A DNA stretch of 64,000 bases from Podarcis bocagei. Lineage: Eukaryota. The stretch's first letter is position 1; each line of letters starts with the position of its first letter. The notes below the pieces were generated by a model that was not told the origin of the DNA, did not search any database, and was given only the letters and a program-made list of their open reading frames with translations. This document shows, piece by piece, positions 1 through 64,000 of the stretch. The position numbers and the translations under genes are program-made. The stretch is taken from NCBI GenBank assembly GCA_964188305.1, contig OZ076885.1, one strand, 5' to 3'.

Positions 1-1015
1 GTTACTTTGAAACCATGACTGCTAAATGCTGCTGACTTCATTAGAAAGCCTGGCCATCTGTGAAGAGGGTGGGTTGTGCATCCTAACACAGTGGCCCATG
101 CAGCTGTCTGGAGAACAGCATTGCCCTGAGGTTTGCCTTCACAGATAAAGAGGGACAACTGGGAATAGGTAAATTCCTTCTCTTGCAAATAAGCCAGCCG
201 AAATGACTGAGACAACACTTAAAGTCAACCTGCCTGTCCTCTTCAAAGGACAAGAAGTTTGCCACGATTCTAGCTTCTGCTTTTTTGGAAAACAGCAGCT
301 ATTCCCCATCCCTCTGACCCTGTCCTTCCCTCCTACATGTCCGCTTTCTAAGTTTTCCATCCATCCCAGCACCAGCTGTCTGTTCCATAGCAGAACATGC
401 ATAGATTCTTGCATGCATTCATGCACATGCACTCTGTGGTTTGGGGAACTAATCCAACTCTGGCATTAGAAAGGGGAATGGAGTAATATTACCCTAACCC
501 CACACCCCACACACATCCCAAAACCACACAGGAATTCCCCATACAAACCAAGCAGTTGTTATGCTGTAACAAAGTTGAGGTGACTGGGTAAGTGGGGCAG
601 TAGTCCTTGCCCCCAGTCCAGTGTGAATCAATAATATCTGTTGCTAAAAAGCACTCAGGCCAAACGTGACTTGCTTGGTAAGGGGAGAGGTTCCACTGTG
701 TCAGGATCGTATTCCCCCTTCTAGGTGATCCACACAGTCCAAGACGGCTTGCCCTATACTCCGAGAACAACTGCTGTAGAATACAATGGATAGCATGCAA
801 GAGTTGGAGAGAAGGACCTACCTGCTTCCTAGCTTTGATAAAGAGACAAGCTTGCAAACCTCTGGCCTGGAAGGGAGCTTCTGAACCCTTGAAAGCAAAA
901 CACCATGGAGAAGATTTGTCATTTCTACAGAAGCAGTATGGTGGCAAAAGCTACACTTGCTAGCCTTCATCCTGCCATTCAGCCACTTAAGATATTGGCG
1001 GTTTTCTTGCAATCT

Positions 1016-1115
1016 TGTTGTTGTTGGCATCCGTCTGTCTCAGTAGACAATGAAGGAAGTGCGCCTTTGAGGGTGAAGTCAAACCGCTGGAGGGTTACAG
1101 CGTCTGCTGTTGCTT
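1016..1115 (-). mobile_element. Interspersed repeat fragment, probably a LINE 3' end; second copy at about 4587-4760
   Basis: (TTG)n tail then CATCCGTCTGT..AGACAATG..AGTGC.CCTTTG.GGGTGA.GTCAA shared with the 4590 region. Confidence 0.55.
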
Positions 1116-1377
1116 GGAAATTATAGCCTTGTTCGGGGAAAATTAGTCTGCTCTCTGTTTTTGATCAGAAGCCTATTGGAAAACAGTAAATGAAGGAAAC
1201 CTGTTGGAAGGGTATCCTTGCATTCAGATCTGTAGAGTACATTCAGGCTGCATGGGCCAAATTGCCTTGAATTTTTCTTCTTGCCAGCACTCATTCTCAC
1301 TCATGGCCTTTTTATCTCCAGGACGTTTCTGCCCTGCAGAACTTTGATATAATTATTCCCTGACACTCACCAAGTAA

Positions 1378-1665
<288 letters not shown>

Positions 1666-3633
1666 TAATAGTTCAAGCTTGCACAAAGGTAAGGAAGAAA
1701 AAGCAAGTGTGGCCATCTTGTGTACTAGCATCATGGACTTAGGACATGGTTTGAAATTTCAGCTGGAAGGGGGAAAATAACCTCAAAGATACAAAAGATG
1801 GGGATCCAGTGGCATGCAGTGCCATTAATTAGCAAAGTAACTTTCATTTCCCCACATTGCACCACCGTAGCAGTTCCCGTAAGGAACCCGTTCTCAGACT
1901 TTGTTATATAGTCCTGTAGGGCTTCCCAGGTGTGCTTGTTTCTGTCCTTGTTTCTGTCCTTGGGGAAATGCAGAATGTTCCTCCTTCCCATGCCTGATAC
2001 AAATGGGTCAGGGTTCGAAAGGCTGCAGAACGCTGAAGCGAGGTACTGAGAAGGGAATCCATGAGCCGTGGCTTCTTTTGATGCTTGCCAGAAACCAGCT
2101 GAGTCGAGTCCCTCGCATTATTTATTTTTGTCTTGTTTATCTTGTTAGTGAAATGCTCACTCATGCATAGGGAAGGCGGTGAAAGCTGAGAGGAAGCAGT
2201 GCAGAGAGCATGATAGGAGGGACACAAATGACTGAAGGGAGAATGTCTGGGTGCTTTTCTGTTCAGAAGCGGCATGTGCCTGCCCAGAACACATCTCTTG
2301 TCTCCTGACATTCATTTCTCTTTCTGTGCTTTTTTATTTTTTAAACATGCAATCTTTTTGAACCCAGCCAACATACTTTAGGAAAGTCCCTTGCTGCATG
2401 CCTGGCACTGTGGCATATTCAGTCTTGTAGCTGGGACCAGGCATTCTTGATCTCTTCAAGGCCACAATGACTCCTCTTTTCCTGTAGGAAAAAAACCCAG
2501 CTTGGAAACCCCTTTTTTTCCATTTAGCAAAAGAGGATCACACATAGACCCTTGTCAAGTGTCGGTGATCCCCTTTGATAGTGTAGGACAAGTGCCCACT
2601 TTGTTGTGGCATCGTGTGGTAAAAAATGCCATGGCCACAGAAGAAGTCAATAGGGTCTTGTCAGAAGAAAATGGGGCTGTTGTTCTGTCTCTCTCAGCTT
2701 CAGTTTTCATTGCTCTTGGCTGCAGTTCAAAGTAAACACTAAGTATAAAGGCTGGGCACGCAGTAATTTAAAACGAAAGGGTAAGTAACAGCAGAAAAGC
2801 AAGGATGGTGGTGCCCTGAATCCTTTGCTGTGCAGGTGGGTTCATACCCTTCTACGAGATTTTCTACTGATGGCCATTTGTCCTGGGACATATTTAAAAG
2901 TGGTCTTGGTGAAAATATGCGCATACACTTCATACAAAAAATGATGAGGAGCCAAGCCTCCATATACGAGTGTTAACCTTGCATTTAGTTAGAAGTGTGC
3001 TCTGCATGAAGGCAACTGAGTGCAATATTTAAAGCACTTGGTTTTCATTTGGCTGGGTTCCTATAACTGTCCAACATGAGAGAATTGCTCTTTAATTTTA
3101 CTGGAAAATAAAACATTGCCACTTCTGAGGCATATTTAGGATTATTAGAGCTGTGATAGCTAACCTGTGGTCTTCCAGATATTGGCATAGCCAATGAAGG
3201 GATTCACAGTCCATCAAAATACAGAGGGCGACAGATTAGCCACCTTGCATTGGGGAAAAAGATGTGATATTGTCCTCCTGGAACAATGCCACCTGAGGGT
3301 ACATGTGTGCTGACTGCATATTTAAATCTTTCTTTGCTGAAAAGCTCCCTCCTACTATGAATGAAGATTTTAGCTTAGCGTTTCTTATGAGCTGGGTGTT
3401 AATGTGGAGAAGTGTTCAGACGTATGATTCCTTTGATTGCTTTCTGAAATGATATGGTCTTTGTGAGTGCATAACATCTCAACTGTGAACACAGCTCTGT
3501 AGATTGCAGTTGTGGTATTGCAATAAAAGACAAACGGAAAGTTTCCCAAGGTAGACTGTGTTCTTTTGGTTGTATATGAGTTGTTTACTGAAGTGGAATG
3601 AAGAAGTGGAACATAACTCTTTTCTCTTTCTGA

Positions 3634-3807
<174 letters not shown>

Positions 3808-4586
3808 TAAAATGATTACAGGAACGGGCCAATTTTTCCACTAAAAGGTGATGGTTGTACTACTGTGGTGGTGATTGTTATGGACTCCCCTAAGTTCAAC
3901 ATATGTGTTTAGCAAGCAAAGACTCTTGAGTCCTGGGGGGGACTGCAGATAACCATATTACACACACCAATTGCAAGTCTGGTTTCTACCAGGCTCCCCA
4001 ACAAGTAATGTCTACCAAAGTCCAGAAAGTGTGTGGAATAAAACTGCACTGGATTTGATGCAGTGCACTACAGATAGATCATCTATTTTGAATCCCTTTG
4101 TGATTTATGTTGGCTAGAAACTTGCAGAACACAGGGTGAGATTGCTTGGAAATTATCCCTGTAAAGCTTCAGAAAGAGTTGTGTTCTCCATGCTCCTTCT
4201 GACATTTTCATACACTTCCTGGATAATTATTCTGCCTGATTGTACTTGAGGTTGTGGGCTAGGAAGCCAGATAGGGGGACGTGTTTCTGTCCAATTCTAA
4301 AGAGAATTTTTTTACATTATGCCATAATCCACTAATTCACAATCATGGTGAACGAAACCTACATTTTGCATCTGGACGTTGGCTTACTGATCATGCAGCT
4401 TTTCAAAACTAAAACTCCAGTGAAAGCATTAATGATATATGTTATTACAAACTCATTTGCTTATGTAGCCTGAAGTGGCATGGCTCTCATCTCTATGGAA
4501 TGCTCTAGGGTCTAAGAATGGGGGAATATAAGGAGGGTGTGTTAAGAGGGTGTGTTAAGGTTAAGGGGTACTTTAAGGTTAAAATA

Positions 4587-4760
4587 TGTTGCCATCCGTC
4601 TGTTTCTGGAGACAATGGAGGAGTGCACCTTTGGGGGTGAGGTCAAGCTGTTAGATGGTTGCAGTAGCTGCTGTGACTGTAGAGACTGATGCAGGAGATA
4701 CATGTTTTGTTGCAGTTGGGGCAGATAAAGGCATCTGGTTGTGCTGCTCCGGATGCACCA
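4587..4760 (-). mobile_element. Interspersed repeat fragment, same family as 1016-1115
   Basis: Direct similarity to the 1016-1115 copy. Confidence 0.55.
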
Positions 4761-7700
4761 TGGTGTTTCTTCTCTCTGAGTATGAGGAGTTCATACGTTA
4801 GTCCTTAACTTCAGCATGAGGTATTGCAAGAGTGTGGGCTTTACCCTGGTCAATGTGTTTCATGAATCTGCTTGGTTTCCTCTGACTTCTGCCTATCAAT
4901 CCACGTGTCAGAATAAATGCATGCCTGGTGTGTGGATTCCACCCTACTGTAGGCATTTTGTTTTGCATGAAGATGTTATCATAGCAGTTCAGTGGGCATC
5001 TGGGGTTGACTGACAGCTTTCTGGGGCGAGGACTGCCCAATGAAAAGTTTTCCAGACTATGAATTTTAAAAGGACTCAAATTAAGGCTTTAAATAGCTGT
5101 CACTGTTGTAAACTAGAAAGTAAAAATTAATGAGGCAGGCAGAATGTATTTAATGTGGCTCAGGCAGGAAATGCCACATCAGGCAGGTAGTACTTAATGA
5201 GAAAATCATCTTGAGTTAGTACCAAGTTCAGGGTTGTTGTTGTTTTAAATCACCCTTAGCCATAATTTTTTTGGTCCAAAGCTCTCCAGTGTCATTCAGC
5301 CTACTGAAAGGTTTCAGCACCAGGCTGCTGTAGATCATATAACCAGCAGCAGCATCACAAGTTTGAGAAAACAGGAATGCAGAATTGATCCAGTAATGGC
5401 AACATCAAAATGGCTTTCTGTGTGGTGAACAAGGAAATGGCTATTGAAAATTAGAAAGGAATATGAAAATAATTATTTACACAGCCAAGACCCCTGTGCA
5501 AATTGGTTTAAAAGAAGCTTTTTGCTGGTGTAGTTCACAAACTATTTTCTACCAGGCAATGAGCTTTTCATCCTTCCTGGATCCTGATTAGCTGCACACT
5601 AAAAGCTCACATTTGATTGCAACATACAGTTAGAGTTAGATACTACTGGGATAATAGATAAGCATTTTTATTCTCCCATTCATGCATTTCCAACATATCA
5701 AATAGCTATCAGCTTTTTAGACTCCTGAGCCCTGCTTCCATGGTATAACATTGATCTGAAATCCAACTATGTCAGCAAGGAGAAAACTTAAGCTTTTAGC
5801 TTGTAATAATGAAACGGTGTTGGTTGATCACAAACTCTTACCAGCATAGAGAGCTATGCAAATATGCAGGGCTGGCTGTTATTGGGCAGAAGACACGTAT
5901 TGCTTGCAGCATTAAAAACAGGCAGCTGTTTGTTTCTGTCTTCTTCCCACTCATAACTGGTGAAGTGCGGAAGTGACTGACAGGGCTATGGTCTGTTTTA
6001 CCTCAATTCTATACATCAGCCAAACCTATTAAAATTGAAGCCATAACAAACACATGTTCCAGCTTACATAAGCTTATATATAATGTTTTTTAAGCTCTCT
6101 CTCTCATGTTTCATTTAGTTCTCAGGCTAGAAGGATGCTCTTTATTTCAGCTGCAGTCCATGAACCGTTTAAAGCAGCCACTGGATAGTTAACATCCCAA
6201 TGCAGTGGGATGTTGCAATGTGCAAGGCAAGGAGTGGGATAAGACTAGGTACAAAGGCCTTATGCTAATGCACACTTCGGTATCCTGTTGGTCCTCCAAA
6301 TGCTTTTGGACTACAGCTCCTATTATAGCCCCACATCAGGGCTGTTGGGAGTTGTGGTTCAAAACATCTGGAAGGCATCAGGTTAGTGAAGGCTTTGCTC
6401 GTGCAGGATTGAGAGTCATCATGTTGCAACAGCAAACAGGGATTGCACAACAGTGCTGAGATGAGAAAGTCCCTGCACAGGTTTTGAGACGAATGAAGGG
6501 GGACATGGCAGAGACTGGACAGGTGAATGGTGGTGCTACCCATAAGAATGAGAAGAAGGAGCTTGTACTAGTTTACATGCTAGTGCAGCAGCCCTATAGG
6601 CTGGGTTCCTGGAAGTCCTTGTCCCATTGACACCAGTGGAATGAAGCTACCAGTTATTTTGTCTTAATGATCTTGTGGTTTTCGCTGCCCTTAGGTTTTG
6701 GAAACCCAGCCAGATGGGCAGGGTATAAATAATAAATATTATTATTATTATTTCTGGGTGGTATATGCATTAATGTTTGCCTTCCTTTGGAATTGAAAGT
6801 GTGGTTAATACACAGCAGTTTAAATGTGCTAAGGATGTTGAATGAATATTGAACACATATTCAGTTGTGAGCAAAATTCTCCTTTCTTGCCCACCATTTA
6901 GTCCTCCTGACACCTGTTTTCATAGAATCAACCTCCTTTCTCCACTTCTGCATGGCTTGTGGTTGGGCTGCCTCTCAAAGTACATTCAAACAGCCAAGAA
7001 ATCATATAGATCCTAACAGTGAATTTTCAGCTTGTCATTTAAGACTAGAATAGAGGAAGGAGACTATTTTACACTCCAGAAGGTTAGGATTACTAGATTG
7101 TGAATGTGATGGCATTTCAGAACCCTGTTCTTTCCAGCCACCAGGTTTAATTCTGAAATATTCAATATTTATTGCTCCTCCAGCTGCTCGCCAAAGACAT
7201 GAAAATGCTGTCTTTATTTGCATAGCCTGTTAGCAGAGAATAGTTGTAATAAAAGCAATGGGATGGAAACAAATTCACTTGAGCAAAGCATTTTTTTGTT
7301 TCCTGTGTGTCTGTTCTGTTCTGGTTCTTTAAACAACTCTCCCTCCTTCACTGAATGTGCATTTCACTAAGAATCTCTGCTTGCTAGTAATGCTGCAAAA
7401 ACAGCCTTGTGTTATTAGTGAAGAAGGGATTCTTCAAGTATATATGAATATTTGTTTCTGAGGCAAGACTAAAATATATTTTCCTGCAAACAGGGGTCTT
7501 GAACCTTCTGAAGGATGGGGAATGCTTTTGTTTTAGACCCCACCCCTTCTAATATCACTTAAATTGGAAAGGGGTTGCACTCTAGCAAATGTTTGTTAGG
7601 AGAAACAAACTCCTTCCCCTTTCCCCCAACACTCTAGACCCTCTTTTCTTAAGGGGTTGCAGTGTGGGTCTATATATACTGCTCTCCCAACAATTTGCAT

Positions 7701-9086
7701 GGTGGTGTGATTCTGATTGGCTGGCTTTGGCAACAGGTACACCAGAAGCATTTAGGGATCATCATGAACCCTGCCCCCCCCCCCCCCGCTGCACTGGCAC
7801 AGAATTGCTTGCTAAGTTTTATCATGCTGCTAATGCGGCTTATATCTGCTGCCACTGGTAATTTGAAGACCACAGGCAGTGTCTTGAGCTTATTCAAGGG
7901 GGCAGGAACTAGTGGGAATCCCTGAGTAGCAGATTGGGAAAGACAGTGCACACAACCTTCTTTGGCCTCCACTTCTCCCAATATCCTCAGAATGCTTTCC
8001 ACAAGCAATAATGAGCTCATTAATAGTATCTGCTGAACTGCTTATTAAGTGCAGTTTTGTAGAGGGGCTTGGGATGGCATCAATTAGCAAGCAGAAAGTA
8101 CAAATATATGATGCTAATCCACATTTCAAGAATAATGACCATAGAAGGTCTTTCTAGCAGTTAATGCTCTGAGAAGAGGAAACAGTCATTAAGGCTGTCC
8201 CAAAGAGGGAGAAAATTCAAATGGACAAAGGAACCACATTGCAACAGAACTAGTAATATACAGCTGAGCCCTTTGATGTTTTCCTTCCCAACTTAATGAT
8301 TGCAGATCTTGATCTCAATGAGGGTATTTGCTATTGTTTGTAACTCAGTGCAACAGCATTATCTATTTGCGGTTTAATTTGCATCACGTACCTGGCACTT
8401 GTTCTCTTGTGAATGTGAAGGCAATTTTTGAATGGCTGTTGCCCAGCTACGCTTGCCCAAAATAATCACTGTGTTTGATTGTTATCCTCAACCAATAGTA
8501 ATCTTCAATTCTCCCAGTGCCAATCCAAATAGCAACCAAAATAGTCTAGCCTAAAAGCACAAGGAAGTTATAAGCGGACCCTGGGGAACCCTGAGGTTTT
8601 CAGAAGTTTATATGGAGTGGATTGGCTGGATCTCTATAAATAGAAGAACTCCACATTGCAGCATTTTGTTGCAGGTTCCACCTGGATATACTGATAGCCA
8701 TCTCAATGTGCCTAGCGCTGGTCCTCATGCAACTAAAACAGCACCAACCACACATAAGAGAGAGTTATCAGCAGACTTGGGGAAATCCCAAGAACTGGAG
8801 AAGTACCCCCCCACACACACACACACAAAATTCTGTTGGGGAAAAAACCTTTCAAGAGCCTGGGGGCAACTTCCCAAAACAATCTAATGAGAAGTGGGCA
8901 TGGATTTTTTTTTTTATTTTGGTGTGTGAGGGGATAGAAACTTAATGGGAAGTGGGATTATAATGGAATCCCAGAAAAGGAGCAGTCCACTCTGCAACAT
9001 TTTGTTTGCAAGCCCCACTTGTTTCCCTAATTCTGAAACATGTTCACTTGTGACTCTTGTCTACCAAAGTTCCAAAGATGTTTTGA

Positions 9087-9473
<387 letters not shown>

Positions 9474-9871
9474 TGAATTCAATTCACTGTAGACCATTTC
9501 CCTGATCTGGAAGGCCATATTGACTAGTGTCCTGAAGGCAGAAATGTGAGGTCATGAATTGAGCTCAAGGGGTTCCTGAGAACAACTGAGATAATTATGT
9601 TCCTGCTAGCCTACAAACCTCTCCTTTTCTTTTGCATTGATACATCCCTCCCTCACACATAATGCAGAATTAGATGGGCAAAATTACTTACTTTGTGGAA
9701 GGAGCTATTTTGACTGATTAAACTACTAGGAAAAAACATCCTTTGAAAAGCAATAGTTCTAGCATAGGGATTTTAGGGAACTGTTTACCCTTTCCAAGTG
9801 TAATGTTTGGGCTAAATAACATGTTCTGCCAGCGCATCACTTAAGTCCTTTGTGGACTTTCTGTGCAGCCT

Positions 9872-10004
9872 GCTTAGCTCACGGTGCTGAAGATGCCAAG
9901 GTTGCAGGTTCGATCCCTGTATGGGGCAGCTGCATATTCCTGCATTGCAGGGGATTGGACTAGACGATCCTCAGGGTCCCTTCCAACTCTACAGTTCTAT
10001 GATT
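9872..10004 (+). mobile_element. tRNA-derived SINE with CR1-type 3' tail
   Basis: B-box GGTTCGATCCC at about 9907; tail GGACTAGACGATCCTCAGGGTCCCTTCCAACTCTACAGTTCTATGATT. Confidence 0.8.
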
Positions 10005-10131
10005 TGGAGCCTGTGTAATTCTAAATATTGTTGGGGGTTTTTTAACTCAGTACAGCACTTGATCATTAACAACTGGAAGAAAAGGTCCCCCCAGACCTTT
10101 TGAGTTGCACAGCCTGCACTACAGTGTAAAT

Positions 10132-10267
10132 CAGGCATAGGCAATCTCCAGCCCTCCAGATGTTTGGGACTACAATTCCCATCATCCCTAGCTAACAGGA
10201 CCAGTGGTCAGGGATGATGGGAATTGTAGTCCCAAACATCTGGAGGGCCGGAGTTTGCCTATGCCTG
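10132..10267. mobile_element. Palindromic hAT MITE with 8-bp TSD GTGTAAAT
   Basis: CAGGCATAGGCAA...TTGCCTATGCCTG inverted ends; TSD at 10124-10131 and 10268-10275. Confidence 0.92.
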
Positions 10268-10346
10268 GTGTAAATGGAAAGAGCTGCTCAAATTCTCCTC
10301 AGTGGCTTCTGACGTATTAATGGTCAGGATGAAGAGGCAGCTTTAA

Positions 10347-10493
<147 letters not shown>

Positions 10494-10641
10494 TAATGTA
10501 AAGGTGCTGGGGAGCAGCCTGTGACTTGTAGTCTTTGCATGGCCTAGAGGATTTGGATGCTGCCTGGTCCTTACCTCAACTGTTTTAGCAGCAATGTTAA
10601 GACCATTTGCAGTGGACTTGCCATCACAGTCCATTAAAGGC

Positions 10642-10669
10642 TGTGTGTGTGTGTGTGTGTGTGTGTGTG
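10642..10669. repeat. (TG)14 microsatellite
   Basis: Direct reading. Confidence 0.95.
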
Positions 10670-11409
10670 GCAATTGTACTCTGAAAGCTGCCCTACCAGC
10701 TCAGGGGAAAAGGCTGAGGCCACGAAAGGCTTCTTCCCACACTATACTCGGCACACAAGAATGCCTTTATTATCCTCATATCTTATGTAAATTAAAGTGC
10801 TTGTGCTGTTTACTTTTGCACTTCCAAGTTTGTGGATACATAGCCCAGTTCAAACAAAACTGCATTCCTGGCTTCTTAAACCATAGTTTAATAAGCCAAG
10901 AATGAGTGTCGTTCCCCCCCATATACCTCCCCTGCATATCACCTCATTCCTATAATTGATGCACCAAACATCGATGTCTGTAACAAGGAATGGTGCCTTA
11001 ATGCTGATTTACTAACCAGGATTTTAGACCATGTTCAGATGAGGAACCTTCATTTAAGCTAACTGTAGTTTCAGCTAAATGATGGTTTAGCAAGCTGGGG
11101 ATGTATTGTGGCTGTATAAATATGTAATGGCATGTAATCCTGTTCTTGTAGACATAATCTCCTTTGGCCTGTCATTAGCAGAGGATGATTTATTGAGCCA
11201 ATCCAATAGCGATCAGTAAAAGAATATATATTATTTATTTTTATTATTCACTTGGCACTAGAAACCTCAGAACTTTTTTTTACATACTGCAAAGTTTTGT
11301 AGTTGGCATTGTGGAAAGGCTTCAACTGAAGCAGAGGTGAAACTTACTCGTGCACTGATTCTTACTGAGTATTGGACAAAAAACAAACCCCATTCCTGAA
11401 TGAGTCTAG

Positions 11410-11592
<183 letters not shown>

Positions 11593-13197
11593 TAACTTGC
11601 CCATAAGATGAGAGAAAAGGATGAGAGAAAGGAGGTCTCTGAAGAGCTCAGATGTTTTGGTTTACTTGATTTCTGTCTGTTAGTTCCTGGTGGAGATTTA
11701 GACTAGCAGCAGGTAAGGAAGTCTTTGGACTTTGGAAGCACAATTCAGGTAATTCCCAAAGTTAGACTGGTACATTCAGCCAAGACACATTAGAGACTAA
11801 TATTTTCTTAGGCTGACTGAGGTTATCATCCAGGTGAAAATTGGACTTGACATCCTTGGAGAAAGCACGTGGGTGACCAAGCCCAGCAATGAATTTTGGG
11901 AAGCTGTAGTGGAAAGCATGGCTCCAACTCCATAGTGGAATGCATAGTTAGCGGAGTCATCTGTTGCTTGTACAAAACTGCATGGTAGTCCACATTACTT
12001 CTTCTTTAAGCTACAATTGTAAGCCCCTTGGGTTTATAACTTTCAGAAATACTGTTGCAAGCTGCTCTGAGTCATGCAATAAGGTAGGGCATAGCTCAGA
12101 CATAGCTAACAGTGGTTGCTCGTTCCTCCTATGCAGTAAGAGACTAGCATTTATTTCTTATGTCAGCAAAATCAGCATGCTTGTGATAATATTGTTAGCA
12201 ACCAAAAGTGAAATGATCCTTATAGTAACTATGGTTCCACACACAGAGACCCCTCTCGTGACTATACCTGAGCGCAGCCTGGCTCTGTGTTCATGGGTCT
12301 ATATATACCTAAACTTCCTAATAACAATAGTTTATGCTGTATGGTACTCTGAGAAAGATACCTCAACAAGTATACTTGTCTCAGACAGACAATCCCAAGC
12401 TGTCCTCCCTTTTGGTGCAATTATTTGCACCCTTATCTTGGTGTAGGCCTCATTTAGATCAGTTCTACAGGCTGCAAGTCATGAAAAAATTGTTTTTGTA
12501 TCCTCAAATTTTAACAAAACAAAGGTAGACATTTCAACTAACATATCTAACAATTTTGGATAGGAGAAGACAAAACAAAGGAAAACTGGGGTGGGCCTCA
12601 TCTTCTCTAACCTGTTTAACATACAGCGCAAGAGAACCCGCTGAAACAAAAACCCTATATAGTGTAGTGGAGATTCTATATGTGTAGAGGGCGGCTTCTC
12701 ATACTGCACCTTACCAAGACAGGGCATTAAAAAGATTTGCACCTTCTCTATTTGCAACTTACACAAATCAGGGACAAACGTCTTAAGCTGACAGCTCTCC
12801 TGCTTAGTACTGGTCCAGGAAGTAAGCAGACTAGTGGAAAGGGGAGATGACAGAATCTGTGATGTCCTTTCAAAGTCCTTAAAGAAGATGTTACAGAGAG
12901 GCCTTTTGGAAAATGCACATAGCCCTCATAGTTGCCCTTTACTGCATTTGTGGTGGTGGGAAGTGGAGGTCCTGTCAACACTCCACCTCCTAGTTCTCTA
13001 GTAGAAACAATCTGACCTGGGGGGGGGGGTTAAGTGCATATTTTTGTGGTATGTGCAACTCGTATTAATGTTGTAATTATCAGTTAGTCTAGAATATGAC
13101 TCTAATGATCTCACTTATCAAAGCCTTAGTATGGTATATAAATTGTTTCTTATGCCATGTTTTTACATATTGCTAACTTCAATTATTTATTTCCTAG

Positions 13198-13404
<207 letters not shown>

Positions 13405-14968
13405 TAGACTAGAATAACTGCAATTTTTTTTCCCTATTGGCTGGATCCTATCCTGATAACATTTGAATAACAGCACAAGAAGTGTGGATAATGGAAGGTT
13501 CTATGTCAGGGCCCCTAGGGAGCAGCAGCACGGATAATGGAACCTTCTAACATGATCTGCCACATAATTCTGACGTGAGATCTGACCTTGATGAAGTAGT
13601 CTCCATGCATCACCAGAAATGTATAAGCCAGGCCTAAGATGAATAACAGCATGGTTGCATTTATACTTTCTCTCAAATTTCCCTAGTATTCTCTGTACTT
13701 CCCAAAACCGCTCCGTAGCTTGTTATTGTGGAGCTCATTTGTAAATTCAGTAGTAACAGGACACCTGTTTCTGACTGGGCTGGGACTCCACCATGAACAA
13801 ACAAGCTGAATTCTGAACAAACAGCAAATGACATGGTATCTCTACAGTACATGAGGAGAGGTGGAAACAAAGGCAGATTTGTCTCTCACATACTAGTTAC
13901 ATACTAGTTACATTTCTCTGGGCATTTTATATCCTGAGCCACCACACTTGTTAATCAAGGGACCATTATAACCTTCAGTTCTCAGTAGCTAGATTCCTGG
14001 AAACATGTGTTAAATTTCCCCTTTTGCCATGTTGTTGCTTTTGCATTTTGAAAATCTACACTGGCTCTGAAATCCACAGTTTTCAAGTTGCCTTTGTTGC
14101 TCTGTTCCCTTTTGTGACATTTTCTTTTTTCCCCCTTAAAATTTGGGAGAACATTTTGTACTGGCCATGCTCTGTCCATTCCTCATTACCTCTATCCAGG
14201 GAGCTTTTGTGAACTAAAGAGAACAGTGTATTCGACTAGATTTTTTTATTTTAAAAAATCATCTTTATCAGGACTTCTTTCATATGCATAGTATGGTGTT
14301 AGATGCAGCTAGGTAGTGAGACCGAATTCATCCCAGCAGGTAGCCTCAGATGGACTCCCAAAGTTGCTGGCTCTGAATTTTACAAAGGGCATTTCTTATC
14401 CTTTGGGATTTGCCACCAAACTGAACTATCACAGGTTACTGAGACAAATGTAGGTCCCATGAAAGCTCACAGAAGAAGCAGATGGTTAGTTGCATGGCAA
14501 TATGGTTCTCTTTTTGTGCTCTGGCAACTATTGTTCTCCACCGCCATTATCATCCTCAAAGCAGCAAGGAAACACTATGAAAACATTACATGGCCTGAGC
14601 TTGCGAGGTGATAAGCACCTGCTTTCCTTAGATGTTTGGAAAACTCAGACTAACAGCCTATTGAGAATGGTGGCCATTTGCTATCATTCACTGAAACAGC
14701 AGCTTAAGATTGTCTTTCATCTTCTCAATTTAGCACACACAATTCTTCTATGTCCTACTGGGCACTTGCATCAAGAATATGTATTTTTTGTGGTAAGGAG
14801 AAGAGGACAGGGACAATTGCCCTAACCAAGAGGGGAAATCGTCTTCCAAGAAAGTATCTAAAAGACCTATATGTAGAGAATATGTAGGTTCTAATAGTCA
14901 CTCCCACCCCTCACCTGGCGTCCCCATAACCTTTTGGTGATCCATCTCGCTTTGCTCACGTCCCATGA

Positions 14969-15181
<213 letters not shown>

Positions 15182-16925
15182 TAGCTACGGGCATCTTTAT
15201 TATTATTTTTGGCAGAGTTGGCTTCTTGGCTCCGAATGGCTTTCTGTGTATGTATCATTTTGGGGGTGCAGATGGGGTCAAACACAATCTCACAGTCAGT
15301 GATGTAGTGCAGATCTGTACTTTGGTTCAAGTCAGCGGGTCACTCTCATGGCATTGGGAGCACTGCTTTTATCCACAGGACACAAAGATCTGAATCTCGG
15401 TGGGGGGGGAGTATTTTGCATAGTAATTTGTCATGCATAGTGATCCAGCATCATAACATTCTACATGCCAGCTAATCCATGCTGAATTGCTTTGCTGATC
15501 AGCAACACTGCTGTGCGACTTAGCCTCCTTATTTTGCGAAACAGCATAATTTTAAGAAATAAGACCTGGATGCCGCAGAACAGAAAATGTGCATTCTGTT
15601 TGCCAAATTCTCTGAAAACATTACTGACAGGATGTCCCAAACAGGAAGTTTCCACAGAGCATTGCAGTTTGATGAATCAACTGTTCTTTGGTATCTGAGA
15701 ACTCATCGTAGAGCAAATGGGTTGTGCAGTACAAGTCTCTGCTTGTTCACTCAGAAGTTAAGTCACTCTCAGTTCAGTAAGGTGTTCTCCCAAGTAAGTG
15801 TGTAAGTAGGCCGAAGCTTGAAAGTGGATCCAGAAGTCATGTCATTTCCCTCAAAAGTAGACTAAATGCTAACCTTTCACTAGCTACAGCTTAAGATGGT
15901 GGTGGATAGAAGTTGTGGAGCACCTACTTTTTTCTGGGATACTTGCAGAAAATGCTGAACCTGTTGGTTCTAGTTAGGGTACTCCTCATGTTCTTAAGCA
16001 ATTGTGCATTATCAGATTATGCCTTAATTTTTAAGAGATCCTGAGCATTCACTCTTGCTTTGTGGGCCAGAAGGGTTCCGATAGAAAGTAGACTAATCAA
16101 TACTGAAGCCATGCCTAAATGGACAGATATGCATGTCTGTGTCTTCTAAAGTGAAACAGGGAGCAGTATGGTAATACTTCAGATGTAAACTGCATTTCTA
16201 GAACTCCCCTGTGACATTCCTTTGGCGTTCTGTCATTTTACTGCAACTGCACGATGCAGTTACCTTAAAATCCACTGTACCAGGCAAGGGGTTACTCTAC
16301 ATCTTTTTCCAATGCACACAGCTGAAGTTTTAAAAAGACATCCATTTTTAATCTGCAGTTTTATAGATGGAATATCTGCTAGCTGTGCCCACAGCACAAG
16401 GGGAAGAGCTGTATGCTCAGAAAACACACATGGGACAGCCCTAGTAAGATGTCAAGCACTGGCACTGCAAGAACAGATCTTCTCTGCCTTGCATCTGGGT
16501 TTTGTCATGCCTTTTAACTTCTATATAGTGTCTTCATCGAAATTTAGCTACTTTATTCCTGTGTGTAGAACAGGCACATGGCACTGGCTGTTTACTCCCC
16601 CAGATAAAGCTAGATTTGCCCATCTGCAAGTGGGCTGAGGCTACTGACTGTGGAGTTGTGTCAAAGCAATGTGGACTAGGCTGGTTGCTTGGAAACCAAA
16701 GCTGAAATGGGGAGGTGGGAACGAGTGCCACAGGACTCCACAAAGCCAACCCTGCCGGTCACGTTCTGATCCGAATTCCCAGCTCTCCGCATGGAAATCT
16801 GTTTGGCCTGTCCTGCAATGCATGATGGGAAGTTTTCCCCTCTCTTACCACCCATGACTGTTTTATTTTATTCTGTGTGCTGCTTCTTACTTTATCCTTT
16901 CAACCTCTTCTCCTTCTTTGCACAG

Positions 16926-17011
16926 ATATTATAGGCACGCTAAGGCCGGATGAGAAGGCCATTATGACCTATGTTTCATGTTACTACCACGCCTTCTCAG
17001 GTGCGCAGAAG
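16926..17011 (+). CDS. ACTN1: ACTN1 alternative (mutually exclusive) exon 8b ([29 protein letters not shown])
   Basis: cag|ATA...AAG|gtgag, 86 nt, same phases as 8a, open frame, mostly third-position differences from 8a. Confidence 0.92.
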
Positions 17012-19671
17012 GTGAGACTTTACTCCTAACAAACCCCCTCCTCTTCCTTCTGTTTCCCGCCCACCAAATTTAGAGGCAGATACCCTAAACCGTTAGAGGT
17101 ATGGAATCCAGTGCTGGCTGTCATATTGAGCTACCTAATATTGACACAACTTCCTTAGCATCTTGGGTGATTAAAAAAACACTCTCTAGCTTTGTTGAGA
17201 ACTCAGTGGATATTTTTTTTCAATGTAGTGGGTCTCTCTGCTTTTCCCCAGACAATATTTCTGGCCTAGAACACCCAAGTTGCAGCCTACTGGTTCAAAT
17301 TAATATTGCAGAATATATTCAATACTTTGCTGACAGATCAGATGACTTCCTATTGGAAAGTGCATTGCTAGTTTCAGCTGGGTGCTGGTTTCCTTAGAGC
17401 GCTCTGTTCTCAGTCATTTTTGGTGGCTGATACCACACTGGTCCACCATTGGCAATGCTAAGCCTGTTGGGAGTGTTTTAAAGACCCAGCTCTAGAGTTG
17501 CTTTTAGCCATCAGTAATAATTACTATAGGGCTAAACAACTGAGGTCAAAACTCCAAATGATGCTCAGTTGCAGAAGTTCTCTGATATTTTCCTCCGTAC
17601 TAATCTTTTGCTCCAGACTGTAATTTCTGCAGCTGGATTTAGTTAAGAACATGTTCAAAAAAAGCTATGCATGATTGAGCATCATGCATAGATTGCTCCC
17701 CATTCATGCAACCTAAAACCAATTGTTCAGCAGGGTTTATTTTATAAGCAAGAGGTCTCCGTTATTATTGGCAGTATACCAACGGTGGTCGTTAATTTCT
17801 GAGCAGCTACTTTTCCAAGTGAAGTCAGAAAATTGCCATTCAGCCTTTATGTGGCCATAAAAACAAAATCCCTCTGCTGCTGCTGCTGCTGCTTTACCAT
17901 CAGTGGAATCTGGTCATGTCTACGTGGATATATATAAATGGCCACTTCTGCTTTGACAGGTGTTCTCTCAATGGGAGACCTCAGAATGTCTTGCTCTGTA
18001 GATGCCAAGCTCATGGAATTCCTGCTCAGTTTACTTATTGTTTCATGGCCAAACTCTAGTGATTTGTGTAAGTTGGGATGGCTGTTCTCTTACATCTTTT
18101 TCACACAGCCAGCCTTTGATGCCACAATTGATTATCACAGTCTCTGCATACACCTTTTAACTTTTTCTCTGCCCCACATTGCTTCTCTTTCCTCCCATCC
18201 ATCTGTGTCCTTCCTCTGCCGGTAGTTCTGTTGCTTTCCCTCCTCGTACCATTTACGGTGTCCCCTTACCCTTACGGCTTTTTTATCTATGTAATCATCT
18301 CTCAGTGGATTTATCCTCCCTTGACATTTTGTACTCGTCTGCAAAAATATTTGGCTTCTGTTGGTTCTTATCACGTCTTAGATGCATTTTGAGGGAAAGC
18401 TTTGATTCAAACACACGTGTGTCATTAGCGTTGGCACTGACATCGTGCCTCTATACCTGAGTAAAAGATGCCAAGGGGAAAACAGACCTTAGTCCAGGCT
18501 CCTTGGGCACACATTGGGCAATTAAACTCTGAAAAGGATAGCTGGTAATGTAACAAGACTCTCCTTTACTGAACCAGATAACCATTCCACAAAGTTTTCT
18601 TTCGTGGACCCTATTCTCCATTCTGCAGTCACATTGCATTCCTAACTTTTTCCTATCCCATATTTGTTGGTAGATTCACAGGGGTTTTCAGGCACAGGTG
18701 TAACTCTAAGCTGAACTGAAATATTGCAAACTAAGTTGAAAATGTTCGTTCTGGGGCCTAATTCAAATGTTACTGACATGCCATGTTAGCTGCTGAAAAA
18801 CTGACTTCACTGTGGCCTGCTCCCTTGGGCCTAACTCTCCATACTGAATGAGATGCAACATAGTGTGAAAGGATATCCACCATTGCTATGGGGCTTCTCT
18901 TTCCTCTCTTCTCCACAAGCAAATTTCTGTTGCTTAAGCAGGCAGACAACATCAGATGTCACCAATATTTACAAGCATCTTCTCTGAAAGTACTAAAGGA
19001 CATATTTTGTAGTTTTTAAAATAGGTAGTGACAGCAGACCTTCTAAATATGTATTTTTTTTAAGAATACATTTAATTCACTAATTACCCTTTCAGCACAA
19101 GCTTATAGAAAATCTGGGACATGAGGGTTTCTGCAGGGAGCCTTCAAACTTAGCTCAAAGGCCATGTTTCCAAGTTTTTTTGCCCTGAAATTGTGTAACA
19201 CTGCTCTGGATTTAATATATATCTATCAGACAGCATAGACTATGGATCTCAGTGTTGTAGTGTTTTAGAATGGGGCCCAAGAGCTTTGTTCAGTGGTGGG
19301 GCCTAGTGCCTGATGCCTTGAAACGGCTGATAAGATACAAATGAGAACATCAGTTGCACAACATCTGGATAGTTGTCGGAAGATGAATATATAATCTCAA
19401 GTTTAGCAGAATCCAAAGTTTTATAATATATATATATATTTAATTGAATGCACTGTCAGCTAGCTAGCCAGTGAGCCCAGCAATGAATTCATGACCTGGA
19501 GGAAAGAGTTAGGGTCCCTTTCCCTTTGTAGCAGTCCAAATCTGGGGCTATTGTAGAGTGATTAGCAAGCATGCATTTCGGCCTTGCCCAGGAGCACAGA
19601 GTGTCTTTTCAAGCTCTGCCCTCTTACTTGACAAGGTGACTTACTGTGATGTCGCTCCATTTCTCATTCAG

Positions 19672-19758
19672 ATTTCTCATTACTGCTACCAGCCCTGAAG
19701 GGGAGGTCACATGATCAACTTTCTGCTTCTTTCATTCTCTTATACTGAGTCTTTAAAG
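19672..19758 (+). pseudogene. Candidate degenerate third copy of exon 8 (pseudo-exon / poison exon)
   Basis: ttctcattcag|ATT...TAAAG|gtacag, 87 nt; central part aligns by eye to exon 8a at about 32/45 nt with three 1-nt gaps; stop codons in both usable phases. Confidence 0.5.
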
Positions 19759-22700
19759 GTACAGGGGCCCCAGCCTGCCATGACGTGTATGTGACTGGCT
19801 GCTTTTCCTTCATATGATTTTGTGTGTGTGCGTGTGTGTCTATGTATTTCTACACATATACTTGCTTTGGTCCATTTGCTTTCTTCCCCCCGCCCTAACT
19901 GCTTCCAACTTTAATAACACTAAACTGCATGAGTGTTTTTATTACTAGATGGTTTTAAATAATGTGTTTTTAATACACTGTTGAAGGAGATTCCTGGAAA
20001 TAATTATAGGCAAGTATTTTGATTAAGCTTCCGTTTGATAGGTAGCATTTCAGGATTCCATCATTAATCTGTGATGAAAAGACAAATGTCCACATTGTTT
20101 TATATACCTATTATATTAAGCCTTTCACTCATTCATTTAGACACCAGGGGAGATAGGGAGCCATATCTATGCTGTTCTTTCTTAATGTTGAGACAAAGAG
20201 GTGAGGCATTATTAGCACTATCTAGCCTTACCTGTTCTGTGGGTAGCATCTGGGATTAACAGTCTAGTCGCCTATAGGAAAATACTGTGGGCATGTATTT
20301 GCTTAAGATACATTTTGGACCCATTAATGAAAGTATACCCCTTTTGTTACTGGACAGTGGAACAAATTACCCAAATAAGTTATAAGTCTCTGTACTTGCA
20401 AGTTTTTAGGGGAAATAGCAAGATTCTTAGTAGAGTGAACTTACCAGTACTTTAATATCAGTACTTTAGGGATGTCAGATAGTGGTGGCATAATACAACC
20501 TTTTCCCTCTGCAATTCACATGTATAATATAATACATTTAATTACAGCACCAGAAGAGAACAATTTATATTGTGAATGTTCAAGTGCTGCCAACTTGAAG
20601 TGGCTAAAAGTGTCCCATTTGTTAAAAGAGGCCTGTTCAGTTTGAAAGCTTGCATAGTCCTTTCAGTGGTGGATAAAAGCAGGTTGTTTCTGCTCCAGAA
20701 TTCTGTGCAAGCCCAAAATCTTAGGATTTCTAGAGACCAGCGAATGGTGCTTCAGTGCCCTTTCTAGTTCTGTGATTTGTCGATACAATAAAATATGCAA
20801 AATGAGAAAGTAAAGTTAATGCACATTCAGTTAATTTTCATAATGTTTTAGAATTCAGCTTACCTTGGCATAAAAATAATTGATTATTATTACTTTAAAC
20901 ACCACACATCCCTAAACAAAAAAAAAAAGGTAAATGTTGTCATTTTGGTTTATCTTCTCTGGAGCCACAAGCTTAGTGTTGAATGTGAGCATCAGCATTG
21001 TAGGAAACTGCTTCGGTGTCCTCGCACTTTTGATATGGAAGTTCCCTGTCTTCCAATGGGATAGCCTGACAGGGGTTTTTAAAAGCTATTTACTTATTTA
21101 TTGTAAATATTTTTATTCTGCTTCATCCCTAAATCTGCCCAAGATAGCTATATCAAGATGCTCAGAATGCTCAACTCTGCCAAAGTAAAGGAATTCTTAG
21201 AATGGTTTTGAAATATACTAAGACTTTCACTACAAGAACTCAGCAAGGAAGCTGTTGGAAAAAAATGTCTCCATGCTGTAGATGTCCTGGGTTGGCAGGT
21301 AGATGGTTTCATCCATCTTGGGGGATTGTGATGAGGCACGTAGAACGAGATGGCTTCTCAGATATGTTGGGCCAGAGCAGCCTTCTCTAACCAGCTGCTC
21401 TCAAAATGCTTTAGACTGCAGCTCCCATAAGCCCAGAGCCAGCATTGTCCAGGGACAAGGAACTTCAGGCCTTGGGGTGAAATACAGGATTCTCCTGAAG
21501 GCACACACCCCTCTTTCCCAAGGCCAGACCACTTCTCTGGTCTTACTTCACGACCTCCTTGAGAGTTTTTGCTTGACTGGGAAATGGTGTTGGATTCTGA
21601 AAATGACTTGTTGGCGTGGCTGGAAGACAGAGAGGAGGGTGTTAAGTGGATGTAGAAACTAAGCCTCCTGTACAAAGGTAAAATTGTTCTACCTAGTTTT
21701 GACTGTCCCTGCCCACTGCTGGCATGTTGCCTACAGAAGGAAACACAGCCCTTGAGATGAAAACAGTTTCCCTCCCCTGTTTTTTGTCCAAATCAAACTG
21801 GAGGACACCACTAGAGGCTGCACTAGAGGGTTGGTTTTGTTTTTGTTTTTGCTAGTTCCAGTGAAGTCTAAAAGGAAAATAGAAAAAGGGTTTCAAAGTT
21901 TTAACAAGCAATGGCTCAGCTTTTTTAAAAAATGAAATTATGTTGCTACCCTCTGGAGATCTGAAAAATAATTTAGTGGATATTGTTGCAGTTCAAGTGA
22001 AAGATACAAGGGACAGTTTTGTAGCCTCTTAGGACTGTTGAGCAGTACAACTTTGGACTTCAGGCTTTATTTCTCTTCCTGCTGCCCCCAGTCTGCTCTT
22101 TCATTTAGGCCCTCTGCCCTCATGTAACTTTGAGGCTGAATTGGCAGGTTGGGATGAGTCTGTAGACTACTCAAACCCAATCCTACCTTTGGCGTTAATT
22201 CCTAAAAGTATACATCAGTTATTCTATTTTTAAAAATCTAGTACAATATATGTAATAATGAGAACTCTTGTAAGATTAAGGGAAGTTCATGTTTCTTCCA
22301 AAACCTAAGAGTGTGAGACGATCACAGCAGAGCTACAGTTTCATATGAGAGCACTTTGATAGCTTTGAACATTTGGATATGTATGGAATAGATGTCAACA
22401 GTAGACCTGTGGCTTCACACTTTCTTCAGGGGCAAGTTAGTTTTCGTGAGAAGTGATTCCTTGTAGCACCTCAAAACAGAGGTGGAAGAATAACTACAAC
22501 CAAAATGGAAAACATTGATCGTTTGAGGTGGAAGAACGTTATTCTACAAGCAAAATGGAAACCATTGATCCATTGAGACAAATGGGGTTAGATTTTTACC
22601 TCATTTAGTTTTATAGGATGGTCTTGGAGAAGGTTTGGATAGGCACTTACTTGTTCCAAGAATAATTTTCCACTTTATGCATTCTATCTCATACCAGACA

Positions 22701-22976
22701 CTGATGTGCATAGATATGGATGTGCACGTAAATGGATATGGGCAAGTGTAGAGGGTAAAAAACCTCTTAGGCATTGCAAGTGTACATTCACATCAAAACT
22801 CCCAGAAGAGAAATGATAGCAAGAGCACTTCAAAATCTTCATAATGTGGAGATAAATTTGGACCAGTAACATTCTCTTAGACACAGAGTGGACTGTGCCT
22901 TTCCTAAAAGCATCAAGAAGCTGAAGGAAACATCTTTGTTAACAATGTATTTTTCTTTCTTTCTAAATTTCGGTAG

Positions 22977-23132
<156 letters not shown>

Positions 23133-24095
23133 TAGAACATCCTTCTGCAACCTGGTTGTCAAAATGCTTTGGATTATAAACTCCCATCAACCCCAGTCAG
23201 GGATGATGGGCACTATGGTCTAAAACATCTGGAGGGCACCAGATTAGGGATGACGGCTATGGGACCTATATATTTCTCAGTTTTGGATCCCAGATATCAA
23301 AGCAACATATATTTTTAAGTATGCAGTTGCAGGAGTCTATAGTCATGTTAAATTCACTCTGGTGTGACCTTCAGGCTCATGTAAGTAATGTTCCTTTAGT
23401 GATCTGTTTGTTTATTTATTTATTATTGGTTTTTTTAAAAAAAAACCAAATAGCATTGCATAATACTGGGGCTAAGAAACTAAACACTAATAGGGGAAAG
23501 AAACAGATGACTTAGGCTATAGGAAAGAGTGCATTAACTGATAGTTAGAAGTTGCTCCTGACATGTGAGTGGAATAGTGGCCTGCAGGTGGTGGCAGCAG
23601 GCATGGGCAAAACAAAAATGTTAAATTAACTCCAATGCTACTGCAGAAATTGTCAAAGGAAACCTATAATCAACCAAATTGTAGTAGTAGTAATACCACC
23701 ACAAAATGAACTTAACTCAAAAGCCACAAGGGCTAGGAATATATGCAGCCCTGGGAAGACTATCCTCAGAATTGGTCCATCACCAAAAATCAGCGGAAAT
23801 AAACTCAGAAGCATGATGTAGAAATACTCATTAGCCCCGTTGAAAATTAAAAGCTGGATTGTGTGCTTATCTTACTTGAGGTTTCATGTCCATAAATATG
23901 CTTGTTAGTGTAAAGTCTAGAGATGCAAAGTGTGAAAACACATACGAACATACAAGTCTATTAAATTAGATTCCTGCCAGTTGCTGAACCTTGCTGTCAA
24001 ATAAAATTACAATCATGAAAGGCAAGATAATCGTAGGACTAAAACCACAAATAACAAAAAATCAAACCCTTGTCCCTGTTAAATGTCAGCACTGA

Positions 24096-24428
<333 letters not shown>

Positions 24429-25898
24429 TAGGTACATGCTGTACGGCTGCTGACACTTTCAAGTGGCCCATGTATCCCATCCTGGTATTTAATGGACTTT
24501 CTCATCACAGCCTGTGGTGCACAGAAATAATTCATGAATGGTATAGCTCTTGCAAGTTGACAGCATGTTCTTGTCATCCAACCGCTATAGAACATGGATG
24601 CAAAATGATTATTATGGGTGTCCCAGGTTGCTGTTGCTCAGGAGCCACTCACCCCTGCATCAACACAGAAACTTTGGGGCATCAAGGACCCTGAAGGCAG
24701 TGGAAATCCTTCCACTTGATCATCTTAGGAAGGGGCCACTCCTTGCATTGATATGTGTCAATAGAGGCAGAAAAGGCCCAGTAGGCTGTGCTTTCTTTCT
24801 GCTGTTCCTGATCTCGTTTCCTTTCTGATATTCTCAGATCCCGAAACTTCTTCAACTCCATACCTCTTTCACCACTGGTCCCAGAGGCAGTAGGAAGTAC
24901 ACTACTTTTCCAGGATTGCACATCTTCATATCATATTGCACATCTTCATATCAGAGAGCTGGCTTTTTTAGCTGGGGACAGGGAGGTAGCGACTAGAAAA
25001 CAGACCTCTTGCATCATCATCATCATCATCATTTTTTATTTGTATGCCGCCTTTCCACAGTTAAAAAACAATGCTCAAGGCAGCTTACAGCACAACAAGA
25101 TTTACATAATTGCAAAAGTCATAAACAATAAATAAACCACATCAAAAAAATACACAACCAAATGGGAAAACAATTTCCACATAAATCTAAAACTAAGAAT
25201 ACAGCATTAATATCAGTTTAAAATGACATAGGTAAAAAATAGCAGCAATTTAAACAAAAACAAAACGGAGCCCTCTCTGCCCAGCAGCGGCAGCAGTCCT
25301 TTATAAAGCCCATCAGGCCCCGCCCTGGGCCAGGTGGTGAGTGGCAGGACTGGGGCCCTCAGGCGCTGAGTAGGGAGTATTGCTGCCATTGGTAGGTGGC
25401 AGATCAGTGCAGCAGCAACTGTCCAGGTCAACTGCTCTCCCCAGATGTTGCTTGCTTAGCTTAAGCCTTGCATCTAGTTCCTACTGTCCCTGGTTCTGGT
25501 GCTGTCTGCCCAGCAGTTTGCCATGCTCTGCAGCCCATCCATGCCCAGGACTGCTGGTGCTCCAGAGCCTTAGCCCTCCTCAATGGATTAGCAGCAGGCT
25601 TCTGCAGACACTTGTTTTCTAAATTGCTTGTGGACCTTCCAGTGGTTTGCATGCTTTTCCTGTTAAAATGTCATTGTGCTCTAGTGTAATGATGCTGGCA
25701 AGCAGATGCCATTCTGTCAAAATTATTTGCCCACTTGAAACTTCCTTTTCACATCTCTTTCTGGCGTGATGCTGACCTTCAGTTAGCACAGGCCATTCGC
25801 CAGCCAGCTTGGGGAAACTATCTGAGGACGTTTCAGAATATTTCCCTTCTTCTGAACTTGCTCATCCTTCCTTGACTGTGTTTGTGCTTCTGCTTTGA

Positions 25899-26105
<207 letters not shown>

Positions 26106-27485
26106 TAACAATAAATCCATGCATCATTAGTATTACGAATTATGATGATGAGCTGTGCCAAGGTAGCCTAAATTCTCATCTTTATTAGTAAATTAGCATG
26201 CTCTTCATACTTTATTTTTGGGGTAGGTAGAAGGGAGAATTGATGATGAATAGATCTCTGGGTAGCTCTGAATTTTAGTTGTTTCTCAATAGCAATGAAT
26301 AAAGCTTAGAAGAGAAACCAGAAATGCGAGAGAGGTAGAACCTGCAAGCTGGAAATCTGCTTAGTTAACACCAAAGAGCAATACTTCTCACCAGAAGCAG
26401 CTTGCTGAGTGGGGGCACAGCCACTATGTAAGCTTCCCTGCAGGAGAATCATTATCGCTTACCAGGAGGAGGGACAGGGAAAGGACTGAGGCAGCCGGAA
26501 GTAGGTGTGGTGCAGATGCATCAGCAGCGCTAACCTGGTGTTTCTGTCAGTGAGTTTGCACTGCATCAACCTTCCTGCCACCTTGGCCCTCTCCTTCCTG
26601 GTAGACAATAGCAACCCATCTGCCAGGAAGCTAGTATAGCACCTCTGACCCACCTGGCAAACCACTTCTTCTCCCCTTGTGGGTTACTGATATTGGGACT
26701 CCTGGAGATCTTGTTTGGCTGATCTCTAGGCTTCTAAGATCCACTTGGCGTTTCAAGCCTGTCTTTCTAGTCATTAGGGAATTGTTTTAATTTTAAAGAA
26801 TCAAAGCTAAGATTTTCAGAGAGCTGTATTTTGTGTCCACTAGCACATACGGTGTTTCTGTTCTGTGCATGTGTTAAATTGTAGAGTGCAATCAATGCCC
26901 AAATGCCTAAAACAGCACCCAATTGCAGACAGATTTTTTTTTAAAATGAACATCCTTGCAAAAATATGGAAGCTTACAATTCTCAGATAATTTATGCAGT
27001 CCCAAAATTGCCTGTTCTTAATCCAAGGCTTTCCCCATGGGTCAAAATAAAGGCAGCCTGCAACAAATCACTGTTAATGGTAAAATTTATTCACGTTAAC
27101 TTAAGGATTGAGCTTGATTAAATTGTTATTAATTATTATTACTTTCTATTTATTAAATTTCCTTGGGAGAGCATTGCAAAAGTGGGGAGCTACCACAAAA
27201 AATGCCCGTTCTCATGTTGCCACCCTCTAGACCTCTCATGGAGGAGGAACACAAAGATTACATGCATTGACTAATATAAATGATGTAGATGATTTTATTG
27301 AAATATGGCATTCTTTTATAAAATACTTTGCCGAGAACCCTGAAGAATGATAATTACCAAAATCACAGATTGGATTTGGGCAAATTTAACTAGATTAATC
27401 CTTCCTCAAGTGAGGAGGAGGGCAAGTTGGAACCCCCCCCCCTTTTGTAATTGTTATATATTTGAAGTTAATGAAACTATTTTAG

Positions 27486-27851
<366 letters not shown>

Positions 27852-28362
27852 TAGACACAAGACTATAGGGAAGCACCCTTATTTGAAAGAAAACATTGAC
27901 AAGGATTAAAGCACAAAAAGAGGGGTCTAGGCTAGTGAGGGGAGAAAGGGACCTCTTGACTATGACGCCTAACAAAATGCAATAGGGGCTTAAACCACTG
28001 ATGTGCATAGATGTCATTGATCCATATTTGAATACCTGCATCTATATCTTCATTTTGCCTTCAAGCTCAAGGCTTACCTAAGCCCGTAAGAGCTGTCATC
28101 TGTGTGCAGAGGCTGTATGCCTCTGAAGATGAGTTGCTAGGTCAAGGTAGAACGGGGGGGGGGGGGGACGGGACAGAGAAACAAGTGTGGGAGTCCACTT
28201 TTAGTATCAGGATACTGAACTAGATGGATCTTTGATCCGATCCAGCCAGGGCTCTATTCTTCATCTTTTAACAGCATTAGCAGGTTATTCAGTTTCAACG
28301 TGTTTGGTGTGTTTTTTTTTAAAAAAAGAATAGATTGCAACTTTTACCAGTGTGTTTGGTAA

Positions 28363-28551
<189 letters not shown>

Positions 28552-29298
28552 TGAGGGCAGAGTGGGGTGGCAGTTTCACTCAGTGAAGCCGACATCGTGG
28601 TCTGCTGCTCATACCAGTCCTGGGCGATATATTGATATACCGCCCAGGCCTACTCCCTGCCCATGTTTTGACATTAGCAGAGGGGGTCCTTCTTCTTGTT
28701 CCCATGGTGAATGTTGCTTTCTGCATGAGGATGCAAGATACGGCCTTCTTGGTAGTGGTGCCAGGCTTATGATGGACCTGCTTTGTTTTATGCCTGGCAC
28801 CACTACCAAGAAGGCCTAGTTTTAGTTTTTATGATGTTTTACGGTTTTATGTTGTTTATGATGTTTTATGGTTTATCCATTGCTTTTAAATACTGTATCA
28901 TAAATCAAATGATTTTTTAAAAATTGATTTTCCTGTTATTTTGATGGTTGGGAACTGCTTTGCGATCAATTCTTTGATTATTTTTTTTAAAAAAGCTTGG
29001 AAAAAAATCTGTAACTTGAAACTGCTTCCTAACTGTGGTTCTGTGGACTGTGGGAAAAGGGAAGGTGTACTGTTTTAGACACCAATAATGTCAAGCCTTT
29101 TGCTTGGATTGCTTTGGGAAGAAGGGTGGCATATAAATTAAGTAAATACATACATAAATTACAGCTTCTTTTTTTTTAAAAAAAGAAAACTAGGAGAAAG
29201 GACTGCGATGAGTAACAAAAGAGGAAATGTCATCAGGACAGGGGGAGTGTGGGAGAAATTCAAGGTGCCTAACTTCTTTATCTGGGTGGGTTTCCTAG

Positions 29299-29595
<297 letters not shown>

Positions 29596-29692
29596 TAAAC
29601 TGGTGGAAAAGATTGGATGGTTCTCTCTGCCTGTTAGATATACAAACTGAAGCAAATGAAGTGAGGAGAAGAGAAAAGGAAACGCAAAAATC

Positions 29693-29818
29693 AAAAGTAG
29701 CAAAGAGTCTTATGGCATCTTAAAGACTAACAAATGTATTATGGCAATAAGCTTTCAAGGACCATAATATACTGTATGTGTTAGTTTTTAAGGTGCCACA
29801 CGATTCTTTGATATTTTT
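29693..29818. mobile_element. Inverted pair of Penelope-like element termini
   Basis: CAAAGAGTCTTATGGCATCTTAAAGACTAACA ... TGTTAGTTTTTAAGGTGCCACACGATTCTTTG. Confidence 0.55.
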
Positions 29819-30226
29819 GCTGGAATAGCACGACTACACCTCTGGAAATGGTTACAAAAACAAACAAAAAAATCCCATACATTCCCATTTCTCATGCCTA
29901 TATCTATTATGTGTCTTGTTCCGAAAATAAACACTTTGTTCTCACCTAACCCTTTTGATTCAGTGATCAGGGCTACATTAATTCCAGGTCTCAACAACTT
30001 AATCTGTTTTCTGCAGCATGGCAAAAAAAAACCTGGCGTATGTTTAGTAATGTGCATGGAAAAGTGCCTCCTGAACACATAAAAAGTACTTTTCTCACCT
30101 CTGGTTAGTCATAGCCATTCCCTGTGCTAAGGATTGAGGAACTGCCCTGTCGTCCTTCAACAACTTTAATAAATAATAAAATAAAAGTAATAAAATAACA
30201 GGCTTTGAAGATCAGCTGATATACTG

Positions 30227-30362
30227 CAGGAGTGGGGAGCCTTTGCCCTCCAGGTGTTGTGAGACTCCAGCTCCCATCAGCCCCAGCCAACATGGCCAGA
30301 GGTCAGGCTTGATGGGAGTTGTAGTCCAACAACATCTTGAGAGCCAGAGTTTGCCATCCCTT
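30227..30362. mobile_element. Degenerate palindromic MITE related to 10132-10267; similar relics near 6283-6393, 23141-23258, 35381-35450, 42172-42311, 48910-49040
   Basis: Shared CCCTCCAG.TGTT...ACT.CA.CTCCCATCA / TGATGGGAGTTGTAGTCC...ACATC arms. Confidence 0.75.
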
Positions 30363-30894
30363 TGGGCTTAGGCATCTTTCTCTTTAGAAAACAAGTATTC
30401 GGAACAGTTAAGTAAGTAATGCCTACAGTAAGTAAGCCAGCAGTCTCACACCAACATATGGAACAAGAAGCCATGTTGAAGTCAGCAGGGCTTGCTTCTG
30501 AATAGACAGGTATAGATTTGGGCTCTGACTCAGTTTTCCTTTACCTTCTCCTATGCTAAACCATCTACTACCAAAGGGGAGCTTTCGCCATCCCTGCCTG
30601 CAACCCAGAAATGCTAGAGCCCAACCCCTAACTGACGTAAGAAAATGGCCTCCAAGAATTCTAAAAAGGAAATGTGCTTTTGGCACTCTTGCCTTAAAAT
30701 CTTTCCAGCGTGTCCTTCAGTGGTCATGCAGTAGGAAGTTTTAATTGCTGCACAATTTAATTTTCCACTGCTCCAGTGCAGTTCCCTGCCTTAATAATTC
30801 TCATTTGTAGAAAAGAGAGTCTTTCCCTGACACTGTTTAAATTATTCCAATGTCCTGTTCCACACACAGATTCTTCCATCCTGGTGTTTTATAA

Positions 30895-31242
<348 letters not shown>

Positions 31243-31782
31243 TAAATCCCACTGAATTCAGTGAAGCTCCTCCCAAGTAAGGGTGCATAGGATTGCAGCC
31301 TTAGTTGAAATTCTCATAGATCTGCAATGTAATATCTCGACTCTTGGTTTGCATGCAAGTAATCCACAGGGCAGATTATAAAAGGTAATTCTGAACTCAG
31401 TTTTATTCTTGTGCTGTAGGAAATAATTTCCGCCTGCGAAATATATATTTATTGAGCGGCCTGGTGACTTAAGTCACCAACGCTCCCACGAAGTAGAATT
31501 AATTTATTTGGAGCACTTACAGAAATATTGGCATTCCATCTTGACTTTTGGATGATCTGCTGACATTTCCGATGTTGCGTCTCACCTATAATAGATATGG
31601 AGGTGTTAATTTTCTTTGTGGACATTAATCCACTTAAATGGAAATTTTTATTTTAATACCTACTTGTTCAGAAGAGGGCTGGATTTATCCTTTTGATTAA
31701 CAGTGCACAGAACTTGGCTTCTCTGACTTCAGAACGCTTTGTGTTTATTAAGGCTTAACAGCAGTAAGCTCGATTTTTCTAA

Positions 31783-31950
<168 letters not shown>

Positions 31951-33291
31951 TAATACTTAAAACTGCCATTTTTTCCTGTTGAAGAGCCTCCTAGTTGGGC
32001 ATTGTCTTTTCATCCTTTCAGTGAAAAGGATTTGTGCTGAGAGAAGTCACCACTCTCTTTGGCCTGGTTTGCACAGCATGAAAACCCAAACCATGGCTTA
32101 CTTACTGGGACTTTGCAAACATGCTAGCTTCCAGAACAAACCTTGGCTACAGACGGTGGCTAAGAAGGAGAGAGCTTAACCATGATCTTGGCTTAGCTGC
32201 AACACTGGGCTGAGCTAAAGGACTGGGGAAGAACAAAGCGGCTGCAATCTCCCCTCCCCTGAGCCAGTATATCTGCGCTAAGCTTTACTTGCAAAGTGGC
32301 CCTTCTTCCTCTCTCCTTACTAATCTTCACAAATACACATGTTCTTTGTTTAAGATACTCAATGGCCAGTGGTTACTTCTTATTTAAAAACCATTCTTAG
32401 ACAAGAAATTATTGAGGGTGGCTTTCTATAATAGAATGCTAAATTAAGTAGGTACTAAATTAACTGAGATGTGCCTTAGGAATAGTTTGTGCTTTGCATT
32501 TTTTGTCTGCATGTGCAAGTTCCAGACTTGCTCCATCTGAATTAGCTTCAGATTGGTTTTAAAACACATACACCACAACTGACTGTAGCTTCAGACCATA
32601 TTGTACGTGCAGCTGTGCATATTTGTTTGGCTGTTGTTTTTTAAATTTGCCTACAGTCTGAGTACATGCAGGGGCATCTGGTCACAATCATAATACACAT
32701 GGTTTTAAAACAATGTGTAGCTCCAGATCTCCTAGGTTCAGGTATAACTGATCTGTAATACGTACCCAATAAATGAACTTACTAACTTAGGGCTCCTCCT
32801 GACTTCCTTTTGAGCTACGTTTCTAGGCACAGTGGATGGCTTTGAGGTTTTCTTCCTGGGCCAGATCATCTCCCCTCTTTGAAATGGATCCAGTGGATCT
32901 ATCACTGCCTACCCCCCCCCCCTCGGCTCTGCCTCCATCCCACACCTGTAATGCCTCATTTCAGAGCCCTATACTAGTTACCACTGGTGGGAACACCACC
33001 AATGATAGCTTCCCAACAGCCTGTGCTTTAGCCATATTGGCCCCAGTCAGCGGAGGGACACCTCCACCTAAGCCCACCAGCAGCACTGAGCAAGGGATTA
33101 GGATAGTTTTGTAACTGTGCTAAAAAGGAAACAAATTTATCTTCTGAAAGCCCTTAACACAGCTGGGCAGGTCTTCAGTTGGTGTTAAATATTTAACTCA
33201 GTAGAGCTGCAGTGAATTATTCCAGCGACTCGGTTTTGTTTACCTGTTCTCTGAAAAACCTGCAAGCAAAGCTCTTTTCCCCTTGAGATGA

Positions 33292-33639
<348 letters not shown>

Positions 33640-34074
33640 TGAGCCAACCAATCCTGCTCTTGATTAAACTGATGTTGGGGAGAAGGGTGCTAAAGTAGTA
33701 GCACTGACTAGCCATGCAGATGTGTACAGATATTGACATACAACACTTTTGGCTAAAGCCTTTACTTGTGCAAATGACAGAGAGGGTGACTGATTTAACG
33801 TTCAGTAGCACAGTCTGGAACCTCACCGGATTCACCTTTGCTTAAGGCCCATAGTTTGCAGCCAAGATAGACTATTTTGACTGTGAGGAATAAGGCCCTC
33901 ACATAATGGGGACTGGCTGGCACATAAGGGGTTACAGGTTTGAGGCAACAACCTTAAAAGTCTAGGAACAACACTGCAGACAAATCTGAGGAGTCCATGC
34001 AAATGTGAGTGGGCAGTCGCTGGAGCTTGCCAGCTGTTTAATTGGTAAGAATTACCAATTAAAGTAGATAGCAT

Positions 34075-34163
34075 GACAATATATTTTTTATATTGTGATT
34101 GCCCTGTGAACTGCCCTGAGACCTCCGGGTATAGGGCAGTATATAAATTCAATCAATTAATAA
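34075..34163 (+). mobile_element. L2-like LINE 3' end relic
   Basis: TGTGAACTGCCCTGAGACCTCCGGGTATAGGGCAGTATATAAAT plus A-rich tail. Confidence 0.55.
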
Positions 34164-34207
34164 GGAATTCTGTGTTAGAAGCAGTTTCTTATCAGCATTG
34201 TCTAAAT

Positions 34208-34754
34208 CAGTGTTTCCCAACCTTTTTTGGGCAACGGCACACCTGTTTAATGAAAAAAATCTCGCGGCACACCACCATTACAGCCCCGTGACGTCAGCGC
34301 GCAGCGTCACGCCGGGAGGGACGCACGAAAGTGAAAGTTTTTAATTTTTTTCCCCTCCCCCTTGCCGGGGAACCTCCAAGCTTTGGGGGTGGGGGGGGAG
34401 GAGGCAGCAGAGCGAGGGACTGAGGGACGGCGGCAGCTGAGGCGGCGGCGGCTGTTGTGGTGGTGGCGGCGATAGCGGGCGGAGGAGGGGGCGGCGGCGG
34501 GAGTTGCTGCTGCTGTTGTTGCTGCTGCTGCCCGGACATGCCGGCCTCCTCCTCCTCCGCTGTCTCGCGCTCCTCCCTTTTGCACGCGCTGCCCCGCCGC
34601 TCGGCACCACCACCGCGGAGCCGCCCCCGGCTCGACGCGGATCCTCGCCGCCGCCGCCTATCACCGCCCGACTCGCCCGCCTCCCTCCCACGGCACACCA
34701 GCCGATGTCTCACGGCACACTAGTGTGCCGCGGAACACCGGTTGGGAAACACTG
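34208..34754. mobile_element. Non-autonomous hAT element (547 bp) with GC-rich cargo
   Basis: 15-bp TIR CAGTGTTTCCCAACC / GGTTGGGAAACACTG; perfect 8-bp TSD GTCTAAAT; subterminal CGGCACAC repeats. Confidence 0.93.
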
Positions 34755-35547
34755 GTCTAAATGTGGGGTGGGAACCTGGGCTTGGGGCTGCATTGCTCCA
34801 GTGGAAAGCTCACCCCGCCCCCAGTTCCTCAAGTGATCAATGCAGATCAGCTAGGAAGGAGGACATTTCTGTACCTACTGCAGTGCCAGGATGGGAATGC
34901 GAATCATTCTTTTTTCATTTCTCAGCTGATTGGCACAGACCATCTGAGGAGCATGGAGGGTCCGATTTCATCCCCATTGCAGCCGGCTGGGTGGGGAGAT
35001 TTAAACCTCCAGTGCATGACAATAGGGATGAAAACTGCCTACCACTCCTTGGCTGGTCCACACATCAGCTGTGGGTGATGGTGGTTTTCTTCTCCATCAC
35101 AGGGTGCCAGGCAGTTTAAACCTCTCTACCCAGGATACCTTGATCAGGAAGAACAGCTGATTGGAGTGCTGAGGAGCAATAGGCAATTTTCATTCCCATG
35201 TAGAGGAAAAACCTTCCACCCAAAGTACCATTCGGTGGATGAAAATTATGCCCTCCCTACTTCTCTGATGGTCCACACCAATGTGCACACACCTGGGGAA
35301 GCCACGGGAGTGCTGTGGATTGCATAGGAAGGTCTAGTGGGCTGGATTAGGCCTACCCTTGTTTTAAATGAAAACCTAGGTCAGCTTTCCCCAACCTGGA
35401 GCCCTCCAGATGTTTTGGACTACAACTCCCATTATCTGCAACCAGCATCGCCATGTGCGTCCTCTCCCTACTGGGCAGCACATTTTCCAAGTCTACAATC
35501 ACTTTACTGCATTTTGACTAGTCTCCAGGTGCTACTTCTCAACTTAA

Positions 35548-35760
<213 letters not shown>

Positions 35761-37065
35761 TAGTAGTGCCTGTAACTTCAGAGAGTTTCTCCATAGAAGC
35801 GAATGGAAACCAAGGCTCAGATTCTCCTTGTGAAACCACAGCTCAAGTAAAACTTTTTAAAAATGTGGCAGAGTCCATTAACATTAAAGCGTTTGGGGAC
35901 TCAAAGGAAATGCTAACACAAACGTTTAAAAACCTTCTCTCTTTGATTTTCAAACCCTTCTCAGATTTAATAGAAATGGCCACATTAACCTAATGAGCCT
36001 CCGTGAGAGTAGCTAATGGTTGTGGGGTTGTTTGTTTGTTGAACTTGATTACATGCCACTTCCTAGCAAAGCTCTTGTATGTTATCCATCCTTTAGAAAA
36101 TGTACAATGATAACTCATTGCAGTACAAATATTCTACATGTGTAAGCTCACAGGTCAGGTATCGCTGTCAGTAAGCCTCTTGTTCAGGCCACACTGTCTG
36201 TGCTTCACGTTCTTCCTTCTGGATTGTTCTTAAGGTTTTTGCCTCAAAAAGACCAAGGCTAACCTTGCATGGAACAATCTTCAGCTCAAGCCACTGAATC
36301 CAGGCAAAATACTGTTATGTCAGCAACAGCACAAAGGAAGACATCTGGCTGCACGGAATGGCTGTAAAAAATGTAGTCACCTCATGCGCTAATAGTGTGT
36401 AGCTTTTAGGCGTGCTCTGTCAAGTCCTCTATCTCACTCGCATTTTAATGTAGCTTATATTCACTATGGGAGTTGTTTTTGTTTGTTTTTTACAATTTAG
36501 AAAATACAAAGGCAAGTTAATGTTGCGTCATATCTCTGGGTAAACGTCTAAGTGAAAGACAAAGGTCTAGTTTTCAGTGCAGGGAGCATCAAGCAGGAGA
36601 CTTGGTCCAAGTTCTGTTGCAAGGATAAACTTTTGGACTAAAAATGGCTGCAGAGTTGGGGCCACTCTAAACTACCGTATTTTTCGCTCTATTGGACGCA
36701 CCGGACCACAGGACGCACCTAGTTTTTAGAGGGGGAAATCAAGGAAAAAAATATTATCCCCCCCCCAGCCCCAAAGAGCAACGGACAGGCTGCATGCAGC
36801 CTGTCCACTTCTCCCAGAGCTTCTCGGGGCTGCAGGGTAAGCCCGGGTTTTCCCCCCCCCCAGCCCCAAAGAGCAAAGAAGCCAAGACAGTGCACGGGAT
36901 CCATAGCCGCGCAACCTCTCCAGCCAGGAGCTAAACCTCTCCAGTGCAGCTAAAGAAGACAAGGCAGCAAGCGCGATCCATCCCGCTCACTGCCTTGGCT
37001 TCTTCTTTAGCCTTGCACAGCATCTTTAGTCTTGTGCAACGGGATGGATTGCGCCTGCTGTCCAC

Positions 37066-37280
37066 CGGGGCTGGACTAGATGACTCCTGGGGTTCCCTTC
37101 CAACCCTGCAATTCTATGACCTCGGAAGGTGTTTGGGGTCTCCACCACTGGAGGCTTTTAAGCAGCGGTTGGGGGACCATCTGCCTGGCGTTCTTTAGCT
37201 GTGATTCCTACATTGTGAGGGGGCTGGGCTAGATGACCCTTGGGTGGCCCTCCCAACTCTATACAGTCCTACAGTTCTGC
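37066..37280 (+). mobile_element. Two CR1-type 3'-end fragments nested in the Tc element
   Basis: GGGCTGG(A/G)CTAGATGAC...CCCT(T)CCAAC...TTCT motifs twice; GGAGGCTTTTAAGCAGCGGTTGG. Confidence 0.7.
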
Positions 37281-37422
37281 GGCAGGAGATCCACAGCCAC
37301 TTCACACAAAGCCCACTCCCAATTTTCACCTGAGAGACATGTGTCTCTCAGTACCCCCCCTACCTGCCACACTTCCCCCACCCCACTTAAGCTGAGGGAA
37401 TTTCTGCCCAGAGAAACTCCCA

Positions 37423-38546
37423 GCAATCAAGGAGGAGGAATCCGCTGCAGCCGTGAGCAGCGGAGGATCCATGGTCCCCTTCCTTCTCTCCTCCGTAGTT
37501 GCTTTGAAGCAGGAAAGTGGGAGAGGAGCTGCTTACACGAGTGTAAGCTGCTCCCCTCCCACATTGCCGCTTCAAAGCAATCACGGAGGAGGGAATCTGC
37601 TGAAGCCTAGAGCAGCGGAGGATCCATGGTCCCCTTCCTTCCCTCCTCCGTGGTTGCTTTGAAGGAGGAAAGTGGGAGAGGAGCTGCTTACACAAGTGTA
37701 AGCTGCTCCCCTCCCACTTTGCTGCTTCAAAGGGAGCCCGGGAGGAGGGAATCTGCTGCAGCCTCGAGCAGCGAAGAGGATCCATGGGTCCCCTCTTTCC
37801 CTCCTCCGTAGTTGCTTTGAAGGAGGAAAGTGGGAGAGGAGCTGCTTACACGAGTGTAAGCTGCTCCCCTCCCACTTTGCTGCTTCAAAGGGAGCCCGGG
37901 AGGAGGGAATCTGCTGCAGCCTCGAGCAGCGAAGAGGATCCATGGGTCCCCTCTTTCCCTCCTCCGTGGTTGCTTTGAAGGAGGAAAGTGGGAGAGGAGC
38001 TGCTTACACAAGTGTAAGCTGCTCCCCTCCCACTTTGCTGCTTCAAAGGGAGCCCGGGAGGAGGGAATCTGCTGCAGCCTCGAGCAGCGAAGAGGATCCA
38101 TGGGTCCCCTCTTTCCCTCCTCCGTGGTTGCTTTGAAGGAGGAAAGTGGGAGAGGAGCTGCTTACACGAGTGTAAACTGCCCCCCTCCCACATTGCTGCT
38201 TCAAAGCAATCACGGAGGAGGGAATCCGCTGAAGCCTCCAACAGCGGGGGATCCATGGTCCCCTTCCTTCCCTCCTCCGTGGTTGCTTTGAAGGAGGAAA
38301 GTGGGAGAGGAGCTGCTTACACGAGTGTAAACTGCCCCCCTCCCACATTGCTGCTTCAAAGCAATCACGGAGGAGGGAATCCGCTGAAGCCTCCAGCAGC
38401 GGAGAATCCATGGTCCCCTTCCTTCCCTCCTCCGTGGTTGCTTTGAAGGAGGAAAGTGGGAGAGGAGCTGCTTACACGAGTGTAAGCTGCTCCCCTCCCA
38501 CTTTGCTGCTTCAAAGGGAGCCCGGGAGGAGGGAATCTGCTGCAGC
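37423..38546. repeat. Tandem array of 7 units of 155/158 bp, each internally palindromic
   Basis: ATCCATGG anchors (ATG at 37471, 37626, 37784, 37942, 38100, 38255, 38410). Confidence 0.97.
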
Positions 38547-39181
38547 TTCCCCCAACTCCCGCAGAAGCCGCGCGCTCTTTAAAGGGGCTGCGCGGCTTCT
38601 CCTGGCTTTTCTGGGAGGTGGGGGGATTCCCCCACCTCGTAGAAAAGCCCGCAGGAGCCGCGCAGCCTTTAAAGAGGGCGCCGCTCTTGGGGGCTTTTCC
38701 CCCAGGAGGGAGAAGGGACTGCTGCAGCCAGTCAGTCCCTTCTCCCTCCTAGAGAAAAGCCCGCAAGAGCGCACGAAGCTTGCGTGCGGCTCTTGAGGGC
38801 TTTTCCCGCCTGCCTCCCCCCTGCATTCGCTCCATAGGACGCACACACATCTTCCCTTGCTTTTTAGGAGGGAAAAAGTGTGTCCTATGGTGCGAAAAAT
38901 ACGGTACATGAACTCGCATGTTCTTCTAAATCCAAGGCTCCTCTAAGCGCAAAGATGCTTCAGCAACAGGATATTCCAAATGTGTCCAATGCTTCTCTGC
39001 AGTCCAGGTGGCTCACTAAATGTTTTGCTTCTAAACTTGTTGAAGAAAATGTAATTGTTTCTAATGAAAAGCAGTCTTCAAAGCAAACATTTGTCCCTGG
39101 CATGGTCATGTTTTGTGAGAAAGAAGTGCAAAAAGAAAAAAAGAAAAGGCAGCATTAGCACAATACGAAATGTGAACACAG

Positions 39182-39388
39182 TATCTAACCTTGTGCACTT
39201 TTTATTTCTTCCCCTGTTTTATTTCCTGCATGCCATTCTCCCCCCCAATCTCTCTCCACCTGCTGCATGGTGCACCTCCTCCTCCTCCTTCTCTCCTTGC
39301 CCCGTTCTTGTTCTCCTTCTCTTCTTTGTCTTATACCACCACCCCACTGGCACTGCATGCCCTGCTGGCTGGCGCACTGCCTAACCAG
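39182..39388 (+). promoter_or_regulatory. AG-exclusion zone and distant branch point upstream of the NM exon
   Basis: No AG from 39182 to the acceptor; TCTAAC at 39184-39189 followed by a pyrimidine tract; three TGCATG and CAC clusters. Confidence 0.8.
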
Positions 39389-39469
39389 GACCACTCCGGC
39401 ACACTTGGCCCCGAGGAATTCAAAGCCTGCCTCATCAGCTTGGGTTACGATATTGGAAACGATGCACAG
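39389..39469 (+). CDS. ACTN1: ACTN1 exon 19a, non-muscle (NM) EF-hand exon ([27 protein letters not shown])
   Basis: cag|GAC...CAG|gtact, 81 nt. Confidence 0.96.
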
Positions 39470-39514
39470 GTACTGAATGCTAGCAAGGAACTCAGGCAAA
39501 TATCAAACCCTAAG

Positions 39515-39996
39515 GGAATAACATATTTCTCCCTTCTCTTCTTTTTTGTTTTAATCCGTCTTGTCAATGTTCTTATATTTTATTGTGCATATTTCTGCAT
39601 TCTGTTGTATGTTCTGTCATAATTCCATTCTTGTCTTTATGCATTGTCAAATCAATTTTTCTCTTCTCGGTTACACATTCCATTTGCTTGATTCCCTAAA
39701 ACTCTTCTTGCCTTCCTTTCTCTTCTCCATTTTTAAAAAAATTATCTTCCTATCGGTACCTTTTTCTTCTTCTTGTTGATCCTTAAACTTTCATCTGCTC
39801 CTTCATTTTCAATGGAATGAATCCATCTCTTTGTTTTCTTCAAATTATTTTCTTATTTTCTTTTGTTGTTCAATATATCTCATCTTCCATTTTTCCTTCA
39901 TGCAAATCCATTCTTTTAACACCTTCCGTGAGTTCATCTCTACTTTCTATTCCTCTCTTTTCCCTTTCATTCTTCCATCCCTTTATGACTGTGTAG
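39515..39996 (+). promoter_or_regulatory. Extended polypyrimidine / AG-exclusion zone upstream of the SM exon
   Basis: No AG 39515-39930, a single AG at 39931-39932, extremely T/C-rich with many TCTT (PTB-type) motifs. Confidence 0.8.
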
Positions 39997-40062
39997 AAGA
40001 AGACTGGCATGATGGATGCTGAAGATTTCCGCACCTGCCTTATCTCCATTGGTTACAATATG
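39997..40062 (+). CDS. ACTN1: ACTN1 exon 19b, smooth-muscle (SM) EF-hand exon (KKTGMMDAEDFRTCLISIGYNM)
   Basis: tag|AAG...ATG|gtaat, 66 nt. Confidence 0.95.
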
Positions 40063-42368
40063 GTAATGTAGAAGCACCTGCCACTTATATTCACAATGGT
40101 ATATTTGACCCTTAAACGAGAAAAGGGCATACTGCTAGTGAACCCAGGTAAAGCTTTGTCAGTCCCATGACTTGTGAATAAAATCTATGGCATCAGTGGC
40201 ATATTTATTTACAAACTGGATTGACTTCATACTTTATTTTTGGAAGAAGAATCAGAATATAATCCAAACTGATTCCTGGTTGACCTCTGAATAAGTAGAA
40301 CAAAACAATGTCCAAGCCTTGTTCTCCCATGGCCATTTTGCTTTGTTTTTGCATTATAATTATGCATTTGTTGCTAATTCATTGTGAGCAGCCCACACAA
40401 CAACCCTTCACACTTGTCCTTCTGCTGTAAAAATAGTCAATTTCCCCACATTTAAACTGCGAGAGTTGGTTTATCAAAAAATGTTTTTTTCTTCTTCATT
40501 ATGTACATCCATTGGTATGGAAGAAATTCAGTGATCAGGGCTAGCATTTTGGCTTGCCAGACAGAAGGGTCCCCCCCCACCCTCCTCTCCCTGCCTGCAA
40601 TTGCAGAGGTTCTCTCTACCCCTGCCCCCAGAGCCAATTTGGGGCGGGGGGAGAAAAGGCAGGGAAAGCCCTATGACACATGTGAAAGTCCTTGCTCAGG
40701 GCTGCTACTTGACAGGATTCATTAGTTGAATCCTGTTTTAAGGGGATTTTTTATTCAAACATTTTCGAAGCTCCCCTTTGGCCAAAAATGGTATTTTGTG
40801 TCGGTCTCACAAATCCATAAAAACAACTGGATTTATTCGCAATAAAAACAAACGGCAAAACCAGCAATATATCAACCAGCAGATGAAAACCATTTAACTG
40901 TGCAGTGTGGGATGCAGCTGCACAAGAGTCTTGGGCACCTTTTCTGTTAAATACTCTGTGCATATTTTCTGTGACTTCATTGTCGATGAGCAACACAGTT
41001 CTCTCTAGGCATGTCATTGCCATTTTGTGAACAGTTCATATTTTCACAGTGAAAGGCACACCATCTTTACTCAGAAGAAACTCCTACGGTAGTTAGCGGT
41101 GTTTATTCCAAGGAAAGTGTACACAGAACTGCAGTCCCACAGGGCAACTGTATACTCACATTTTTCTGGAACTGGAGCTATGCTGGTAGAAGTCGTTGGA
41201 AGGGAAATTAGTTATAGCCATCAATTGAAGGGGTGTAGGATATGGTGACGGTCTGTGCCTTCCCATACTGCCTATATTCCACCCATAAGTCCCAGTGGCC
41301 CTGTGGCAGCTAAAATTAGTAGTACTAAAATGCAATGCTATTTTCCAAAGAAGTGTATTTTTCAAAGTTATCCATTCTTTAGATCAACAGAGACAGGATG
41401 CCTCATAATATAATCTCATATCTGGCAGTACTACTAATTTTAGCTGTCACAGGGCCACTGAGTTTATCTTCATCAGACTCTGTGATCTCAAATCTTTGGT
41501 CTGGAGCTTGCCCCATCCATGTAAGTTGCTGCAACTGAATTCCATGAATTTTGCTACCCCACATGTTACACTGCTCATGTGCATAGCCCATTTGCATGGG
41601 CTAGAAAAGAGGAGGGGAAATTCAGCAATAACATGCAAATTGGCCCCTAGGCTTATTCTTGCCTCAAAATTTATAAAGAGGAAAAGGAAGTTGCTACTGA
41701 ACATGTTACAGTTCTCAAGCACCCAGTTCTAAGATGTGAAATGTGGTGAATCTTAATCTCCAGTGAGATCAGCTTTTGTTAACCATGTTTCCTAGCCATG
41801 AAACTGTCAAGGGTACTTTTATTGTGTTTCCCTTCCTATAAAGAGAGTGTTTCTACACAGCAGCTTCTTGTGGACTTGGTGCCATGCATTGCCCACACTC
41901 AACAGCAGCAGCATCACAATAATATGGCATTTGGGCGGTGTTTGGTTGGAGCTTGAGGAATGTCTCTACCTGAAGCAGTTACGCCATTGGCTTCCATTGG
42001 TTGCTGTCTTATCAGACCTGTGATAAGGGATAGCAACCCCATTCTTTGGGTGTCAGTGCTGAGAATACTACTTGGTGCCAAACATTTATGAGCTTGTCTT
42101 CCTTATAACTTCAAATGCAGTCAAACTACTTCAATTAATTCTTCATGTGCTACATCCTCGATGCCTCTGGAACAGCCTTCCCGAACTTAGTGCCCTCCAG
42201 ATGGATTGGACTACAACTCCCATCAGGCCCAACCAGAGCAGCAATTGTTAAAGAAAATGGGGGTTGTAGTCCAAAACATCACTGGGGGGGGTGGCCAGTT
42301 TGCAAAAGGCTATGGTGTGTTTCCATAACAAATGCCTATTTCATCCTTTCCTGTCACCAGTAGATTGA

Positions 42369-42899
<531 letters not shown>

Positions 42900-43978
42900 T
42901 AGCTGGGGAGGAGGAAGACACCCTAAGCAACAGCTTATGCTGAGGGAGCATATGTCATGAGTCTCCATGAGTCTGATTCTTAATAAAACTGCTAGCTGCA
43001 AGTTTCCTGTCTGGCCTTGTCTCTCTCTGATCTTCGCGGAACTGTGCTACATGTCAGCGCTTCCCCGTGAGAGCTGAAATATAAAAATATAACCTGGGTT
43101 TTTCAAATAAAGATTTTAGGAATGTGTTGTAATTTATTTCAGGTTGGCTGAAACATTAATATAACCTGTTTTTGCTTATGGTAATTTGGCCCAATTTGGC
43201 CTGCAAGGCCATTTCCCTCCAACCCACACAACCACTGGTCACGAGTGTCGTCAGCTGATGGGTCAGAAGACAGGGTTTAATCCTGCATTTGGCCGTACAC
43301 CCTGTTCCCAGTAGGGAACAGGATCATACAGCCAAGGGAGCAGGCTTTAATCCCTACTCATTAGCTGATGGGTGGAGTTTAAAGCTCTTTCCAGAAATGC
43401 TGTTTGAAGGAGGTCACACTTCTTCTTTTTTTACTCCACTGGGGTCTTGGCAGCAGGATGAGGGAGAGGAGTCTCCCCCTCCACCCCACTGAGACAGCCT
43501 GCCCACAAGCTAAAAGGAGGAGCATTGCAAACACCGCTTTCCCAAAGTGTTGTAAGGCAGCCTCCAGTAATAAGCAGTACTTCATATGCACGTTGGCTGA
43601 TGGCAGGGTGATCCTGACTGGTCGGGATGCATGTGAGAACTCTCTGCAGGGAACTCTCACACACACACCTGAACCTGCTCAGGTAGGTTTTCTGCATGGC
43701 AGACAGCAAGGTCCTGCTAACAGGAAGATTTTTTCCTTTAAAATGAAGCGGGGGGGGAGGGGACTTTCCGTTAGCTACACCTTGCTACCTGCTGCTTTCA
43801 GGACTTCAAAACACCAGATCCCCTGATGTAATTTGTGACATTAGTTGATGGATAAGGATCTGGCCTGTGGAGCCAAAAAGGTTCCTCATCCATGTCCTAA
43901 TATTACAAATTATAAAAGATGCTGCACCCCAATTGGAAAGCAACAGAAACACAGAAAATGCATATCAAATAAAGCCAC

Positions 43979-44217
43979 TAGTCATACCTTGGATCCCGAA
44001 TGCCCTGGAACTCGGACGTTTTGGCTCCCAAACACCACAAACCCAGAAGTGATTGTTCCGATTTGCAAATGTTCTTTTGGAACCCGAATGTCCGATGGGG
44101 CTTCCGGGGCTTCTGAAGCTGCCTGCAGCCAATTTGGTTTTCGATTTGGTTTTCGAATGTTTTGGAAGTCGAATGGACTTCCGAAACGGATTCTGTTCAA
44201 CTTCCAAGATATGACTG
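43979..44217. mobile_element. Tigger/pogo-like MITE
   Basis: Ends AGTCATACCTTGG ... CCAAGATATGACTG followed by TA. Confidence 0.75.
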
Positions 44218-44279
44218 TATTTAATATGGAAATAATTACAATTTACATTAATAAAATTGTGCCTGCCTCATCTAGTTAA

Positions 44280-44471
<192 letters not shown>

Positions 44472-45003
44472 CTATTACCTATCTATCCACCACACATCCT
44501 TACCCTCTCCCATCCAGGAGCACTTTTCTTTCTGTTTGCAAAGCGGGCTCTGCTCTGCCTTTTCTCTCCCCTACCCCCTGTCCTTCCTGTTTCCACTTAA
44601 GATCCCAGATCCCATTTGGGGTGGGGGCAGCAGAGGGGGAAATGTTGAAATGAAACAGTTTATCATGCCCCTAAAAGATGACGGTTTACAAAATTATTTT
44701 CTGCAGAAAAAGAAGTTACATATCAGCAAACGTATTTTATTACAGAAAAAAGTATTTTTCTCCAAGATTGACGCATAAATAGAAAATGTTAAAAGTATTA
44801 CACAAAATGTATACGGTTTGTTTTTCTTCTTGCCATTCAGACATAGGAAATGGAGTTCCGTGTTGCGTTCCATCCTAAGATTCCCAAGCCCAGCGCCACT
44901 CCCCCCCCCACCTGTCTCTATTTCCTTATCACATTTATTTTAAGAGGCAGAGGCACACAAGTGCATGTATTGCTGGTTCACTTCTTTCATGAAAATATTT
45001 TAC

Positions 45004-45009
45004 AATAAA
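45004..45009 (+). terminator. Probable ACTN1 poly(A) signal (AATAAA)
   Basis: AATAAA about 530 nt after the stop, TGTA upstream, GT/T-rich tract downstream. Confidence 0.7.
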
Positions 45010-45701
45010 ACTTTTTGAAATTGCTGTGTTTTTTAGGGAAAAATAATGTACACAGCTCATGTTTTCATATTTAATTAAAATTGCAATATGCCTACTTTGT
45101 GTTGTTGCTGAAAGTTGTCTGGTTTCCAAACATGGCGCTTGAGAGTTGGCATCTTTGATATTGCTTGTCACAGACCATATTAAAAAGAAAACTTATTGTG
45201 ATAACAAATCTAGACTTCATTCTTTTGTCTAGTTAACTTGTTTCTCTATAACCAGAAAGGCTTTCCAACACTATTCAGAATGCATTGGTCGCTTGGAGGG
45301 TTTTCTGTATATTATTCTGATGTTCATGTTTTTACCTGTTTTCTTAAATGCAAGACACCAAAGTGCTTTCCCCTCCTCCACTCTGCTTTGGAATTGTATT
45401 GATGTTTACGTGGCTGGTATTACTTCTTCAAATGGAGATAATCTTAAGATAACGAAAGATAAACTTGGACCAAACATGAAGTATGCAAATTGCTGGAACT
45501 TGCAGCTTTTTTCCAGCAAAGAAATAATTAGCAGTCAATTTTCCTGTTTTAAAGAAGGTTTTTAAGTGACTGACAACAGTCTTATACATGTCTTACTCAG
45601 AAGTCCATGGAGTTCAATGGGACTGCCAGCTAAGTGGGTATAGGACTGCAGTCTTACAGCATGTTCCTACGCAAGTTTACTCAACGTTAAGCCACACTGT
45701 A

Positions 45702-45905
45702 CAGTCATACCTTGGGTTGCGAACGCTACTGTGCGTTTTCAGTTTGTGGACCGCTCCAAACCCAGAAGTACCGGAACGGGTTACTTCCGGGTTTCGGTGC
45801 TCGCGCATGTGCAGAAGCACCGAATCGCGTCATACGTGTGCGCATACGTGGCGCTGCAGGTTGCGAACGTGCCTCCCGCGTGAATCACAACCCGAGGCAT
45901 GACTG
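45702..45905. mobile_element. Tigger/pogo-like MITE, TA TSD, CpG-rich
   Basis: TA|CAGTCATACCTTGGGTTG ... CAACCCGAGGCATGACTG|TA. Confidence 0.85.
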
Positions 45906-48067
45906 TATTCACAACCTGAGGTATGAATGTATTTAGTGTGTCTTGCTCTTAGGTAAATGTGCATAGGATTGCAGCCTTAATTTTATAAATACACTCATCT
46001 TATTTGATGAGCCACTGCATTATTTCCAATCCTAGGCATTGGAAGATATGAAATCCACATCTTCCCCCACCCCCAATGTACAATTGGCTTTAAAGCAATT
46101 GTTTTCGAAACCAATAAATTTTGTGTGTTTAGTTTGTCTTGGGATGTTCTTCCAGCTTTTGTGTATGTTTTTGTTCTCGTATCCACATCTCTGTAGGTGT
46201 ATCAACATATTCTTAAACACAGGGGTGAGGGGGAAAGTGAAGCTTTGAAGGACGATGAATAGAAACCTGAAGATTTTACAAGCGGAAGTACCACAGGCGG
46301 CTACTGTGAAAAGCTGGCAGCACTGTGCTGAAGTGTCTGTTTAAAGACACACACTCTCTCTCATCTTTGTTAGGAACAAATGTTTTTCTCTATTGCCAGT
46401 TTTTCCCCAAAGGTATCTGAGCCTGTGTAAATGATCGGGATTCTTGCTGCAGTACTGTAATTTAATTGTTGTTCCAAGAACAAGATCCCTATTGAGCAAT
46501 AATCTGCAAATTCACACGGGACACCTATATTTGTCTGTGGTTATCCAAGTAGCACGAAGGCTGGTTAATAAGAACTTTGCTTCAGAGTACCCTCACTTTT
46601 AAATTTTGCTGTGATGGTATCAGTTTATTATTTAACTGGAAGGTCATTACAATATTGTATACAAATACAGCAGCAGCAATAAAATTAAAATATTTTGCTT
46701 CTAGCAGGACTTTTATGCATGTTTTAAAACATCTTTGAGAAATTAGCTTCTTGACAATTCACTACCTTTCTGCACATACCCACTTCAGCTGCTTTACTTT
46801 CATACTATATGTATCTCAGGTGAACAAAATGATTTCTACTCCGTTCTCTCATTGGCATTTGGTCTGCAGCCTTTAAGGTCGAATATAAATTTCCCCTAAG
46901 GCACAACACACATCTTTAGTAGTACTGGAGAATCTCTTATTCTCTGTAATCCTGAACCTTGCTGAAATTCCCTTTTCCACCCAGGTATGTATATGTGTAT
47001 ACAGTATACACCCACAGGTCTCAGGGCAGTTAAAGATGCAGAAACACTCCTCTTTTTCACCTGTCCATTATGAAATCTAAGCATCCCAAAGGCCCTTTGG
47101 AGGGAAATATATATTCAGTGCTGCAGCTCCAGTGGCACAATAGATGTGCGCAAAACAAAGCTTCCTCTTCCTCTCCTGCCCGCCACCCCGTGTTCATCTG
47201 GAGCAGATTGGGGATGGGGGAATGAGAGGGTACGGCAGTCCCTAAGGCTGAGGAAACTGGGAGTATCATCTGATAAACCTCAGCTGCAGAGAAAGGCTGG
47301 TGGATAAAAGGAGGAGTAGCCAGAACTGGTTTGAGGCCTATTAATGTGGGAGGGGCAGAAGCTGAGATGTTGCTGATAGGGCATTCTAGGAGCTATGGGA
47401 CAGGATGGGAGGTAGCAGCAGCTTGTGGTCCTGCTGGGTGACCAGGTAGCTGAATAGTACAGACCTGTCTGCTAGAACTAACAGTGGAAGAGCCAGAAGG
47501 ATGTTAGCTGAGCTGTTTCTACTGAGCATGGGGGTGGGCACTGTGGCATGCCATATGCTGCCATGCATTTTTACCCATCTTCTGAGAAGATGAGCGCAGG
47601 GATGCTAACATCCCACTACTATTTGAAAGGTGAGTTTGGTGAGACTCCATAGTTGTTGTTGTTATTAATTATCAGTCATAAAATTTATATGTCATCCTCC
47701 ACCCAAAGATCACAGGGATGTTTACAGTATAAAAATACAAAATACATATCATAATAACAAAAAATACATACACACACACACACGTTCTCCAAGCAGACAA
47801 ACTTGCAGGCCCAGAGCAGAGCCTAAGCTCTTCTCTACTCCCACCATCTTGCCCCTCAGGAGGCAGAGGACCCTGTTGCACCTTTGCTGACAGGTTGAAC
47901 GGGAGGCTGAGGATACAATATTTCCCACCATGTACAGGTAATCTTACTGGATTAGGCAGTATCAGTCAAAGGGGTCTCTTGGACGGAAGGGCAGCAGTAG
48001 CCACTATTAAACAGTGTCCCCAAGTATGTTGGTGTTACCAGTTGGGCAGAATTTTGCTAACCTCACT

Positions 48068-48420
48068 GGTGGTGCTGTGGTCTAAACCACTGAGCCTAGG
48101 GCTTGCTGATCGGAAGGTTGGCGGTTCAAATCCCCACGACAGGGTGAGCTCCTGTTTGCTCGGTCCCTGCTCCTGCCAACCTAGCAGTTCGAAAGCACGT
48201 CAAAGTGCAAGTAGATAAATAGGTACCCCTCCGGCAGGAAGGTAAACAGCATTTCCGTGCGCTGCTCTGGTTTCGCCAGAAGTGGCTTAGTCATCCTGGC
48301 CACATGACCAGGAAAAACTGCAGACAAATGTCAGCTCCCTCAGCCACTAAAGAAAGATGAGCGCCACAACCCCCGAGTCATTCGCGACTGGACTTAACTG
48401 TCAGGGGTCTTTTACCTTTT
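48068..48420 (+). mobile_element. Sauria SINE (near full length)
   Basis: tRNA-like head with GGTTCAAATCCC, core GCCAACCTAGCAGTTCGAAAGCAC...GTAGATAAATAGGTACC, tail GGGGTCTTTTACCTTT. Confidence 0.9.
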
Positions 48421-50399
48421 TATAAAACAATCAGTAAAGTTGGGGTGAAAATTTGGTAAACGGGGGGGGGGGGACGGGGGACGGACACACACACTGTCAG
48501 CTCCAGGTGCCTGGCTCTGCTTATGTAAACCAGCAATTTCTTTCCTCATTCCACACTATCCTGATCCACCAGATTCTATCTTTACAACCCATGATTTACC
48601 AGGAACCAATCATAGACCGGTATTTTGTAATTTAAATCCTGGCAGTGCTATAATGCCAGCATTTACATTTCTGAGTATAGATAGATGACTGCCAGTTACC
48701 CCAATGGGGCATAAATAAAGTGCTTGTCTGTCTGTCTGTCTGTATCTCTGAGGCCAGAGAACCGCACACATCCTCTCTTAAGATCCCAGCACATTGGTGC
48801 TCTCTGCTCACCTGTAGCCTGTCATTTGGTGGCATGGATGTAAAGAAGCAAGCTTCCCAGTAAGCCCTCAATATTATGACTAGGTGAAAATGTGTAACAG
48901 ATTTCTGTGGTATTTGTCATGTACACCGAGAAATGTTTGGAGTCCACCCAGTTCCACACCGGCTACTCTATCAGGGCAACAGCTCCCCAGGGTTTCAGAC
49001 AGGCACCTTCCCAGACCTGCCTGGAGATTGGGAACTTCGGCATAGCAAGCAGCACTGTGGTCATTCCCCAATGCCTACAAAAACAAGGCCACCTTTGTCA
49101 GTCACGGAGTACTTGGCTGCACACGTTGGTGAAAAGAAAAGGAGCCATTTGTATGCAGGGAATCAACAAGAGATTCTTATCATAGCCAATTCATATAAAC
49201 TTTGGCAAAGAAGAAGCCACTTAATTGTGGTTGTGCTATCACATGCTGCATTAGTACAGTCTGTGACTGGCAGGACCTATGTGGGCCAAGTGAATGTTAC
49301 ACCACACACCAGTTATTACATTTATTGTCCATTTGGCACAGTAGTGATATGAAAAGTCTCTGCCCATCCTCAGCTTACGCAATGGTTTGCAATGGGTTGG
49401 GGAAAAACAATATGGTGGGATCCTTTTATGGAGCAACCTGCTATGTATGTGGCAACCAGTTATGTTTTGGAAAGCCAAGGTTTAGGTTTATTTAATTTGT
49501 ATATTGCTCCCCACTAAAAAAAATCCCAAAGTGATTTACAGTAAAAAAAAATGCAATGAAGAAATTTTTAAAATGGTATTTAAAAACTGATGTAACAATA
49601 TCATACAATATCACTGACGTTGCCGAAATGCCTGGGAAAACAAAACTGTCTTTGCCTCGTGCCAAAACTGGGGAAACCATTCCTCAGAGGCCACGTACTT
49701 CAGAAAGATCTGAAGTAGTCTTGTTAAAACAAAGCAAAAAAATCTTCTGACCTATTTTGATAAGGAAATGCTGTGTTGCATATTTAGCTTTTAGTGATGT
49801 GGAAATGTTGAAAAGCTTGTGTGCCAACTGTGTTCATTAATATGTAATGAGGCACCCCACCCTGTAAACTTTCTTGCACAACATTTAGCTCAGATCAAAA
49901 TATCAGACAGGTGACAATTCTCGTGCATTTGCCTTCCTGCGCCACCCTCAAAGCATTAATGCAAAATAGAGAGAAAGGCATTTTATAATCATTTGAATGA
50001 AATTGCTTTGTTTTGATTTAGGCTCTTGGTCTGTGAGCATCTGCAAGGGGGGCAGTCACTCCCTCTTCTCTGGGATGAACCACAATCACTAGATTCCCAG
50101 CTTTTTTTCTTTTTTAAAAGGGTATAGTTATATAGAGCTATATAGAATCCCATCCCCCACCCCTTCCCCAAGAGCTAGGGGCAAGTAACAATTTATTTAT
50201 TAATCTGCCATGCCTCTGGTAATTATATAGCTACAGTATTATAAACAAAAGCCCTTTGTATCACTTCAGGAAGAAAACACAGCTCAGGCTTTCAGCAGGA
50301 AAGAATTCAAAGTAAGCATTTTTTTTTTTTTTTTATGGCTTGAAAGCACCCAACAGCAGCGAAGGATAAGGACCTTAGCTTGCATACGTAAACACTGCA

Positions 50400-51250
50400 C
50401 AAGGAGAGCCCGGCAGCTGCTCTGGATGAATTAGCCTGGCAGAGAAGCATGGTTTGTATCCACGCCCGCACTGACGTCCCGAAATGGCGCAATCGCCATT
50501 CGCGAGAGCCGATTGCCTAAGCTCTCTCACTCGGAAGGACAACACCTCCCGGCCTGCCTCTCTACCAACCCCCGCTCTCCACGAGGCCCCTTCGCAACGG
50601 CAGCTGCCTACAACTCCCAAGCGGGGCCGCGGACCCTCCATTCGCGTCCAGCAAAGGCGTTCAAACCGCGGCCTCTGGCGCGTTGCCTTCTGGGAGTCGC
50701 AGTCCGCAAGCCGGTTGGAGAGAAAGGGGGCTTTGCGCAGCCGCAGCCGCTTTCTCCGCGGCTCCTCCTCAGGGAAGTAGCGCCGCCATTTTCTCTGGCG
50801 GACTGAAGCGAGCGTCGCGTCCGCGCACGGGAGGTAAGCGAGTTTAGCTGGACGCTGGCACCGCCGGCGAGTGCGCGGTTTTCCTCACCCGGGAGAGGGG
50901 CCGAGCCGGAGCAGGGGCGGGTGGGAGAGCGAGGCGGCCCGTGGCGTCGGGGAATAAGAGCCAGCGGGCTCCGTTTTATCTGCTGTGGTAAACGGAGCGG
51001 AGCCAGGCTGCGAGGCCGAAGCTCCGCCTTGCCTGGGCCCCGCGCGGCGCCCGTTCCCTGCATTGGGTCCCGGGTGAGGACTCCCTCTCCCCACATCCCC
51101 CCCAGGCGCCCCCTCGTCTTCGTCTCCACATCTCTCGAGCATCTGCCGTTAACACTCTCGTTCTTTTCCCCTTCCCCTTTCCCTCCCTGCCTTCTGCCCC
51201 CGAACCGCTTTTGCATCCCTCCAGATCGGGCCTTGCAAGCGCATCTCAGC
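50400..51250 (+). promoter_or_regulatory. CpG-island promoter of the SRSF5-like gene
   Basis: Dense CpG; TGACGTC (50472), YY1-type AAATGGCG/CGCCATT (50482-50500), TCGCGAGA (50500), GCCGCCATTTT (50782-50792). Confidence 0.85.
50785..50833 (+). other. Non-coding exon 1 of the SRSF5-like gene (start approximate)
   Basis: GCCATTTT initiator/YY1 motif followed by a strong donor GAG|gtaagc. Confidence 0.7.
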
Positions 51251-51282
51251 AGCCGAACTTTTCATCCATTTCCACTCAAAAG
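51225..51282 (+). other. Candidate alternative 5'UTR exon of the SRSF5-like gene
   Basis: GTTAAC branch-like site, >80-nt AG-free pyrimidine tract, ccag| ... AAG|gtaatg; 58 nt, no ATG. Confidence 0.5.
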
Positions 51283-51882
51283 GTAATGATTGAGACGGGC
51301 GATGAAGGAGCAGATTTGTTTTTGTTTTTAACCCTCCTCACGATCTCTCTCTCTGGACATTTATATTTTTGTGTGCACGCGAAAATGTCTTTATTATTCC
51401 GCCCCCCGCCCCTGTTTTTTTTGGTAGGTATGTCATGAAAAGGAGGCTGAACGGCCTCTGATGCAGAAACATCATGAATCTTAAACTTGTTATCTGCTAA
51501 GGTGTTGCCTTATCTACTACCAGCTTCTTTTGGTGGAGTGTAGTGGCTTTTGAGTTACACAAGAGCTCAGTTTGAAGGGTTTCTATGCTCCAACACCAGT
51601 GGGAGTTGGCGCCAAGTGAGAGATGGTTTTAATTATTTATTTCTATGCAGTGGATGTTTGACTACGTTTTGAGAGTGTGCATTGGGTACATTTGTGATAA
51701 AACTATACTCTAAAGTTGTTTGCATCTATATTGGCGTGATATAGTGTTTTAAGAAATACGTTTTAAACACTGTCCTCAGTTGTCTCTTCTGTCCAACATC
51801 TGTGGGACTGAATTTTAGTATTGATATAATAAAATACCTAACGTGAACACAAAAACTTAATTTTTTTGCAGCTTAGGCTAAA

Positions 51883-52008
51883 ATGAGTGGCTGTCGTGTC
51901 TTCGTTGGACGTCTAAGTCCACATGCTCGGGAGCGAGATGTGGAGAAATTTTTCAAGGGATATGGCCGTATACGTGAAATCAATCTGAAAAACGGCTTTG
52001 GTTTTGTG
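51883..52008 (+). CDS. SRSF5: SRSF5-family splicing factor (srsf5a-type), first coding exon (MSGCRVFVGRLSPHARERDVEKFFKGYGRIREINLKNGFGFV)
   Basis: RRM1 RNP2/RNP1; 126 coding nt, GTG|gtagg; MSGCRVF start is characteristic of SRSF5. Confidence 0.92.
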
Positions 52009-55000
52009 GTAGGTATATGCGTATTTAAATATTTTCCTCCCAATCTAGATGACTGTAGGCAGTTACATTGTAACATACAAATCACAGGAAATCTGATTAG
52101 GCAAAATATCAGAAATGTTAAACTTCCATCTTCTCTTTAACCTTTTAGATCTTTCTGTAAATGGCTCTTAATATGTGCAAACTTCCTCTTTGAAATTGCT
52201 AATATGGTAAAATGGAAGGCTGCTTTTTAGGTAAGAATGAAATAAATTAGCTTTGCAATTAATCATAGCCGTAGGTTGTATATGCCATGGTTCCCTCACC
52301 TGAGCCTCTCCCTCCAACCCAACATTTCTCTCTGCTGCCATTACATTTTCCTTCCTCCCCCAAACTCGCAAGAAAAATAAAAATATGGAACTTAAACTTA
52401 AGGTAAATACTCAGGATGGTTGGTTAACGCTCAAAGTTTTAAGTCGGGGAGGGAAGGGGAAAACTGACAGCTTTCTTAATAGAGGTGAACTAGCCAGGTT
52501 TGTGTGGTTCTCTTTTTGTACTGGAATTCTCTGTTACATGTACAAAACGAGAGCATACTCTGAACACAAATTACTTACATCTTGAGGGATTCTTAGTATT
52601 CAGAAATTCCAGCAACCATTAGGTGATCCTTCTTTCAATGAGAAAGAAGCCAGCCAGTTCTGCTTAGGTGGGAAGCACAACAGGTTTGGTGGGACTCGTG
52701 TCGTCTTTCTGACCCATGCTATCAAGCAAGAGGAGAGAGGAACACAGAAGGAAAAGCAGCAGTCGTCTTTTCTGTATTTGCCTATCCAAGCAAACTCAGT
52801 GGGGCTGTGGGGACTTGCATTTTCTCTTCTCTTGCTAGGCAACTTGCCCCTTTGCATCTGCCTAGCTGGGGTAAAGGATACTTGGATTCTTTCTTCCTCT
52901 CTCTGAAATAGACAGATAGGGAACAAAAGTCCACCCAACTAGTGCACATCCTACCAAACAGAGGATGATAAAGTTCCATTTTGGGGGCAGCATGTGTGAC
53001 TTTATTCCCCCACTCAACAAGCAGGAGACAGGGAACCTAGCTTGCAGCTGTTTTTCCTATGCAGGAGGGGAGAGAAGTAGTTCCATGTGCCACCTCCAAA
53101 ATGATAGGTAAACTGAGCAGAAATCTAGTTATTTCCCCTTTTCTGCAAGGCAGGAAGTTGAATCCCACAGATGGGGTCTTCAGAGCTCATGAACAGTGTT
53201 AGAAACTGAGATGTGAAAGCTAGGAGTTAAATGGCACCTTAAGCCTAAGGTTATGGGCACCACAACAGAATGTCTAGGTAGGTGTTTTTTATACAAAGCT
53301 GGAAATTAATGAACTGCAGCAAAAAAATCATATATTCATTTTCCAGATGGTTTTATCCTCATCTGAAGACTGCAAAAAACAAAGCTATACTTCCTGCCCG
53401 CCCTCCTAATATTCTTATTTGGGTCACTCCAGTCTTCAGAGAGTGGCTGGAAGTGGGGAGACAGAAAAAGGTCTTCCTTTCTTTCCACTTTGCAGACAAG
53501 CCCTGGATTCTTCCTACACCCCCTTTCCTTCATATAAATAAATCTTTTTGGCTCCACAATTAGCACACATTACAGGCCTATACAACTGATGGCAGAGACA
53601 CCCACCTTGAGTGTCCAGTTCACAAACCTAAGACTTCATTGTCTTTCAATGATCCCACTCCAAAATTGGTTTCGATTTTAAGCATCACTGTGAGAGAGTG
53701 AGGTAGATAACACTTTAAAATGCACTACTTAAACCAAACCTATTTAAATCAATCTGAGGCTATAAAGTGCAAAACTGCCTTTCTGTAAGGCCAGCTGAGG
53801 TGGAACCTCTCAGCTTTTCTGTATTGATCTCTTGGAAGTCCAGCAGGGAGGATTTTCTCCTCCCATGCCCTCAGTGCCAGCAGCGGCAGTTTTAATCTTA
53901 AATATTAGGTTTAGCACTGCGCCCAGATCTCAGAAACTGCTCATACTAATGAAATTCCCTGTCGCAAAACGTGCCTAGAACAACGGGAGTTTTGAACGCT
54001 GCTTATGGAGGTTGCATACGTAGGCTGCGTTCACCCATCACAATAAGCAAGGGTTGATGGATTATAATGGTATACTGTGAATGTGCACTGTGCTGGTACC
54101 TGCAGCCTGATGTCTCCCACTTCACTTATCTCTTGACATGAGAGAGAGAGGGAAAACCAGGAAGCTGCAGTTGTTGTGACTTCAGATATGGGATCCTGAT
54201 TTGTTGTTCCCAAACAAGCCAGCATCACTGCAAGCCTTTATTGGCTTGCAGATCCTGACTTGTTTGGGAACTACAAACCAAGGTCTCTAGTTAGATATCA
54301 CAGAAAGCCAAGCCTATCTATAGCTTCATGGGTTACTTCTCCACTCACATCAGGAAAAGCAGTCAGGCTTAATGTACCACCAAATTTCTTGCTCACCATG
54401 AATCATAAGCAAATCTGGCTTCTTGTGGGAACACTGACATGGTTGTCTTGCCTGGAGGCAATATTTACTTGCCCCAGGTGAGTGGTCATTTTTCTTTTGA
54501 CTTACACCATCTCCATCACTAGATTTGCCCATATTTTCTTTTGACCATAAGTCTAAATCACAGCAGCAAACAGCAGAACTAATGCTTTATTCAACCTGCA
54601 TGCCATTATGCAGAATGCACAGTTCTCCAAAGCTTGCCAATTAACTTCAGGCATAGGTGGATGAAGTGGGAAGCATAGAAAAATATCAGGTGTTTTTGTA
54701 GTCCTAGACCACTCTGTTAGGCAGCTGTAGCATATTGTGTGAGGCTGTTTGGTCTGAAGACTGATAGGAATTCATCACTAAACCACTTCTCATCCTGTGT
54801 GATTTGACAGCATGACATGACAGCATAGGCGTGCATGCTGCTGGACACAGTCAACCTGTATCATGAGTCCATTCTCATAATAGCACATCATTTCACCTGT
54901 ATTTGGCAGATTCCTATATAATGAACTTGCATTGTACAATGGCATGAGATATTATAGTAGAGGCAAGCATTCTACTGTATTAGGTGTTGGTGGTCTTCTA

Positions 55001-55634
55001 TTTTATGTTTTATTGTTTTTCTTATTTAAAATATTTCTACCCTTCCCTATATTTAAATATTTCTTTTAGACTACAGAGCAGACACATGTAGGCTAGCTGA
55101 ACTAATGTTCCACAAATGCCTAAGCAAATAGATGTTTTAGAAATTTAATGGTTAAGTAGGTAAGTTTTAATTTGTTATTGAAATGAGTCAGTAGCTTCTA
55201 TACCTCAGGGGGGAGGGCATTCCTGACAAGACCCATTGCCATGTTGCCACAGAAAAGTATCTCCTGCCAGAGGAACACATAAAATGAACTCCACAGAACT
55301 TCAAGCATGGGCAGGCTGGTTTAGGGAGAGATGACCCTCCTTTAATTAGTTTCCAAGTTAGGGTTTACAATTATTGTTAACTTTCTCACATATTCAGTAC
55401 TCTTGTGCTGATATATACAAGTTGGGTCCAATACATCTTTAGAACCACCTGAGCATGTATAGCCTAGTCCACTTATTGAGACCATCTGGAAGAGCATTGT
55501 TAATTGTCCTCGGTGTTACAGAGTCATGACTGTAATAAGCTGGAAAAAGGAATGGAAAAAATCACCTATTAGGGCAATAAGATTTCACTCTTAAAGAACT
55601 GAATACATGATTCATTCCTTCTTTTCCTTCTTAG

Positions 55635-55705
55635 GAATTTGAGGATCACAGAGATGCAGATGATGCTGTTTATGAACTGAATGGTAAAGAACTGTGTAAT
55701 GAAAG
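55635..55705 (+). CDS. SRSF5: SRSF5-like coding exon (EFEDHRDADDAVYELNGKELCNER)
   Basis: tag|GAA...AAG|gtaat, 71 nt. Confidence 0.94.
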
Positions 55706-55720
55706 GTAATCTTTAATTAT

Positions 55721-55776
55721 CGTAGAATTGTAGGGTTGGAAGGGACCCTGAGGGCCATCTAGTCCAACCCCTGCAA
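55721..55776 (-). mobile_element. CR1/SINE 3' tail fragment
   Basis: Reverse complement of GGGGTTGGACTAGATGGCCCTCAGGGTCCCTTCCAACCCTACAATTCTA. Confidence 0.7.
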
Positions 55777-57324
55777 AGCACACAACTAATTGCAGATAAA
55801 TTGCAATTATGTCTGCTGCAAGTAAATTGGATGGTCTGCTGCATTTGATTTTTTAAAAATCTCTAGTGTGCTGCTTGTGGGCGCAGAAGGCTGGTAGCAG
55901 ATCAGGATGCAGGATTACCGCCTTACTTTTTCAACTGCTTTCTTTGAAACTGAAGAGCAGAAAAACTGGTGCCTACTGTTAACAAAAGAGACCTCACAAG
56001 AAATAGGGCTTCCTTTGTTTTTGGCAGATTACTAACATCTGTTAATCCTAGATTTGACTCCCTATATTGATCAGAGCATTCTAATTTGTGTAGTTTGTAA
56101 ACCTACCAAATATACAGTGTTTTGTCAGGGGCAACTTACCCTTTCTATCTTCTATGCCTATTCAGTCTACATATATGCCTTACTGAGACACTAAAAGGTT
56201 ATATATTTCATTTTTTCAACAGAGGCAAGGGGAAAGTTTGCACTCAATAAAATACTTTCTCAAGAGTGGAACTGGTTTTCCATATGTTGTAGTTTGACCT
56301 CTGCACATCTTTGGGTTTGTTTTATGGCTGACAGCTACCAGCAGCTTCATTCATTTAACTCAGTCTTTAAATACCTTCTAGAGTCAGTTCTTGATAAAAG
56401 GGAGGAGTTTTGCAATGAGAAAAGCCAAGTCTTAATTTGCACAACATCCTTTTCTCCCCCATGAAACTATATTCCTGGGCATCATGTGTAATTTACCAAA
56501 AGCAACTGGACTAAAATTACTATTGTAATTTCAGAAATAAAGTCATTCTAAGATTTTTCTGTTTTACTGAGTTTTCTAGTATTTGTATTAAATCTACATT
56601 GCAAACTTTAAAGAAATACAGGCATCCATAATTCACTTGCCAGGAACTCTTTGCCAAGATGCCCAGCAGTGTGCATGCATATGCACACTCTTCCTAAACT
56701 CATTTGCACTACAGGTTGGAGAAGGTAAGAAATAGGGATATTTTCATGTGCAAGATGTCCTCCTCCTCCAGACTAGGCAAGCATTAGAGTTTGGGAGGGA
56801 ATTGGAGTCTTGCCTGTGTATGCAAAGACTTGGTAAGCTAAGAAGAATCAGGCGTGTCTCTCCTGCTGCTTCTTAACCATCTTTATTCCCCAGCAGAAAT
56901 GAGAAAAACACCTGCCACCCCCACCCAGCTCCTTGTATATGCAGGGTTGGTGGTAAGCACAGCTGTTGCTTTGGCCTTCTCGCTAGCCTCTGTCAACCCC
57001 CAAACTAATGCAATTAAAAAGCTGGAAGAAATATGCGATTCTCTCATATTCAGTCATCTTAAATTGTGTACAATAGATGGATGTATGAGGAAGTTAAGAT
57101 TTGGCAAAAATGAGAGGGTTTTTTGGTTACACACGTCTGAATAGACAAATATTTGCTTCTGTTTTCAAGTACCTCAAAATAGCTACATTTCATTTATAGA
57201 AATGCTTGGAGGAAGATGCCTATTTGCTTTGTGTATGTTTCCAGTAGAAAAAGATTGATGTGCTAAAGAAGCTATGTCTATTTTTCATTTAATATTAATA
57301 TTTCATTTTCATTTAATATTAAAG

Positions 57325-57417
57325 GGTTACAATTGAACATGCCAGAGCCCGAAGAGGGGGTAGAGGCAGATACCCACAACGGTTCAATTATTACCAATCC
57401 TATGGGGGTGGATCTAG
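57325..57417 (+). CDS. SRSF5: SRSF5-like coding exon (VTIEHARARRGGRGRYPQRFNYYQSYGGGS), end of RRM1 plus RG linker
   Basis: aag|GGT...TAG|gtaag, 93 nt, phase-compatible. Confidence 0.9.
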
Positions 57418-59331
57418 GTAAGAAATATGTTCTTTTTACTGCAAAGTCACTTGTTAAACAGTTAATTTTAGACTATGAACATTCTCCATACACTCAGGAT
57501 TCTTAACAGTTCACATTTCTAGGGGTAGCTGCATAACATTTTAAGGTGTTCTTAATGAGCTGTGGTTATTTTCCCTACCTTTCATTACCTTTTTAGTAAG
57601 ACCAATACAAGGAATCTTATGCTAACAATCTTTTCATTGAAATTGCTGAATTCCATCTACCACCTTCAACTATAAGAAGGAGAGGTGTGTGCTGTTGAAG
57701 TCATTAATTATTGCTGCACCTTGCCTAGTGGGTGTATGCTTAGCACTTGATAGCTTTCATGCCCATTAATATAATTATGATGCACAAGTAGTGTACTCTC
57801 ATGCCAGCAGCCAGAGTTTGTTATAGTTTGGTTTCAGCCTGTAGTACTTTGGTCCTGTACAAGTCTTACTGAATGGAATGGGCTTTGTGTGACTAGTGCT
57901 TAATGGACTGTGCCCCTCTTTGCTTAAACTTTGGCTGGGAGCCTAGGGGACTATAGACAAGAACTACTTGTGTAAGTTAGTTGTGCTCCAAGGTCAGTAG
58001 AACCTACGACAAAGCAAATATGTCTATATAGAAGACTCTATAAGGCCAATATTTGTTTGAAATACACAGTCATTATAGAATGTATTTCTGTGATGCATGT
58101 CGGACAGTATATGTGAGGAAATAGTATTTTAAAATATGTTTCTCTCACATTAAACTATTTCACTGTGTCTACTACAAGCTGCTGTTAAGACATCTGTTCA
58201 TGAAATTGTTTAGACACTGTATTGATAATTGCTTTTAAGTAAAATTTGCATTTTTGCATTTCATTCAGAGGCAGCCTTCTTGCCGTTCTCGTGCTAAACA
58301 GAAACCAAACACATTGGAAACTACTAATTTTGCATATTGAAGTATGCTGTTTAGATTCTCTTTTCTTTAGTGCAGTGATGTTGCTGCAGTAAGAGTGATC
58401 CAAGGTCGAGGCTAAAAGTGAACTTTACTAAAGTAGGATATGTGACTGACGTTCATGGGCATCTTGCATGGTAGTTACGTTCATGACATCAGGCACATGG
58501 TGCCAGACAAGAAGAGACTACTATTTCCAGTAGTGAAAAGTGGGACTCGGCCTTCCAGTTGGGGGATTCTGGAACTTCTTTTAAATGCTCTGAAGATCTG
58601 GATATTCTGAAAATGTGGGGCATTTAGAGGTATGCAAATGAAATGGAGTTGCCTCTGCTTAAATTTCCAAAAGATGCACTTGTTGTTGGTTGAATTTCAT
58701 ATTATATAAAAGAGCCATCATTTGGAGTGGATTTTGGTAGCTAGCCTGAACAAACTAATGTACAGTTCTCCAGTTGTTCATACTAGCACTTTATAATATT
58801 TTGGGGTTTGATGACAGTAAGCCAGATCTTTTATTCATGTAAAATTGGGTAGATAGTGCATCAGCTCCCACAGCTTATTGAAGTACCATAGTGCTGTAGT
58901 AAGCATGCAGTCTCCACAGCCTCATCCTCCTGGGGTGATTCATGCCTGTATGTTCATCATTTGATGTGTGTTCACAGCATGTAGGGTCTTTGAAAAATGT
59001 TATGTTAGGTGATAGCTTTGAAAGCTGTTTATATGCTGGCTGTTGCACACATGGAGGTCATTGACTGATGAACACACTTGCGTGAACTGCCCCATAGTCA
59101 TTTAGTGTGTGTCTTGCAGTTTGTGTATATATTCCACTTGCCTTCCCTATTACAGACAATAAGCAACTGCCCGGTAGCCTTTCCCCTCATTTAAATAAAA
59201 CATAGTCAAATTTCTAAAACATTTTCTGGTTTACTGAGCAATGTGAAGCAATCTGTCCCAGCATAGTGCACTTTCATTTTCCGCATGAAGTATAAATGAA
59301 CAAATAATGGAAAAATGTGTTTCTCTTGTAG

Positions 59332-59404
59332 CCAGTATGGACCACCTCTTCGTACTGAACATAGGCTTATAGTTGAGAATCTTTCTTCACGTGTTAGCTG
59401 GCAG
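59332..59404 (+). CDS. SRSF5: SRSF5-like coding exon ([24 protein letters not shown]), start of pseudo-RRM2
   Basis: tag|CCA...CAG|gtgag, 73 nt; SWQ(DLKD) motif; the next exon is not in the window. Confidence 0.92.
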
Positions 59405-62087
59405 GTGAGTTGGAGTTGACCTTAAATACTTCTTTCTTCTCAAAAACAAGTCGTCCCCTTGAAGGAGACACCATAAAATTTAACTTTGCAGCTAAAGCAG
59501 TCAGAACATTTTTATTAAAACTCAGGCTTAAAGTTCTTTGATTTGCATACCAAAAACATGCAGCATTTAAGCAGCATGTTTTTATTTTTAAAACTGAAGA
59601 GCTGATTAGTGTTTCTTGGACAACTATAATCCTCATCTAATAAGAATTGTGAAAAATCTATTTTAAGACATAATCTTCATAATTAAAGGCATGTCTCAGT
59701 GGGAAGGTCTGTAGTTTGTATCTGGCTTCAATAGAATGAACAGAATGACTGCATGGTTAAAAGAACTCTGTGTTCATAACGCAGGAAATTTTATGTATTA
59801 CTTAATTCTAAAAGAGGTTTGTGGCTTTCATTGCATAGCTAGTGTGTGTGTTAAATAACATTCAACATATACATAACTTCACATTTAAGTATTGCCTCTG
59901 TTTGGTTTCCTTGCAAAGAATGCTTTTTTACTCTTCCTTAACTGTAAGGGGTACACGACTAACATAATTTCATGCCACAAATTAGTTTGCTTTTCAGGTG
60001 CCCACAGGACCCTTGTCTTAGAACACCAATTTCACATGCAGATTCAAAATATTTATGCTGAAATTGGATAAATGAATCCTCACTTTCAATATTTCAGCTT
60101 TCTGGCAGCTGTTTCTGGCATGTTTTCCATGCAAGTGTGGATGTGCTTGGGTAGGGAGAAGCCTATGTATACCATCTTGAGTAAAGATTATTCAAGTATT
60201 TTACCAGGTGTATACTGGAAAAAGTTGCTATCATTTGCTAGGTGGCACTTAGTCTGGCAGGTTTGCTATACCAAATAATCCCTGAAGTTCATTTTGATTC
60301 TACTCTTTAGCAAGGCAGCAAGTCTTCAAAGTACACCAGCTTCTGTTATCATTAGCCAGTAAATCTTCAGCTGCTTCACATACCTTTCATTCTAAATATT
60401 TAGTTGTGAAACAAAAAATGAGATTTCATTGAGCCAGTAAAGTAGTGTTAAATATAGAATGTATTTTTATTAGATTTATTTATAATAGGTTTAGGCAAGT
60501 AGCATATTGTCAACTTAATAATCTGCTTTAAATTAGGTTATGGTAGCCTTCATTTTTAATAATATCTATGTGTATATCACTTCCTACAAAGGAGGAATCT
60601 GCAAACTAAAGACTTCTTTTCTGCTCTTTGGCTTGCATGTATGCTAACATTTGTTGAGGCCCTGAACAATATTTCACCTATTAACTTCTGGGTATAATGG
60701 TTGCATCCACAGTGAAGACTATTTTTAAAAAAAACACACAAAAAACTGATTCTGGTGTCCTGAGTTCTCTTGTAATTTCCTTTTGACTAGTTGCTGTTGT
60801 GCTTAAATGAGGGGCAATTATTACCTTGATCTTAGCACTACTGTCATCAGTGCATGATTTGTCACTTTACCTAACCTCAGTTTTGTCTTCATTTTAATTT
60901 GTAAATTTCAACATGGGGAATGCCTAGCTTTTTAACAGTGCTCTAAACATGTGTTCGTCGAACAGGGCTTTCTTTGGAACCCGAAGGAAGAAGGAAAGGG
61001 TAGGAACAGGTAAATAATTGCACAGTTCAGGAGCAAGATAGCTGTCAAGAGAATAATTGCAACAAACTATTTAGCATACTGCACAATAGCCTTAGCTGAA
61101 AGTAAAGAAACAGGGCTTACTAATATAGGAAATAAACTTGAGGCAAGTTAGCCTTTGTTAGCTGATGTAGTGAACTGTAAGAATAATGAAGAGCTTAGTG
61201 TAGGATGGAGAGGTTCACATGGGTGATGAAGGGAAGCCTGGCGTATGCATTTGGAGTTCTCTATTTGTGTGGAAATACAGAACTCAACAGTTGAGTCCAC
61301 TGTAGAACAAAATACATATATTGAACTACTTGTGTAATTTGACAGGATTAAAATTGCTGCCTTTCCAATAAGTTGCGCAGGGCAACCTACAGAGAAGTAT
61401 AAAACGTGAGATGCATAGGGTACCAGTTTTTCAGTCATTTGACTTATGATCCTGAAGTCTTTTGATATCAACACAGGACTTTTTCCATAGATCAGCATTA
61501 CAGATCCCTTTTTGCATTTTAGAAATGTTTTATAAAATAACTGGGTGGTCCTGTTGTCTGGCAATTTATTATTAAGTGCCTAAATGTGAACCAGTCTCTC
61601 TCACTCATACAAGAGGCATGGGAAGAAATAACTAAAGGGAGGAGAGTTGAACACACGCGAGTCCCGGTACGTAGCATTTGTTTTACAAGTAGCTGTGTGG
61701 AATGGCCCACTGGGAAAAATCCTGGGTATGAGTCCAGTGCCACTTATTTTTAAGAACTACTCAATTGTATCTAGAGGCCATCTCACTGAGTATTCAGTTT
61801 CCAATAGAAGCCAGCCAGATACCTTCATGCCCTGCTTATATATTTCTCAGAGGCAAAGACACTTATTTTATTCCCAATATCAAAAGTATACTGTCTCTAA
61901 ACATGAAGGTTCCATCTGTCTACTATGAATAGTCTTTCATTTATTTGGTCCCAGCCAAGTTTCAGTTGTCATTGGTTATAAATGCATGTCACTTTTGTGA
62001 CGCTTCATTCTGAGGCTTGTATCTCACAAAATTTCCCAGTACACTTTCTGGTGTTGGTAAATGCTATACTTGTATTATCATTTGCAG

Positions 62088-62366
62088 CCCTTGGGAAAGC
62101 TCATCAGGTCATTTGAGACCAGCATGTATGTGCTCTGGTGGGCTATGTCTAATACAGCTACACTGATGTTGCCTGGTGGGTGGGTGTATGATGATGTGGT
62201 GTGGTTCTTAATTTAATGGAAAATTCACTGATGTTCACTGATGTGATAGCACTTCCATCGCTGCTTTTAGACTGCTGTTTACGAAAAGCAGCTTGTATGA
62301 AGGCACTTCAAACCTTGCCTGGCTCTGCAGAGGTGAAATTAAAAATAGCCAGAACCATTTAGTAAG
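62088..62366 (+). other. Candidate poison (PTC) cassette exon in SRSF5-like intron 5
   Basis: tttgcag|CCC acceptor; in-frame TAA at 62214-62216; candidate donors after 62332 or 62366; same intron as the known SRSF5 unproductive splicing event. Confidence 0.55.
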
Positions 62367-64000
62367 GTACTTCACACAACATCTTGCTGAGTGGAGCAAC
62401 TTCTGTATGGTTCTGTTTTGAACATCTACGGTGCTGTATCCAAGTGAATGAATCAGGCCTTGGAGCAAATTAAGGCAAGGCAAGCAAACAAGGTATTTTT
62501 CTGTTCTGAACAGCATAAAAGTCATCACTTTGCCCCTGAGGGTTTTACATCACAAAGCAACATTTTCTGTTCAAATCTGTTTTGCTGCCATGATACAAAC
62601 TACCTGCTGGTTTATGGGAAAGTTGTATATGCTTTTGGGATAGGTGAGATTACCATTTGTATGAGAAACACTAAATTATTGCAGGCATTGGTTTATCTCA
62701 GAGGTTACTTAGTGCTTACAGAAACATGTTTTCTGAAAACGTCATGACTTTATCCTGAGGAGATTCTGGCAAATGTTGTGATCAGAAACAAAAAAAATTC
62801 GCCATGCTGCTTCCATGGCCATTTCTTTGCCTTCACTAACTAGTACATAATGTATGCCTGGCTTCATCATTTCCATAAGCTTTGAATAGTAACAGGAAAC
62901 ACTTTTTAATGCATCCTTTCCCATATCAATGAAAAGCTGTTTTCAAGGTCCATTGAAATCAGTTTCTGGTTGTCTTGTCTACCTTAGTGGGATTTTGAAA
63001 ACTAATACTCATCTGCTCACTGTAGCAGTTGCCCTCAGATAAGTGCCTGTCCTGTGTCTTTTTACTAGCCCTTTAAATTTAGAGCGAAAAGTGGCAAAAG
63101 TGTACAACTGTGGGAGCAGTAGCGCAGGCAAGGTTGAAGTCGAGCTGGATTGTGTCCTGATGTTCAAAACTTAATAACTAGCATCTCATGTTCCTAGCAT
63201 GCAACCAAGCAAGCTTTAAGATGAGAGTGCATACATCTTCTTTTGAAGGCCAGCACATTCTGGTGTTTAAAAGTGTTCCAATCTCTTCCTCATTGATTAT
63301 GACTTCCAAAATCTAGAATCCCAGTAACTTTTAATAGCACATAGTTTTTACTGCTGATTTTCCCCTAATGGCTGCAAGGTCTCCATAAGCCTAAAGCTAG
63401 GAAACTAGATCCCTTGGCTTTCTGTGGAAAGGTGTTGCTATAAGCTACTTTAGTCTTCTAATCTAAGGTTCTTCTAACTAAGTTCTCAAGAAACATATTT
63501 GAGCTATGAACATCTGTACAGACTATTTTGCTTGATGTTTGTAGTGTACGTAATCTTACAATAGACAAGAAATCAAATTTCAAATACATGGTATGGTTGT
63601 ATTTTTAAAATTAGATGCCTGCCTTTATAGGTTTATTCACCTGTACTATCAAAGCTAATTGAATTGCATAAGGATTAATGAAAATGTTTTTTGGCTTTGT
63701 CTCCTATTTACTGTGGATATAATCAGTTTGAAGTATTGTGAACATCATTTTGTATTGTATGTTGTGAACTTTGTATTGGGGAGAGTTCAATCCTACAGAT
63801 GCTGAGTACCCTGATCTTGGCATGCGCAAAACTTTTGTGCTCATTGTGTGATTAGAAATTTCACCATCACTGGATTTTACATGTTAGAGGGTGTGCATGC
63901 ATAAATATCAAGCATAATTTGGGCTGGAGTGCTCAGTATGTTGTAGAATTGAACCCTGCCATCAAATGTCTGCTATTAAACTTGTTTCATGTTAGGTTAA

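Follow-up and report, generated by a model that had tools for sequence, protein, structure and literature searches.

The question raised by this locus is what role, if any, is played by an exon-like segment with intact splice signals that lies in an intron of an alpha-actinin gene. The window, that is, the whole analysed stretch of 64,000 nucleotides from Podarcis bocagei (contig OZ076885.1), carries an ACTN1-like gene, as judged from its exon translations. Exon 8 is present in two alternative forms, 8a (positions 15006-15091, plus strand) and 8b (16926-17011, plus strand), each 86 nt in length and ending in AAG, while exon 9 is located at 22977-23069 on the plus strand and begins at a codon boundary. 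In the intron before exon 9, 2.66 kb 3' of exon 8b and on the same strand, the original prediction had placed a third, hidden copy of exon 8, here termed 8c, which was proposed to be either a fossil exon or a poison exon.

Anatomy of the 8c segment

The segment 8c extends from 19672 to 19758 on the plus strand, is 87 nt long (a multiple of three), non-coding, and aligned without gaps in 5/5 species. It is indeed bounded by ttctcattcag and gtacag as had been claimed, lies within 1 nt of the 86-nt exons 8a and 8b in length, and ends in AAG as they do. The acceptor region (19634-19671, plus strand) comprises a branch-point-like CTTAC at 19640-19644, the A of which is located at -29, a pyrimidine tract, and the acceptor AG at 19670-19671, most columns of the region being invariant in the five-species alignment A3. 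The donor AAG GTACAG (19756-19764, plus strand) is weak, and is also invariant in A3. When scored with a rough matrix, the donor of 8c reached 0.54 versus 0.22 for that of exon 8a, and is consequently not the weaker of the two. By the same rough matrix, both the acceptor (4.8) and the donor (0.5) of 8c fall inside the range displayed by the real exons 7-10, and only three segments of 85-87 nt with both splice sites of at least the quality of 8c occur on the two strands of the whole window. A recursive-splicing exon was considered and rejected: no AG GTRAGT is present at the acceptor, where ATTTCT or ATTTTT follows instead.

The reading frames of 8c were then analysed by translation. When 8c is joined after 8a or 8b it reads ISHYCYQP*, the stop being an in-frame TGA (19696-19698, plus strand) at codon 9, and this stop is found at the same codon in 5/5 species of A3, across which the CCTGAAGGG at the stop is invariant. 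In place of 8a or 8b the segment reads (D)FSLLLPALKGRSHDQLSASFILLY*, and such replacement results in a stop or a frameshift. Both readings agree with those given in the original prediction. Furthermore, an invariant ATG (19711-19713, plus strand) is located in the frame of the stop, five codons past the TGA and in a weak start context. Its frame is open to the end of 8c and then continues in frame into exon 9 in 5/5 species. More than 10 exons of ACTN1 lie downstream of the 8c site.

The conserved intronic block downstream of 8c (19759-19931, plus strand) contains UGCU at +42, +105, +119, and +142, and UGCAUG at 19926-19931. It can be observed that the UGCAUG is located at +138 to +168 in 5/5 species and that three to four UGCU motifs are common to all. 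The AG-free stretch that had been noticed downstream was found at 19773-19931, with the TGCATG at its end. The (TG)n spacer at about 19821-19846 is not conserved, and the other lineage in the comparison displays (TA)n there.

Conservation of 8c and its splice signals

The window was compared with genomic contigs of four other species (five species in alignment A3), the depth of the comparison being expressed as sequence divergence. Two contigs, L003 and the ACTN1-like L004 of chum salmon, were left out since they start past the intron. The block 19634-19931 displayed 74-76% identity to the ACTN1 loci of the four other species, with E values of 1e-50 to 1e-56. Exon flanks aside, no other non-exon block is conserved from exon 7 to exon 13, over approximately 17 kb, and the remaining intron sequence there is unalignable. 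CTTAC, the pyrimidine tract, AG, GTACAGG, TGA, and the downstream UGCAUG are invariant in A3. Between the window and the other lineage, 12-14 of the 87 sites of 8c differ (14-16%), versus 35-38% of the 4-fold sites of neighbouring exons, and the rate at which 8c evolves is roughly a third of that at 4-fold sites. Among three species whose introns are approximately 11% apart, a single site of the 87 differs. Inside the other lineage, the three-way identity is 0.92 for 8c versus 0.72 for background intron. Exon 8b is identical to the other lineage at 83 of 86 positions, and the flanks of 8a and 8b are themselves strongly conserved.

The variable sites of 8c are distributed over the three codon positions as 8, 5, and 3, without an excess at the third position, and no frame of 8c is open in every species, implying that 8c is non-coding. 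The proposed lack of coding function is therefore borne out. Conservation of 8c is far beyond chance, and the 8c exon and its splice signals are under purifying selection. The further proposal that the segment has been kept for a function is strongly supported, as conservation covers the exon, its splice sites, the branch region, the in-frame stop, and some 170 nt of intron downstream. The element is conserved in the four other species. No 8c-like element was found in the teleost-like ACTN1 contig (L011). Nor was one found in the bird ACTN4 gene (L010).

A pattern scan of metagenomes returned only species already in the comparison, and a protein search with the minus-strand open reading frame that spans 8c matched only itself. 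The search with exon 10 for ACTN1 representatives resulted in fragments and in ACTN4 or ACTN2 representatives, and the listing of homologues from a fish ACTN4 query contained fish ACTN4 only. A structured RNA gene was rejected as an explanation, given that no Rfam family matched within the conserved block and no covarying helices were present; no covariation was seen in the block, the term being -0.4 kcal/mol. Pairing of the 8c block with the flanks of 8a or 8b was no better than that of shuffles.

Probable kinship of 8c with exon 8

In the alignment of the 8c core with 8a, 30 of 40 columns are identical, and the three 1-nt gaps that had been claimed are present. In the comparison with shuffled sequence that was proposed at the outset, 8c against 8a exceeded dinucleotide shuffles at p = 1e-4 in global and 4.5e-4 in local alignment. 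Across comparisons, the p value of the shuffles, taken as a single test, spans 1e-4 to <5e-5. Moreover, 8a is the best match of 8c among 18 coding exons, and 8c is the top-scoring site among 33,000-40,000 positions in the comparison loci L001 and L002. Against this, nhmmer profiles gave an E value of only about 5, and a window-wide scan revealed a minus-strand locus near 6336 that scores as high against 8a, so that the similarity to 8a is by itself borderline. The similarity of 8c to 8b is weak.

The ancient triplication of exon 8 that had been suggested is thus favoured by the best match to 8a and by shuffle values of p <= 1e-4, but not by the profile search or by the uniqueness of the match in the window. 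We regard 8c as probably, if not provably, the third member of a tandem series of exon 8 copies, one in which the reading frame has been lost. Since it measures 87 nt versus the 86 nt of 8a and 8b, its phase differs from theirs. A functional mutually exclusive coding exon was rejected: the frame of 8a and 8b is interrupted by a stop both in the window and in L001, and in every species the length of 8c causes a frameshift.

Possible role of 8c and comparison with known systems

Most likely, on the evidence of the sequence, 8c is either a poison exon or a decoy exon. On balance, we favour the reading in which ACTN1 has in 8c a conserved cassette exon without coding function, likely of the poison type, by which the output of the gene would be cut. 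The sequence displays usable splice sites, an early stop well before the last junction, and nucleotide conservation without coding constraint, as is characteristic of poison exons. That 8c is included in RNA, that the product decays, which regulators act, and that it descends from exon 8 are inferred. The third tandem copy of exon 8 would have lost its reading frame and become an exon that is weakly recognised, its acceptor being good and its donor deliberately weak. Splicing of 8c after 8a or 8b would place a stop at its ninth codon, far 5' of the last exon junctions. A transcript bearing 8c would then enter nonsense-mediated decay, and the output of ACTN1 would fall. Tissue-specific RBFOX- or MBNL-type factors may determine inclusion, a form of control suggested by the UGCAUG and UGCU motifs that are conserved downstream.

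Several other explanations have to be weighed against a poison exon. In one of them, which we consider unlikely, 8c acts as a decoy or intronic control module: bound by the splicing machinery and by RBFOX- or MBNL-type factors, it steers the choice between 8a and 8b or the splicing out of the long intron, and rarely or never enters stable mRNA. Such a module would also be in keeping with the conservation of the splice signals and of the motifs downstream, with a donor that is weak and kept weak, and with the location of 8c within an intron shared by the alternative exons 8a and 8b with their strongly conserved flanks. However, the invariant in-frame stop and the exact length of 87 nt are not obviously needed by a decoy, and the block displays neither significant pairing with the 8a and 8b flanks nor covariation. 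Conservation by itself is also no proof of splicing, so that an enhancer or another DNA- or RNA-level element with coincidental splice-like edges might be envisaged. This is improbable, considering that conservation starts at a branch-point-like motif and a pyrimidine tract, that AG and GTACAGG are invariant and 87 nt apart in 5/5 species, and that no Rfam family is matched.

Coding use appears similarly improbable, or slightly more so. It would yield either a truncated protein, made up of the actin-binding domain and an 8-residue tail, or, from the ATG at 19711, a protein without that domain, and it accords with the length of 8c in whole codons and with the continuation of the ATG frame into exon 9 in 5/5 species. 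The 8-residue tail, however, is variable at three positions, and the substitutions lack the third-position excess. The start context of the ATG is weak, and 16 open codons arise by chance about half the time, according to a rough estimate. Finally, the locus near 6336, which equals 8c in its match to 8a, and the non-significant nhmmer result might be taken to indicate a chance resemblance in neutral intron. This explanation is scarcely credible, as the deep conservation of the block excludes neutrality.

The reading as a poison exon would have consequences for the gene and for the fate of duplicated exons. Alpha-actinin-1 is a major actin cross-linker, dominant variants of which cause platelet disease in humans. 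If the reading is true, the dosage of ACTN1 is subject to built-in control by a conserved stop-carrying exon, beyond the well-known cases in splicing factors, and a spare copy from exon duplication was reused for regulation rather than decaying. The 8c region would also mark where intronic variants could alter the output of the gene.

Mutually exclusive exon 8a/8b pairs are described for ACTN2 and ACTN4, and an intact pair is seen in the window for ACTN1 as well; it belongs to the same exon family and shares position and the 86-nt size with those of ACTN2 and ACTN4. In contrast, 8c is 87 nt long, has no commonly open frame, and lacks a counterpart in bird ACTN4. The LeafCutter2 preprint describes, for human and other vertebrates, a conserved poison exon adjacent to ACTN1 exon 8, and lists in its supplement 4 a human ACTN1 unproductive cassette of 85 nt, located 1.53 kb 3' of the 86-nt exon 8 and with a mean phyloP of 5.27. 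Like 8c, this cassette is found in the same gene and the same intron region, is unproductive if included, and is conserved without coding constraint. When compared by position, it nevertheless looks closer to 8b than to 8c. Its distance of 1.53 kb is to be set against 8a-to-8b distances of 1.8 kb in the window and 1.35 kb in the other lineage and 8a-to-8c distances of 4.6 kb and 3.4 kb, respectively, and its 85 nt against 86 nt for 8b or 87 nt for 8c. A fuller account, which is tentative and open to considerable doubt, is that a third copy of exon 8, predating the split of the reptile and bird-like lineages compared and distinct from the listed human cassette, became a stop-carrying switch through which RBFOX- or MBNL-type factors might silence non-muscle alpha-actinin-1 in muscle or neurons.

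In the exons 18N and 18A of SCN8A, one copy of a mutually exclusive duplicated pair bears a conserved in-frame stop. SCN8A's fetal and non-brain isoform is treated in the LeafCutter2 preprint as a conserved poison exon. The likeness to 8c lies in a tandem copy that no longer has the capacity to code, contains a stop, and is preserved in different vertebrate classes as an unproductive alternative. The difference is that 8c, a putative exon, would be a third member beside two intact alternatives and is weakly similar to them. Genes for SR proteins contain ultraconserved poison exons, which are autoregulatory in splicing factors. These exons are also named in the LeafCutter2 preprint, and 8c resembles them as a putative stop-carrying cassette in which both the exon and the flanking intron are conserved in the absence of coding constraint. 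Unlike the SR splicing-factor genes, ACTN1 is cytoskeletal, and any control exerted through 8c would therefore have to come from other factors.

Anatomy of the ACTN1 locus and of candidate exon 8c

On its plus strand the window contains an alpha-actinin gene, of ACTN1 type according to its exon translations, in which exon 7 (13198-13278), exon 8a (15006-15091), exon 8b (16926-17011), exon 9 (22977-23069) and exon 10 (24156-24386) were located. Exons 8a and 8b form an intact pair. The candidate exon 8c (19672-19758, plus strand), preceded by ...tttctcattcag and followed by gtacag, is situated 2,660 nt past exon 8b and 3,218 nt ahead of exon 9, and its length of 87 nt is divisible by three. When the window was re-read, all sequence statements of the original prediction were borne out. 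Placed after 8a or 8b, 8c is translated as ISHYCYQP and then a stop, while in the frame of 8a/8b it gives FSLLLPALKGRSHDQLSASFILLY and then a stop; its core can be aligned with 8a, with 30 of 40 columns identical and three 1-nt gaps; and an AG-free stretch occupies 19773-19931, ending in TGCATG (19926-19931). An invariant ATG at 19711 lies five codons past the 8c stop in the same frame, which continues into exon 9 in all species. An open run of 16 codons is unremarkable and the context for initiation is weak; this ATG was therefore interpreted not as a start site but as a remnant inherited from the Met codon of exon 8a. It can also be observed that, were 8a and 8b included together, 8b would read ATA TTA TAG (16926-16934), with a stop at the third codon, so that their joint inclusion would likewise be unproductive.

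Segments of 85-87 nt on both strands of the window were scanned with a rough splice-site matrix, and only three had both sites at least equal to those of the candidate, namely 8b, 8c itself and the real exon 9130-9216. The acceptor of 8c is good, whereas its donor is weak and has been kept so. A recursive-splicing exon was ruled out, as no donor is rebuilt after the acceptor. Twelve small sequencing runs (79-148 million letters, with the label "RNA? (a guess)") contained 29-53% of the words sampled from the mostly intronic region 13190-23100, a share larger than expected from low-coverage DNA of that size.

Conservation of the 8c block

For comparison, protein representatives were searched with exon 10, the clusters and contigs of the matches were looked up, and one DNA pattern scan was made; together these steps yielded genomic ACTN1 loci of four further species: L001 (same species as L008), L007, L009, and L002 (same species as L005 and L006). 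The introns of L001, L007 and L009 are mutually 88-89% identical and those of L002 about 80% identical to them, a pattern that would fit neoavian birds plus a galliform. Between the window and this other lineage, identity is about 89% in constitutive exons, 4-fold degenerate sites differ by 35-38%, and the introns are unalignable. The sole exception beyond exon flanks is 19634-19931, conserved in the ACTN1 loci of all four species with 74-76% identity and E values of 1e-50 to 1e-56 in every one; the aligning span coincides almost exactly with the 8c finding.

In the five-species alignment of the block, 8c is 87 nt long and gap-free. All five species share without change the branch-point-like CTTAC (29 nt upstream), the pyrimidine tract and AG, the GTACAGG donor, the TGA stop in frame (19696-19698) and extended stretches such as CTTTCTGCTTCTTTCA. 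Between the window and the other lineage 12-14 of the 87 sites differ, about one third of the divergence at 4-fold sites, and among L001, L007 and L009 there are differences at only one site of 87. The three-way identity of these three loci is 0.92 for 8c, against 0.72 for background intron and 0.91-0.97 for constitutive exons. Over codon positions 1/2/3 the variable sites number 8/5/3, and each frame is closed in at least one species; the constraint is thus not on a protein. 8c is a real element on which selection acts. Downstream of it, all five species have UGCAUG at +138 to +168 and three or four UGCU motifs in common; between the conserved downstream parts, the simple repeat at 19821-19846 consists of (TG)n in the window and of (TA)n in the other four. 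No Rfam family matched the 8c block, no covariation support for a structured RNA was found there, and predicted duplexes of the block with the conserved 8a/8b flanks were no better than shuffles. Public gene calling put a 75-residue "protein", interrupted by a stop, at L001 5592-5819 (minus strand); it spans the 8c block, and the protein collection contains no relatives of it.

Exons 8a and 8b are identical to the other lineage at 84/86 and 83/86 sites, respectively, compared with about 89% for constitutive exons, and both are 100% identical inside that lineage. The conserved region around 8a (14945-15223) includes about 60 nt of upstream and 130 nt of downstream intron, and that around 8b (16738-17043) about 190 nt and 30 nt, respectively. 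Such conservation of exons and flanks is typical of tightly regulated alternative exons. Neither ACTN4 of the bird Aegotheles albertisi (L010) nor L011, a compact teleost-like ACTN1 contig with exons 8b and 9, showed an 8c-like element. In L011 the 8b-type exon lies at 1118-1203, and the 1.1 kb of sequence that precedes it in the contig has no second exon-8 copy.

Proposed descent from exon 8

The proposal that 8c is a third copy of exon 8 was supported in part. When 8c is compared with all 18 coding exons in the window, 8a matches best by a wide margin and 8b comes second, but profiles built on 8c and on 8a plus 8b did not match each other significantly in nhmmer (E about 5). In 20,000 dinucleotide shuffles, the 8c-8a alignment reached p = 1e-4 globally and 4.5e-4 locally; for 8b the global value was 5.5e-4 and the local alignment was not significant. 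As a single pre-chosen comparison, the similarity to 8a is beyond chance. As a window scan it is borderline: a minus-strand locus near 6336 (about 6330-6420), taken as a chance locus and used as the yardstick, equals 8c in its match to 8a and is weakly matched by the 8c profile (E 1.2), and 8c ranks top in the window only for summed 8a and 8b scores. In L001 and L002, 8c shares 58 identities with 8a of the same species and ranks first among 33,000-40,000 positions (both strands), scoring 15 and 17, respectively, against null maxima of 8 and 11, with a shuffle p of 5e-5 or lower. The same scan in the bird ACTN4 gene and the teleost-like contig gave chance maxima of only 7-9. It should be noted that several lineages are not independent tests of descent, because a chance similarity would be inherited. 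Descent of 8c from an exon-8 copy is judged fairly probable.

A proposed unproductive cassette or decoy

On the best-supported reading, 8c is a stop-carrying cassette that has been conserved. Its good acceptor and weak donor would lead to low or regulated inclusion, and inclusion would be expected to trigger transcript decay, since many junctions lie between the stop and the last exon downstream. UGCAUG and UGCU are the preferred motifs of RBFOX- and MBNL-type factors, and from these preferences it may be supposed that such factors set the control of 8c via the common motifs. On the main rival reading, 8c would act as a decoy, steering the choice between 8a and 8b without being retained in mRNA.

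No third exon 8 of ACTN1 turned up in the literature searches. In the LeafCutter2 preprint on unproductive splicing, ACTN1 is among the genes with conserved poison exons, and the supplement lists a human ACTN1 cassette of 85 nt, separated by 1.53 kb from the preceding 86-nt exon 8 and by 7.1 kb from the exon that follows, with a mean phyloP of 5.27 and without coding constraint. The distance from 8a to 8b is 1.8 kb in the window and 1.35 kb in the other lineage, and from 8a to 8c 4.6 kb and 3.4 kb, respectively; compared by position only, the human cassette fits exon 8b better than 8c. From its sequence features, 8c is best described as a conserved poison or decoy exon, a known kind of element. 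It is probably a reused exon duplicate, in the same manner as exon 18N of SCN8A.
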